This document shows, piece by piece, positions 1-64,000 of a stretch of DNA of 64,000 nucleotides; the stretch's first letter is position 1, and every line of letters starts with the position of its first letter. Under the pieces are notes generated by a model. It was given only the letters and a program-made list of their open reading frames with translations. It was not told where the DNA came from and searched no databases. A program made the position numbers and the translations under genes. The DNA comes from Mayamaea pseudoterrestris (taxonomy: Eukaryota), in the NCBI GenBank assembly GCA_027923505.1, contig BROI01000002.1, positions 1,488,001 to 1,552,000 on the forward strand, given 5' to 3'.

Positions 1-630
1 CAAGCGGCAGCAACTGCCTTGATGAGCCATCCAGAAGCAGCATTTCGCTTACATTGAAAATCAAAACGAGAAAGACGCATGCTGCTGGAACTAATGATAT
101 ACTCTTGCAGCTCTTCGCCGGCTGTCGGTAGGTAGGAGAAGGCTCGGTGCCTAACATATCTGTCATGGTGACTACCGGTAGTACTTGTAGCACTTGTGGT
201 TGATCTTCTCGCGTTTCAAAATGCCGTTGGAATATCATGACGTTTTGGGGCTTAACTATATTTTTCCTCCACCTCCGTTGGAGTCATGGTACGATAAAAG
301 GACGTTTTTATAAAGCTATGTGGTTAAATAGAGATGAGCCCGACCAAGTTGGCGATGCTCCATGTTTGAAGTGGCGAAGAATATTCAAATGTTGATGGAA
401 GTAGCGCTTTCTTTGAATCGCATTGTGGGATAATGTACCCATTGGCGGATGGAGGGTCTGTGATCGAGCAGCAGCAGCTGCTTAACGCCACAGCTGGCTT
501 TCTGTGGGTCTATTATGTTCTTACCTGCTCAAGGGAGGAGGAGCCATTCTGAGGTAGCAGTATAAATATGAACGTCTCGTTATTTATATGGCCACAACTT
601 GCCACGGCCACACTCGTCCCCTCCATCGCA

Positions 631-1860
631 CTAATATTCCTCGACATCATGCTGTCGATGAATCGTGGGTGGCTCGCCTCCATTGGCCTGGAGCATTGAC
701 TCCCACAATTTTTCCATTACAAGCAAGCGCTGCGTCGACATGTCAATGCCTTGTAGAAACTGGACCCGCTCCGCTCCAGGGCTCAATGCTTGCAGCTGTT
801 GCATAACTAGCTGAGATGCGTGTTTCGCTTGGGCGAGTTTGATCTCACGCTCCTCTGGTCCCATGGATAACAGTTCCCCGAGAATTTCCTGATGGAGCTT
901 GGAAGCTTGCTTCGCCATGTCCCATTGACTTGCTTGCTCAGCGGCATTACCTTTCTGGGAATCCTCTCGTATATGCTCTGATGATGGTACGTTTACAGCT
1001 AGATTATCATTGCTTGTTGTCAATGTCGACGTTGCAATCACTTGCCCCGATGCCGCGTCAATAATCTGCTCGGAATATTCCACGTTGACGACGCGCGTGG
1101 AGCCTCCTTGATCATGATCGTTCAGACTCGACTTCATCGACTCCATGGTGGCGTTTTGAATGGCGGCACTTAATGTGGCGCCCATGTTTGCCAACAGACG
1201 AGTTAATTCCTCGTCGTTAGATGATGCTTCAAGTAGTCGCTTGATTTCCGCCGCTCCAAAGTCTGCATCGTAGCCAATGGCACGGAGGAACATTTGCTGA
1301 ATCCGTTCCAATCGCTCCTGCGGAAAGAATGGGGCTGGCAACGTTTCGTGCAAGTCGGCAAAAAGTGGTGCGCCAGACGAAAGGTGTGACTGGACGTTGG
1401 GCAGTCGGACTGCAACGTTGCACAAGCCAATGAATTCCACTAGATCCGACCGACTCATAGAACCTGATGACTTCAGTGATCGTTGTTTCCTTGCCGCATA
1501 TGATTGGACTTCCCATGAACATTCCGAGTGTAGCACTAATCGAGCAAAGGCAAGGCGAGCAGCTTCATTCATCTTGTCCATAACAGTCTTGACTGGGAGC
1601 GGCAGAAGTTCTTCTCGCGTTCCAAGCTTTTGTAAATGGGCTTGGACTTGACTCGTCGTAACATGCTTATCGCCAGACTCTTGTGCTGCGTTGTACTGGT
1701 TTATCCATTGCTCTAAACATGCAAGTTGCGTCGACAAGAGGCGCTGGCGAATCTCGGAAATGTCAAGTGCAGCAGCCGAAGCTTGATCCAAGACGAGTTC
1801 GTTCAGTGACTTCTCGGCCAATTCAAAGAATTCAATAAAAACAGAGTCGTTCAGTTCCAT
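631..1860 (-). CDS. Hypothetical protein (409 aa, helical)
   Basis: Long single ORF with ATG and protein-like composition; no family motif recognised. Confidence 0.7.
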   Translation of the reverse strand: MELNDSVFIEFFELAEKSLNELVLDQASAAALDISEIRQRLLSTQLACLEQWINQYNAAQESGDKHVTTSQVQAHLQKLGTREELLPLPVKTVMDKMNEAARLAFARLVLHSECSWEVQSYAARKQRSLKSSGSMSRSDLVEFIGLCNVAVRLPNVQSHLSSGAPLFADLHETLPAPFFPQERLERIQQMFLRAIGYDADFGAAEIKRLLEASSNDEELTRLLANMGATLSAAIQNATMESMKSSLNDHDQGGSTRVVNVEYSEQIIDAASGQVIATSTLTTSNDNLAVNVPSSEHIREDSQKGNAAEQASQWDMAKQASKLHQEILGELLSMGPEEREIKLAQAKHASQLVMQQLQALSPGAERVQFLQGIDMSTQRLLVMEKLWESMLQANGGEPPTIHRQHDVEEY

Positions 1861-1976
1861 GTTTAACCGGATGTGAAAGAGAACAACAATCGTAGCTTTC
1901 TACAACGACAAAAGCCTGCCTTTTGGACTGGACGCTGCGACGATCTTGTGACGATTTTGCTTTGATCGTCGAACGG

Positions 1977-1984
1977 TTTATATA
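1977..1984 (+). promoter_or_regulatory. TATA-like element upstream of the permuted tRNA
   Basis: TTTATATA about 30 nt upstream of the 3' half; function inferred from position. Confidence 0.45.
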
Positions 1985-2014
1985 GATTCTGAGAACCTTT
2001 TCAGCACGGTAATT

Positions 2015-2095
2015 TTCGAATGGTCGGGTGTTCGACTCACCCCTGGTGCTTCTTCCGATGCACTAGTAGCTCAGTGGCAGAGCGTTCGATTGCAG
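2015..2095 (+). tRNA. tRNA-Cys(GCA): Circularly permuted tRNA-Cys(GCA): 3' half 2015-2050, 9-nt spacer 2051-2059, 5' half 2060-2095
   Basis: 5' half is GCACTAG TA GCTC AGTGGCA GAGC G TTCGA TT GCA G. 3' half is T TCGAA TGGTC GGGTG TTCGACT CACCC CTGGTGC T. Joined, they give a 7-bp acceptor stem (GCACTAG/CTGGTGC), D stem GCTC/GAGC, anticodon stem TTCGA/TCGAA, T stem GGGTG/CACCC, anticodon GCA (2092-2094) and the Cys discriminator U73 (2050). Confidence 0.9.
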
Positions 2096-2100
2096 TCCAC

Positions 2101-2104
2101 TTTT
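2101..2104 (+). terminator. Putative RNA polymerase III terminator (T4)
   Basis: TTTT begins 6 nt after the end of the 5' half; a longer T run follows at about 2123-2128. Confidence 0.5.
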
Positions 2105-2503
2105 GCATATGCTTAATAACTCTTTTTTAAGTTAAAGCAGGGTCTTGCCAATTGTTATGACTGTTTCATCGTTATTGATCGCTATTACCGGTATATTACA
2201 GGAGCTTCGCGGCACCAAGCCTTTACCGCAGCGGTACTTCTGGATCACCAATCAGTAGTCGACAAAACGTCGACCCGTTTTGTACACGAAGTGCAATAGT
2301 TATCGTGAATTGCGTCACGATGTTCTTTAAATATAGGGAAAAGTGTTCGAAGAACACAAGCGGCTTCGATGGAACCAGTACACGGAACATCAAAGTCCAC
2401 GTCTCGACATGCTCACAACCCACGTGGAAGTTGGCATAGAAACGTGGGAGGTTCGCAAGTGTGATCATCCGCGATCCGCGACCACAATCATTGTCCATCA
2501 CGA

Positions 2504-2863
2504 ATGACGGAAGATAATTTGACCATGACAGCCCTCAACAACTCGCCGAATGCACCAGCAGCGCGTCAACCTCGTCGCGTCCGTCTCAAAACTCCCAGCT
2601 CATTGTCTGGAATGCTGGAAGGTTCGAAGCCGTCAGCCGCTGCCGCAAAACCTGTCGAACATGAGCACCGTCGCTCAAAAGCACTCGTGATGAGCAACGA
2701 AGAGCTTCAGTTGCTGGCTCGCAGCCTTCGTCGCGCCAAGCGCCGACTGCTACTTGCCGCTGTGGCGCAACCGAATGACATTCATCAAGATTCGCAAGAG
2801 TTTACGGAGAGTGACGACTCTGAATTATTCCAAACCCGCAGCGAAGCCTTTGCCGCGTCCTAA
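2504..2863 (+). CDS. Small hypothetical protein (119 aa)
   Basis: ATG-initiated ORF with protein-like low-complexity and basic sequence; no domain recognised. Confidence 0.5.
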   Translation: MTEDNLTMTALNNSPNAPAARQPRRVRLKTPSSLSGMLEGSKPSAAAAKPVEHEHRRSKALVMSNEELQLLARSLRRAKRRLLLAAVAQPNDIHQDSQEFTESDDSELFQTRSEAFAAS

Positions 2864-3603
2864 CGGAGGCTAATGCAATTTGCGACGCAATGACCGACAA
2901 ACTTACCAATGTACCAGCAATTTCTTTACTTACAATCTCAGTTGTTGACTCGAAATCAGGGTAATCTGCACATGAAGATGAATTCCTTGATAGGCGATTC
3001 AAGTTTACTGGCAACTGGCAATGGCGTAACCATGGATGCCATGCATCAATATATACGTTGCGTCGCATTCAGTTTGCTTGACAATGATGACTGAAAGTGT
3101 AGCTTATACGATCTATATTTCATTTATAAACATCATATAACCTTCTCTACATATCCTGCTCGTTCATTTATCGTTTGTAGCCTACTAAAGTATTTGGCAC
3201 GTCACGTCAGCTCGTCAACCCTCAAAGTTGTAAGCCCAAGAATGGGTAACCATTCCGAATCCTTCTACCTACAGATCTATATGCGCTGTTTTTATATCCA
3301 TGACGTGAAGAATGCTGATTAGTATCTGTCAGCAGATGGTAGCAATCTCTAGCTGGCGCATGATGGATGATAGCCGCAAATCGTACCGGCACTGCCACGT
3401 GGAGGTACACGACTGCGTGACACGCCTCCACCATGATGATTCTTTCGAACAAAGTCGACTTGACTGCTTGTATCAATCGTCCTGCTTCAGAGTCATTTTC
3501 TAAAGGAAAGATAGTCAGCAATTCTCTCATAGTAATGCTTTCAAGTGCATTGTGCAATTCTACACATCGCCTCGTGTCTCGTCGCCAAACACTGTCATTC
3601 ATC

Positions 3604-4431
3604 ATGAAGCGCAACATTGTCTTGACATCACTCGCTGGAGCTCTTGCTACTTGTTCAAAATATAACGTGAATGCCTTTTCTATACAAAATCCATCTGTTC
3701 AATCATTCACGTCTACATATAGGCATGGTCTTCCATTTCAAGTGAGCAGTCGCTCATATCATTCGTCGGCACGCACGTCTCTCTTCGCCAGCAAGAACAA
3801 CAACGACAACAGCGGCGGCGGCCTCGTCGAAACGGTCAAAAACGTTGCCAAGACGATTCTCCCATCCAGTTGGTTCCAAAGCCAGCAGGAAAAGAAGGCT
3901 GCCATTGAAAAGTCTCGTCGCATGCAGGAAATCAAAAGCAATCTTAAGGAAATGCTGCAGGATGCGCCACTGCCAATGCGCATCATGGGCGGCCTGGTAG
4001 GCAACGTGTTTTCGAGCGCGCTGTCGAGCATGGCGGAAACCATGCAGGAGCAGCAGGAGACTGTGAGTGAGTTGCTGCGTCAGGCGGAGCGAGCCATACT
4101 GGCGGATAATGCGGCAGTGGCGGCGCTGGGCGCGCCCATTGTTGTGGCGAAGCAGCCCTTTTCGCAGTCGTCCAGCACCACTTCCATCAACGGCAAGACG
4201 GTGACGAACGTTCAACTCGGCTTTGCCGTGAATGGGAGTCTTCAGTCGGGTGTCGCGCAGCTAACGTCGGATGGAACTGGTATTCGGCAGCTGGTGGTGC
4301 AGGTGGGAGGTCGCGTTCTTTCCGTGAATCCGACGGTCGGGCAAGCGTCCGCTGCGACTGGTCGGCGAAGAATGGATGAAAGTGACATCATCGAGGCGGA
4401 GATTATTGAAAAGGAGACCAAGCTAAAGTAA
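3604..4431 (+). CDS. Putative plastid-targeted conserved hypothetical protein
   Basis: Likely start MKRNIVLTSLAGAL at 3604 within ORF 3433-4431. Signal peptide followed by 'NAF' and a Ser/Arg-rich transit region; globular C-terminus (QPFSQSSSTTSING). Confidence 0.7.
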   Translation: MKRNIVLTSLAGALATCSKYNVNAFSIQNPSVQSFTSTYRHGLPFQVSSRSYHSSARTSLFASKNNNDNSGGGLVETVKNVAKTILPSSWFQSQQEKKAAIEKSRRMQEIKSNLKEMLQDAPLPMRIMGGLVGNVFSSALSSMAETMQEQQETVSELLRQAERAILADNAAVAALGAPIVVAKQPFSQSSSTTSINGKTVTNVQLGFAVNGSLQSGVAQLTSDGTGIRQLVVQVGGRVLSVNPTVGQASAATGRRRMDESDIIEAEIIEKETKLK

Positions 4432-4663
4432 TTATAGTCGATAGAATATGTATGATTTATGTGCAAGAGTTTGTGGGTACTTGTAGTAAAAGAAGCAATG
4501 CGATCACACAATGAGGCACTGTATTTGAACACGTGGCACCACAAATCAGCAGGCTACCCTGTAACAGAAAATTAGATTCCACATTCGTTACCACTAAGGT
4601 AGATGGTTGGCCATTGAAGAGGAGCAGGACATGCCGCAACGCATCGAAAGGCCATGTCAGCCT

Positions 4664-5905
4664 TCAATCTTCTAGCTCGACATTCGAGAATTTGCATGAG
4701 CCGGTTGAAACTTCCACATAGGGGATCAATTCGCAATCATCGGGAACTTTCCATCCAATGAGACAAACATTCTCCAATAACTCCTCTTTTCCATGCTCAA
4801 GAGATCGGTTGGTCGCAGCAACCAGGGCACCGTCAATAAAAAACTCTAATTCATCCGTGTATATATTCTTGCCGCACCGAAATACAGAATTTTCGTGAAT
4901 CGTGATGGCAATGGGATTGCACATTTTCAATAAACCATCACGACCAATGTAGCGCAATGCCTTCATCTGCGTATCAAAGATCATTGGTTGGATATGCTTT
5001 AGAAAAGCTGGTCTGTCAACGGCATAAATGGGCTCTCTATGAATCCACCCAATGCGACACAAAGATGGTCCGCTTAGCGCCACTTCAAATGCTTGTACTT
5101 GACGGGTATGAGATGCTCCAAATTTAAGTTTTGGTCGATCGAGACAAACGCGTTGAATGCTGCCTGGTGCATCGATCTGGTCGTTCTCAAGGGTAATATC
5201 TAAAATGGAGCCGTTTTGAGAGATCATAGAACGACTGTTCCATATTTGAACCGACTCTCCAAATTTGTAAATCTCGTAGTTGTAACAGACATTTGTTAAC
5301 CCGAAAGCGTCGACCATGGTTCGAAATCCTAGCTCATCCTTGGGATCCTTGAACGACGGCGTCATGGGAGGAAAGTTGCTCGTCGTGGCGGTCATGGAGC
5401 TCAACGTGCGCAAAAAGTCCAGTAATGGAACGAACAGCTCGGGCTTGTAATCAATGAAAAAACTTCCTTGCTCATTCTTGGGGAGAGAATCATCCCAGCG
5501 TCCGCTAAAGGTTTCTGCGAGCTTGCTTCCTTTCGTGTAAGTCAATGTGCTACGAAGCGTCTGAATCAATTTCTCTCCGCCAATATTCAAAGTCAATACG
5601 TCGCTCCCCAAAGCTTTCTTATCATACTTTTTGCTTAAGCACGTGTCTGTTCGCTGACGCTTCGACTTGCCGTCATTCGGGCCGCTGGAGTCTTGATCTT
5701 CAGCAACATCGTCGTGATGACGCTGCCGTGAGCTTTCGGCGGCGGCCGCAGCGTCGTCGTGCTCAACAGCGTTAGCTGGATTCATGGCTACAATCGCTTG
5801 ATCGTCTGTTCTTGAGAATGCTTGCTTCAATGAGGGTCGTGATGCAATATTTAATAAGGAGTATTGCGCAGCGGTACAATAGTGCCGCAGCTTGCTTTGT
5901 GGCAA
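4664..5905 (-). CDS. BTB/POZ (KCTD/T1-type) domain protein with beta-rich C-terminal domain
   Basis: VLTLNIGG..TLRSTLT...GSKLAETFSGRWD....FFID..PELFVPLLDFLR is the KCTD-type BTB signature. Confidence 0.85.
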   Translation of the reverse strand: MPQSKLRHYCTAAQYSLLNIASRPSLKQAFSRTDDQAIVAMNPANAVEHDDAAAAAESSRQRHHDDVAEDQDSSGPNDGKSKRQRTDTCLSKKYDKKALGSDVLTLNIGGEKLIQTLRSTLTYTKGSKLAETFSGRWDDSLPKNEQGSFFIDYKPELFVPLLDFLRTLSSMTATTSNFPPMTPSFKDPKDELGFRTMVDAFGLTNVCYNYEIYKFGESVQIWNSRSMISQNGSILDITLENDQIDAPGSIQRVCLDRPKLKFGASHTRQVQAFEVALSGPSLCRIGWIHREPIYAVDRPAFLKHIQPMIFDTQMKALRYIGRDGLLKMCNPIAITIHENSVFRCGKNIYTDELEFFIDGALVAATNRSLEHGKEELLENVCLIGWKVPDDCELIPYVEVSTGSCKFSNVELED

Positions 5906-6127
5906 GCGTCAAGGCGGAGGATCCAAAATCCATCTCGTGTCGCAGCGGGTTTGGATTTCTTTTAAAAGCGAGACGCTTTGCGGGCAGATCTGCAAATCAC
6001 ACTCATCGAGAACACGCACCACTAACGAGCAACTCCCATCCTTGACGCGGAATGAACCGCTCAATCATGCAGGAATAGAATATTTCAAGGGAGTCGTCTC
6101 GCCGGTGGCGCTTGCAGAATTTACTGG

Positions 6128-7558
6128 ATGCGGGGTGCACTGGCAACAATGCCGACCGCGACTCCTGCATCCATGTACTTTTACTATCAAAACTGCTCAG
6201 AGATAAAAGTGAACATGCTGCTCTTAATTTTTCTATGTCTCGCAGTTTGTCAGGTGTGTGCAAATGACTTGCAAATTACTCTTATTGCGTCATCGCCATT
6301 TTACATGGCGTTGCGACCAACCGCCAAAGAGATTGACTTTACCGCCATCCAAGCAGTTGCAAACGCCATTTCTGTATCGCTACTTGCACAACAAAGTCAG
6401 AATGCCTATTTGGATATGGAGGTTGTGACGCAGCAAGTGGACTTTATTTCGCCGTCGACTTCGCGACTCCGCTTCTTTGTGCTGGCAACGACCATTGTCC
6501 AGGCTTCGGATAGTGTCGCCGACGAGAAGCAGGCATTGGATTTGCTGCTCACCATGACATTTACAGACTCGGTTGCTAAAGCTGATTTTGTGAAGCAAGT
6601 TCGCTCGGCTTCGCAGCTGCAAAATGTTACGCAAGCAGCTCTGGCGCCAGTTGTTTCTAATTCATCGGCAGGCACATCGGGCTCGAAGAAGACGCTTTCT
6701 GTTCTTGACATTGTGCTGATCTCAATAAGTATACTCATTTTTCTCGGCATTGTATACATGGTCGTTGAACATCACCGCGACCGAGGTTGGCTGGAGAATC
6801 AGCGCATGTTTACCGCGAACGAAGCTAGTCATTCACCAGAACACACTTTGGCGTATCCCAGCACACCGCCCAGCATAAAAACTGCTGGACGGGAGCGGCA
6901 ACTTTCAGATATGGACGGACTTTCCACGACTCCAAGCTCGCCTAACTCGGATTCTGGGGCCAACGCGTCGGGTGCTCCGCGACAAGCAAAGTTGACTTAT
7001 TCGCCTCGTCTTACAAGTGTCTCGAGCCTTCCTTCGACGCCCATTCCGTTACTACCTCCGTCGTCTTTGGATGTCGAGTCACTTTCACATTCACGGTCTT
7101 CGTACAGGTCTGAAAGGACAATTCGCTTTGATCAGTCGACAAGTCCTAACAGAAGCTGCACGGGGATTAAAGTCGATAAACGCGGCACTGACTGCCCTGC
7201 AGGCAAAGGTGCCACTGAGATGGGCGGCATTAACTCCACCGAAAGCAGTGAGGATGTTTTCCATATTGATATGCAAGCAGTGAAAGGCAAGGACGATTCG
7301 GTCGAGGATGACGACGTGGCGAGTAAGCAAAGCGCGGCATCCGCAATTTCCGATTGGATCAAGGGCATACGCGTGGTTTCATCCAACAAATCGAACCTCT
7401 CTCAGTCGAGCAATATTTCGACCGCATCCATGGCAGAATCCAGCTTGGGGCAGTCATCCTTAGAGCAGCTGTCGCTGGAACACAGCATGGCTGACTCCTC
7501 AGTTGGTGAGCCAGATCTGGATGAAGTAGTAGTAAGCGATGAGCACATTCCGGTATAG
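6128..7558 (+). CDS. Single-pass membrane protein with Ser-rich cytoplasmic tail
   Basis: Hydrophobic signal-like segment (MLLLIFLCLAVCQVCA; true start probably this Met) and a TM helix (IVLISISILIFLGIVYMVV). Confidence 0.7.
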   Translation: MRGALATMPTATPASMYFYYQNCSEIKVNMLLLIFLCLAVCQVCANDLQITLIASSPFYMALRPTAKEIDFTAIQAVANAISVSLLAQQSQNAYLDMEVVTQQVDFISPSTSRLRFFVLATTIVQASDSVADEKQALDLLLTMTFTDSVAKADFVKQVRSASQLQNVTQAALAPVVSNSSAGTSGSKKTLSVLDIVLISISILIFLGIVYMVVEHHRDRGWLENQRMFTANEASHSPEHTLAYPSTPPSIKTAGRERQLSDMDGLSTTPSSPNSDSGANASGAPRQAKLTYSPRLTSVSSLPSTPIPLLPPSSLDVESLSHSRSSYRSERTIRFDQSTSPNRSCTGIKVDKRGTDCPAGKGATEMGGINSTESSEDVFHIDMQAVKGKDDSVEDDDVASKQSAASAISDWIKGIRVVSSNKSNLSQSSNISTASMAESSLGQSSLEQLSLEHSMADSSVGEPDLDEVVVSDEHIPV

Positions 7559-7743
7559 TACGATGCAAGCATGACTGTTTCAGCCAAAGCAGGAACTATA
7601 TAAGAAAATAAATTCTCAAGTTAATTTTAGCCGGTCATCAAACTCACAACGACATTTCGCGAGCACCTTGGGGAACTCCACTACAATAGTATTACATACA
7701 GTACAACAAAGACACTTGTCAACACCTCAACCATCCGCGAACA

Positions 7744-9573
7744 TCAACTTTCACTATCCATGTTCTTGTCTTTGGGTGACCGCCGCAGCCATCGTGACAG
7801 TCGCGAGCGCGACTTTTTGATTCTTTCTCCTGTTACTTGCACCGATGCACTGAGCAAAGACCGATAGCTGGTGCGTAAGTGCTGCAATTCTTTCTCCTGA
7901 TCTTGAACCGTTCGTCGAAGACTCTGTATATCAGAATTCAAGTTTGCAATTTCCCGATTCCTTTGAGACAACGTCGCAATATAACGCTTTTCGACATTCT
8001 TGCTGTCGGCAACGGCGGCGTTTCGTTCTTTTTGCAGCTTATCCAAGAGTAGCTGAAGTTCATCATTTTTATTGTGCGATGCTTCAAGATCCGTTTCAAG
8101 TGATGACAAGCTTGTACTGAGCGTCTGTATTTGCGTCTCGTACTTATCTTTTAGTCGTTTTTCGTTCTTTCGTGCATCGCGCTTGGCACCTTCCCAAAGT
8201 GCAGTCATTTCTTGCCTTATCGCTTCGAATCGATCATTCATTTGCCGTTTCTTCAATCTGCCTATTCGAATCTCGTCCTCGAGGCGTTTGTTGTACTTTT
8301 CCTCCATGGACTCGTAACTAAGCTTTTCCTCTTCGAGTCGCTCCTCCATTTGCTGGAGACGAGACTGTTCCTCGTCAATCCGACTTTCTAACGTCAGCTT
8401 CTCACTTTCGAACCTTACTTGTTCCTTCTCTAGACGCTCCGCCAAGCTCTTTACCGCAAGTTGCTCAATACGAATCTTCTTTTCAAGATTGCCTTGAACC
8501 TCGCGGAAGCGAGCTTGCTCGCTCTTCATCATCGACTCAACTTGCTGCAGCTTTTCCCGCTCCTCCTCCAGTTGCTTTTTTAGATCCTTTCGATCCTTTT
8601 CGCTAGTTGTCCGTTCAACTGCAAGGTCAGCTGTCCGTTCAGCGAGCAGCTTCTTTTGCTCCTCCAGCTGCGTTTTAAAGTCGCGCTCCTGTCGCTCAAA
8701 GTCTACTTGGTTTTGCTTCCATTCACGCTCCCGCTCCTCGAGACGCCCCCTCTCCTCGCGCAGTTGCTGCTCCATATTCTCCTTTTCCTTTGTGAATCGC
8801 TTCTTGTCACTATTCCACGTTGCTTCAATATCTTCAAGTCGCTTCTTTTCCTGCATGACTGTCGCTTGCAGCTCCTTTTTCTCCTGACTAAACTCCATTT
8901 GCTGAAACTCCAATGCATCTTCAATTTCATGCAGACGCTCCTTGAGTTGCTCCGATACACGCTGCTCCTGCTGAAAGGCTTGCATGGCCTGATTCATTTG
9001 ATCCTGCAGCAACGAAACTTCTCGCTCCAAGCGGTCGCGCTCGTCGGCATCTTCCTCCGACGCAACCTGATTCATATTAAACAGTGACTGCAGTTCCGCC
9101 AACTTTCCCAGCAAGCCAGTCTTTTCCATGCTCCATTGGTCGGAGGCGCGTTGGAGTTGCTTGTTCTTGGCGGCAAGCTGTGACTGTAAATCCAGCAGGG
9201 ACTGCTCGAGCCACTCGAGTTTGGCGGCGGATTCGTCCGTGGCGTTGCGCGTGGCTTGGTAGTCGTACTCGAGTTTGCCGGTCGGAGGGGGATAGTATGG
9301 GGGATGGGGAGTGCTGTCGTCTTTGTCGTCGTCCACGTCGACGGATGTTGCTGTCGTCGTGTCACGCGCCGATGTAGCGAGGCGCATCGACGGGCGATTA
9401 AACGAGAAAGATCCTTGGAGATTGGCTGCTGCATCTCTGCATCCAGTTATTCCAAAGTTTTTGAAGGTGATCCTTGTAGCCGATAAAGTCGGTGTTTTGG
9501 CGACGGAAAAGGAGTAAGCGAATGGAACGATCCACAAGGTAAAGAGAATGGAAACTCGTCCGTTGTTCTTCAT
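7744..9573 (-). CDS. Putative plastid-targeted long coiled-coil protein
   Basis: Signal peptide + 'YSF' + transit-like region, then about 480 aa of E/K/Q/R-rich heptads. Confidence 0.8.
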   Translation of the reverse strand: MKNNGRVSILFTLWIVPFAYSFSVAKTPTLSATRITFKNFGITGCRDAAANLQGSFSFNRPSMRLATSARDTTTATSVDVDDDKDDSTPHPPYYPPPTGKLEYDYQATRNATDESAAKLEWLEQSLLDLQSQLAAKNKQLQRASDQWSMEKTGLLGKLAELQSLFNMNQVASEEDADERDRLEREVSLLQDQMNQAMQAFQQEQRVSEQLKERLHEIEDALEFQQMEFSQEKKELQATVMQEKKRLEDIEATWNSDKKRFTKEKENMEQQLREERGRLEEREREWKQNQVDFERQERDFKTQLEEQKKLLAERTADLAVERTTSEKDRKDLKKQLEEEREKLQQVESMMKSEQARFREVQGNLEKKIRIEQLAVKSLAERLEKEQVRFESEKLTLESRIDEEQSRLQQMEERLEEEKLSYESMEEKYNKRLEDEIRIGRLKKRQMNDRFEAIRQEMTALWEGAKRDARKNEKRLKDKYETQIQTLSTSLSSLETDLEASHNKNDELQLLLDKLQKERNAAVADSKNVEKRYIATLSQRNREIANLNSDIQSLRRTVQDQEKELQHLRTSYRSLLSASVQVTGERIKKSRSRLSRWLRRSPKDKNMDSES

Positions 9574-10035
9574 GTTGCAGACAACCTCGTAACCGTAATG
9601 ACTAGGTAGAATACTGCTTGGACAGTCAGTGATTGTACGCAGCCGACGTTGAAAGTTGCGCCCTTTGGCAACTGCTGTTGACTGTCGGCAACGCTTTGAG
9701 CGCGCGGATCATCCAATCCTCATGGTGACGCAGACGAGAGCGTGACAGAATGTCGTAGCGGCTTTAAAAAGTCGGACCGCTTCTTACTGATGTCTGTCGA
9801 CGAAAGCAACCGTTGAGCTCCGTATGCATTGTTGCCATCGAGGTCCCGCAAGCTCCGTTCTTGTATTTGATCATTTACGACTGTCGTGGACTCATTCAAA
9901 GAGTCTTTTGCACCTCTTCGGCCAAGAAACTATACATACAGACCGACTTCTCAGCTCCATCGGCGGCTGGTTGCTGGTTTCACGGAACAATTATAATACA
10001 GTCACACACTGCTACTCCAAAAAGCCATTCGCAAC

Positions 10036-11322
10036 ATGAACACGACCACTCGTCGCAAGGGAATCTTCAAACTGCGGTATCTAATTGTGACGACGATTGT
10101 CATTGTTTTCGTGTACCTGCATCAGATTGAGAATCGAAGGTTGTCGTCGCAACCATGGGCTGCTGCAACGGATGATGTGCAGTTGCTTCAGGCAAAAGGA
10201 ATAGACATTAACGTTCCGGAGCAAGCTTTGACAAATAAAGTGACTGCTGAAAAGTCACGGTCTCTTGAATTATCCAACAGTTCCAGCTACGTTGCGCCGG
10301 CTACACTTTCATCGTCAATTGATCATTTACAAAACTTCGACCCATCCATTCCAGCACTGTGGACATGCAGCAACGAACACACTGACTCCAAGCGTCGCCG
10401 CCGCCACACCAAGGTTGTTTTTGTGCACGTCTTCAAGACTGCAGGATCATCCTTTCGCATGCTCTTTTTGAACTATGCGCAAAAATGCAAATTTGGCATC
10501 AGCATTGTGGCCCACTGCTCGGAACTTTCCACCGCGAGTATGCTCAACGGAACCGATTGGCGCAACAAGGATAACTCCAAATGTCGACACAAGACCATGG
10601 ATCGCAGGGGGCGTGGCGTCAAGGAGTTAGTGACGCGAAATGTCATGGACGAACATGTTGATATCGCCATTGGACACTTGCCGCTCGGAACGCAGTGGGG
10701 TTCGTCGATAGCGCAACTGGTGCCTCGCAGAAACGACGACTCGAATGACTTTATCCAGTACATTTGCTTCTTTCGATCGCCAGTGGAAAAATATGTCAGC
10801 GGCGTCATTTACTCGAACAAGCAATACAAGAGCTATCCAGCAACAGTAAAGGCTACTGTGAAACGCATCAAAACCTTTGTCACCAACGAAGTGAAACATG
10901 GCAAGTTTCGTGAGAGCTACAGTGCCTATCTGCTAACGCCCTGGGACAAAGACCAAAAGCCGCCAACTGTGGAAGAGCGGACGGAGCTGATAATACGAAA
11001 CATGGTGCAGTATCCGACCGTGATTGGCATTGTCGAAAAGATGGATTCATCGCTCGAGCTGATTCTTCATGTGGTTGACCAAGGCAATAAAGTGGCGAGC
11101 CTATTTCAGCAGGCCAGCGGCAATGGCGTTGTACTAAACAAGTCGAGAGGCGTCAGTACCAAGGAAGTGGTTGCTATACTACAGGCCGACACCGAGCTTT
11201 ATCCCATGCTGCAACTGTATCTTCAGTACGACGCAGCAGTCTACGAGTTTGCCATGCAACTGCATGATCGTCAATATGACTGGCTGCTGCAGCAACGACA
11301 AGTTGTAGCAACAGATGCATGA
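10036..11322 (+). CDS. Type II membrane sulfotransferase-family protein
   Basis: N-terminal TM anchor; 5'-PSB-like motif FVHVFKTAGSS and 3'-PB-like motif FFRSPVEKYVSG. Confidence 0.75.
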   Translation: MNTTTRRKGIFKLRYLIVTTIVIVFVYLHQIENRRLSSQPWAAATDDVQLLQAKGIDINVPEQALTNKVTAEKSRSLELSNSSSYVAPATLSSSIDHLQNFDPSIPALWTCSNEHTDSKRRRRHTKVVFVHVFKTAGSSFRMLFLNYAQKCKFGISIVAHCSELSTASMLNGTDWRNKDNSKCRHKTMDRRGRGVKELVTRNVMDEHVDIAIGHLPLGTQWGSSIAQLVPRRNDDSNDFIQYICFFRSPVEKYVSGVIYSNKQYKSYPATVKATVKRIKTFVTNEVKHGKFRESYSAYLLTPWDKDQKPPTVEERTELIIRNMVQYPTVIGIVEKMDSSLELILHVVDQGNKVASLFQQASGNGVVLNKSRGVSTKEVVAILQADTELYPMLQLYLQYDAAVYEFAMQLHDRQYDWLLQQRQVVATDA

Positions 11323-12006
11323 CGGTGAGTGGAGAAACGTCTTCACAACTACCGTAGTGTCTTGTTTGGGATGGGTGGTCAGTGTCCGGCCAGCTTGCGA
11401 ATTAAACATCAATCATTCCAATGGAAAAAGGTTAGTTCTAATTCAACCATAGTTAATTGCTTGTATCAATTAATCTTGTACCGCTAAATGAAAAAAGTTC
11501 ATCCAGCAACCACACAGATAGCTATGAAACCACGGGCCTGCTTGGCGGCAAACGGCATCGCCAAATTAAAGCCACGCGCAGGCACGCGCACAGTAATTCA
11601 CGATTCACACACGAATGATTCATGACTGAAAGGTATAGATAATCGACCGGTAGTCGAACCTATGCACCAAGGTTGCTCGGAACATTATTTGCGTGCGTGT
11701 ACATATATTCCAGCATGGGTGAGCTGATGCCGCCTACAAGAAGTGAACGAGCAAAAGCTGTTCCTTTTTCGTCGCCAAATGGTTCCTTGGCACATGATTA
11801 AAAGGAAAAAGCTTCCTACTCTTGACGCGAAATGAGTGCGCGCAATTAAGCACCAGGAACCTTGCATGGCAACTCATTCGTTCGTGTTCATTGCGCAAAC
11901 GTGGCAGTTCAACCGTTCATCCCGGATCGCATTTCCACTCGCTCACCTCTGCTCACAATTTTCAAAAAGATCCAAGTAACAAACATCCCAAACTAAAGAA
12001 GCAATC

Positions 12007-12558
12007 ATGATGAAGACCTTCTTGCTCAGCTTCCTTGTCCTCCTCGTCGCCACTGTCCAGGGAGAGCCCGCTCAAACCCGCTTCCTCCGTCGTCTTGATG
12101 CCACTGGCATTAGCGATGATGTTTGCATCGCGCTTGGCTCTACGTGCGATGAGGAAAATGATGACTGTTGCTCGGTTGATGGAACGTGCACCTTCGAATC
12201 GTACACGCCAAAGGTAAGGACTTACAGTCATTGTTCAATTTCAATAGTTATCTGGGTGTCCCGTTGGTCTCATATCTTGCAAATTCGAACTTTAATTGCT
12301 ACACAGTGCCGTCAATTCTTCCGTCTTGGTGGAGACTGTGACATTACCCCGCTCAACGAGTGTTGCCAAGCGATAATGGTTTGCAAAACTTGCAAGAGTG
12401 AAACGAAAAAGTGCGTGCAGGACGAGGATTGCTGCGACGATTTGGACTGCGTCTACTCGTCCAAGGCGGCCGGAAGCTTTGGCACTTGCCAGCCCGATAA
12501 CAGTCTCGACGGTGACAATGACAACATGGACGGTGTCACTGGCGACAGCAAAGACTAG
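12007..12558 (+). CDS. Small secreted cysteine-rich protein (in-frame intron 12214-12306)
   Basis: Signal peptide, 'LRRL' propeptide-like motif, repeated C-x6-C-x5/6-CC knottin-like units; GTAAGG...ACAG 93-nt intron. Confidence 0.7.
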   Translation: MMKTFLLSFLVLLVATVQGEPAQTRFLRRLDATGISDDVCIALGSTCDEENDDCCSVDGTCTFESYTPKVRTYSHCSISIVIWVSRWSHILQIRTLIATQCRQFFRLGGDCDITPLNECCQAIMVCKTCKSETKKCVQDEDCCDDLDCVYSSKAAGSFGTCQPDNSLDGDNDNMDGVTGDSKD

Positions 12559-12945
12559 TAGTTGCAAGGGCTTTTTGCCGACGTGGAGAATGCAAAAATC
12601 AAGCAATACTTGCAATAACTCTACTATTAGCATATTATATTGACGTTTAATACTTATTCTTTGCTTAGGATAGCCGCCGGGGGTATAATTCGTCGACTAC
12701 TAATATACCCGCGGAACTCCTGTGACTTGCCAAGTTCGTAACCTGGTGAGGAGCTCGAAAGGCGAGTCAAGTGTGGCTACTTGCAGCAACTTCAAAGTGA
12801 GCCAACGACAAAATAAGCTATGAATTCCATGAAGCAGAAAGAAGGCTCAGTTATCTTATTCCATATAGTTGGACCATATTATATTGCGGTTGTCTTGGGT
12901 GTGCACCGCAAGCAATTTTTTGAATAGGTAGCTTTTTGTCGCATC

Positions 12946-15900
12946 ATGACTCAAACACCTATGCGACATTCGTCTCGCAGCCAACCAAGCAACTTGCTCC
13001 CACGGAACATTTTTTCATTTCGACCTGAAGACGACCCTTGGAACAGACTGGTTCAAGACAACGAAAGCTTGTATAAAGAATCTAGAGTCTGTAACATCAT
13101 GATTGACGATGATATATCTCCATCCGTCGATGACTTTGGCGACATGCTCAAGCAGCTCACCATTAGTCGACGCGACCCGCGATCCATTCGCCTCGCCGCC
13201 GTTGCCTCGGCCTTGATGGATGTTTCCAACGAGAGCAATGCAACGGCAGTTTCGCCCAATCAAGTCTTTGCCAAGACGGTGACTGCTTTGGAAGGAACCT
13301 TGACAAATTTGAATGCATCCACTAGCAAGAACGTTTCGGACAATATAGCGACGCAGGTGGCGCTGTTGGAGCTACTTTCCTTGACCGTTCCCTGCCTCGC
13401 CAACGGCGCCATTGTGACCAGCACCTTGCCACTCACGGCGCGCGTGTTGAATGCACTCGTGGCCTTTGCCAGTCAGGCGGCGGTACTGGAAACCAAGGAT
13501 GAGCTGGGAGGCGTCAATGCACTGCTGCGATGGACGTGTCGCGCCGTCGCGCAAGTGTTGATCAAGATTCAACCGTCGGCGGATGCCAATTTGGTAAAAA
13601 AGCTGACCATGGAAACGCTATTGACGCTCATGAACGACAAGCGCCCAAAGGTGCGCAAGGAGGCGGCGTCTGGTGTGGCGCAAGTCTTGACCGCCGCGCA
13701 GTGCCACCAAAGCGTCCGCAAGGCAACCTTTCAGTATGCCCATGTCATGGCCAGCAATGTTCGCAAAACACCAAACGATCAGGCTGCATTGGTGGAAATT
13801 GTGCATTTGCTGTCGTTTCTGGAAACTGCAATTTTTACATTGCCAAACTACAGCAAGTTGCTGCAGGATGTGATGGAAGTCTTTGTCGTCTTGGTGCAAG
13901 TCGATGCATCCCACGCAACGACACTAGACTTTGCAGCAGTGGCAAAGGTGAAGGAAAGTACGCCAAAAATATTGGCCATCAATGCCGTCTTGGCGTTTGT
14001 CAATGCTGCTCTTCACGACGCGGACGAGACGCGAGCGGCGCCATTGAATGAGCTTGCTCCGCGCGTCTTGGCGAGCTTGCTGCAGGCCAAGGCCAGCTTG
14101 GTCTTTCGGGTTGGAGCTGCCGATCATGATTTACTGGAGCGCGGACAAACACTGTGGGGACAGTGCTTGCTGGCATCCTGCAGTCGAGTGGTTGACACCA
14201 AGCCCGAGATTGCGCTCAAGCTCCTGCCGCTGGCGTTGCAAGTGATTGTCAACTTGTCCAAGCCGACCGAATCGAACCACGAAGATTCATCCGTTGCGCA
14301 GGAGCTCATGGTTGGAACGACTCAGTTTTTTCGCCAAAGTCTAGTTAAACTCTTTGGGCAGCCAAAAGGTGACTTGACCAAGTGCTTGAGCGACTCTCTC
14401 GCCAATGTTGCTCACGTGACAGATCCACTGTATCGACCGACGTGGTCAGTGTCGTTGCGAGCGTTCGCTTTGCTGATTCAGCTTTCACACGAGCACATTG
14501 ATGTAAAGCAATATGTTGGGTCCCTACTTGCCTTGCGCAATCAAGCTCCGGCTGGATCGCCTTCGCAGCATGCAGTGGAGGAAGCCTTTGCGAGCTTGGT
14601 ACAGGGTGTGGGCATTGAGGTTTGCTGGGGATGGATTGACTGGCAGCCGCCACGCACCGATGGAAAGGTTGATATGGAGCAGTCATGGATTTTATCGAAA
14701 CTAAAGTTTGGCATGGCATCTGCGCAACCTGTAGCTCCGCGACTGGCCTTTTTCCAGTCGGACATTCTGGTTGCCGCTCGGGCGTACGACAAGATCGCAG
14801 CCACTGCGAAAAAGAATCGCGCTTTTCATCAAGCTCGAGTCGTTGATTTATGGGCGCTGTTTCCCTACTTTTGTACTGGACCTTGTGATATTGAGAAGTC
14901 ACTGGCATCCTTGACGGCAACGTGCGCTCGCGCCATGGAGGATGATCGGTACCCTCAGCTACTGGCAATTATATGTCATGGGTTTAAAAATCTCTCTGCG
15001 TCGCTCGAGATAATGCAACAGCAGAATGATTTTTCTGATGCAATCACCGCTGTTATGCAAGAGGCATCCACGAAACTCCTTCCTGCACTCTTCAAGTTAG
15101 TTACGACTGTACATCAGTCTTCAATGACTCAGGCGAATAAGGACGACGACAAAATGGACGTTGATGGAACCAGGGATAAGTCACCTACATCAGCCGCGTC
15201 TCTGGATCGTAATGTAATGGAAGCCATTTCCGCTCTCGCAAAAGTGACTCCCAAGGATTTTCTTCAGTCGTTGTTCAAGAAGCTGATGCACAAGTTGCTG
15301 GAAGAGATCCAATCAGACCCGTGTGATGATGACAAAATTTGCTCATACCTTTGCCTGTCACAGGCTCTTGTGGCATCGGTTGCACTGGAAACAACAGAGG
15401 TGTCGCTTTTGTATCGCGCCCTCAAGCCTTTGATTCGAACTGATGAGCACAAGGTGCGAGTTCAGAAGCGATCGTACAAGGTACTCTTTGAAATTTGTCA
15501 ATGCCACCATCCCTTTATCGCAAAGGCTGATACATTAGAGGAGCTTATTTCTTTGCTAACCGACTCAATTGCGACATCTCAAGTGTCAGCGAGGCACATG
15601 CGTTTAAAATGCATGGAAATTATTGTCAAAGGCTTCGACGAGGTTGGTGTGGAACAAGTTGTAAGTATTTGGACGCTCTTTATGATAAACTGGAACCGCG
15701 ACTCAGCTGTATCATCTTCTTTCGTTGCAGAGCCCTTTCTTTACAGCAACCCCTGAGATTCTTCTTTGTTTGAAAGACACGAATGCGAAGACTCGTTCGG
15801 AGGCAATGGATCTATTAATGGCGTTGGCATCCAAAGGTGGCATTGACCCTATTCTTCTGCACGTTACTGCGGCCCTCGGTGCACAGACGACCCACTTGCG

Positions 15901-16948
15901 GTCAGCTGCAGTGCTAGCACTCTCTCGCTTAGTTTTTGAATTTGCATGGGATAATGCACAGTTGCAGTTGAATCTTCCGTCCCTTCTAACGACAGTCCTT
16001 GTCTTAATTGACGCAAACTCAAGGGAAGTAATTAGAAGTGTAATCGGTTTTATTCGGGTCAGCGTTGCTGCCATACCACCCGAGCAGCTGGAGCCGCTAA
16101 TCCCTGAGTTGGTGGAGAGCTTGACTCGGTTTCATAAGCCGAAGAACCGTTTTCGCGCGAAGATCAAAATCATCCTGAAGAAATTAGTCAAGCTGTTTGG
16201 CTACGACGCACTAATGCCCTATGTACCGGAGAGCGAGTCGCGGTTGTTGACCCACATGCGCAAGGTTGGGGAGCGGGAGGCGAGGAAGAAGGAAGCAAAG
16301 AAGACAGCCAGGGAAGATGTCACCGACTTTGACGATTTGCTTGAATCCGACGAGGAAGATTCGGATGACGGACGCACGTTCACGTCAAGTACGACAAGAA
16401 AAACTGCTTTGTCCAACAAAAGTCGGCTTTCGGGAAAGACCAAGGGCTCAGCACTTTCGGAGGTTACGGGTCGAAAGGGATCTGCTGGCATACGGTTGCC
16501 AAGCGATGCTCATGGTGAGATTGTCGATATGCTGGGCGTCAAGCACACTAGACACGTTCAGTCTGCTGAAGACAAAATGACGGCAGACGATAGCGACTCT
16601 GACGGAGCTTTAGAATTTGATGATGATGGTCGACTTGTAGTGAGAGACGAATCTGAACCGTCGCCGGGCTTGGTGGAGAATCTGCCTGATGACAATCGCA
16701 GAAAGAGACCACGCCTCGATTCAAACGCGAGTAAGTCGCGTCAAGGCTCAAAGTCTCAAAAATCGAAGCAGCTTGGTTCCAATTACAAGGCGAAGAAGGC
16801 TGGAGGAGATGTGAAGCGAAAGGGCCAGACACTTGAACCTTACGCATATGTTCCACTAGATGGACGCCAGTATTCAAAGAAAAACAGGCATAACGCGGTG
16901 ACGCAAATGTCTTCCGTAGTGAGGAACGGAAGTAAGCGCAAGCGATAG
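12946..16948 (+). CDS. RRP12: RRP12-like ribosome biogenesis HEAT-repeat protein (intron 15661-15730)
   Basis: Motifs DKRPKVRK, LWALFPYFC, VQKRSYKVL, PEILLCLKD.N.KTR, SREVIRSVIGF and C-terminal KAKKAGGDVKRKG..EPYAY.PL. GTAAGT...TTGCAG intron joins the two ORFs in frame. The true start may be ATG 13099. Confidence 0.9.
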
Positions 16949-17048
16949 CCTGGGCAATATACTCACAGTCAGTTGCAGGTTGGGCAAGGCCGGAATCTAA
17001 GCTTAAAAAAACAAATATAAATTTCAGATGTTTATTATGACTCCTAAC

Positions 17049-20000
17049 TTACACTACTTCGCGCCCCTTCGGTAGCAAGCGCGACCGAGTTGTCTTGGGA
17101 GCTTTCCTTTTACTGGTATCTCGCGACTCCTGTAGTCGTTTCTTTTCCGATTCTTCGAGCTCCGACAATCTGCTGCTTTGACGTCGATTCTGAACAAAGT
17201 ACCAAACGAGGCCGGTTATCATAATGGCTGTGATGCTCAACCAAGCAACAGCGTTTACTACTATGGAGTTGTAAGGAGCGTCCTCTCCAACGTTTCCATC
17301 ATTCTCTTCCAGGTACTTGTCCCATGACGTTTCGATGTAAACATTGATGCCCATCAACACGGCATCAAATGTTCCGTGTAGCAACACTGCAGGTAGAATA
17401 ATGCGGCCAACACCAATACGATGCCCGTCATCTTCTGTCGTCTCCACAAATTTTCGTATCATGTTGATACTCTGCATAGCAGCTGCAAGTGCGTGGATGG
17501 GAAAGATGGATCGAAAGAACAACACAATCCATGCTTCGAGAATGTCACCCTTATGTTGGTCGTCTTCGCTCGTCGAGCCCAGTGCACCTCCAAGCACAAA
17601 TACATACAGGAAGTTTTCGGCGCAAGCGAGTCCAACTGCCACACTAATCATTCCGGTTGTGATAGCCATTGCCATCTGCCGGTATGATCTCATTTCGGGT
17701 TCCTCATCTTCAAAAGGCTCCCTTTCAGGTTCGTCTAGTAAAGCCTTACCCCTGCGTGATGCTCCTTTCCGCTTATTGTTTCGACTCGTGTGGCTGCGGT
17801 GCGACGATACCGAAGCGTCGTCACTCAGTTCCTTGTTGATTTCCTGTATATAGTTCGAGCTGAATGGATAGTTGACAATTCCGCCGTCGACGGCAGTTTC
17901 ACGGTGTTCGTCCAGGTGCAATCCAGTCAAAAACATTAAATCTGGATGCTCCACGGCGCGGAAGGTATAGTATTTGCAAAGCTCTTCGGTAATGGCCGCG
18001 ACGACGTAGGCATTGAACAGCTCTCCAAAGATCCATATAAGTCGCCAGTGATCAAACACCCACGTAGTGAAAGAGTCTCCAAGACTGGCCGTTAATAGCT
18101 CAAAGAGACCCCATGCTCCAAACAGAACAATGTTGACTAGCAACCCTTCGAAAAAGAATGCGGAAGGGACAGCAATCACAAAGCCAGCGGCAAATAATTT
18201 TATAACAGCATCGACACTGAGATCACTCTTGTGAAAAATCCAATGCACGATAAAGAGGACCAGAAAACTTTGAAGAAACGTTGCTGCCAGGACTACTGCA
18301 TCTTGCCAGGCAAATGCTGCTCGCGGGTTGAAGAGAAGCGTCGCAACAATCGCCAAGACAGATATAGTAAAGCACACCAAAATGTACCGGCTCAAACGAC
18401 TGAGAGCGCTCCAATGTGGCATAATTCCTCTCATCAGTTCGCTCTTGCCCATCCAACCGAGACGAAGATTGATGACATCCTTTTGGTACTCGTGAAAGGG
18501 CTGGTGCGTGATAAAGTCAATGCGCTGGTAGCGCGGAGGAATCAACAGACGCATTTCGCGTGCTTCCTGCGCCAAGGCACAGACAGATAGACACTGAAAC
18601 CAGCACTTGCATACCGCTCCGCAGCAAATGGCCATGAAACAATTAAAGCCACGTGCCACAATATCTTCATGAAAGCGTTTTGGCTTGCGCTGACCAATAC
18701 CAGTGTCTAGCACTTCCACCTGTTCAATCTTCTCCTTATCGTCCTTGCTCATATAGTCGACGGGGTAGCACCCGCATAGCGTATGCGAGCAGGCTCCCTC
18801 GTACTGATTCTCCCGCGTATCTTCAAAGTTGATTCGTCGGGCAGCACCAATTTGTGTAGACGCGTAAAACAAGTGATCCTCCTGCGCGCGCGATTTCACC
18901 AAGTAGAAGCGTGTCCGCATGCGTCGTCGGCGACCCAAGACGCCCAAAAAGAGTAAAAATGAAAAGAACAAGGCGATACGAATGTTGGAACCAAGGTCGC
19001 GCGGTTCCGCCTCTTCATCATCACTGTACGTTTGTTCCTGCCGTCGATGCCATGACATTTCCGGTCGCTGGCCGTTGCGATACCATTCATCCTTGACAAA
19101 GTCAATGACTGGATCCCAAACGCATTCCTGCGTATCACGAAGCTTGAAAACTCCGTTGGAGCGGCATGATTGCATGTGCGAATGCTCTTGTTGCTGTCGT
19201 CGTCGACCATTGTTGCCAACCAGCCGCCGATTGGAGTCATCGTCGGCCGCCGCAGCGTAATAGTCGTCACCGTTATTGTCTGCAGCATCATCATTTTGCT
19301 GCTGCGCGTCGTCGTTATTGTTGGCATCGTCTGCAGCAACGTTTCCATCATCGTTGATTGCTGCGTCTGCGCCGTCATCATTTTGAGCTGCGGCATCGTC
19401 ATTTGCTTGCACTGCACCAGCGGCATCATCGTTCGCATTTGACGAAGCATCGTCATCATTAGCATCGTTTCCATTATTATATGAATTCGACGAAGCGTCA
19501 TACTTATCGTCCGCATAGTAGTCGTACCCTTGCTCCGCGAGTGACGCTTGATTGGACGACCCAAAACCAAACACAATAAACGTTGAAAACATGAGCATGA
19601 TGGTAATGACCAAGCCATAGGCCACGATGCGACTCGGCAGCTTTTTTGTGCTATTTCCGACATTTTTGCCACTCGTGCCGCGCTTGTCTTGTCGCAGCTG
19701 CAGCAAATACTCGGTGCGATTCGACAAGAACAAGCCAAAGCAGCCGCAGGCGGCGCACACCAGCGGTTCATCCAGAAAGAGTGACTGAATGCTCGTGCTG
19801 AAACCGCGGTAGCGTAGAATCGTCTTGCTGCTGCTGCTGCTGGGAGATGTGTTGTCGTCATGTTCGTCATCCGAGTAAAAGGTGGTGGAGTTTGCCAAAC
19901 TTGCTTGTTGATTCTTGCTATTGAAACTGCCTCTCGATTTGTTCGCCATTCTAGTCGAGACGCGCGATTCGAACGAGTCATCTGAGTCGTTGCTGTAAAA

Positions 20001-20438
20001 GATGCGTTGCTTCGGTTGCTCGTCATGGGCGTAGCTGCTACTCTGGGGGCGTCGTTGCTGCGATGACGATTTTGGAGATTGACTTGCAACGACTCCATTC
20101 ACAGCAGCAACACTACTACCACTCCCTTTACTAGAGTCGCGTCGAAACAATGTCGAAATTTTGCCGGTCAACGTGTTGCCCGTTTTCAGTAGCTTGGGTG
20201 GTGACGTTAAATAGTTGGCAGTGGTAGTGGGCGACAGTGAAACACTCTGCATCATGGTGCCAAGCTCACTTTGCGCTGCTGCCAATGAGTCATCTGCTAC
20301 CAAGTCGTCGAGGGAGGGTGCAGTGTAGTTGATTGTCGGCTGATTCGTAGTGGCGTCGTCGTTAATCGCTGCTGCATTATTCGTCCTTTTTCCGGCGCGA
20401 GACCGTCTGGATGTATCGTTGGATGGAGATAATGACAT
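17049..20438 (-). CDS. Multi-pass membrane protein with PrsW-family glutamic intramembrane protease domain and Cys-rich PLAC8-like segments
   Basis: PrsW motifs EELCK, ACAENFLY, HALAA, LLHGTFD; Cys-rich CCGAVCKCWFQCLSVCALAQEARE; Asp/Asn-rich luminal repeats. Confidence 0.8.
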   Translation of the reverse strand: MSLSPSNDTSRRSRAGKRTNNAAAINDDATTNQPTINYTAPSLDDLVADDSLAAAQSELGTMMQSVSLSPTTTANYLTSPPKLLKTGNTLTGKISTLFRRDSSKGSGSSVAAVNGVVASQSPKSSSQQRRPQSSSYAHDEQPKQRIFYSNDSDDSFESRVSTRMANKSRGSFNSKNQQASLANSTTFYSDDEHDDNTSPSSSSSKTILRYRGFSTSIQSLFLDEPLVCAACGCFGLFLSNRTEYLLQLRQDKRGTSGKNVGNSTKKLPSRIVAYGLVITIMLMFSTFIVFGFGSSNQASLAEQGYDYYADDKYDASSNSYNNGNDANDDDASSNANDDAAGAVQANDDAAAQNDDGADAAINDDGNVAADDANNNDDAQQQNDDAADNNGDDYYAAAADDDSNRRLVGNNGRRRQQQEHSHMQSCRSNGVFKLRDTQECVWDPVIDFVKDEWYRNGQRPEMSWHRRQEQTYSDDEEAEPRDLGSNIRIALFFSFLLFLGVLGRRRRMRTRFYLVKSRAQEDHLFYASTQIGAARRINFEDTRENQYEGACSHTLCGCYPVDYMSKDDKEKIEQVEVLDTGIGQRKPKRFHEDIVARGFNCFMAICCGAVCKCWFQCLSVCALAQEAREMRLLIPPRYQRIDFITHQPFHEYQKDVINLRLGWMGKSELMRGIMPHWSALSRLSRYILVCFTISVLAIVATLLFNPRAAFAWQDAVVLAATFLQSFLVLFIVHWIFHKSDLSVDAVIKLFAAGFVIAVPSAFFFEGLLVNIVLFGAWGLFELLTASLGDSFTTWVFDHWRLIWIFGELFNAYVVAAITEELCKYYTFRAVEHPDLMFLTGLHLDEHRETAVDGGIVNYPFSSNYIQEINKELSDDASVSSHRSHTSRNNKRKGASRRGKALLDEPEREPFEDEEPEMRSYRQMAMAITTGMISVAVGLACAENFLYVFVLGGALGSTSEDDQHKGDILEAWIVLFFRSIFPIHALAAAMQSINMIRKFVETTEDDGHRIGVGRIILPAVLLHGTFDAVLMGINVYIETSWDKYLEENDGNVGEDAPYNSIVVNAVAWLSITAIMITGLVWYFVQNRRQSSRLSELEESEKKRLQESRDTSKRKAPKTTRSRLLPKGREVV

Positions 20439-21007
20439 GATTCTGTCAGTCTTTCGCTATGCGTACATGCAGGATTTCTAGTTTGTAGCCTTGGTCTACC
20501 AGTATTATTATTAATTTCCTGGCGTCTTTGTCAAGAGATTCGAGCTATATTTTGGCATGCATTGGCCATTATCGTCATGGTGATGTTGCTTGCAGCGCAC
20601 GCTGGCGCGCCAACCGTTGAAAGCCTCTAACCGCGAAACGTGCTTCTGTCGTACCACCAACCATGACGTCATGCCACGCACGAGCGCCACTAACTTGGGT
20701 GTCGCAGCTTGACGGCGGCGCGACCATGGGAAGGCACTTGGCCCTTGAGACGCTCACACCTTCCAGCACTTTTACCAAGACTTGCTTGAATCTTCATTGC
20801 TGTTACAAATCAGTAGTAGCAAGAAAATAACGCTTGACAAGCAAATTAAACGTTATTGCTGTTCGCTCCAAGCGAAGATTATTACCAATCAATTCAGCGA
20901 GGCAAGCCCGTGTGCTCCTGGATTTTCACAGTCCGCATCGGAGGGACCATTTATCAATTACTGGGCTTTGCAAAATTAAAATCTATTAAAACGCAATCGA
21001 TTCAGTC

Positions 21008-24000
21008 ATGCCTCCCCGACGCAAGCTACCCGACGGCAAGACGCTCATGACATCGATGACGCTGCCAAAGCCGCACTCCACCAAGCGCAAGGCCAGTACC
21101 ATTGAAGGATTTCACGACAATAACGAGGCGGCGCGCACCATTGACAGCTTTGACAATGCGCAATACACGAGTCACGTGTTTGTGAACGACGAGTTTGCGG
21201 CGAGCCAGACGAATGACGCGAGTAATACTGCAGCAGCAGCTGCTTCTACTTGCGCTCACACCAACACTGACATGTGCAACCACCACAATACAACTACTGC
21301 AACTACTATCAAAAACAACAATACTACAACTACTGCAAATACCAACTCCAACACTAACCGCTGCTTACACTGCCACACTAATGCATCAACCACCACCAAC
21401 ATTCAAGTCCGCTGCGACGAGTGCAGTTCCTACATTTGCGGCGACTGCCACTGGTGCCACGAGTACCAAGCGAACCACGAGATTCGCGTCTGCGATCGCT
21501 GCGACATTTTCGTGTGCCGTCACTGCGACGAAATGGATCAGTGCGAGTACTGCGGCGAAGTCGTGTGTAAGCTGTGCGCGACGCTGCTGCGGTGCAAGTT
21601 TTGTGGCGGTAGCTTGTGTGAGGATTGCGCCACGGCGTGTGGGCGGTATGTGAACATATATTTGTAGATAGTGTGTATATATGATAACATGGTCGTTGGA
21701 TCTCATTTCCTTCATTTCTTTTCATCTCATCCATTCATTAACATTACAGTTGCGGCATTGTCTTGTGCAGCCGCGACGCCAAGTTTGCGGTTGACTGCGA
21801 CACGTGTAAGCTCTCCTACTGCCTCGTGTGCTTGGCCAGTGGCAGCAAGGATCCGTGCGTGCGCTGCGGACATCGGCCGTCGAAGCGCATGGAGCAGCTG
21901 GTGCATTTACGACTCAAGAGTATATATAAGGCGTTCAAGCAAAGTAGTAGTGGATTAAAGGTTGCGGCGGCGGCTGCTGGTAGACGAAAGGATGGATTTT
22001 CAAATGGTAGTAACAACGACAATGACAATTACATTCCCGATGATCCCGAGCTACTCTTTCAAGCGGCAGCATCGGCGGCGGCCAAGAGTAGTGCGGCGGC
22101 CGCACGATTGGGACGAGGCACGCATCGATCGAGTCAAACGTCGTCTCCAAATCAAGAAACGAATGCATCGACTGCACCAGTGCCGGAAACGTACATGGCC
22201 AAGATGGAAAAGGCGGATGCAGCGGCGGCAGAGTTGCTGGCAGAGTTGGAGGAAGAGGAGGCTGCCAAAAAGAAGAAGAGCAAGAAGAAGAAGGATAAAA
22301 AGAAGAAATTACCGGAGCAGCAGCAAGAAGATCTTGAATTAGATGGTAAGGGAGCGAAACCGGCGAAACTGGACGATGCTATTAATGGAACGAAGAATGG
22401 TGCAGACGATTTCAAGCGTGCTGCGCAGTCTTCTTCGCCTGTAAGATTGCCTACATCTCCAAAACGTTCTGGTAATTTCGTAAAGGTCGTTGCCGAAGAA
22501 GTGAAACCTGCTCCGGATCCAATGGAACAACTGCTTTGCGAGTTGGTGACAGAGTCGAATATTGATGGTATAGAGGCATTCTTGGCTTCTTTAAAGGGAG
22601 TTCCAGGAAAAGCAGTGTTGCGAAAGAACACTAAAAAGGCGTTGAAGAAATTGAGGTCCGTTGATGATGAACCTGAAATGGTCGAGCAAGAAACTGACAA
22701 TGACGTTGACACTCGTCCTGGAGCGCGTACACCGGTGGAGCCGACAATCAACCGCCACTCTGATCTTTTAAAGATTGTCTCTCATTCGCATTGCAAGATT
22801 CCGACCTTGCCATCCTCTCAGCGCCGGACGCAGGCAGCGACCGTTGCTCGATCGGAATGCGTCATGCACATGTCACCCAACATTGTTGGTTATGTGATTG
22901 GTAGAGGTGGCCAACGAATCCGTGATTTAATGGAAGAAAGTGGTGCGCGAGTTTGGATTGACCAGGATAGCATGTCGCCGTCAGACCACCGCATTGTCTA
23001 CATTAGCGGCTCACGAAAATGTGTTGATGCAGCGATGAAAATGATGATGGATCTTGCCGGCAAAGCACCTTTGGGAACGCCGGGCTCTAAACAAATGGCG
23101 CCTAGTATTGATGGTGGCACTGCCAAGTCTCCACTAATATCGTCGTCAAAGTCACCAGCGTTTCTAGATGTGGCTGAGTTGTCTGCCTCTGTTGCTGGCC
23201 TTGGCGTGCAACAACGCAGTCATCTAGCGGCAGACACGAAAGCTTCGCCACTTTCCTCTGAAAGAACGTCTCAGGTAATTTCATGCGATCCCAGATTTGT
23301 GCCGTTGTTAATCGGTCGGCGGGGATGGACGATTAAAAACATTCAGGACTCTAGCGGCGCTAAAGTAGACATTGATCAAACTGTCATACCACGAAAAATT
23401 ACTGTGTCGGGCTCTGTTACCCAAGTTTCACTGGCAGTGAAGATGGTGCACGAAGTTTTGGATTATCCGCAATCGCAGCTACAAAGTTTCTCAGGATTTG
23501 AGCCTCTGGAAGACTGCTTGGCCAATCAGCGCAATCATGCAATTCCTCCAGTCGTGAGTGACAGCATGCCAGCGTCTCCTTCGCCTGAGGCCAGCAAGCA
23601 TGTACCGGCACATTCGTCTCCGCCGTCGTCATTAATCATGCCCAACGACGCTGCGTCTGCATCGTCGTCGCTATCATCGACGCCAGAGCCTTCGATGGCA
23701 TCGTTGTCTACGAGAGGACAAATGTATCAGCATTTGCCAGCGGGTCCCATGCTCCCTCTTCCGTGTATGGGTGTGAATCTTACTGCTCAGCACAGCCTGC
23801 TGACATCAGACTTGGGACCTGATGCTTTACAGCAGGCTCGACTTCCTTCCGATCTATTAACGCCGGTAAGACCAAATCATGAAGGTGAAACGCACGACAC
23901 GACCCGACAGGCAATTACCAATCCTATTGGGGCAGTGGGAACGAATGCGTTTAGCTCGCGGCAAATTTCAGGAACTTATGCCTCTACTGTTATCGGAGAG

Positions 24001-24663
24001 CGCAATTTCGGACATGCCATGAACCCCGCAATTAACCATCAAACTCAGACTGCCCGATCGCACACTGCGTTCGAATTGCCATCAGTAACCCAGCGAGGGT
24101 TTGTTGACCCTGTCCCGCCTTTAGCATACAATGGCCTCACTAGAGATGATCCTATACTGCCACCACCAGGTGAAAGTTGGTCTTTGAATCACTCTGCTCC
24201 CCGGTCTCCAAGCCATCCGTTGACTGGTCGAACCTCGTCGGATGGATTTTACCTCGACGCCGCAGTAGACTTTTTACAAAACAGCAGCAGCACGAACGCG
24301 CATCGTGATACCACCTTGCCCGGAATCGCGTTACCTCCGTCAAGGGCTGGTCTCCATGAGCGGACAGCTAGTGCTCCTACCGCATATGCGACTACTGGTG
24401 GCATGGCTGACGAGTCGCTCATTGTCGATAGCTTGTTTGGTCCTTTGGACAATGGCGGTAACGGCGGAGGTTCTGCGCTCTTGGCTGGCCTGCAAGGACT
24501 TTCGTTGAGTAAGGAACCACCAGCAGACGGCGGAATCTGGGGCTCGGCGGCGGTCGCGAGCCACATTGGAGGATTTGAAACTGTTGAAAAAGGCCATGTA
24601 CCCGCTGCCGAGCTGTTTGATATGCATCATCAGCATCCGTCTCAGTCACGCTTTGGCTGGTAA
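21008..24663 (+). CDS. Cys-rich zinc-binding + two KH-domain RNA-binding protein (intron 21646-21749)
   Basis: Array of CxxC pairs spanning the intron; KH motifs VGYVIGRGGQRIRDL and VPLLIGRRGWTIKNIQ; GTATGT...TTACAG intron restores the frame. Confidence 0.85.
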
Positions 24664-25314
24664 AGGTCGTCCGTGTTGCGATTGGCATATTTTGCGATCA
24701 AGTCTTGAATGTTTGAGTTGTGCGGTCCGATAGTTTGCGGCATACTGCTCCGTGTCGCAAACTATCAAAGTAATTACAGTGCCGATACATACTGCTAAGT
24801 GTATCGCGCATTGTTTCCATTAACTGCTATTTATGTTCTTGCAATGTTTTGCTAGGTAATGGCTGACTGACTGGCAAAAATTAGTACATCGTCGCGCCTA
24901 TTCAGTCCTTGATTCAACAGGCGGCATGTGACTGCGAATTTTTCTGCACTGCACTTATATACTAGTACTGTAGCAGCTGTATGTATTTGTAGTTCTGTAG
25001 TCAATTTGCATGGTACAGTAGATGATAATGTCGAATCACCTCCGCACATCCATACATATTTTTACTCCAGCATTGACGGATCAACGACGCGCTTCTTGAA
25101 GCGTGACGAGGATGTACCAGGGAGTCGTGTTTATCAGTCGTGTTAGGTCACACTTCCATAAGTATTGGGTACCGGTAGGTCGCGCGAATTCTGCTTGTCG
25201 AGACTGGGAACATGGCGGATCGCCCGTCACACTCTCTTCTTTGGCAGCCGACTGAGAAGAGTGGCGTTGGACGATACTTATATACAAGCATCAGCCTTCC
25301 CTTGCCGGAATACC

Positions 25315-27064
25315 ATGAGTCCTGGGATCAAAGTCTCTCGCAAGCATTATCTTGATCAGACCAAGAGTGAAGACGATGAACATGACGAACGTCCCACCAA
25401 GTTGCCGAGGCATCAAGACATTAGCTCGGACAACGAGACTGAAGCAACCTTGCTTCAAGCATCTCAGTCAATTGATCCACTCGTCAATGGCGACACTGCC
25501 ACCATTATATATTCCTTTTTAGATTGCCGCGAGCTACTGAACATGGCATGCACCTCCAAGCTGCTCATGGAGCGCGTCAGCTACGAGCATGTGCTGCGAT
25601 CAAGTATGATGCACGGCGGTTACGCCAAATCGAGTACGGAGCGCATCGTTTCGCTCGTCCAACAAAACAAGATTCATGTGCCGTCGCCCATGCGCATGCT
25701 ACGAATCGCCAATGGAAGGCGGTGCGAAAATTGTCTACGCGACAAGGTGAATGTGCTTTCAGCCGACTATGGGTAGGTTTTTGTTCCAAGGTTTTGAATG
25801 GCTATCCGCTGACTTCAAGTGTGACTCATGTGTGTTTCACTCTCTCATCTTTTTCAGTGTTTTCTTTGGCCGAAGATGCTGCCTGAACGAAAACAAGTGG
25901 TCACGCACCGTTCCTCACAATAGTCAGTGGAGCGCCATTCTGAGCGAGCCCAAAATGGCAAGGAGCGACACCAACACGAGGACGCAAGTGTTTGACCGAC
26001 CATTTTTCAAGTTTGGTGAGTCGCATGGCCCCGTCTTGACCGCCAAATGCTGGCTACAAGACTGCAAGCAGCAAGAAGGCGCCGTTGTGGAGCTGTTGCA
26101 CCACTACGAAGCGCATGAAGTCAATTGCTTTCGTGCCAAGCAACTCGTTCGCGCCTACGACGAAGCCTTGGGCGACGCAACAAGGCGAACGGCGGAGCGA
26201 GAAACAGCGCAGTCGAAAAGGCAAGAGTTGTCGTGGACCAAGTTTGTCAACAAGAGTCAAGCCGTGGTTCAAAGACTGGAACACGCCCTTGGTCGCATGC
26301 CGGAGCGCGACGTTTTGCTCAAGTGGACGCCTCCGCGACGTGAGGAGGACGGCAAGCGACGGATTCAAGGTCAGTTTGGTTGTCCGTTACTCAACGAGTA
26401 CATGAAGAAACATTTCAAAGCGCCAAGCAAGTTCAAGGGCGCGAAAGTTACTGAGGCGGCCACGAAATGTTTTCAAGTAGTTGCGGCAGCAACGGCCTTG
26501 ATGCAACTTGACTTCTTGTCACAAGCGGATCCTTGCGAATCAATGCTGCTTCAGTATTGCAAGTCTCAAGACCAAGCGGTTTTGCAAAACACGTTCCTCA
26601 ACAAGATGGATGCGGCCACGTTAAAGGCCATACAGCAAGGTCATCTACTCGCTGCAATGGAAATGCTCCTACCTGTCGACGCGATTGCTCACGAGGCGAT
26701 TGCAGATGCCTCAACTGCTACCACAATTAGTACTGATAGTCTTTCGATGCAAAAATCGCTCGCGAAACTGTCATGGAGCGCTTCAATAACATTACCCCCA
26801 ACGCGGGAGTGCTACCAGTCGGCCTTGGAACAATATTCCTTCTTGAGCGACGCAGTCAACGAGGTCATGGCGACGCCCGATATCAAGGTTCACAGTCGAT
26901 TAAACTCTTTCCTCACGCGCAATGCGGCGCGTGGATGCGGTTTCAGCATGTTGCGCGAGCATGCTACGAACCCCGACTGTCTTTCACCTGCCATGGGGAC
27001 CATGTGCCAAATGCCTGACGATGGTACACATCGTAAGCCAAGCAAGCCTTTGCTGCGCGTCTAG
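25315..27064 (+). CDS. F-box-like protein (intron 25773-25857)
   Basis: DTATIIYSFLDCRELLNMACTSK resembles an F-box; followed by RRCENC...YG|VFFGRRCC across a GTAGGT...TTTCAG intron. Confidence 0.65.
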
Positions 27065-27523
27065 ATAAGATCTGCAGGAAATGTCGGTCGCTTTACCAAT
27101 TTGAAATTGAACATGTCAGACAGAAAGGCATAGCGAGGACGCCACCTTGCTGACGCCCGCCATAACTTGGAGAACTTCTCAAGCCTCGGTGAGCATTCGA
27201 CGGAATCTGGTAAAGCAGCACAAACAACCTGACACCTATTGACTGTGAAGTAAACAACGGCATAAGGTAAAGTCTGCGAGCACCTCAACCTCAAGTCATC
27301 GGGTCGATGCCACCTCATTGGATAAGGTAGTACGTTATTAAAACCTTTAAAACTAGGTAATGACTGCGTAAAGTTTGCGGCATCGCTTACTAAAAATGGA
27401 TTAATAGGCGGACCACTTCTCGCGGGCGTAGCTAATTGCCAAAGGACTCCTAACGTAATTCTCATACGCACGCAGGCCTCATATATCATGCCAAAGCCAG
27501 ATCGTAACATTGAATAACAACAG

Positions 27524-30500
27524 CTAATATTTGTTTAATTCCACAGAAGCGAGCATACCACGTGCAATTACAGCGGCGAGCGGTTCAGGGATAACACAAT
27601 GCGCCGCGTCCTTGTCATTCTGAACACTTCCTGGATGATTCACTTCTGTTTGCCGGTTGTAGGGACAGTTAACGTTCTTGCAAGTATAAGCGGAAAGTTT
27701 CTGCGCCAGCTCACCATTATTTGTCCACAGGTGCGTCGGCTTCATTTCGTCACGTCCAAAAGCGCAATAATTGACCTTGACAGTCTCTAAGCCAAGCATG
27801 TACTTTGCGAGTGTCATGAGTGGGCATTTGTCCATGGCAGCGTCAGGATTCTCAATCATCAACTGTACATCTGGATTTCGCTGTTGTGCCATCACCATTA
27901 TCTCCATTAGCTTTGCCAGATCATAATTTGCTCGTCGAGCGTCGTCTGTAATCTCGTAGAGGCCATTTTTCGGGGAGCGATGTTTTCCACAGGCCAAGCA
28001 TGTAAATGTAGTACATGGTGGTGAACCGAATATGGCGTCGGGCACATCACCAAGCTCATTTTCAATATACTGATACGTAAGTGTATGGACATTAATTCTG
28101 TGCGTCGCCTGGGAAAACCGATCATTGTCGACCGAGATGACACGGTCAAATCCAGCCTGGATGAGTTGATCTATTGTGGCCCAACGTAGAGTGAGGCGCT
28201 AATTGTAATGACTGCAACATAATGCGTAGTGTAACTCACCTGCGACCCTTCCTCGCCCACAAAAGAGCTCAACAGCACGGCGAAGACGACCGTTCATATT
28301 CCATTGCATGCGATTGCAGGGCTGACAAAGTCGCAACAACTCGCTACCCTCATATTCCTCATTATCTCCATCGTCGTATGTCACCTGGCATAAGTTCTCA
28401 CGCTCTCCGTTAACGTTGACAAAACTCTCTATATTAGTAACTCTGCCGACGTGGTATTCGTCAAACATTTTCCTCACCCACATACCAAGCTGAGGTACCC
28501 AGTGGTGGTCGCACGGGCCACATAACGACCCGTCACGGATTGCGGCAGCTCGCTTAATCAATTCATCCCGATCGAAAGGTTCACGTGACGTCGAGAACTC
28601 TGCCAAGACCAGCACAACTACGTCAATTGGAAATCGAATATCGTCCCAGAGTACACTCTTACGCATGACGTGAAGATCTTGTAGTACCTTGTCGTCTTTT
28701 AGTGAGAGATAAATGTCATCGTCGTCGAAAATGTAGCGCTTCAGCAAGGTTACCTGATAATCATTCCAGGCTGCTTCACTAAAATCAGCCCATTCCTCGT
28801 CATCCCGCATCACAACTTGGGCAATGCCTAATGGAGGCTCTGCGTTCTCGGTGTCATCGGCGTCAAAGCAACGTAATGTTGGTGGGGCCCGAGAAACCAG
28901 CTCGTCACATCTTGCATTGATATATCGGACCACACAATGTGTTGTATAATAGATTAAGTCAGAGTGATCACCAAAAACTCCTTCTTCATTCATCGTCAGA
29001 AGACGCTGACAAAGTGCTGGGGAGTTAACCCATAAAGTAAATTTCCCGACTACCGCCTTGAGGCAAACCATGTGAAGCGGGAGACCAAAACGTTTCCAAT
29101 CGTCACGCTTATCGCGAATTAAATTATTTATGGCCGCGATCTGACTCTCTAAAGCCAACTGGAGATGAGGACTTTCCGTCTTTGCCCACGCAACAACAGT
29201 GGACAAAGTCTGGTAATCGAATCCAGCAAACGCATAAATAAAGTCAGGCGCAACCCCACAGCATCGCTGCTTTATTTCTTCTACGTCGGAACTAACATGT
29301 TCCACCTTCCAATATCGGCGCTCGAGTTCAAGTCGCAGGTCCAATCTTGCTGGAACTAGAAGCAAAGAATGTAAGTAATATGAAAGCGCATATGAAAGCG
29401 CATACGTACAAACAATTGATCATGGCAACGTACCGTCACCAACCACCAAACAAAGAAAATAAAGCTTATTGACAACAGAAGGGCCTGTGACAGGCAACGG
29501 CGAGAGTTCGGGAAACCACTTGCCGCAGATCTGTTCCGCAATACGCTGAAGACCGAATTCTGGTTGTGCGTTAACAAAAAATTGTAGCGGAACCGTCCAT
29601 TCTTGCCTGTAACGTAAGATCGACGTAAATATTTCCATGGCCCTCTGACATATAATTCTCGGTCCAAGAGGCAACGCGGCAAGGTATGTCAAGTAGTGAT
29701 GAGGTAACGGCGGGCTGCCATCCGATATAACAACAAAAAAACCCGGCAGACGCTCCAAGCATGGGTAAATTGAAGCCAGATCATCCAGCATCTCGCGAGA
29801 AAGGAAATTCCCATGATCCAAGTAAACTTCCAAAGGATCAATTTCGACTGACTGTGAATCAGCCGAGAGCGACGACAAAGACTGCAGAGATTTAACTGCA
29901 ATGCTGTTTACTGAAATTGAAACATCTGATGTGGCAGACTGTTCCATTGCTCGCGGCGCCCGGTAGGGCAGCTTGCTGTCCTTGCCGGATGGTTCACCCG
30001 GCCTTGTGGTTTTCAAAGCTGTGGGACGAGCGGATGATCCAGCCGACACCTGTGGAATTTCCTTGGTCGCCTTAAAGAGACGCGCATTACTGTGCATGAC
30101 CTTTTGTTTTCCGTCGTTGTTCATCTTGCCGGACTGTTCCTTGCGATTTTGGCGCTCACCAGCTGTCTTTGCAGTCGTGTTGTCTGTGCGTGTCTTTAGA
30201 CGGCCGACAAATGCATCGAGCGACACTCGCTGACTCTTTGTGGTCGCTGGCAATCGCTTGCTACTCTGAACCGGGCGTTTTCGCAAACTCGACTGTCGAG
30301 CAGACTCTTGTTTGTCGTCACCTTCGTCATCCGATGATATCTCCACATAGTCTGAATCACTTCCGCAATCTTTTAGTGAGTCAACGTCTTTGTCATTGCC
30401 CAAAAGTTCCTTCTCAAGAAGCGCTGTGCGAGCAGCTTGAGTAGCAACATGATTCACCACGAAACTCGTGGTCGCAGGCTGCGAAGGTACTTTTAATGTG

Positions 30501-31663
30501 CTGTCCGCTGAAGATCCGCTGCCGAGTGGTGTTTGTGACGGTTCACGCATAATCAGCGTTGGAAGTTGGTAGTCGTCCTCACGATCGACACATTGGCCGT
30601 TGCGGCTGGCAAAAGGATTGCTAGAAGCAAAGCCGGCGTCAAGCAAGGCTGCTTTTGAAGCCTCTTCGTCAGACAACTCGTCAGAGTCGAAGTTATCGTC
30701 GCTCGTGCACCCTTCCAGCGCAATGCCTGCATTTGGCTCATTTTCTTCTGCTCGTTGCGTGTCGACACGGCCATCTCCTTGCACCTCGAAACCATTCTTG
30801 ACAGGACTGCTCACCGTCAAACCCTGAAAGATGTTTGCCAAGGCATCTACGATATCCAAATCACCTGCCGCATCTTCCTCGCCCTTGTCCTCGACTTCAT
30901 CATCGTCCGAGGTCAATTCGATACGTTGAAACATGTCAATCATCTCGTCCAATTGCTGCAGTTGTTGCTGCTGATCGTCGTCGCCCCCGTCGTCGCACAC
31001 AGGAAGGTCATTCACTTTTGAAATTTGCTGCTGCTGCTGCTGCTGCTGATTCTCGGCATCGTCCTCATCATCACTCGCCGAAAGATCAAACAATTGTACA
31101 TGCTGACCTTGCAAATTTGGTTGTTGCTGCTGCTGATTCTCGTCATCGTCCTCGTCATCACTCGCCGAAAGGTCAATCACTTGCACATGTTCCTGTTCCT
31201 GCTGCTGCAGCTGATTGTCGTTGTTGCTCACTCTGAAAGTATCACTCTCGTCGTCGTCCTCGTCATCACTCGCCGAAAGGTCAATCACTTGCACATGTTC
31301 CTGTTCCTGCTGCTGCAGCTGATTGTCATCGTCGTCCTCGTCTTCCTCGTCATCGCTCGCTGAAATGTCAATCACTTGTACATGTTCCTGTTGCTGCTGC
31401 TGATTATTGTCGTCGTCGTCCTCGTCACCGCTCACAGAAAGATCAATTACTTGTACATTCCGCTGTTGCTGCTGCTGGACAAATCTTTGCTGCTCGTTTG
31501 GCGCTGGCTCGACAGCATGCTGATGGTGCTGATCGTTGTCCGGATCAGGCTCTGCTTCCTCCACAATCGTATCAATATCCGAATCATTCAAAATGGCTTC
31601 CAAAAAGTAGTCGTCCTCCAGAAGATCGTCGTCGTCGTCGTCCTGCAGTTGTTTATACTCCAT
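27524..31663 (-). CDS. Multidomain C5-cytosine methyltransferase paralog A (exons 31663-29434, 29355-28240, 28170-27524; about 1330 aa)
   Basis: Motif I AVELFCGRG, motif II VISVD, catalytic motif IV FGSPPC, motif VI MIENP, then VNYCAFG..KPTHLWTN and IPEPL. Tudor-like GMWVRKMF...GRVT...VTYDDGDNEE. Two GT-AG introns restore one continuous frame. Confidence 0.85.
31040..31460 (-). repeat. Coding tandem repeats Q-rich-(V)QVIDLSASDDEDD, with an identical 74-bp pair at 31146-31219 and 31254-31327
   Basis: Five peptide units seen directly in the ORF and DNA, interspersed with CAG runs. Confidence 0.9.
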
Positions 31664-32205
31664 ATTGTTTCGTCGAAAAATTCAGCAAGTCACCAAGACA
31701 GTCAATGCTGTTGATGCAGATTCAGTGCAGTGAAGCCGTCCCTCTTGTCGACCGCAACTTGCAGTTTGCGCGCCTCCAACCCCCCAGGCGCCGTGGAAGG
31801 CTTCCATGAGAGAGTCATATTGCTCCACGCTGCTGCGAATGAGCAGCGTGATGCCATGGCGATCATGGTGCACACATCATAATATTATGATGTGTTGCGG
31901 CGGAATCAACTCGCGCATTTTGTTGTTGTCGCTGCGGTTTCAACAAGTACCGCAGCGACTGATCGCCAAATGACTGGACGCGCACCTCGTTTTCTCACGG
32001 CAAAGAAGCACGAGTACTACGCCTATGCTTTTGAAGTCCTCTAACCCCAGCTCAGCAACACCAAGTCTAGCTGTTCACGGCCAAGCGCGACAGGTATAAG
32101 CATGGTACCGTCTTGCAGCATCTTTCTGCCTAGAATCCGTTCCGATACACGTTTTCGCCCAATTGCGACTGGAAGAAAAAAACAAGAGCTTATACTAGAT
32201 TTACA

Positions 32206-32254
32206 ACTACACTTGCAAGCGGTTAAGGGATGACTCCATAATCCAACTGGCTTC
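32206..32254 (-). repeat. 49-bp diverged copy of 32341-32389 (3' end of MTase paralog B)
   Basis: actacacttgcaagcggttaagggatgactccataatccaactggcttc versus actacacatgcaagtggttcagggatgactccataatccaactggcttc (3 mismatches). Confidence 0.85.
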
Positions 32255-32291
32255 AGCAAATGGAAGAATTATTAAGCGATTATACTAAATT

Positions 32292-35200
32292 TTACAGGTC
32301 TCTCCCCTTACTCTCCAAGTAAGCATCCACATAGCGTGACACTACACATGCAAGTGGTTCAGGGATGACTCCATAATCCAACTGGCTTCGGCCCTTCTCG
32401 GTTTTTTCACCCTTCGCGCGACGTATGTGTCGGTGCTGATGGTCACGCAAACATATATTTTCACAAGTATATGTAGCAAGGCGAAGGGCCAAGCCTTTAT
32501 TGTTCGTCCACAAATGCGTTGGCTTGTTTTCGTCGCGACCAAAAGCACAGTAATTGACTCGGACCGTCAACAAACCCAGAGAACGCTTCATTAGCTTCAT
32601 CAATGGAGTGTGATCCATTACCCCGACAGGATTTTCAATCACGAAAATTGCCTTTTGATTATACTTTCGAATTGCCAACAAAAGCTCCAATACCTTGAGT
32701 ACATGAAAGTTGTGCTCATGAGCAAGCTGTGTCTTTTCCATATGCCCACCCACTTTCCGATGTTTGCCACCACTCACGCGAGTATTTGTAACACAGTCTG
32801 GTGAAGCCCACACAAAATGAGGTATACCTCCAAGGGACTCCCGAATGTCGTGAATTGTGAGCGAGCACAGATCCATCTTATGCGTGGCGTTTGAGTATGG
32901 ATCAATGTCAACCGACATTACTTTAAATAGACGTTGATGGAAGTAATCTGCGTGAAAGATGTGAGAAGCGACAAAAAGTTTCAACTGGAACAAACACAAA
33001 CCACTCTTACCTGTGATCACGCCTCGGCCGCAACATAACTCGAGCGCGCGAAAAGACTGCCCAAGCAACGGAGACACTATACGATCCCGATTCTGACGGA
33101 ACTTCAATAGCTCATGATACTCCATTTCCTCTTGGTCGCCATCTTCGTGGGTTACCTGCCATGCTTGAACCTTCTTTCCGTCCTCGTTGGCATCCAAAAA
33201 ACGTACACCAGTCACTTTCCCCATGAAGTATTCACCGTCAAACATTTTTCGAACCTTCATCCCTATGCAAGGCGTCCACACATGGTTCAGGGGATTATAC
33301 AATGCCTTGTCACGAATCGCCTTGGAAGTCGCCGCTAGTGCATCGTCATTGAACGGTTGGCCTAACTTGCATGCATCATTCCATGGTTCCAATACCTCGT
33401 CCGTCCAAAAGTCAACCTGTCGCCATAGCTGGCTCCTCGCCATGCAAGCGCTGTAGGCATTGCCATTCTTGAGAATATCTGATGCGACCGAAGATGCACC
33501 CAAAGATTCCCTTGATAGGCTGGCGTCGCTTAGCGCGTCCGAGTCATCTACCTTTGCGTTCCTGTCCTCAATGAAATCCTTTGGATTGTCCTCGTCAAAT
33601 TCTTTTTCTATCCGCGTCGTTAATGCGGCCGGCCATGGCCGAATCGTACTTAGCTCACACGCCGAATTCATATAGACGACAATGAGCTGAGCAATGTGGT
33701 GTGGAACAGTGTTTAAAGTATGCGGTCCCCAAGTTTCAATATCATATAATGGCTCGCGCATGCGCGATAAAAGACGTCCACGAAGTATATCATCATTGAC
33801 CCATAATGTGAACGGCTGGGCACCATGCACAAAGGACACCTTCTGCTGCAAATTCATGGAGCAAAGTCGTTGTCCGCGCTCCATTTCTATCAAATCATTT
33901 TCAGCTTCGCTTTTAGTCCTGACAATCACAGGCACGTCACCAAATGTTTGGCTGGCATACGCGAGTGCATCCAGCATACTGTTAAAATCAGTATCGGCAG
34001 ACGCGAACAGGAAATCAGGAATGCTAGCTAGACTCATACACGCATCCGCTATATAGACTGGATCAGTTGGAAGGACGTTCACCTCCCAATCTCGGAGCAA
34101 GAATTCGTCTTTGAGAGTTATTTGTTCTGGACGCAACAGAAAAGTCAGTGTGAATTTCGTCAACAAGCGGCGATTGAAAGTCAGTGTAAATTTCGTCAAC
34201 AAGCGGCGATTTGAGTCGATCCACACAACGTACCATGACCAATCATCAAACAGCGGAAACATGTTTTTTGATAGTCCGACGGATTCTTCACTCTGTTGGT
34301 AACCTCGCAGTCCCGGGCCCAACACTTTTTTACAGGTGTGGCTGATGGAGTCTGTAACATATCAATCAAATCTTCTGCAATAGCTTGAAGTCCGAACTTA
34401 GGGCGCGCCTTGTCGATAATTGGTGGCAAAGCTTCCAATGGTATATTTGCTAAGGGAGGAGCATAGTTGTATCGGAAAACGGACAGTAAGGCATGTGTGA
34501 CGTTGTGTCCAACCTTATTCTCTCCTCCCAACCCTGCCAAATACTCTTTGAAAAACGATGGCACAGGTGGATCAGGTTCACAGGGAATCCAAGAGTCGCC
34601 TAATTGGTCGTGGTCGTCGATGCTTTCAGAGTCTACAGAATTGGACGATGGCGGAGGCTGGCTTCGCTTAGATCGCTCAATCTCCTTCTTGTCGCTCATT
34701 ATTACTGCAGATGACTCGTCACAGATCGCATGCTTTCGTTTCTTGCTTCCCTTCTTGCACCAATTGGCTTGACTCTGCGGATTGATGTTACGCTGGACCG
34801 CTACTGATGCGCCGGTCTCGATACGCCGTTTGCCTTTGGCGGTCGACTGATTCGACTGAGCTCAACGTGCTCTTTTCGACCGGAAATAGTGTACCAGTAC
34901 TTCGATAGAGTCATCGTCTTTCGCATCAGCGTTGGCTTGTACTATCGGGTGATCACCAGGCTTCACAAAAACTAATTCGCCAGCGACAAACGGAGCTTGA
35001 GTATTGCGAGTCGACTCAATGTCTTCGTCGTCAACGTCGTCATCCGAAACTTCATCATCAAAATCGTTGCTATCAACTGCCAGAATGCGGCCCGCAGGTT
35101 TGTCATCAGTCGAGCTGTTCTTATCCGTTTCGTCGTTGTCAAACAATTGGCGAGGGCGCGCAGCAGGTTTCGCACTGGTGCGGTTATGCTGCCGAGAACC

Positions 35201-36085
35201 AGAACCATCGGTAACCAATGCCGTAGCTTCAAGCTCGTTCAAACGTCGTTCCTCATTCAACGGGTCAAGAGTGTTGGTTGGACTGCCTCCCGAAGCATCC
35301 GAAGGCGTCACGAGCGACGCGCCCGCTTGGCTGGCCGTCTCCCGAGCCTCCACCTTGTTTCGTGGAGCACTGGCTTCTGTCGCCGCCAAAACTTCCTCGG
35401 TGACCATTCGCTTGCAATTTGAGCATGGCACAACACATTCCGCGTATTCGTCTGGGACCACAGTGTATCTGACAACCACATACCAATCGTCTTCTACAAA
35501 AGTTGGGGCAGATTGAATCGTTGCTTTACGTAGTCGTATCTTTGTTTGCGGTGCATCTCCATCGGTCGTAATCTTCACTCCTACTTCGACCTCTTCCGCC
35601 ATCCATTTGTAGTTTGGAGGAACTATGGCGTGTTTCGGCTCGATCGCCGGCACTTTGACAATGGACATTGGAGGTGACTGCGACTCCATGTCCAGCCTTG
35701 CACCGCCGTCCACGCATCGGCCTGCGGTACTCGTAGTCGAGCTTGATCCACCAGTGCTTCGTCGAGCAGGAGGCTTCTTGTTCATCCAAGACTCGTCTTC
35801 CGCGTTGCTCTTGCGAGCAAATCCTGCTGGTTTAGTAGCAGCAGCAGCAGCAGCAGCAGCCTCGTCCTCATCTTCTTCCGTGGACGAGATTTCAATGATT
35901 TCATCATTTCCTCCTGACTTCTTTTCAAGCTTGACCTCCAGTTTGACTTTGACGGAAGGACGCGCCGTTTCTGAATCCGAGTCGCTTGGCACCGAAATGA
36001 TTTCAATGTCGCCGCCGTTTGAGGCTCGGCCTTGGTCGTCGGCAGCAGCAGCAGCAGCAGCAGGCGCCTTGGCAATGCCATTCAT
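32292..36085 (-). CDS. Multidomain C5-cytosine methyltransferase paralog B (exons 36085-34234, 34126-33011, 32947-32292); single in-frame TGA at 34862-34864, possible pseudogene
   Basis: ALELCCGRG, VMSVD, WASPDC, VIENP, VNYCAFGRDENKPTHLWTNN and IPEPL; same Tudor-like segment and same two intron positions as paralog A. Confidence 0.8.
34141..34211. repeat. 36-bp tandem duplication inside intron 34127-34233
   Basis: aaagtcagtgt(g/a)aatttcgtcaacaagcggcgatt occurs twice. Confidence 0.9.
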
Positions 36086-36924
36086 GTTTATGCTTTACGT
36101 CCACAATGCAAAAAGGCAACTGTGCAAGAGTAGTAGAAGGAACACGGACACCAAGTTATGTCATCAATGAAGCCATTTGCACGAAAGATCCAAGACAGTT
36201 GCAATCAACGCACGAACGTGTGACAAGGCGCGGTTGCCGCGCTTTCGCGGGAAATCAAAAAAGTCGCATTAGTACTCGTTTGCACCGGAGCGACATGGCG
36301 TGACAGACAAACAAGGTCGGCTGCCGCCGTTAGCACTGACCCAGCCTTTGGAGTTGGATGACAGGTTGGCCTATCAGTGGGCGGTTGGGTAGCTATCCGA
36401 CTATGGCCTGCACACAACTGCCGTAGCTATCAGCCTTGTGCGGGACCTGTTCGCAAGAGGCTCTTCCTAGTACTGTTCGCAAGACACAGCGGTCGGGTAG
36501 CTATCGGTCTATTGCCTACATAAGCATCACGCCTACAGTTCGCAAGATACAACGGTTGGGTAGCTATGTGACATTAAATGTCGCAATGGGTTACGCACTC
36601 ACGCACACAGGACGCACAAACTACTATCGAGCCCGTTCCGGGTCAGTGACTTATGCGTGCTGTCGCGATGGCGACCGTGTCGCTTATAAAAAAAGTTGAT
36701 GGATGGTGCTTGCGCTAACTAAAAACTATGCTTGGTCTTTTTGTTGGAGGCTACGCTGCATCTAACATGACATCAATGGACCATTACTCGGACAAGAACG
36801 CTAAGCTCAGATGACAACGCCCTTCTAACTTTTGCTTACTACCGCTGCAACACTCCAGTATTAACCATTCTTTATAGGTAGATATCCAACTTTTGGTGCA
36901 TATCAGCACCGCTACGCAGCCAAA

Positions 36925-37621
36925 TTACGAGCTGGCAACAACATCCTCCATGGGAGTAGCAGCAGCACCAGCCGCAGCACCATCCTCGCCAGCTGCCTTG
37001 TCATCCTTTGGCTTGTCACCCCGGCGGCCGCCACCACCTCTGCCTCTTCCACCACCACCACCACCTTCGCCTCTTCCGCCTTCCGCTCCCACGGGACGAG
37101 GTCGGCGCTTGCGCACGGGAGGCTCAATCGGACCGCCGCCGGGAGCCGTCACGTTAATGGCCTTTTGACGGTCGCCCTCCAGCTCCGTCTCGAATTCCAC
37201 CAATGTGCCTTCGGCCTGTAACAAATAGAAAATGATATATTAGTACGTTCGATGGTAGTATACTGTTTTAATCCAGTTGCCATCAAATCCCAAACATTTT
37301 CAACAACTGCGTCCAGGGTCATTGTGCGACGCCATCAAAATGACTCACCAGAGTGCGGTATTTTCCCTCTGGAGCCACAATGGAGGTCTGATGAACAAAA
37401 ATATCCTCTTTCGTGTCGTCACGGGTAACAAAGCCGTAACCCTCTGGCGAAAATGAATGAAACAAGAGTGTGTGAGGAACATGTCAAAATACGACACGCA
37501 TGATTCGCGTTCGCGATGAAAGTAACATTCGCGTCTCGTCCATCAGGTTTCGCACCAGCCTCCACTATCGTTACTTACTTTGGTTCGAAAACCACTTGCA
37601 GACACCTTGGACCTTGGACAT
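36925..37621 (-). CDS. Cold-shock domain (Y-box-like) protein with RGG-rich tail, 3 exons
   Basis: Spliced sequence MSKVQGVCKWFSNQK|GYGFVTRDDTKEDIFVHQTSI...YRTL|AEGTLVEFE...KAINVTAPGG contains the RNP1 (KGYGFV) and RNP2 (IFVH) motifs; both introns are GT-AG. Confidence 0.92.
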
Positions 37622-38012
37622 GTTTCGTATAAGTTGGATCGACAACGCAAAATCACACGCGGGTTGTGGATCGACGCGGATCAGCTTGGACGGCCATCCA
37701 TTCGCGCAATCGTCTTGCCATCCGTCGGTCATGACGTCACGTGCGTGAGTCGTGTTTTAGTACCGAAGCGACTTGAATAATGAGCAACTACCGTTCTTCC
37801 ACTTGCTACGGTAGCTTTGGTAGGTTTTTCACGTCTTGCTACACTTTCCACGCCATGGCTGCGTAGAGAAACGTCTGTTCCTCATTGCTTCCTCGCCAAC
37901 CCAGGAGCATGTTCTTCCGATCCCTTCGCCATGACTTGTTTTCGTGCCTCCTCTGGCACTATCACTCGCTCGAGCAAGTCAAAACAACTACATTACAAGC
38001 AGCAACGACAAG

Positions 38013-39908
38013 ATGGATGTGGAGGAAGCTCACCCTGCAGCGACTGGCTCGAACCTGTTTCGCCACTCCAACGAAGGAACCACCATGGATCCAAGCAGCA
38101 CAGCGAACCAGCCGCGGGTCATTCCACTGGACGACGACAAGCACGGCTGCTGCACCAAGCGAGTCATTGGCTTGCTTCTCATCACGCTCATTGTCATTGG
38201 AGCAGTGATTGGTGTCTCGCTTGGATTGACGCTGGGCAAGAATGCCAACGAATCGTCGTCAGCATCATCATCCACTCTCACCACTGCGGATTACGAACTG
38301 CGGTACAATACGTTTCGCTCCCTGCTAGCATCGGCGGAAGGCGATTCGAGCGGCTTTGTCAAAATGGATTCGCCGCAGTCGCAGGCGCTCGAGTGGCTCG
38401 TCTACAAGGACAAGATTGTTGAAATGGACAGTGACAGCAAAATGACTGAAACGAGCGATTTCAAGCTCGTGCAGCGGTATGCAGTCATTGTCTTGCTCTT
38501 TGCACTCAGCGGAAGCAACTGGCAGCAAGATACTTTGGAGACGCCTTTTTCCAAGCTGGATGAGTGCAAGTTTGAAGGTATTACGTGCCGAAGCCAAGGA
38601 GAAATTACGCGCCTCGAGTGGCCTCTGAAGGAGCTGGTTGGCGCGCTGCCGGACGAAATAGCCTTGCTGACGGCGCTCGAAACGCTCGACCTGAGTAGCA
38701 ACGACATTGAAGGAGTCATCCCGGAGCGTCTGTTCGAGCTGACTGAACTGCGTAAGTTGCATGCGCGTCGCGTCGTGTAATAAACGCTTCACCTTGCCTC
38801 ACACCCTACTCGTCTCGCGTATTCAGGCTCTCTCATTTTGGAATCAAACAGGTTCACGTCGACCATCAGTCCCGACTTTAACAAGCTCAGTCGCCTCGAG
38901 GAGCTCTCGCTCAGTGTCAACTACTTTTCTGGAAGTTTTCCCGAGTCAATAGGAGCCATGACGTTACTCAAACGACTTGAACTCACAAACAACCGATTCA
39001 CTGGCACCATTTTTGACACTCTGCTCAAGCTTACCAACTTGGAAATAATGGACCTTGGGGCTAGCGGATTCACTGGAACCTTTCCAGATTCGATTGACCA
39101 GCTTTCAAGCCTCCACACGCTTTCCCTATCCAACGTTGAATTTGCGGGAACCCTTCCCGGCACCATTGCCAATCTAACCAACCTTGAAAGCTTCACGCTC
39201 TTTTCTCCGACGCTGACCGGGACGTTCCCAAGCATGATTGGACAGTTAACGAACCTAGGTACGTTGCAGGATTTCGCGGATCCGCCGCTCTTGCTGCAAA
39301 ATGTTTTACTCACGCATTAATTCATTTCTGCAGAGGGTCTCATGATTCAAAATACACACATTAGCGGAACGATACCAAGTGAGATCGGTAAACTTACCAA
39401 GCTTACAAAGATTGTCATTCAAGCGACGGACATGACTGGAACCTTTCCAACCGAAATGGGACGTCTGACTCGGCTAATCGACGCGCTCTTCGAGTAAGTT
39501 GCAAAAAGGAAGCGCTAAGAATGATGCCAACGCTCGCTATCAAACTCATCTTGCCGTTCATTACAGTATCAACTCGTTTTCGGGTCATGTCCCGACTGAA
39601 ATTGTCAATCTCAAGTCCTTGCGTACGTAAAAATGAGCGAGTGATTGCGAAAACCATTCGCATCGCTCCATCGTTTACTCACCCAACCACGTCTTTTGTA
39701 TTCAGGCGAGTTGAACATTTACCAGAACGACTTTACGGGTGACATTGAGTTTGTCTGCCAAATGCCCGAGCTTGGATACTTCTTTAGTTGCGGGGTAACG
39801 TGCGATTGCTGCTTCAAAACGTGCGAGGACTGCGCCAAGGTGAACGGAGTGGCGCCGGAAGGTTGTAGCACGACAACTTCGGCTGGTAATGGAACCAGAG
39901 CTTTGTAA
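38013..39908 (+). CDS. Membrane-anchored leucine-rich repeat protein, multi-exon
   Basis: N-terminal TM, SPQSQALEWL and QRYAVIVL motifs typical of diatom LRR proteins, plant-type LRRs (LxxLxLxxNxFxGxIP), Cys-rich C-cap. Exact exon limits are approximate. Confidence 0.85.
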
Positions 39909-40310
39909 AAGTAGCAGTGAATTTGATATAATAAAAAAGTTATTTTACTCTTTCATTCAAGGTGAATTTGTACCGCGGGAGCACGATCAGTCGAAGTTGT
40001 AGCTGCGCAGCACAATGTTCCACACGTTTTCTTCCTCTCGGTCGTGTCTAATCTATGTAGGCTTCTGATGTCATGTTCTTCGAGTTCGCTTCTTTCATAA
40101 GCCCTGGGAAGTGTGGGAAAACTCGTTCGCACCGGTTTTAAGCGTTGCGCTAACCTTTGCCATTCAAGTATACGAGCAAAGCTGCCTTAAAATAATAGTG
40201 TTGTTTGGGGCTACCTCTAGTGACAAGTTAATTTAACTAGCTGCGTGCTTACTGCATTAATCATTTCCTCTTATTCTAGTCACATTAAAGAGTGCGCTCA
40301 GCGCTCGTCA

Positions 40311-41366
40311 TTAACAGTCCGACTTAGTGGGGGCAGCCACTTTTCTTGCGCGACAGATCTTGACCTTGCAAGACTTGTAATCCTTGTTTTCCAACGCCAT
40401 AATGTCAACAAACAAGATGGCTGCACCAGTTGCATCATCGTAGATGATTTCCGGGTCAAGCTTCTGGCGAGGAACTGGCATTGGGAGGTCAATGAGAGCC
40501 TTTGAAGTGATTGACTCGTCCGGATTTGCGCGGAGCTTGCGATAGTGCTTTTCAAAGCACTTCAAAACCTCAATGTCATCAGCCGTCTGTTTGAAGTTAC
40601 GAATAGTGAAAAGCGCAGGCAGATTCGTCATCATCGTTGGCCATTCAGCCTCAAGACGAATCTGGTTAGCAGTTTCTCCCAACGACACCAATTCCATGCG
40701 ATAACGGTCAATGGCAAGGGAATCAGATCCTATAGGATGCACAGTTCCTGATGGAAGGTTGATCATGACGGCCAGGTGAGTGTTCAAATGCTGGTCTTGA
40801 TAGTCGGTGATTGCGACTTGTGGCAAAAATACAGGCTGGTCCATGGTTTTGTCACGCTTGGCGGAGCCAGTAGGCGTAACTGTGTTCTGGGAATCAGCAG
40901 AGCGCTTCTTGTCGCCTCCATGGTGAGTGTCATCGTCCGCATCGTCGTCGTCATTCAGATCAGGGTATGCAGTCGAGGCAACAGACGGTTCCTGTGTTGA
41001 AACTGCTGCTGATCCACAAGATAATGAGAAACACCAGTTAAATAATATATTTCTTTCCAATAGAGTTCAAGAAATGTTACACTTACCATCCGGATTGTTG
41101 CGCAGTCCAACTTCAAGAGCCATGCGATGAAACGCGCCTTTAAAGGATGGGGCCTGATACTTTTGAAACTCCTGCCACTTTTCCATAGCAACCTGATAAG
41201 TATCACTTGGCAAAATCTCACGAGAGACCATCAAGCGACGAAGAAGCTGTCCATCGGGTCCATTCTTGTTCCACTTTGGTGCAGTGAAAGGTCCTTGAGC
41301 ACCGTCGAGACGATTGGGCGCGACAATGTTGCGACTTCGGCCACTTCCGCTTTGACGTACAAGCAT
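40311..41366 (-). CDS. Transposon accessory protein, 2 exons (about 41366-41087 and 41009-40311)
   Basis: MLVRQ...PKWNKNGPDGQLLRRL...F.KY....F...F N-terminal helical domain; GTAAGT...GATCAG intron joins in frame to ORF 40311-41060; lies inside the TIRs. Confidence 0.6.
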
Positions 41367-41487
41367 TTTCAAATTTGTGAGCACATGAATGAGCCGATGA
41401 AACTGTTTCAAACAGAGCCAATTTATTGGCATCTTGGAAATTGCCACTCGTGACTGGTTCACCAACGGTTGCGAACGTAGTTTTCGC

Positions 41488-41890
41488 CTGGGAAATTGCC
41501 ATTTGCATTCAAACGGGATGGATTGTCTGGATTGCAGGTCCCTATCCTTGTGGCTCATGGCCGGATCTACGCATTGCGCGGCATGGATTGATATATCTTG
41601 ACAGAGAGCCAGGAGAAAAGTTTGTTGCTGATGGTGGCTACCGTGACAATGAGCAATTCTTTTTGACTCCTACTGGGGAGAATAATGAAGATCAGCGAAT
41701 GAAGTCTGCAGCAAGAGCACGACATGAGACGATCAACAGACGCTTCAAACGATGGGCAATTTTGAAGGATGTGTTTCGCAATGATGTAGAAAAGCATGGG
41801 GTGGTCTTTGCAGCAATTGCCAACATTACGCAGTTACAAATTGAGCAACAAGGTGTCAACCAAGTGTTTTACAATGATGTAGGTCATTAG
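41488..41890 (+). pseudogene. 5'-truncated Harbinger/IS5-like DDE transposase
   Basis: WEIAICIQTGWIVWIAGPYPCGSWPD...VADGGY...RARHETINRRFKRWAIL..VFR matches the C-terminal half of DDE_Tnp_4. The first catalytic Asp motif (DGT) and the N-terminus are absent. Confidence 0.8.
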
Positions 41891-42205
41891 GCGTGGATGT
41901 GCTAGTAGCTAAAACTGCTTGTGTACTTAGACTAAAGACTGAACATTACACAAAGTAACTATCACATAATCCATCAAGTAGACCTTCAATACCTTCACAC
42001 AAGTATTGGTTACCTGTGTATGTAGTCAAACTAGTTGCAAAGTTGCGATAGCTACTAGCTGTTGCCGCGACATATCAACGAAAACCGGTGCGAACGAGTT
42101 TTCCCACACTTCCCTGGGAATGAAGGACATGATCGCGCCTCGATTCTCTCACAAATAATCTGATTCACAGTGACAGTTTGAACACAACTCCAGACCTTCT
42201 CAAAC

Positions 42206-42984
42206 ATGTTCCTCCATGACGATGCCTCTCCCTTCGACCAAGCCTTGGCGCATCCCTTCCTTGGCGAGCCAGTTTCGAAACGTTTAAGCAGCTTGAGTCT
42301 CTTCAAATTGACTTCCAGCAAGCAGTCGCGTGACTATGCGGAGGATGCCTTTGATCTTTCGTACCGAGGCGAGCGACGGGAGTCGCAATACAAGGCCCCG
42401 CATGCAACGCAGGAGACTCATGAGATTACGTTTGCGTCATCCGATCATGATGGTGAAGACTTTAGCAGTGGTTCGTTTGGCCTCGTGTCGCTGGAGGAGG
42501 GACTTTCATTGGATGCCGATGTTGCCATTTTCCGGGAGCGACTCGACGACATTTCGGAGATCAACATGAGCATGAAACACATTAATCAGATTCAAAAAGG
42601 TTCGTAGTACTTGTGCCTGTTGGATTGCCATGTGTGCGAATCTCAAAAGGCGGTGGAAAGCATGTCTAGCAAACATGTCCCGTTCGATGTTTCAACTCAC
42701 ACACGTACTATCCCGTGCACCTTTTTACAGATCTCGCCGTTTGCGTCGAGTCGCAGGATGAAGGCATTCATCATCTCGAGTACATGGCCATTGAAACTTT
42801 AGAGTCGACGTCGTCGGGCTTGTCGTATTTGCTGAAGTTGCAGCACGAGGCAGCCCAAACGTCCAAGCGACGCAAGCAACTTTTCGCCGGCGTTTCTGCG
42901 GCGATCCTCATTGTATCTGTTTTGAACTGGATTCTTTCCGCGTCGCAGAATGTTCATGGCGATGACGGACCCAACGAGAACTAA
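42206..42984 (+). CDS. Syntaxin-like t-SNARE (intron 42600-42730)
   Basis: ERLDDISEINMSMKHINQIQK|DLAVCVESQDEGIHHLE SNARE heptads followed by a C-terminal TM helix. Confidence 0.75.
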
Positions 42985-43093
42985 ATCAATGCTATAGCAG
43001 AGATTGTCGTTCGAACTCCATTCTATCAGTACAGTAAACATCAAGACAAAGTAAATCACCTATTGCATTTACATCACGCACACACCACATCTA

Positions 43094-44434
43094 CTACTCA
43101 TCATCCGCTTCATCAAACTCCTGTTCCGCCTTGACTCCCGCCAGGCGAACGCATTTCACAAAATTGTTGGGAATCGTCACCATGCGCCCCCGCTTGTTGA
43201 TAATGACATCCATGGCGTTGCGATCCACCAAGGTGCCTCGCAGCGTGCGATTCGAGTTGAACGGATCAATCGTTTCCACATACACTCTTTGGTTTCTGTA
43301 AGCGTCAAACTGCTTTTGCGTCTCGATCACATCCGGCGCGCCGGGTATTGTCAAGACCAACTCGTGTCGCGCCAAGACTTGACACTCCTCCTCCACACTC
43401 TCCAGTCCATCCAGTATCGCTTGCGCAATGGTCGACAGCTTGGCCGTGTCCACAAAGAGCGCCCCATCAACCGCATCCTGCGGCAATGTCTCCATGAGCT
43501 CCTGTCCAATGGACGAAACGTGCAGCGCCACATCGGCGCGCGACTCCTCGTTGACATATAGCGGCACATTCACCAACGGATCCTGGTCGTCCAAATGGTG
43601 CGGCTCGTCGGAATCGTCATCAGGATCCTTGTTGGCGTAGTAGAATCGACGCTGGCGCTGTAGTTCCTCGGCTTCCTCGGGCGTTTGGCGGCGGTACATG
43701 ACTGGGTCTTCCGTGGCGTCAATGTCGGGTGGATTGGGATCGGCCGGGTCTTGGTATTCCGCATTCTCCGGTTCACAGACTTGCATGACGGGACCGCGCG
43801 CCTTTAGTAAATCGCGATCCATTTCGTTAATTGCCACAGGATCCAACGTGACTAACAGCGTCGTGAGATACCACGTGACATCCAAGACGACTGGTCTATT
43901 GGCGGCAAACTCGGACGATTGGTAAATCATCTTTTCGGCCTGCAGACGCCAGGGAGACGTAATGGGAGCCTCGCAGCCGGCCGTGTCGCCTCTGCGCCAC
44001 GGCTGGTGCGGAATGGGATGCGGCAGTTGGGAAGCATCGGAAACGTCGCGCAACTCTAAAATGTCGTCGGGGTCAACGACTGGAACGGATGCGGCGTCAA
44101 AGGTTGGAGTGGGGCCGTCATGGTCCGTGACAATGGATGGAGGGCGGTTCGACTTTCGTGCTCGTGGAGTTGCGGTGGAGTGTAACAGAGTGTGGAATGG
44201 TCGAGTTGATTGGATTTTTGATGATTGATGTCTCGTTGGCCTCGCTGCAATTGAAAATGCTCTTATTTCCATAAATTGACTCGACAATAAAGTAAATAGC
44301 AATGTAATGTTAAACGTCATCTTGCTGCTACTCATGAATTGCGAGGCGTCGATGTTATGATTGAGCATCAATGTAGAGATGCAATGATGATGATCTGCCT
44401 GGATTCCATCATGGCGATTTGATGGCTGTCGCAA
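43094..44434 (-). CDS. Putative plastid-targeted RimP-like ribosome maturation factor
   Basis: Signal + 'RAF' presequence; C-terminal ELVLTIPG...QFDAYRNQRVYV...LRGTLV...VTIP...VKCVRL resembles the RimP C-terminal Sm-like domain. Confidence 0.65.
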   Translation of the reverse strand: MRQPSNRHDGIQADHHHCISTLMLNHNIDASQFMSSSKMTFNITLLFTLLSSQFMEIRAFSIAARPTRHQSSKIQSTRPFHTLLHSTATPRARKSNRPPSIVTDHDGPTPTFDAASVPVVDPDDILELRDVSDASQLPHPIPHQPWRRGDTAGCEAPITSPWRLQAEKMIYQSSEFAANRPVVLDVTWYLTTLLVTLDPVAINEMDRDLLKARGPVMQVCEPENAEYQDPADPNPPDIDATEDPVMYRRQTPEEAEELQRQRRFYYANKDPDDDSDEPHHLDDQDPLVNVPLYVNEESRADVALHVSSIGQELMETLPQDAVDGALFVDTAKLSTIAQAILDGLESVEEECQVLARHELVLTIPGAPDVIETQKQFDAYRNQRVYVETIDPFNSNRTLRGTLVDRNAMDVIINKRGRMVTIPNNFVKCVRLAGVKAEQEFDEADDE

Positions 44435-44733
44435 TTGTCACATGCATCGCAGCGGTAAACAGTGCGCCACATTATGCAGTCATTTTGCGCGCGCCATTTT
44501 GCGCGAGCACAACCATCCCTGATTCGACAGGTCGAAGCTACTGCTTCTGTTGAGTCTACAGTCGTTCCAAGCGCTAGCCAAGCGACGGCACAATCAACAC
44601 AAGACATAAAATAAACAGATTCGCGAGAAACTGCCGTTAGTAGCTGCTTCTGATTCCCAGTTTACTGTCAAGAATCCCATTTCAGCTTCAAAAATTTTCA
44701 GCTTCTCGCCCCTTCCGTGACCAACATTACAAC

Positions 44734-46434
44734 ATGCCGACACAGGATCGTCTCGACCGCATGGTGAACTGCACGAATCGTAAATGCGCCGTCGTTTTGC
44801 TTTTCGTCGTGACCAACTTCTTTTGTCTGCGAAGCTTGCGATTCACCGATCGCATCGCTAGCCTTCAGGGGGACGACGGCCACGTGCTGGTGCAACACTT
44901 ACTGCAGCGGCAGCAACGTACCACGACGACGAGCTCGATGCAGTCTACTAATGTCACGAAAACAGCTTACGACAAGACTGGAGCAAACAATATCACTGGG
45001 CAAAGTGCATCAATCAGGCAACAACAGACGGTTGATGTGTCATCGAATATGGAACAGCAAGGCAAAGTCCAAAATGACAGTAATTCATCAATTGCTTCTG
45101 CTATCCAACCTGATTCACCACCAGACACGCCAAAGCGCCTCAACATACTCATACTCTATCCCGACGACATGCGCCACGATTCACTGAGCATTGCCGGCAC
45201 CCAAGCTGTGCAAACACCCTTTCTCGATTCCTTGGCCAGAAGTGGCATGCGCTTCACACACAATTGCGTCACCACTTCCATTTGCTGGATCAGCCGGGCC
45301 AACTTGTTCACCGGTCAGTACGTATCTCGTCACAAGGCTAACACACTGCGCGCCTATCTACAACCCGACGCCTGGAACAAAACGTGGCCCGCCATGCTGC
45401 GCCGCAGCGGCTACTACATTGGTCACATTGGCAAGTGGCAGTACTACGACTCGGGCATGCTCAAGCATCGCTATGATTTCGCGCGCGTCTACGAGGGCAA
45501 GCACATTTACGGTAATCTGCATGTCACGGACCGCAACGAGCAGGACGCCATGCAGTTTCTCCGCAAATCGCGAAACAAGTCCAAGCCGTTTGTTCTGCAG
45601 ATTGCCTTTTACGCGCCAAAGGCCGTGGGCACGGGTGACATGCAGTGGACGCCCAAGAATTCGTCCATGCACTTGTATCAAAACTTGACGTTTAAATATC
45701 CGGGCAATTTGAACGAATCGTTGGCCCGACTGCCAGCCTTTCACAACAACAATCGCAAGGGCGAAGCGCGGCGGCGGTGGCAGCAGCGGTTTGGAACGCC
45801 GGCTAAGTTTGACGCATCCATGAAGGCATACTATCGCATGATTACGGAACTCGACGAGTGCAGTCGCAACGTTGTTGCGGAGATTGAACGACAAGGTTTG
45901 TTGAACGAGACAATGATTATCTTTACGACAGACAATGGCTTTTTTCACTCGGAGCATGGCTTGTCCGGCAAGTGGTTTCCGTACGAGGAAAGTATTCGCG
46001 TGCCACTGATCATTTGGGACCCGCGCATGCCCCAACACGTTCGCGGCACCACCAGTGATGAATTCACACTGAACATTGACCTTGCCGAAACAATCCTTGG
46101 GGCTGCTGGACTGGCGCCTGATCCAGGCATGCAGGGTCGGGACATTGCCGACTTGTACTTGCCGGATAACAATAGTAACAGCTCGATGCCGTGGCGGAAG
46201 GAGTTTTACTACGAGTTTCCTGGTCAAGGAAGTTTGAACATTGTACCGGCCGCGAATGCTGTCATTCGCAAGGATTACAAGCTCTTTCATTATCCCGAAT
46301 ACGACCTCTGGCAGCTGTTCAACCTGCAGGAAGATCCCTTGGAGGAGTTCGACTTGATCGAGGACCCAAAGTACGCGCAACTGGTCGTTGAGCTCAAACA
46401 GCGCTATGAGGAAATGAAATTGGCCGTCAAGTAA
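44734..46434 (+). CDS. Formylglycine-dependent sulfatase (S1) with N-terminal anchor
   Basis: NILILYPDD, CWISRANLFTG, GYYIGHIGKW, IFTTDNG..H..HG..GKW.PYEESIRVPLII, NIDLAETIL, LFNLQEDP.E. Confidence 0.92.
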   Translation: MPTQDRLDRMVNCTNRKCAVVLLFVVTNFFCLRSLRFTDRIASLQGDDGHVLVQHLLQRQQRTTTTSSMQSTNVTKTAYDKTGANNITGQSASIRQQQTVDVSSNMEQQGKVQNDSNSSIASAIQPDSPPDTPKRLNILILYPDDMRHDSLSIAGTQAVQTPFLDSLARSGMRFTHNCVTTSICWISRANLFTGQYVSRHKANTLRAYLQPDAWNKTWPAMLRRSGYYIGHIGKWQYYDSGMLKHRYDFARVYEGKHIYGNLHVTDRNEQDAMQFLRKSRNKSKPFVLQIAFYAPKAVGTGDMQWTPKNSSMHLYQNLTFKYPGNLNESLARLPAFHNNNRKGEARRRWQQRFGTPAKFDASMKAYYRMITELDECSRNVVAEIERQGLLNETMIIFTTDNGFFHSEHGLSGKWFPYEESIRVPLIIWDPRMPQHVRGTTSDEFTLNIDLAETILGAAGLAPDPGMQGRDIADLYLPDNNSNSSMPWRKEFYYEFPGQGSLNIVPAANAVIRKDYKLFHYPEYDLWQLFNLQEDPLEEFDLIEDPKYAQLVVELKQRYEEMKLAVK

Positions 46435-46708
46435 GCAGAATTGCTGGGCACAAGTCGTCATGGCGCATTGTTGCAACGAACAACCTGCTAATGTATTGCG
46501 CTCCAGGGTCTATGCTCCGGGCTGCGCTGCCATAATTCGTCCAAACACTGACAAGCTGGCAAATCACTCGACGCGGAATGGCGAGTTAAGATTGGTACGA
46601 GTACAGTACAAACAGCGATCTAAACTGCAGTCGTTTGCTATTCCGCATCCGACATTACATCATCAGATTAAAAGTACAACAGCTTTTTTAACGCATGCCT
46701 CATCTTAA

Positions 46709-48793
46709 CTATTGGTCAACATGTTCCAAATCCATTCGATAGCTATACCGAGCATCGTCGCTAATCAAAAAGCGAACGCGTTCCACGAGCCAGTCTATTT
46801 GCTGGTCGTCGCACTCGGCAGGACCTGTCCAGTCGTCTGATAAACCAGTGGCCCGTTTCTTCGAGTGCAACAAGTCAATCTCATAGCTTTCCAACCAGAT
46901 CTCAAACACATTGTCCTCCTCGCGAGCCAGTGCCATGAGTCGCGTTTCAACAAAAACTTGCTTGCCAAACTCCTTTTGGAAACGCTCAGTAATCTTTTCG
47001 GCGATATTCAGGTCTCCCTCTTCGCCAGTGCAAGCGACAATCAAGTGACCACGAAAGTCTCTTTCAAACTCCTCGTCCTTCACATAGGTGTAATCTGTCC
47101 GTTGAGCAATCATTTCGTGGTTGCTCCATTCCTCGCCGCCGTCCTTGCGCATATTGTACTGCCACTCGTCATAGTCGTCAATGGCATCGTCAATATCTGG
47201 TATATCAGGATGCTGCGGCTGCACATAATAGTCGGAAAATACATTGTCCTCATCCGTTAAGGCATCGTCATCAAAATCCTTCTTGTCCCATTCTGGATTG
47301 TAAACCTCCTTCATCCAATTCTCAAAGGCTGCCATTTTAATCTCCTCCTCGTCCAAATCTTCAAAGGAAATAATACCAGTCTCCGCAGGAGCCTTGTCCG
47401 GAATACTAGTGTAACCAAAACCTCGATAGTAACGTTCCAATTCGCTAATATCGGCAGCCTCAACGTCTTCCCACGTAAAGTCAAAATTGTTTTCACGAGC
47501 CTGCTTGTATCGCTCGTAAATATTTAGCTGGGGATACCAGTGTCGAAAGAGAATGGGCGCGTTTCGATTGTGCTTGACGGCAGCCAGCATGAGGTTGCTC
47601 ACGTTGAAGTTCAAGTCGTAGAGCAGCCACGTGGTGACATTGTAGGAACTTCCCTTGATTGCCTTTAGCACCTCCTGAATTTCGGTAATGGTCTGGTTGT
47701 CAAGGCGGTTCCAGTCAAAGTTGTTTGCCGTCTGCATAATCTTGTCCCATGGTTCCTCGGATATAATCTTGTTTACATCTTTGAAGGCGGCGTCAAGTTC
47801 CTCCATGTCGTTGTCCGAAACCCCCGTCGTGTCGCGCAGCAAATTAAATTCGCCCTCCTGCGAGCGCGGAAACGGCTCGTCGACGACAATGTCGTATGGT
47901 TCCGAAGACTCTTGCTCCACATTAATGTTTTTGACGTCATTTTCCGTCAAGAACTCCATTTGACGAGCAGCTTCTTCGACTTGCTGAAAAATGGGCAAGC
48001 TGTCAAACTGACGCGCCTGTTCATCCGTCATTTCGTTTTGCACCCATTCCTCCGCGTCAAACTCCTCCGCTTGGGCTCGCTTAATGGATGCCTCTATGTC
48101 AGCCATGACTAGTTCCTTTTGCTTCATATAGTTGGGGTCGTCAGGGTCGTCGAGGATTTCAATCGTTTCGTCCTCCGCTTCCTCCTCCTCCCAGTCGTCG
48201 TCAACAACATTCACCAGACTTTCAGAGTCACTAGTCTCTTGCAAGCTACCGGCAGCAATGTCAACGTCTACTATATCATCAAGATCATCGTCCTCATCTT
48301 CCAGTTCTAGTACAATGTCGTCAAGCTCATCGTCATCATCATCAAGCACATCATCTTCATCATCCTCCACTTCATCTTCATCAACATTTACAATTAAATC
48401 ACTATCCACTTTATCACTCTCAAACTCATCCTCCGCAATCACGACATCGTCGTCGTTTTGGCTCTGCAAGTCGTCGACAATGTCGCCCAGCTCGGCGGCA
48501 ATGTCCGCCTCGGTCCAGTCGGCGGGAACGTCGTCCAGCAAGTCGTCAAAGTCTTGGTCGTTGTCACTATCTGGAATCTTGGCGCATAACGCAAAGGCTC
48601 GTCGTGTTTGTTGATGCAGTTGATTGTTGGCTGGTATCCGTTGATGGACATGGTGATGCCCTTGACGCGTCGATACAAAGCTCACTTTTTGGCGCCGCGT
48701 CAATGCAAAGCTCGAAATTTCACGCGGCAATAGCAGCAGCGCCAGCAAAAGTATAGCTTGGCTCGAGTATCTTATTAATAATCGTTGCATCAT
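46709..48793 (-). CDS. Putative plastid-targeted acidic conserved hypothetical protein
   Basis: Signal + 'SSF' + basic transit region, long D/E-rich tract, globular aromatic-rich C-terminus. Confidence 0.8.
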   Translation of the reverse strand: MMQRLLIRYSSQAILLLALLLLPREISSFALTRRQKVSFVSTRQGHHHVHQRIPANNQLHQQTRRAFALCAKIPDSDNDQDFDDLLDDVPADWTEADIAAELGDIVDDLQSQNDDDVVIAEDEFESDKVDSDLIVNVDEDEVEDDEDDVLDDDDDELDDIVLELEDEDDDLDDIVDVDIAAGSLQETSDSESLVNVVDDDWEEEEAEDETIEILDDPDDPNYMKQKELVMADIEASIKRAQAEEFDAEEWVQNEMTDEQARQFDSLPIFQQVEEAARQMEFLTENDVKNINVEQESSEPYDIVVDEPFPRSQEGEFNLLRDTTGVSDNDMEELDAAFKDVNKIISEEPWDKIMQTANNFDWNRLDNQTITEIQEVLKAIKGSSYNVTTWLLYDLNFNVSNLMLAAVKHNRNAPILFRHWYPQLNIYERYKQARENNFDFTWEDVEAADISELERYYRGFGYTSIPDKAPAETGIISFEDLDEEEIKMAAFENWMKEVYNPEWDKKDFDDDALTDEDNVFSDYYVQPQHPDIPDIDDAIDDYDEWQYNMRKDGGEEWSNHEMIAQRTDYTYVKDEEFERDFRGHLIVACTGEEGDLNIAEKITERFQKEFGKQVFVETRLMALAREEDNVFEIWLESYEIDLLHSKKRATGLSDDWTGPAECDDQQIDWLVERVRFLISDDARYSYRMDLEHVDQ

Positions 48794-49070
48794 GTGTATC
48801 TACGTAGCAGTGTACAATGTCAAGGACATGCCGATCAAGTCGATGGAGGTTGTGCTGGATCTGATGGATGGTGGTCGAGTCACGGTATGTGTCGCAGTAT
48901 CACTGAAATGGCGCGTCGCGATGGCTACGTACCGGCATCGTACAACCTACCGGTAGCTAACACAACATGTACTTCATGTATTTAACATGAACTAAACGGC
49001 ATATACGCTGCTAGCAAAGTGTTGGCATGACTACTTGCACAAGATTTGGGTTCGACTTTAGCATCCGTAC

Positions 49071-52000
49071 TCACGTAATGATGCATTTGCTGTTATGGTC
49101 GTCGTCGTCTTCGTCAGGCTTGCCGCAATCTTCCGTATCCTCGTCTTTGGCACACGCCTGAAGGATCGCCATGACTTGAACGCGGATGCGCGTCTTGCAG
49201 TCTCTGCCGTTAACGTGGGCGAGACTTTCAACATCATCAGCGAGACGGCCAGAGTACAAACCTTCCTGCCGCATCGTGTTCAACACCTTTGCCCAACATT
49301 TGATTTGACGGTCGCTAAAGCATGTCGCCAGCTCGTCTAATAGATGCTGGCTCACGATGTTGTGGTCGCGTTTGAGCTCTTCAATGGCCTGCGTAAATGC
49401 GGCTAAACAAATCTCGTAATCGACTTTGACGTCAGATGTGAAACGCACACCGGCTGCGTAGGCGCGTCTCGCAATGACACCGATGCAATGTTTTATCATG
49501 GTCGAGTCTCCAACTGGGTCATGCAAACTGGCGGAATCCTTTAACTCTACAAACTCGTTGGTAGGCTCCTCGTGTCTGGACACTACTCGACTTTTGCATT
49601 CGCGAGTCTCGTCAGCCTTTTCTCTTTCCACCAGCTGGCGAAGTTCATGAATCTGATCATTTTTCCTAGACAGCACCTTTGCAAAAAGTCTTACTTTCGC
49701 CTCTGCGTCTCGTTTCATCATGTTCAGCTGCGCATTCAAGCGCTTCATCTCGTCATCTGGCGTACAAGGCGCTTTGCCATTCTGCGCAACCTCAGCTTGC
49801 TCACTGTTGCTTGCCACTAGCTCAGCGCGAAGTCCCACGATAGACTTGTCGGCGATTAAAAGCCTACTTTTGAGTCTTCCGTTCTCTAGTTCAACACAAT
49901 CCATCTTTTCTTTGAACTCGATTTTAGCTTTGTTTGCTGCAGCTAGTGCTTTGGAAACTTTGGCAAGCTCTGACTTATGCTTGTCCTCTTCTTTCATCTG
50001 CGGTGTTACAACGGGTTTGCACATTTGCTGCGCTAATGCATCAGCGCTGGCTTTTGTACGAGCATGTTTAGATGCCTTTTCAAGTAGCTCCAGTTGCTGC
50101 TGCAGACCCACGTTCAAACTTTCGGCTGCCAATAACTTTCTATGAAATCCCTTATTTTCTAATGTCAGCGCCTTGTTTTCTGATTTCAGCGTCATGGATG
50201 CGATACGTTCCTCGTGGATTTGTCGTTTAGCGTCAATGGTTGCCCGACGAAGCTTTTCGTTTTCTAGTACGAGCCTATTCTCCGTCCGTGTGGCCAATTC
50301 ACGAACTGCTTTTTGTTCTCTAAGCTCTCGTTTCATGTTTGCGATCCTTTCATGAAGTTTCTTTGTCTTGGCCTCAAAGGTCGTGCTCGAGAAGTTTGCC
50401 TGGCTGTTTTGCATTTGCAGTTGGTTCTCCAACCTCATATTCTCCTCCACCAACGCCTCATATTCTTGCCTGTGTGTGTCGCTTCGATGTGACAACGTCG
50501 CGTCGGAGGATATCGCTTCTGAATGATTTTCAAGCTGGTCTGTCAACTTCTCGTTTTCATCCAAATTAGCTAATTCAGCTTGGTCAATTGCGGATTTAGT
50601 TACGCAACATTCATTAGCGCTTGTCGATTCAGCCAACTCCTTCGCCGCCAGCAACTCAACATTTCGGAGCTTTTCCAAAGCTACACTCAAGGCCTGTTTA
50701 GTGGATGCTAACGCCACGCACTCCTCTTCTTTGGCTCGCAGCATCGTCAGAGCCTGCATCAACTCAGTGCTGACGCAATTATGCTCATTTGCAGTCGCTT
50801 CAAAACGGCCGGTCTCTAAGAGATCCCCATTTTCACCTGTAACCATATGCTTCGCCTTTAAACTCGAGACACTTTCGCCGCCCTCCAAGTTTGGTTGTGC
50901 CACAATGGCTTTTTGTGACTTCATACGTTCATTGTCAATTACACGTTCAAAATCAGAGGTTTGGTCTACTTCACGTACAGTGACCATGTTACTTGCAGTT
51001 AGCGACTGGTGCTTCATCTGAAGCCGGTCAAAGGCAATCCGCTTCGCGTCCAATATTCTATGAACCGCGGCCAGATCTTCGGCGAGCGCTTTGCTTTCGT
51101 GTTTTGCCTGCATCAACTCTTCAGCGCTATTAATGCTTTCGCGATTTAGTTTAGCCAAATGATCGATACTTAAAGTGACGTTATTGTGTCCTTGGAACGG
51201 CGGAGTGACAACGACATTTGCAAAGAGATTCATACCGGGTGAGGCATGAAGGGAAGCGACGGTCGCATCGCCCCTGGGGAGCTGCGACATGAGGCTCATG
51301 TTGTTCGCAAATTCTGTATCATAACTCTGCCGTAACTCCTCGAGTTCGGCATTTTTCGCCGATAGCGTACGCGCCCACGATGATTCTTTCTTGGCGTGTC
51401 TTTTCTTTATAAATGTCAAACTCGTTTCCATTACATGCTTCTCATTCTGGACACGCGTGAGCATTGCCTCGAGAAGCGACATCTTCGAGTCCTTGTCGGT
51501 AGCGTACAGTGTATCAGCCGCGTGCATGCTTCGTTTGGCGTCGTCAGCGCTCATAAGAATTGAATCTGACGTTGATTTGCCGCCGAAAGGCACGTCCATT
51601 TGCTTTTCAAGCTGGGTTGCCGCAAGCTTTTTGATTGTTGTAGCATAGTTCTGCTCGTCCCTATTCCCAGTCCTTGTACCTAAATTGTCTGCATCCGACG
51701 CCTTGGCCAAGCGAGCAGCAGTCTCGGCAGGTTCGCCATGAGGCTCAGAATCATGCATGTTCGCGTCGGCATTTATCCTTGCATGTTTGCCTTGCCTCAG
51801 ATCCTCGGCTATGCAAGTCTCTCTGGCAGATGATTCACTATCACTTGCAGTGAGCTTTACCGGCGCTTCAGGTGTTCCATTGTCATTATCTGAGGCCTCT
51901 GGAATGCTAGGATGCGCCGTCTTGCTTCGCTTTTGATTGTCATTACTTGCGCTCTTCGTTTCAAGACTGTCATCTCCATCTACAATCGGGTTTGTCAGCT

Positions 52001-52235
52001 CTTGCGTTACCTCGAGTGGACGTTTGTTGGAGTCAAGAGATGAAACTGTAGGCTCCACATCGACGTCCGAGCTAGCAAATTCAAAATGCTCCAATTCTTC
52101 ATCCGAGTTGGTTAAATCAAAAAGTTTATTCGGTTCATATGACGCTGCGCTATTCGTTCGTCCACTTTTCTGCCAAGGCGCCTTTGCTGCTGCGGCTAAA
52201 GTTCCCTCAATCTCGTCGGCGCTACTTTCCGTCAT
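49071..52235 (-). CDS. Large coiled-coil hypothetical protein (1054 aa)
   Basis: Uninterrupted long ORF with heptad-rich composition. Confidence 0.75.
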   Translation of the reverse strand: MTESSADEIEGTLAAAAKAPWQKSGRTNSAASYEPNKLFDLTNSDEELEHFEFASSDVDVEPTVSSLDSNKRPLEVTQELTNPIVDGDDSLETKSASNDNQKRSKTAHPSIPEASDNDNGTPEAPVKLTASDSESSARETCIAEDLRQGKHARINADANMHDSEPHGEPAETAARLAKASDADNLGTRTGNRDEQNYATTIKKLAATQLEKQMDVPFGGKSTSDSILMSADDAKRSMHAADTLYATDKDSKMSLLEAMLTRVQNEKHVMETSLTFIKKRHAKKESSWARTLSAKNAELEELRQSYDTEFANNMSLMSQLPRGDATVASLHASPGMNLFANVVVTPPFQGHNNVTLSIDHLAKLNRESINSAEELMQAKHESKALAEDLAAVHRILDAKRIAFDRLQMKHQSLTASNMVTVREVDQTSDFERVIDNERMKSQKAIVAQPNLEGGESVSSLKAKHMVTGENGDLLETGRFEATANEHNCVSTELMQALTMLRAKEEECVALASTKQALSVALEKLRNVELLAAKELAESTSANECCVTKSAIDQAELANLDENEKLTDQLENHSEAISSDATLSHRSDTHRQEYEALVEENMRLENQLQMQNSQANFSSTTFEAKTKKLHERIANMKRELREQKAVRELATRTENRLVLENEKLRRATIDAKRQIHEERIASMTLKSENKALTLENKGFHRKLLAAESLNVGLQQQLELLEKASKHARTKASADALAQQMCKPVVTPQMKEEDKHKSELAKVSKALAAANKAKIEFKEKMDCVELENGRLKSRLLIADKSIVGLRAELVASNSEQAEVAQNGKAPCTPDDEMKRLNAQLNMMKRDAEAKVRLFAKVLSRKNDQIHELRQLVEREKADETRECKSRVVSRHEEPTNEFVELKDSASLHDPVGDSTMIKHCIGVIARRAYAAGVRFTSDVKVDYEICLAAFTQAIEELKRDHNIVSQHLLDELATCFSDRQIKCWAKVLNTMRQEGLYSGRLADDVESLAHVNGRDCKTRIRVQVMAILQACAKDEDTEDCGKPDEDDDDHNSKCIIT

Positions 52236-52624
52236 GCTCCACGCAACAAAAATGAGAATAGCTAGTCGTAGTTCCAGATAGTTAGTTTATCCAGGATAGA
52301 AATGTATTGCTTGCAGGACACCAAAACGATGTCCATACTGCTTCTCGAATCTGATCCTCGAGGCTCGAGGGAGTAACATTTGCGGCGCGCGCAGGCGCGC
52401 GCTCGCACCGGTTCTCGATCTACGTTCCTCGCAACGTGTACCGGTACCGGTACGCGGGATTTTACAACTATTGCCAATCAAGTTAAAGGGTCCTCCTTCT
52501 ATAGAAGCTACCACACATTTACAAGTGAACTGATCTTAATGAATGCAAAGCTTGATCCGGGATAAAACTACCGTATACACACGATCATTGCGAGATTTCT
52601 TGACCCGAAAGTGTTTCGGGTACT

Positions 52625-53767
52625 TCAGATAATGTCAGTCTGCTTTTCGTCATTGACAAACGTCGGATCTGGCTCGCTACTGCTATTTGCCGTCAAATTT
52701 ACAACCAAAAAACCAACAATCACAGCAACGGCGCCCCAGAGGGATATCAGACTATCAACACCCTCGCCAAGCATCCAGTCTGCGAAGAGAGCCATTGGAA
52801 TCGTCAAGCCAATTCCGACCGTTGCAGTCGTCGCGCCACATGATACAATTATCCGACAAAACAAATACTCGATGACCATAAAGTCCATGATACCCTTAAT
52901 GACAACTAAGGCAAAGACAGTGGCGGTCAAAGTGATCTGCTCATAAGCTATCCATAAAGCAAATGGAAAGAGAGGGATGCTGCACAGAATCCCGGCATAG
53001 CCAAGCAGCAGCTGCGTGCTATATAAATCCTCGTTTTGCGGACAAAAGAGCCGTATTTGAATGCTGTATGTGGCAAATGCCACAGAGGCCAAGAACGCCA
53101 TGACGTCTCCAAACAAGGCCCTTCCGGTACCGTCAGCTTCCATATCAGTCTCGGCGTCTTCAAACGTCGTCATTGCCGTCCCAATGACTGCCATCATGAC
53201 GCCAATGAGCTTGCAGTGGTCATACTTCTCTAGTCGCAACATGACCGCCATGGCAAAGACCAGCACCGACTGCGTTGATATGAGCACAGTCACCGACGCA
53301 AGAGTTGTGTGCACCATGGCCGCATTGCAGGCCCAGTCGGCACAAAACATGGCCGGCGCGATATACATGGCTGCAACGATATGCCTCCGATGGTTCCACT
53401 GCGTATCTTGATTTTGAATGAGCTCCTCGGTACGTCGCGAAGCAAGATCGACAATGTCGGTATAGTTTTGCAGTTGACTTATTTCGCGTTCCAAACTATC
53501 AAACGACTTGATCGAAACTGGAACAAAATTGGTCAAGCCCACTCGATCGGTCAATGCCTTGATTGGCAGCAAAAACGCAAGCATGGACATGCCAATATAA
53601 GACATGAGAAAGGGTGAATGGAAACCCTTGGTTGAGTATAGATATTGCGTCAAAACGCCAGCCAGAACCCACGTTACGCATTGAACGATAATGAAAAAGA
53701 GGCCGAGCACGTAGCGCTGCGTTTGTGGATCGCCAATGGATGGCAAGGGATACGGTAAGGGAAGCAT
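52625..53767 (-). CDS. DMT superfamily / SLC35F-like transporter
   Basis: About 10 TM helices; FHSPFLMSY, GDVMAFLASVAFATYS, TTATVGIGLTIPMALFAD. Confidence 0.85.
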   Translation of the reverse strand: MLPLPYPLPSIGDPQTQRYVLGLFFIIVQCVTWVLAGVLTQYLYSTKGFHSPFLMSYIGMSMLAFLLPIKALTDRVGLTNFVPVSIKSFDSLEREISQLQNYTDIVDLASRRTEELIQNQDTQWNHRRHIVAAMYIAPAMFCADWACNAAMVHTTLASVTVLISTQSVLVFAMAVMLRLEKYDHCKLIGVMMAVIGTAMTTFEDAETDMEADGTGRALFGDVMAFLASVAFATYSIQIRLFCPQNEDLYSTQLLLGYAGILCSIPLFPFALWIAYEQITLTATVFALVVIKGIMDFMVIEYLFCRIIVSCGATTATVGIGLTIPMALFADWMLGEGVDSLISLWGAVAVIVGFLVVNLTANSSSEPDPTFVNDEKQTDII

Positions 53768-54519
53768 GCCGATCGCTTTAACAAATAGATATCAACAGGT
53801 CCGATCCTGACGTTGGAGCTCGTCCAGGAAAGGTTCTCATGCACAACTCTCGATGGAGTAGCTACCAATGCACAAACAACGTCACGGCCAAGCTGATCCG
53901 AGTCAACAAGTTTTGAGGTTATATGGAATGAAGGAGTTGGACTATTTTGTAGTATAAGAGGGCATGCCGAGCTGTCCACGGCGGCAAATGATTTTTCGTG
54001 AACCGCGACGAAGGCAAATCTTGGAGTCGCGAAGTCGCAGGCGCAGAAAGGGGACTCGGATTCCGAATTTCTGGGGTATCTCAACGATGACGAGGTCTGA
54101 CACTACCAAACTGACACGTGCCATTGCGTTATGTAACTTTGAATACGTAGCTCGTGAATACCCGCATGCAGAGGCGGGACTGGAGTAAGAAAGATATCAT
54201 TTGAGCCCGAACTCTAATTCAGGTGTTTCCGTTCAGACTTTTTCGCTCGCCAAGGATGAAGACCTCCATGTTCTTTACAAGACCCTCGCCCATTTATCGC
54301 AATCATGGTAACGCCTTCACAACCTGTTGCATGGCAAACGAAGGAAACGCAAACAAGTACCTACAGATCAGAGGAGACGAAAGCCTTGCTAGGTTTGACG
54401 ACCTCTGGAAAGTGAAGGAGCGAGCGAGGAAAAGGGGTGCGAGAAAAGCTTCGTCTGCCGACCACTAGTCGTGCCAACAACAATCACCAAGCTCCGAATC
54501 CTCGCCAAGATTTGCAGCC

Positions 54520-56112
54520 ATGAAGCTTTTGAAGCGAAACAACAAGGACCTGGCGACTCTTACGATACTTGTCAAGAAGGATGAAAAAGACAGTTTACTC
54601 AAGACTGTCACGCCTGCAACGAGCGCAACTTCCTCGGACACGTCGTCCTCGTCGTTTTCGGGCAGCAGCAGCAATGCCAGCAGTCTTCCACCTCCGCCTC
54701 CGCCTCCATTATCGTCTCCACCGTTGAGTGACATTCACTTTACCAAGCTGACTCAAGTCGAAAGCGCCTTGACGGATCCTGTCTTTGATCGATGCAAGGA
54801 GGAAGGTTCCGAGTTGGATAAATTACTCAAAAAACATGACCAAGCGTGGCATGTCCGACCAGTCAATGACGAGGAACATTCCATTCATATCAGTGAACTA
54901 TGCTGCATCGAGGAAGTTGGTTGCTACGATGATGATACTAGTTTGGACACGTTTGTCGCCGGAAACTTGAAACGAACATCCCTTCCTACTCTGTCAGGTC
55001 TTGTTTGCTTGAATCTGTTGGAGTCGCATGAATCTGCATCGGGCGACGGACCACGCGAATGGGTGCGAGCCAGTTTGAGGCGACAAGTCAAACTTCACTT
55101 TGCGTTGCTCAAGGTTTATGAAAGATCATGCGAAAGTGTGTCATCATGTTCCAGTGGCAATACGGAGGATGGCAGCGACACGTCAATTTCGTCGGATGAC
55201 TCTTACTCGGACGAAAGCAGCTGCAGCAGCAACCATCAATCCTCCATAACTTACTCATCAAGGTCTGGATCTGCTTCCGAGTCGTCTGGTTCGTCGAATG
55301 GCTCGTTTGTAACAAAGCCTCCGAAACAAGTGCAAATTGATGCTCGCTTGAGCCAACAGCATCGAGTCAAACTAACGTTTGCACTTGACGCAGATGCTCG
55401 CGCACAAGAATGCTTGATGCGCGGCGACTATGCAAGTGCGACGCAGATTTATCGTCGCGAGATTTCCAGTTGCCGCGACTGCGCGCATCGCGCCGCAACC
55501 CTAAACAAGCTTGCCACTCTGTGCATGGCTGGCAAGTACACGGAAGATTCAGCAAAACTGGCGCTCAAGTGCTGTACCAAAGCCAGCCAGTTGCATCGAG
55601 AGAATGATAATCCCTTGCAGGGTATTGTTTCAGGCATGCAACTTGGACTGGTCCACTTTTGGAGCGAACGACGAGCCCAGGCGTTGCAGCAGTGGAAGCA
55701 AGTTATGCAAACGGCGTGTGTTTTCCTTGGCAACGATCATGCATATCTGGCACTGTTACTGAATAACATTGGCGTTTTACACTACGACAATGGAGATTTT
55801 GATGCAAGTCTGCGAGCACTGGCCGAATCGTTGAAACTGCAGCGCGCTGCGCTTGGTTGCTCCTCTCCGTCAGACGTTGAGTACGCCATTCACCAGTTGG
55901 TCTGCACCATGGGCAACATGGCGGTTGTATTCGATGAGGGAAAGAGTCAGTTTGATCGGGCCAGTGCATTGCTGCAAGAGGCTGTCTCTATGCTTGAATC
56001 GGTCGATACGTTTCCTAATGATCATATGGAGGGAACCATTTCCGATTATTTGGATAATTTGACGAAGCTTGGAGAGCGAAATAGCGGAGCAAAGAGACAA
56101 GTCTTGCTGTAA
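54520..56112 (+). CDS. TPR-repeat protein (kinesin-light-chain-like TPRs)
   Basis: AATLNKLA, LGNDHAYLALLLNNIGVLHY..G.F..SL.AL.ESL.LQR. Confidence 0.8.
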   Translation: MKLLKRNNKDLATLTILVKKDEKDSLLKTVTPATSATSSDTSSSSFSGSSSNASSLPPPPPPPLSSPPLSDIHFTKLTQVESALTDPVFDRCKEEGSELDKLLKKHDQAWHVRPVNDEEHSIHISELCCIEEVGCYDDDTSLDTFVAGNLKRTSLPTLSGLVCLNLLESHESASGDGPREWVRASLRRQVKLHFALLKVYERSCESVSSCSSGNTEDGSDTSISSDDSYSDESSCSSNHQSSITYSSRSGSASESSGSSNGSFVTKPPKQVQIDARLSQQHRVKLTFALDADARAQECLMRGDYASATQIYRREISSCRDCAHRAATLNKLATLCMAGKYTEDSAKLALKCCTKASQLHRENDNPLQGIVSGMQLGLVHFWSERRAQALQQWKQVMQTACVFLGNDHAYLALLLNNIGVLHYDNGDFDASLRALAESLKLQRAALGCSSPSDVEYAIHQLVCTMGNMAVVFDEGKSQFDRASALLQEAVSMLESVDTFPNDHMEGTISDYLDNLTKLGERNSGAKRQVLL

Positions 56113-56351
56113 GACTTGTTTGTTCTATTCGTCATGGCGCGATATTGACTTTCGCCGTAAGTATTCTGCTCACATTGCATAGCGCTGCTTGTCTTGGTCC
56201 TACGTAATGTAACTACTCGTTCAAAATATTGTTGTTGCAAACACATCTATAATAGTCTCTATTGATTAGTCAGTCTTCGTGTAGTGTTCAGCTTTGTACA
56301 GCCTCATTCGTAAACATCCTCTCAAGTCCATTTGCCCCATAGTCTGCCAAC

Positions 56352-56993
56352 TCAACGACTTCCACCCGTCGGCGAAACTTTTGCATATTCAGGAAAACCT
56401 CCCATATACTCGAGACTTGGCACCGACGAGGACGCATACTTGTAGGACGACGCTGCTGATTTACTCGTAAATCCCGGAATACTGTTTCCAACAACATCCT
56501 CCGTCCTTCCAAACACACTGGGAGCAGTCTCCTGATCATTGCACTTGTTTTCCATCAACGGACTCACAGCCGAAGGCGTTCCATTGGGACAAAAGACTCT
56601 AGAGCGTTCATTGTTCATGGGAGCAATCTCGCGCAGCTGCTGCCGGAGAGCCTTGGCGTTGGAAACTTGAATGTCGCCCGTCTTTTGTCGGCGCTCCCAG
56701 TCCTCCTCGCGGTGCGTGTAGGCCGAGTATGAAGCGTGGGCAGGGAGTGGAGATGATGCTATCGAAACTGTTGCTGCTGCTGCTGCTGCGATTGACGCGG
56801 CGATCGTAGAGCGAGTCAAAAGTTGGTCGAAAAAGTCACGCCTACTATTCTCTGCAGAAAGAGTCGTATGGGACTGGCTCGTCGGCGTCCGCGATCGTTG
56901 CGGGCCGACTGCAAATGCTAGTAGCAGCTCCAGCTGAGTTCCAAGAAGCAGTAACGCTAAGAGTAAACGTAATTGAGTCAAATTCACCATCAT
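56352..56993 (-). CDS. Putative thylakoid-lumen protein
   Basis: Signal + 'LAF', twin-arginine SRRDFF, hydrophobic stretch ending in AHA (an AxA cleavage motif). Confidence 0.7.
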   Translation of the reverse strand: MMVNLTQLRLLLALLLLGTQLELLLAFAVGPQRSRTPTSQSHTTLSAENSRRDFFDQLLTRSTIAASIAAAAAATVSIASSPLPAHASYSAYTHREEDWERRQKTGDIQVSNAKALRQQLREIAPMNNERSRVFCPNGTPSAVSPLMENKCNDQETAPSVFGRTEDVVGNSIPGFTSKSAASSYKYASSSVPSLEYMGGFPEYAKVSPTGGSR

Positions 56994-57478
56994 GGTAGTG
57001 TTCTTTAAAATTGCATAGTTGCAGTTTGAGCAAGAATCGTCTCTTCGTCAGAAGTCGTTCCTCGTCTTCACCATTCGAACTTGGCGCGCCAGCGCGCCCC
57101 GCGTGGGACAAAAGATCTCGCGCAACTAAATTGACATCGCTCCGGTACTCCATCATGTCAATAAGGTACGTAGCTAAGCTGCCTACCGGTAGTATCATAT
57201 TCAGCTAAAGACTACTGTATCAAGTTTCACGTAACTGACAGTGGTTCGTTATCAGTATTTATGAAGAAAACTAGAAGGGTCATTACTGTAAAGCTATTTA
57301 ACGCCAACTGAGGTCGCGCCACATCGACGCAGTTGGCCAATCGGGCCCAGGTTGCAAAGAGCGGCAACAAGAAAACAGTACAGTCAGTGTAAGCACATCA
57401 CTTGTCGCAAATCATATGCTAATCACTTCTTCGATACGCCTGCTGCATGGAGGAGTTGTGTTAACCACAATTTTTGCA

Positions 57479-59121
57479 TTACTCAACCTGATCATCACCA
57501 ACCACAATGTCGTCATTTATCGAAGGGCGTTGAGACGATGCACTGCTAAAGGACCAGAACCGAGTCTTTTTCTCATTCGTTTCCGGCATGCGTTCGCTTG
57601 CGCGAGGCTCCGTTTCTGGTTGCTCCAACGAGCCTACGATATAGACCAATTCTGCTTCATCATCGACCGCTCCATCACGCATGGTATCACCAAGTGTTTG
57701 TAAACGCGACTTTTGACTAGCTCGCAAGGGTTGCGATGGTTCCTTCTCCGCCTCGTCGGAACACGTGCTGTTTGCCTCTTGCGTGGCAGGCTTGGGCATT
57801 ATTTGTTCTTCCAGTTTTCGTCGTTTCGTCTCGTCCTTTCGATATTGCAGATAACGGGGTCGCAGGTAAACTAATGCTGGGCGAACGTAATCGATAGTCG
57901 AGCTGCGAGTGAGACATGGCCTTGATCAAATAGTGGAACGACTCTCACAAGTCATGAACAACTACACGTACCATTGCATATTCCCTGCGCCGGCATGAAG
58001 AGACTCACGAAAAAGAGCATGGTCCAGCGAATGGTACCATGCGTTTCCTCGTACGTTCGAGCAATCACCACGGGTGTAATGGATACGTAGAGTGCCCCGA
58101 CGTATAGATACGACTGAATGGCGAGGCGCTGCGCCACACTGAGCTTGACAGCCTCCACTTGCCATGGCTGGAGCGATGGCGGTAGCGGATTGGGTAGTCG
58201 ATCCGTCCATCGTTTCGCCTTGCTCAACATGGTCTCGGTTGGTTCGCCAGAGTTTTCGGCAGCAGCATCCGGCGCTTCCTTGACAGCAGCAGCAGGTTCC
58301 GTAAACTTTTTGGTTTGCTTTTCTTGCTGGTGGACCGAGTACCAAGTGAGGTACATGTTGATTGTGACAATGATAATGCTGATCAACTTTGGTATCAAGT
58401 CGAAGCCCCACTGATATAGTTCAATGTTATCGCCGCGGATACATGTCGGAGGATTCTCTGGCGTGCTTTTGAACGATGGGTTGCATCCTTCTATTGACGT
58501 AATATAACAAGAGTCAGTTGCACAGACAAAAGCGTCTCATGGAATCATCACCGACGCAACGATTGGTTCGTCATGATACTCACGCGGAAACGGCGCTAGC
58601 CAGCATTCAAAGTAGCCCGAGTTGAACAGCTTGAGCGACAGTGACGCAACCACGATACATACTCCCCACACCCACGGCACTATATGCAACCACGTTTCCA
58701 CCTTTCGCAGTTGCGTCGGCGTCCATCCGTGTCGAATGCGCAGCAAGTAGTAAATGCTGAGACTAGCATTGTACATGGTGGGCACCACGCCAAAGGTTGT
58801 AAACATGCCGGCGAACGCACAACTCTTGGTGTTGCCAACGTTGCCCCAAATGTAGGGCGTGTCTCTGGGAATGGGCAGCGTGCTCAGAACAAAACCAAAG
58901 GTCATGATCATGTCCGATACCGATAAACCAATCATGAGTCGCTGGTAGGTGTGAGCCGTCGAAACGATTCCGCCGCGACCGCGGACGGTCGTACGGAGTT
59001 GGCGCCAGCAGTCGTGGACAATGTAGCCCGAGCCAAGCATGCTAAAGACTCCAGTGACGCGGGGAGTCATGGCAATGGCAATGAGCTGGGCCAGTGTTGG
59101 TGGAACTTCATATGGAGCCAT
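57479..59121 (-). CDS. GPCR-like 7TM protein (cAR/Git3-like), multi-exon
   Basis: SMLGSGYIV, YQRLMIGLSVSD, GNTKSC, YNASLSIYYLL, CWLAPFP|QGC (intron about 58491-58583), QSYLYVGA, FMPAQG. The 3' exon limit is uncertain. Confidence 0.75.
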
Positions 59122-59676
59122 AATACACGTTGATGCTTTATTCGATTTGCAAAAGTGTTTTTGCTAGTGCCAAGTAGCCGCGTTGTCGCTGATTGTTGTT
59201 TGCAGTTTTGTCGGGTTGTGCCTGTCGATAGTCTCACGCTTGACGGAGAAGTGATGCTGTCCTAGCTTCTTGACCAAAAATTTTTTATCAGCGATATCTC
59301 GCTTCTCGCGGTCTATATAAGTAAGATGATGACAGCAAGAAGTTAATAACGCTAGCGATTGAGCTTATATGCTGCTGGATATGCTTGTAAATTTGTATAG
59401 CAATAAGCTTCGCGATCAACATCGCGTCGTCGCTCGCATCCGGTCACGCAGCTTGAACCAGTGCGACATCATGTTAATCGTGGAACGAGGACGATGACGT
59501 TACGGTACGACATCAGTACCGCTACGATTTTAATTCAGTTGGCCATGGTGCCTGGCCTCATTTTTCATGACAAAAGATGCCGACGACACAACTGAATGTA
59601 GAAGATACGACAACGCTCCTTGACGGAGCCAATAACTTAAGAGAGCAGCAAAAATGGGCTGCTGTGGTTATATTTA

Positions 59677-60597
59677 ATGCCATTCTGCCGCGATCAGCTC
59701 AAGTACAAAGTCGCAACATTATGTCGTTCATTGGCCGTCATGAGTCATGATCCTGCATCTCAGCCATACTTCAACGAAAAAATCTACTTTGACACGGCAA
59801 GATACAAAACTTCTACTGATTGGAACGACTTGCTACACGGCTTGCAACGAGCGGCACTGGAATCTGGGTCCATTCTGATATCGAATGGGTCAGCGAAAGG
59901 CAAAAACTCGCGGACGCACCAAATAGTCTGCAAACATCATCGTAAACAAGAAAAACATACCAAGAAGCAGTGTAAGAAAACATCATTACACAAAGACCGA
60001 TTGAATAGTCGCAGCAAGAATGGTCATGAGTTGGACCAACGGACAACAGCGCAGCTTTCTAGTGACAATGTCCACCACCATTGCCCCACGAGGATTTGCA
60101 TCATTGAGGATCCATTTGGGTTCAGTTTCATATGCGGCGGTGGAAACGCCTGTCACGAGGGGCACGACAAGCTGGACGAGCTGCAGCGCACGTTGCCCAA
60201 GCGGCTGATGAAAAAGACGGAGCAACCAACCAGCAATTACCAAGATGCAAACATGCCATGGAGCGACAATGAGGATGATGATGATGACTTCAACTTTGAC
60301 TTGACGGCTCATCATGAAGTACCGCAGGCACCTGTGGATTATTATGCGCAGATCATGCCAGTCTGCGAAGAGATGATTTCTGCCATGGAAAAAGTAGGTT
60401 GTTGTCCATCCGACTGTGATGAGGTAATAAATATTATCCAGAGCTTTACGAATCAACTTAAAGCTCAATCAGGAGCCACGAACGATAGTGGATTGCCAGC
60501 TCAAGGTGCGACTTTTTCCGGCAATGCACCTACATGTACTGATGGTAGAACACATGACCTACGTCATGGACCCAAGAAACGCAAACCGTATGAATAG
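59677..60597 (+). CDS. Hypothetical protein with Cys/His-containing N-terminal domain, possibly transposon-derived
   Basis: 306-aa ORF; C...C-x(n)-H-x2-H pattern (IVCKHH...HCPTRI...GNACHEGH); no catalytic DDE seen. Confidence 0.55.
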   Translation: MPFCRDQLKYKVATLCRSLAVMSHDPASQPYFNEKIYFDTARYKTSTDWNDLLHGLQRAALESGSILISNGSAKGKNSRTHQIVCKHHRKQEKHTKKQCKKTSLHKDRLNSRSKNGHELDQRTTAQLSSDNVHHHCPTRICIIEDPFGFSFICGGGNACHEGHDKLDELQRTLPKRLMKKTEQPTSNYQDANMPWSDNEDDDDDFNFDLTAHHEVPQAPVDYYAQIMPVCEEMISAMEKVGCCPSDCDEVINIIQSFTNQLKAQSGATNDSGLPAQGATFSGNAPTCTDGRTHDLRHGPKKRKPYE

Positions 60598-61024
60598 CTA
60601 CTGAAGCTGTACCGGTACAGTACTGCATTCTACGAGAAAGTGCCGGTCACTCACTGTTCGCCACTACCGCCACCGGACAAGTTGGTGCATCGGCAGCGGG
60701 CCGACTAGGCAAATAGCAGCGAAAAAGTCGAGCAAAGCGGCTTTGGATGAATTCCAGTTTGTCAAAACGGAGGCCGCGCTGCCATCGAACAACTACTTTG
60801 TCGCCATGTCGTTGTGACGCCTTGATAAACGCAGAACAGTAGTGGAGCACGGTGTTTAGTGCGGAGCTATTTGCTCGCTAAGTAGCTCTTGGTTTATAGT
60901 ACCTTTGCTTCAATTTGTCGTTTTGTGCATTGACCATCGAGCCAATCCGCATACCTCCTAACATCATATGCATGCTGAAGCTTTCGTTATACTTCTCACC
61001 TTTGACTTAAATAACTTATTATAT

Positions 61025-63482
61025 TTATTGGTTGTCACTTTGGTTATTCAACGTCTTCACCTTCATATGACCGCTCGTCCACAGAAACGCAGCAGCAGCA
61101 CCTCCGGCTGCGACGGCATACGGCCACACGACACGACCAAAGTACAGAAAGACACTTGCCTCACCAATGCTATCCACTTCGTAGGCACATCGCCAAAGAC
61201 CTCCATGGAATGAGCCGTACGAAAACAACTGATTAGGATTGCTCAGCTTTACCTTTGGATTGCCGACGCTCCTTGGGTCATTCAAGTCGTAAAAGAGTAT
61301 TGCCGACATGACGGCGTTGGAAGTTTCCGGAGCAAATATTTCAAACGGCTTGAAATAAGGCATGCCCTCGTAGGCCCATGCAAAGGTACGGTTCTGCACG
61401 ACCGAGAGAGTCGACGTGGATGGAGCAATGTTGGACGAAACGATGCAGTTCTTGCTGCGCGCAATAATTGCCCTCCAGTGCTGCATTCGCTTGGCAAGCG
61501 CATAGTTTGGGCCTTGTGCAACGCTAATACCATTCACAAGGTAGTAGTCACCTCCTTCTCCCTTAACGGAAGGTTTGACGTTTGATATGAGTTTACTCCC
61601 GCCGCTCAAAAGTCGGATTAACATGCCTGCGCAATAGAACCGTCGAGACAAGGTAAGGACAAAGTCAAAAGGTACAGTTATAACAAATAGCAGAGCCCAG
61701 ATACATAGACTTACAGTAGGGATCTTTCGAATACTCTTGTAAATGATCTTTCTGTGCCAGGTGGGCTTCCTCGGGGATCAAATGCAAATCTGTTGGAGTG
61801 CACAAGTATGCGAGACTTGTGTTTGAGCGTTTCTCACTCAAATCGCGACAGATGGAGTCCATGGCCAAGGACACTTGCACATGAAGAGCGCCATTCAAGT
61901 AAGCGTAGCTGCCAACGGTGAAAGGCTTGCCCTTGTACAAATCCATGAGCCAGTCGCGAATCATGGGTGTGTCTGTGAACAAGTTGCAACCTGCGTTCTC
62001 AATGACAGCATCTTCCGACTTGCAATCTTTCTGCTCGCACTTCATGGGGAATGTGATACTACCTGATGAATTTTTAGCAATGTCAATCAAACGCTTCCAT
62101 ATTTGTGGCCTGTCGAGGTCAATCGCAATCACGTTCGCGCCGAGCGCCATGAGCACCAACAGCGGACCCATGGCTGATCCAGCCCCCAGCAACACAAAGT
62201 AGCGGTCCGATACGTCGAGCCACTTTGGATTCTCCGCACACTTTTTAATGGCGTCACCGCAGCTTGGTTCAATCGTGCCATATGAAACCCATGCGTCGAC
62301 TTGATCCATGAGCTCTTTTCCATGCAGCGTTTTTCCCTTGTACGGAATCTCCAGCCGGTCCGTCCGTTGCTTGCCTTGACCTTGAATGAATCCCGTGTGA
62401 AATGTTTCACTTCCACTAGCTTTGCCGGCCATGGCGTCCTTGAAACTCGTGGACGTTCCATCCGGTGCGACAAACTCGAACAGTTCGTACGCCTTGTTTA
62501 AACCAGCTTGCGCAATTTTCAAGGCTGCCTCTGGACTTTTACACTGCTCCTCCACCATGGCGCGCAAATGCTTGGTGTACTGGAACCGCCAGTGGCGACT
62601 GCGTAAGACGGCGCTCGCCTTGGTTGGATTGACTGCGCCCACGGCCGCCGCAACAATCTGCTGGTTGATCTTGGTGGAGGATCGCTCGCCCTTACTATCG
62701 AGTGGCCATACCAGTCCACGCGGTGGTGGCGGAAGCTTGGCGAACCTCTTTTTAAAGGCACTCTTGCGGTTTCCAACCATGTTGAGAATCATAAACGGAG
62801 ATCCGACAAAGTAAACGGCAGGAAGAATTTTGCCGTACAAGACTGCGGCAAACGGACCAAACATGTGTAACAAAGCTCCATCCGACGCGGCCTTGAAAAA
62901 CACAGTGAGCTCGCCAGTAATGCCGGATGGATACAGTACGGCAAAGAGCGAGTATCGGAGCCAAAATAGCCAGTATGGTGTCCTCTTGGTGGCATCGCCA
63001 GTCAGTATGGCCAAAATGTAAAAGGCGTAGCGCGGCACTTCCACGAGCGACCACGACAGAATCATGAGTCCGGCTCCCCATTGCGCTATTATTAAAAGAA
63101 GAAACATGATTGAGAAAGAGAATCAATACTATCAATCTTGTTTATTTTCACAATAAGACTCGCTCTCACCTTGCGCGGACGGAGCGTACGCCACGGCCAG
63201 TAGCGCGAAGATGCGACTCCCCACTTGCATGGCCGTCACCAAAACGGGCGATCGGACCAGTTTCAGCATGGCATGCACCACCTCCATGATTGCCGCCATT
63301 TGCGTGTACCACAGCAACTGAGCCATGTGGGACGCAGCGTAAACGTGCGACAGCGCATCCGTCACGTTGGTGTTTGCAGCCAAGTCGGAGAAGATGGATT
63401 GCACGGCAATCTTGCAAATGAGCGCCCATCCAGCACAGCAGAGGAAATTATAAAGGATTAGATATGCGTCCTTCGGATCCAT
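61025..63482 (-). CDS. Very-long-chain 3-hydroxyacyl-CoA dehydratase (PTPLA/PHS1/PAS2 family) fused to a large Rossmann-like domain, 3 exons
   Basis: YLILYN, Q..AIMEVVHAM..LVRSP..TAMQV.SR, WSLVEVPRYAFY, WLRYSLFAVLYPSGITGE (catalytic Y/E). Continues in frame to VLLGAGSAMGP...ANVIAIDLD. Confidence 0.85.
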
Positions 63483-64000
63483 GATGGTGAATGGTGATGA
63501 ATGTAAAGAGGCAAGTTTTAATGATCAACAATATATAAAGTTACGGCGCAGCCTTTCCTTTGTCCATGGTGAATGACGAACGATGCATGGCGCGGCACCG
63601 CGGCGCGCCAATCCTTTCATTGCGACATCAACAAGAGCCATTTCAGTAACGCTTCAAAATTAGTAGCTATCGTCACAATCCCAATGCCGAACTTTGAAAA
63701 TGGCGCCGCATCAGCTTCAGATAACGAGCATCTTGTTGCTGGCGTGCCGCATCAATTATCGCCAATGGCATTGACAGCTTATAGCTTGTTTTATTGTTTC
63801 AATGGCATTACAGGCGTCTCGATGAGAGTGTGGACAAGTACGTGGAACGTCGCCATGCAAACAGTTGTGCCAAACGAGGTCCGCTGGGGCGGTTTGCATC
63901 ATTGCTTTCGCCATGGTGACGGGCGGTTGTCAAGTACCGGTAGAGTGTGTGGGTTGTGGATTTTGGGATCGGACTGGATCACAAATCGCGACGCGCTGGA

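Follow-up and report, generated by a model that had tools for sequence, protein, structure and literature searches.

The nuclear genome of the diatom Mayamaea pseudoterrestris very probably carries a functional, circularly permuted tRNA-Cys(GCA) gene of type II, the class in which the junction lies between nucleotides 37 and 38 of the tRNA; we put the probability of this reading at about 85%. We analysed the gene within a stretch of 64,000 nucleotides, called the window here, and all positions are those of the window. The type II reading rests on the anatomy of the locus, on its ability to fold and on the conservation and covariation of a splice motif among related precursors, whereas the enzymatic steps, the circular intermediate and the transcription start are modelled on the pathway described in algae.

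Results

Anatomy of the locus

The tRNA's 3' half sits upstream of its 5' half, with both on one strand, and the two are separated at their acceptor ends by a short spacer (Table 1), which is the arrangement of a type II gene. The upstream half holds the 3' strand of the anticodon stem, the variable loop, the T arm, the 3' strand of the acceptor stem and the discriminator U. The downstream half holds the 5' strand of the acceptor stem, the D arm, the 5' strand of the anticodon stem and the anticodon loop up to G37 (TTGCAG), and is followed by a trailer that reads T, CCAC and TTTT (2101-2104).

Table 1. Sequence features of the permuted tRNA-Cys(GCA) locus, in window positions
Feature	Position	Strand	Basis and remarks
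TATA-like element TTTATATAG	1977..1985	+	sequence; core starts 36 nt upstream of tRNA nt 38; putative TFIIIB-dependent promoter
Splice-motif leader strand	2008..2014	+	G2008, closing pair; GUAA 2009-2012, central helix; UU 2013-2014, removed part of bulge
3' half of tRNA-Cys(GCA), nt 38-73	2015..2050	+	ARAGORN on coordinate-joined halves
B box (T-arm) GTTCGACTC	2030..2038	+	sequence; upstream of A box
9-nt intervening sequence	2051..2059	+	closes acceptor stem in precursor
5' half of tRNA-Cys(GCA), nt 1-37	2060..2095	+	ARAGORN on joined halves
A box (D arm) TAGCTCAGTGG	2067..2077	+	sequence; downstream of B box
Splice-motif anticodon-loop strand	2090..2097	+	UUGC, nt 32-35; A36, G37 and U2096, 5'-site bulge; C2097, closing pair
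First T-run (T4) 3' of gene	2101..2104	+	putative RNA polymerase III terminator
T6 run downstream	2123..2128	+	sequence

We joined the halves by their coordinates in a script (2060-2095 followed by 2015-2050) and ran ARAGORN on the product, which was called a 72-nt tRNA-Cys(gca) with discriminator U73. The joined form is a canonical cloverleaf with stems of 7, 4, 5 and 5 bp in which all positions pair, and it shows the consensus elements U8, G18G19, U33, a TTCGA T-loop and U73. In its native order, the window yielded no tRNA call from ARAGORN or Rfam, as is expected for a permuted gene. The whole 64 kb contains a single convincing T-arm, the one at the permuted locus, so there is no neighbouring half that would complete a conventional gene. 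Positions 1900-2200 were matched without difference by one contig from a public DNA run, which may be the assembly's own source and is not counted as independent.

A first-pass annotation of this DNA had recognized a permuted tRNA here, with GTAA (2009-2012) and TTT (2013-2015) before the 3' half and TTGC (2090-2093) and AGT (2094-2096) at the end of the 5' half. Its coordinates agree with the sequence base for base. It had also held that cutting after the second base of each bulge would give exactly the 37/38 junction, and the halves produced in this way, 2015-2050 and 2060-2095, are those that ARAGORN reads as tRNA-Cys(gca).

Folding of the splice motif

In the motif as proposed, the leader GUAA pairs with U32 to C35 in a 4-bp helix between two 3-nt bulges, UUU and AGU, and the second bulge is closed by G2008-C2097. 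When positions 2000-2104 were folded with RNAfold, the 4-bp helix and the UUU bulge were present in the minimum free energy (MFE) structure, and the pairs of the helix had probabilities of 0.78-0.82. The other side of the motif fared differently: at the 5' site the MFE structure favoured C2007-G2095 (0.68) and A2006-U2096 (0.65), and the AGU bulge closed by G2008-C2097 had a probability of 0.002 in the thermodynamic ensemble. Thermodynamically, the proposed 5'-site bulge is not the preferred form at this locus. The z-scores of the folds were modest (-1.8 and -1.5), and we estimate from pairing rules that a leader matching at all four positions at a fixed register occurs by chance about once in 30-80 cases (~0.03). 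Taken from the Mayamaea locus alone, the splice motif is suggestive, not conclusive, and could be a product of chance. The case for a motif beyond chance comes from comparative data, in which the register, the bulges and the closing pair reappear in a set of 31 distinct precursors.

The anticodon-intron pair of eukaryotic splice sites is present at the Mayamaea locus as U32(2090):A2012. The strict archaeal hBHBh' form, with at least two pairs in h', is not, because G2008-C2097 pairs and C2007/C2098 do not. The Mayamaea motif is of the relaxed eukaryotic hBH type, with an h' of one pair.

Related precursors in metagenomes

Metagenome contigs were scanned for a T-loop with a tRNA-Cys D-arm and anticodon loop 27-57 nt downstream of it, and at least 119 loci were obtained. 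These were filtered for 7/7 acceptor-stem and 5/5 anticodon-stem pairs between the upstream 3' half and the downstream 5' half; the two stems served as the selection filter, and their 100% pairing in the retained set is by construction. The filter was passed by 40 hits, corresponding to 33 distinct precursors with the Mayamaea locus included, among the matches listed. Among these, all 33 were called tRNA-Cys(gca) in the joined form and 0/33 were called tRNA-Cys as native segments. Locus L079 was dropped as a permuted precursor; it consists of a conventional tRNA-Lys followed by a tRNA-Cys. We also left out L042, whose trailer is cut by the end of the locus and which duplicates L043. The final set from the matches listed comprises 31 precursors with 21 distinct mature sequences, and its members are mutually related, so that the counts below are not fully independent. 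Among the matches listed, no mature sequence is identical to that of Mayamaea, the closest sharing 65/72 bases, and the spacers are 8-37 nt long.

A tblastn search with five window ORFs against the at least 119 loci gave no match, and in blastn of the window against the same loci the tRNA itself was the sole match among those listed. Comparison of the relatives' flanks with each other by tblastx matched near-identical contigs only, and 2/22 ORFs in these flanks had a Pfam match. For a rhodanese ORF beside locus L003, the best relative with a source name falls in a cluster that includes a sequence from the diatom Ditylum brightwellii, at only 41% identity; we do not claim from this that the clade resembling the window consists of diatoms.

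Conservation and covariation

The leader at -6 to -3 pairs with nt 32-35 at all four positions in 21/33 precursors and at three in 7, among the matches listed. The 12/33 without a perfect 4-bp helix are these 7 and 5 others with two to no pairs, 3 of which have one or none. At 15 other registers, full pairing was seen in 0-3/33 of the listed precursors; the register first proposed for the helix is the conserved one. In the 31 precursors of the final set, again among the matches listed, leader position -5, opposite G34, is C in 21 and U in 6, and position -4, opposite U33, is A in 25 and G in 4. Position -3, which is the anticodon-intron-pair position of eukaryotic splice sites, covaries with nt 32: the combination is U:A in 17, C:G in 6 and U:G in 3, and it is unpaired in 5 of the 31 listed.

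The closing pair, formed by -7 with trailer position +2, is present in 23/31 precursors among the matches listed and occurs as five pair types (AU 7, CG 7, GC 3, GU 3 and UA 3). When partners were shuffled, the mean was 11.4 (sd 2.4), and 23 was reached in 0/2000 shuffles; at neighbouring registers the count was 7-14/31 in the same listed matches. At the Mayamaea locus this pair is G2008-C2097. The length of h' is 0-2 bp in 27/31 and 3-9 bp in 4/31 of the precursors listed, in keeping with the relaxed hBH type that the review gives for green algae (PMC3978253). Counting each mature sequence once (n=21, among the matches listed), the 4/4 helix is found in 14, the closing pair in 17 and both in 12. 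Unconstrained MFE folds show the central helix in 15/31 listed precursors only.

These data bear on the bulge-helix-bulge (BHB)-like motif of the first-pass annotation in two ways. The complementarity of the leader, on whose conservation in relatives the proposal had been staked, is conserved and covaries. The likeness to BHB holds for a relaxed hBH motif and not for a strict hBHBh' one, there being one pair beyond the 5'-site bulge.

The helix is also kept at 4/4 in all five loci in which a tRNA-like 3' end lies just before the leader (L027, L039, L043, L062 and L024). Since it is kept directly behind these ends, the helix needs no transcription start as its explanation.

In L027 (tRNA-Ala at 31-104, permuted tRNA-Cys from 111), L039 and L042/L043, a conventional tRNA-Ala(UGC) ends 6-9 nt before nt 38, and the only sequence between it and the permuted tRNA-Cys is the leader strand of the splice motif; L062 and L024 have similar tRNA-like 3' ends before the leader. 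The pairs of tRNA-Ala and permuted tRNA-Cys are probably transcribed as dicistronic units. Tandem permuted tRNA-Cys units occur in L087, where they are 152 nt apart, and in L027, where a second unit starts at about 274. When introns were permitted, ARAGORN called in these loci an intron-containing tRNA-Cys made up of unit 1's 5' half, the spacer and unit 2's 3' half, which resembles the tandem-duplication model of how permuted genes originate.

Putative promoter and terminator

The A-then-B order of an internal type 2 polymerase III promoter, with a tRNA-like spacing that lets TFIIIC bind the two boxes, is not found at the locus. As the first-pass annotation had noted, the B box, at 2030, comes before the A box, at 2067, which is a direct consequence of the permutation. 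From this inverted order we infer a reliance on an upstream element, as is done for algal genes in the accessible text of the published model (PMC3978253), and the TATA-like element TTTATATAG would be the promoter of the permuted tRNA-Cys. Both this element and the T4 run downstream, which had been named as further parts of the architecture, are present and have positionally enriched counterparts in the relatives. In about 30 loci among the matches listed, TATA cores number 6, 11 and 8 in the three 10-nt bins from -60 to -31, and 0-3 in every other 10-nt bin. A TATA core lies at -60 to -27 in 17/29 loci, compared with 5/28 in a control stretch, and a run of four or more T residues lies within 20 nt of the cut in 28/31 precursors, compared with 9/29 in an upstream control stretch (both among the matches listed).

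At the Mayamaea locus, the distance from the TATA core to G2008 is only 29 nt, which may put the transcription start very near the leader strand or even within it. A further T4, at 2013-2016 (the bulge UU with U38 and U39), lies inside the predicted polymerase III transcript; such a run within the unit is found in none of the other 30 precursors among the matches listed. It might cause early termination. Because this run is already contained in the predicted transcript, the T4 at 2101-2104 may fall short of a strong terminator. In several relatives among the matches listed, the T-run that comes first after the unit is a T4.

Genomic setting

With a GC content of 0.48-0.51 and RRP12, KH, BTB, PTPLA and sulfatase genes, the window is compact nuclear DNA from a eukaryote. 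Its RRP12-like ORF matches a Mayamaea pseudoterrestris protein with 100% identity along 97% of the ORF. The tRNA splicing endonuclease (TSEN) that the first-pass annotation had assigned to a "host" would thus be the cell's own enzyme, the window being diatom nuclear DNA and not that of a virus. In a collection of phages, no match to window positions 1-8000 was found, and viral contigs scanned with the same tRNA-Cys pattern gave 4 matches, none with 7/7 acceptor and 5/5 anticodon-stem pairs.

The ORF that adjoins the tRNA (409 aa, 631-1860 on the minus strand) belongs to none of the Pfam families. Most proteins related to it are environmental and lack a name; one, at 34% identity, is named by its source as coming from the diatom Licmophora paradoxa. 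An identical permuted tRNA-Cys(GCA)-like unit was seen in L063, an 18.7-kb metagenome contig, and L121, a 13-kb IMG/VR viral contig. This unit has 6/7 acceptor and 5/5 anticodon-stem pairs and discriminator G. Imperfect direct repeats, each about 30 nt long, lie on both sides of it, and its leader complement is outside the BHB register.

Proposed maturation

By analogy with the algal pathway, the TATA-like element upstream would position RNA polymerase III, which would start a few bases before G2008, transcribe the 3' half, the 9-nt spacer and the 5' half in this order, and stop at the T-runs. In its predicted fold the precursor has the body of a normal tRNA, and the spacer closes the acceptor stem. 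GUAA would pair with U32-C35 to place the 4-bp helix between the two 3-nt bulges, with U32:A2012 as the anticodon-intron pair, and the folded leader and trailer would be equivalent to a canonical 37/38 intron that has been opened. The cell's tRNA splicing endonuclease would then cut after U2014 and after G2095, and tRNA ligase would join G37 to U38 to give a circle of 81 nt. RNase P (before G2060) and tRNase Z (after U2050) would excise the spacer, as in the accessible description of the algal genes (PMC3978253), and addition of CCA would be the last step.

Alternative explanations

Plant tRNA genes carry CAA triplets upstream, at the polymerase III start. The leader word, mostly GCAA, could likewise be a start-site motif and not a pairing partner, so that the BHB would be coincidental. 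GCAA is indeed the commonest leader word among the matches listed, and TATA cores 30-55 nt upstream imply that transcription should begin nearby. However, nearly all variants of the word keep the pairing (C or U at -5 opposite G34, A or G at -4 opposite U33, and G at -3 where nt 32 is C), the Mayamaea locus has GUAA and not CAA, and the separate closing pair covaries through its five pair types. The word is, moreover, intact in the five loci that lie behind tRNA-like 3' ends, where no start is expected. We consider a start-site motif highly improbable, and we give equally little credence to the idea that the locus is an inactive remnant of a tandem tRNA-Cys duplication, composed of the 3' half of copy 1 and the 5' half of copy 2, with a conventional gene elsewhere supplying the tRNA-Cys. 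Tandem units do occur in relatives, namely in L087 and L027, across which ARAGORN reads a tRNA when introns are allowed. Yet the Mayamaea locus pairs perfectly in all four stems and keeps the discriminator U, and the 64-kb window has no second T-arm with which a normal gene could be completed. The same arrangement recurs in 21 different mature sequences with compensatory stem changes, among the matches listed, and the leader pairing, the T-run and the TATA element are conserved even though all of them lie outside the needs of tRNA coding.

Somewhat less improbable, and still unlikely, is a functional gene that is processed in another order, in which RNase P and tRNase Z remove the spacer first and the paired halves are then trimmed and ligated at 37/38 with no circle, as happens with archaeal split tRNAs. 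The sequence fixes no order of steps, and the accessible text of the review states that the order probably depends on the cellular location of the enzymes (PMC3978253). According to the same text, however, RT-PCR in both red and green algae revealed circular intermediates with the spacer still in place, and an acceptor stem closed by the spacer offers the eukaryotic endonuclease the mature domain from which it measures. We favour a functional permuted gene that is processed through a circle.

Discussion

The published account of permuted tRNA genes, as far as its text is accessible, lists 34 of them, including type II tRNA-Cys(GCA) genes of Ostreococcus tauri, O. lucimarinus and Micromonas pusilla (Soma 2014, PMC3978253). 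Its type II model comprises inverted boxes, an upstream TATA-like or AT-rich element and a T-stretch, and, in green algae, an hBH at 37/38, a circular intermediate and subsequent cleavage by RNase P and tRNase Z (PMC3978253). The Mayamaea gene shares the isoacceptor, the junction and the order of its halves with the three green-algal genes (Maruyama et al. 2010, as given in Table 1 of PMC3978253), and it also has in common with the genes of Ostreococcus and Micromonas, as there described, the hBH, the AT-rich upstream element, the T-run and the lack of an encoded CCA. The carriers differ in lineage, Mayamaea being a pennate diatom, and so a stramenopile, whereas Ostreococcus and Micromonas are green algae. 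The spacer is 9 nt long in Mayamaea and 12, 26 and 38 nt in the green-algal Cys genes for which the accessible text gives lengths. The mature Mayamaea tRNA is identical at only 42-47/72 positions to metagenome sequences of presumed green type among the matches listed, where green type was assigned from a spacer of 12 or 26 nt, C32 and A38, which is not a taxonomic test.

With the red alga Cyanidioschyzon merolae the diatom locus shares a TATA-like element within about 50 bp, a T-stretch, the inverted B and A boxes and a BHB (Soma et al. 2007; accessible text of PMC3978253). The circular intermediate was demonstrated in C. merolae and is assumed for Mayamaea (PMC3978253, same text). The C. merolae genes are described as having four junction positions, a strict hBHBh' and extra ectopic introns, whereas the Mayamaea gene has the 37/38 junction and a one-pair h', and tRNA-Cys is absent from the 11 permuted C. 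merolae genes in the accessible list (PMC3978253).

A further parallel is with the canonical 37/38 intron, a substrate of the eukaryotic splicing endonuclease. As far as the review text describes such introns (PMC3978253), they have the same 4-bp helix at nt 32-35 and the same 3-nt bulges, each cut behind its second base. The partner of nt 32 is likewise the base that lies 3 nt ahead of the 3' cut, and this pair covaries in the permuted relatives. The difference is that the Mayamaea "intron" is open, its arms being the 5' leader and the 3' trailer. Because the arms are open, ligation would give a circle and not a linear spliced tRNA.

Carriers of permuted tRNA genes reported in the accessible literature are one red alga, mamiellophycean and Auxenochlorella green algae, chlorarachniophyte nucleomorphs, one archaeon and one prasinovirus, of which the Bathycoccus and prasinovirus cases and the Auxenochlorella case are later than the 2014 review. 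A review from 2026 on the tRNA genes of photosynthetic organisms mentions, in its accessible part, no permuted case from a diatom, and in the openly accessible literature there was no report of a permuted tRNA in diatoms or stramenopiles. The Mayamaea genome paper describes, in its accessible text, a 30.6-Mb assembly that is among the smallest diatom genomes, and the word "tRNA" is absent from its main text. Thus the mechanism is already known, and the lineage, a diatom, appears to be new.

With a diatom example, the carriers of permuted tRNA genes would come to include the stramenopiles, a major group and one that is genetically tractable. The 21 mature sequences, among the matches listed, provide comparative evidence of selection on the 4-bp helix, the nt 32 pair and the single closing pair, which together would define the minimal substrate of the eukaryotic endonuclease. 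Standard tRNA finders miss this gene, so diatom tRNA-Cys may look absent in annotations. It is conceivable, and we offer it tentatively as less likely than its opposite, that the permuted 37/38 tRNA-Cys(GCA) extends beyond green and red microalgae and is widespread, unannotated and possibly the sole cytosolic form of tRNA-Cys in diatoms and other plankton lineages. If this were true, a Cys 37/38 permutation in both diatoms and Mamiellophyceae would be a rare genomic character that argues against independent invention, and it would point to common descent, for example of a green-algal gene that entered the ochrophyte ancestor, or to an origin much older than assumed. Inheritance, transfer and convergence are the possible sources of a Cys 37/38 permutation common to diatoms and Mamiellophyceae, and which of them applies bears on how permuted genes arise.

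Follow-up and report, generated by a model that had tools for sequence, protein, structure and literature searches.

[quoted passage not shown]

Can a tRNA gene whose 3′ half precedes its 5′ half serve as a working tRNA-Cys gene in the nucleus of a diatom? The question is raised by positions 2015–2095 (plus strand) of a 64-kb stretch of DNA, referred to throughout as the window. This is intron-poor eukaryotic DNA with a G+C content of 49.3%, its genes include RRP12 and a KH protein, and its RRP12 open reading frame is 100% identical to MPSEU_000170200 of Mayamaea pseudoterrestris, so that the diatom origin suggested in a preliminary description of the locus holds. By taxonomy M. pseudoterrestris is a raphid pennate diatom, and the word tRNA is absent from the paper reporting its genome (PMC9724779). 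Judged from the sequence, the locus is very probably such a gene: nuclear, circularly permuted in the type II (37/38) manner and able to supply this pennate diatom with tRNA-Cys(GCA).

As read from the sequence and from an in silico swap of the halves, the 3′ half (2015–2050, plus strand, 36 nt, tRNA positions 38–73) comprises position 38, the 3′ strand of the anticodon stem, the variable loop, the T arm, the 3′ acceptor strand and the discriminator T73, located at 2050. The 9-nt spacer TCTTCCGAT (2051–2059, plus strand) lies between this discriminator and position 1, and is followed by the 5′ half (2060–2095, plus strand, 36 nt, tRNA positions 1–37), containing the 5′ acceptor strand, the D arm, the 5′ strand of the anticodon stem and the anticodon loop up to G37, with the anticodon GCA at 2092–2094 (plus strand). 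A 3′ half, a short spacer and then a 5′ half on one strand is the layout of a type II (37/38) permuted gene. No CCA is encoded, TCT standing next to the discriminator, and the spacer is devoid of a T4 run, a CCA and a TATA-like signal. Once the two halves had been exchanged (by a script, from the window), ARAGORN returned a clean 72-nt tRNA-Cys(GCA) with an acceptor stem of 7 bp (one G-U), a D stem of 4 bp, anticodon and T stems of 5 bp each and a discriminator T, and with U8, G18G19, U33 and T54-T55-C56 all in place. The main identity elements recognized by CysRS are the GCA anticodon and the discriminator U73, and both are found here. The preliminary description had placed both halves exactly and had proposed this very swap as a check, and the ARAGORN call bears out the anticodon and discriminator it had assigned; of its claim that four stems pair across the halves, the presence of the stems stands, but pairing across the halves holds only for the acceptor and anticodon stems, the D stem being internal to the 5′ half and the T stem to the 3′ half.

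That standard scanners would overlook such a gene, as had also been anticipated, proved correct: in native order, the 64-kb window yielded no tRNA with ARAGORN and no Rfam family at gathering score. A permuted-aware scan, in which an acceptor pairing of at least 6/7 across a spacer of 0–40 nt, together with U8, T55 and C56, defined composites that were submitted to ARAGORN, gave one match in 1270 composites over both strands of the window, namely the gene at 2015–2095. The same scan of ten dinucleotide shuffles of the window (1157–1296 composites each) gave none.

Candidate transcription signals flank the gene, and neither is found inside its spacer. Upstream, a TATA-like box (TATATA, 1979–1984, plus strand) lies 36 nt 5′ of position 38 and, by analogy with Cyanidioschyzon merolae as described in section 5 of PMC3978253, would be an RNA polymerase III promoter element. 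Downstream, the trailer TCCAC and the TTTT that follows it (2096–2104, plus strand) place a T4 run at 2101–2104, 5 nt past G37, a putative Pol III terminator, and a second run (T6, 2123–2128, plus strand) read from the sequence is a possible back-up terminator. The leader ends in GGTAATT (2008–2014) directly before the 3′ half, and its GTAA (2009–2012, plus strand) pairs with anticodon-loop positions 32–35 (TTGC, 2090–2093) as the central 4-bp helix of an hBH motif. Indeed, RNAfold of 2003–2104 produced the permuted cloverleaf together with GUAA (2009–2012) paired to the UUGC of positions 32–35, leaving a 3-nt bulge (2013–2015, plus strand; U2013, U2014 and U38) unpaired in both the minimum-free-energy and the centroid folds. 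The junction accordingly presents an anticodon stem, a 3-nt bulge and a 4-bp helix (2009–2012/2090–2093), and the bulge is predicted to hold the 3′-splice-type cleavage site just 5′ of position 38. On its 5′ side the window's motif is only weakly formed, a strict outer helix amounting to a single C-G pair, and in this outer region RNAfold draws a pairing other than that of the strict motif; section 8 of PMC3978253 likewise describes a weak second bulge and outer helix in green-algal permuted tRNAs. Taken as a whole, the fold of 2003–2104 does not stand out from shuffled sequence, its z-score being −1.74, with 12 of 200 shuffles folding equally well.

These elements can be assembled into a plausible maturation pathway. 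RNA polymerase III would start approximately 25–30 nt past the TATA box at 1979–1984 and stop in the T4 at 2101–2104, giving a transcript composed of leader, 3′ half, 9-nt spacer, 5′ half and short trailer. This transcript would fold into a tRNA body in which GUAA and positions 32–35 create an hBH motif resembling that of a canonical 37/38 intron, whereupon the tRNA splicing endonuclease would cut 5′ of U38 and 3′ of G37, and a tRNA ligase would join G37 to U38 to form a circle. RNase P and tRNase Z would then excise the spacer, and CCA would be added. Transcription of the gene, its circular intermediate and aminoacylation of its product are predicted on this basis, and homologues of the Trl1-type ligase have been reported in diatoms, according to the accessible text of PMC4090602. 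The likeness to ordinary tRNA genes carrying a 37/38 intron is that the window's leader and trailer act as an opened intron, and, as in canonical pre-tRNAs (yeast rules, section 8 of PMC3978253), position 32 pairs with the base three nucleotides 5′ of the 3′ cut, with a 3-nt bulge. The two differ in that the window's gene order is rotated, so that ligation would yield a circle rather than a linear tRNA, and in that its A and B boxes are reversed.

Public sequencing data contain the same locus and close variants of it. Logan contigs from two runs belonging to different studies (X1, depth 122, and X2, depth 42, one of which may be the window's own source) span 1900–2200, each as one 1392-nt piece with at most one difference from the window, at 2141. 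A 151-nt contig from an algal metagenome (run X3) matches window positions 2058–2095, that is, two spacer bases and an identical 5′ half; 21 unrelated bases precede the match, which stops exactly at G37 and gives way to unrelated sequence with a T4 run five bases on, an arrangement compatible with a permuted gene whose spacer is longer, as far as so short a contig can show. A contig of run X4, from a closer relative, matches the window at 2006–2098 only, with five substitutions and two indels; it reads TTTAAATA where the window has TTTATATA at 1977–1984, and the flank between there and 2006 differs. Two of its itemized changes, at T-stem positions 64 and 65, would weaken the stem unless compensated; three of the five substitutions are itemized, so that compensation at 64/65 could not be read off.

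A broader set of relatives was obtained by scanning JGI metagenome contigs for a T loop, a gap of 20–49 nt and a D arm, with YTGCA at loop positions 32–36. This returned at least 122 stretches and at least 90 distinct matches, and most among the matches listed were an ordinary tRNA closely 5′ of an ordinary tRNA-Cys, some of these pairs belonging to dense tRNA arrays (L025, L069). At least 31 of them, however, pair across the halves in at least 6/7 positions of the acceptor stem and at least 4/5 of the anticodon stem, against a chance expectation estimated at about 0.1 (0.013 × 0.069 × 90). One of the 31 (L077) was rejected as a bacterial tandem with look-alike acceptors, a second (L068), which has neither terminator nor leader helix, was set aside as doubtful, and a third (L036) runs off the end of its locus and was left out of the alignment. 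The resulting alignment, A1, holds the window and 28 permuted loci from the matches listed, 29 in all. The commonest type among those matches shares the window's anticodon arm and has compensated changes in the T stem and the acceptor stem, while the spacers of the relatives listed range over 5–28 nt and are not conserved in sequence.

Within A1, changes on both sides of a pair occur in 7/7 acceptor, 3/5 anticodon-stem and 4/5 T-stem pairs, and 96.7% of cells are paired, as compared with 26–42% when the partners are slid; the pairing percentages of the acceptor and anticodon stems are inflated because these stems served as selection criteria, a circularity that does not extend to the range of compensated pair types. 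RNAalifold, unaided, drew the same four helices, the permuted cloverleaf, from the 29 aligned loci. Three further regularities involve features that were not selection criteria, namely the leader register, the terminator and the missing downstream 3′ half. The leader 4-mer ending two bases 5′ of position 38, which preserves the geometry of the bulge, pairs 4/4 with positions 32–35 in 19 of the 29 aligned loci, as against 0–1 of 29 for each of eight other registers, and the leader carries a G wherever position 32 is a C. A T4 run begins 0–14 nt past position 37 in 29/29 aligned loci, the background in the same loci being 8.2% of positions. Finally, no permuted locus listed has a 3′ half downstream of G37. 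All 29 aligned loci have the same anticodon and a T73, and U33 and G37 are invariant or nearly so. To judge from these aligned sequences, the whole permuted design is clearly under purifying selection across many relatives.

How such genes might be transcribed appears to vary among the relatives. Of the 29 aligned loci, 14 carry a TATA motif 34–59 nt 5′ of the gene, the window among them. At least eight permuted loci have no TATA motif and start 6–10 nt past the 3′ end of another tRNA gene: a tRNA-Ala(UGC) in L008, L017, L027, L030, L036, L082 and L105, and in L054 a tRNA-Leu(CAA), 7 nt away and itself preceded by a tRNA-Ala. None of the eight has a T run between the upstream tRNA and the permuted gene, the first such run lying past the Cys 5′ half. 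This spacing suggests that in the eight loci the permuted gene is co-transcribed from the internal promoter of the upstream tRNA, by which means the reversed order of A and B boxes would be sidestepped. Dicistronic Pol III units are known in the form of tRNA-tRNA pairs and of plant tRNA-snoRNA units; the eight loci resemble them in having a tRNA 6–10 nt upstream, whereas the window's gene, which has its own TATA box, lacks an upstream tRNA and stands alone, ARAGORN finding no other tRNA in the 64 kb. A literature search found no paper on a permuted tRNA driven by the internal promoter of an upstream tRNA. Four other loci (L003, at 949–1102, L004, L009 and L026; approximately 40% G+C) carry a near-identical tRNA-Ala(UGC), then 7–9 nt, then an ordinary tRNA-Cys(GCA), and the open reading frames flanking them had no Pfam match. 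This tandem of Ala and ordinary Cys may be the ancestral layout, and it points tentatively to an Ala-Cys dicistron as the setting of the permutation.

The organisms that carry the design were placed for two of the 28 metagenomic loci, by their nearest named relatives only. L008, a locus of the commonest type, adjoins a gene for mitochondrial EF-Ts whose nearest named relatives, at 52–58% identity, are the centric diatoms Discostella, Thalassiosira, Skeletonema and Cyclostephanos, and L060 adjoins a proteasome gene, encoding a widely conserved protein, that is nearest to those of P. tricornutum (64%) and F. cylindrus (66%). The protein search for L002 did not discriminate between Chlorophyta and Bacillariophyta. 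On the strength of the Mayamaea window, L008 and L060, the design is, as far as sequence affinity indicates, present in a pennate diatom, on at least one contig of centric-diatom affinity and on one of pennate affinity. Other matches point elsewhere: L056, L066 and L107, with 26-nt spacers and G+C-rich flanks, and L014, with a 12-nt spacer, fit the published genes of Ostreococcus lucimarinus and Micromonas pusilla in spacer length and composition.

This distribution bears upon a gap in the annotation of a model diatom. According to a survey based on tRNAscan, tRNA-Cys has been lost in P. tricornutum (PMC7678280), and a second paper describes the tRNA-Cys of this species as not annotatable; the permuted layout may explain the missing annotation. 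The two papers indirectly favor the suggestion in the preliminary description that the locus may be a hidden, possibly essential tRNA-Cys. Combining these observations, a wider proposal can be put forward, although we hold it tentatively and somewhat doubt it in its full extent: that the permuted gene is the sole nuclear tRNA-Cys of diatoms, predates the split of centrics and pennates and explains the Phaeodactylum gap, that in many diatoms it is promoterless behind tRNA-Ala(UGC), and that the permutation arose in an Ala-Cys dicistron.

For Mayamaea itself, the unbroken read contigs point to single-copy status, and the window gene is presumed to be the organism's only tRNA-Cys gene. It could conversely be functional and redundant, with ordinary tRNA-Cys genes elsewhere in the genome, in which case it would be neither hidden nor essential. 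Such genes do exist in other organisms directly 3′ of a near-identical tRNA-Ala, in the four tandem loci L003, L004, L009 and L026. However, the 1392-nt X1 and X2 contigs run unbroken across both halves, where a second identical half of at least 31 nt would presumably have produced a branch in the assembly graph, redundancy is hard to reconcile with the strong conservation of the permuted design, and P. tricornutum has no annotatable ordinary tRNA-Cys, so that we consider redundancy unlikely, albeit a serious contender.

A second alternative is that the locus is a non-functional relic, the decaying remnant of an ancestral tandem of ordinary tRNA-Cys genes whose outer halves were lost. A tandem origin is the published model for permuted genes (PMC3978253, accessible text), and duplicated units do occur and decay: directly 3′ of the intact unit of L017 lies a second, partial one (L017:205–370), consisting of the 3′ part of a tRNA-Ala and a permuted Cys, with decayed T and acceptor stems, an altered anticodon loop and no T4 terminator. 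This decayed copy shows what an unselected copy looks like, and the window gene looks quite different, with all stems and invariant tRNA positions intact and with a TATA box, leader register and terminator placed as in the 28 relatives, in which changes are compensatory; a relic is hence improbable. As a separate observation, ARAGORN reads across the second L017 copy as a tRNA-Cys with an 86-nt intron.

Still less probable is a tRNA-like element that does not decode but acts, for example, as a processing signal or a regulatory RNA for neighboring genes. Such a role is conceivable, expression and charging of the window gene being predictions from its sequence, but the element has its own terminator and retains all parts relevant to decoding, its GCA, U33, G37 and discriminator T being invariant or nearly so among the relatives. 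An assembly artefact, for instance a collapsed tandem array of ordinary tRNA-Cys genes, is very unlikely and scarcely credible as an account of the locus, since the X1 and X2 contigs from different studies span 1900–2200 unbroken, with the same arrangement and unique flanks that contradict a tandem collapse, and the arrangement recurs on contigs from many unrelated metagenomes. The preferred reading remains that of a working permuted tRNA-Cys gene.

Permuted tRNA genes as such are well documented. The accessible text of a 2014 review by Soma (PMC3978253) counts 34 of them, in C. merolae, four Mamiellophyceae, the B. natans nucleomorph and Thermofilum pendens, in agreement with the list of red alga, prasinophytes, chlorarachniophyte nucleomorph and Thermofilum in the preliminary description, and gives their spacers as 1–74 bp. 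Auxenochlorella was added in 2025 (PMC12636532, accessible text). A 2026 review of photosynthetic eukaryotes (PMC13578239) places permuted genes, in its accessible text, in the red and green lineages and a nucleomorph only, and the accessible part of the PlantRNA 2.0 preprint mentions them for C. merolae only. A search of mostly open-access literature found no permuted tRNA genes reported in diatoms or other stramenopiles, consistent with the earlier statement that no such report was known. According to Table 1 of PMC3978253, which draws on Maruyama et al. 2010, type II permuted Cys(GCA) genes are on record for O. lucimarinus, O. tauri and M. pusilla. Since this combination of isotype, anticodon and 37/38 junction has already been published for Ostreococcus and Micromonas, only the lineage is new.

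The Cys genes of Mamiellophyceae share with the window gene the isotype, anticodon, 37/38 junction, hBH motif, AT-rich or TATA-containing upstream region, T stretch and absence of an intron. They belong, however, to another supergroup, the host of the window gene being a stramenopile nucleus, and their spacers are 12, 26 and 38 nt long as against 9 nt in the window. Moreover, the acceptor, anticodon-stem and T-arm sequences of the window are unrelated to those of L056, L066 and L107, three loci with the same spacer length (26 nt) as O. lucimarinus; 72 nt are too few to tell whether the window and prasinophyte genes descend from one ancestor or arose separately. With the genes of C. merolae, as described in the accessible text of PMC3978253, the window gene shares the order of 3′ half, spacer and 5′ half, a TATA-like box no more than 50 bp upstream, a T stretch and a spacer free of signals. 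In C. merolae the circular intermediate was shown by experiment (Soma et al. 2007, from PMC3978253, accessible text), whereas for the window gene such an intermediate is predicted. C. merolae further has 11 permuted genes with four junction positions, none of them Cys, and lacks TFIIIC box-binding subunits (PMC3978253, accessible text), as compared with one gene at the canonical junction within the 64 kb of the window.

If diatom nuclei hold a conserved permuted gene, the known range of such genes would grow to include the stramenopiles, a major and ecologically dominant group, and the standing gap in the tRNA-Cys annotation of Phaeodactylum would have a testable answer. Because this layout escapes scanners, namely ARAGORN and Rfam in the present analysis and tRNAscan-SE in the papers cited, an essential decoder would be missing from diatom tRNA sets as well as from codon-adaptation analyses and synthetic-biology designs. 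The loci lying 6–10 nt behind a tRNA-Ala suggest a promoter-sharing solution, and co-transcription of this kind, if true, would be a new escape from the problem of reversed A and B boxes.

Several further loci in the metagenome scan were noted for their own sake. L027 holds two tandem units of Ala and permuted Cys (496–557 and 1328–1389, minus strand), approximately 830 nt apart on a 1.5-kb contig. Two permuted-looking tRNA-Cys loci at approximately 1000–1090, L034 (minus strand, with a TATA box immediately 5′ and extra unpaired bases in the 3′ half) and L044 (plus strand, with an irregular 5′ acceptor strand), failed the filter; either could be a variant, a pseudogene or a form bearing an intron. 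Very dense tRNA arrays, in which ARAGORN calls as many as 12 genes within 2 kb, occur in L025, L048, L069 and L101, one array being on a 319-kb contig; they contain odd anticodons together with an ordinary tRNA-Cys whose T arm equals that of the window, and may represent a giant virus or another tRNA-rich element. Finally, L078 carries a permuted tRNA-Cys whose G37 runs straight into a T8 terminator; its contig has a G+C content of 75% and probably derives from a different, G+C-rich algal lineage.
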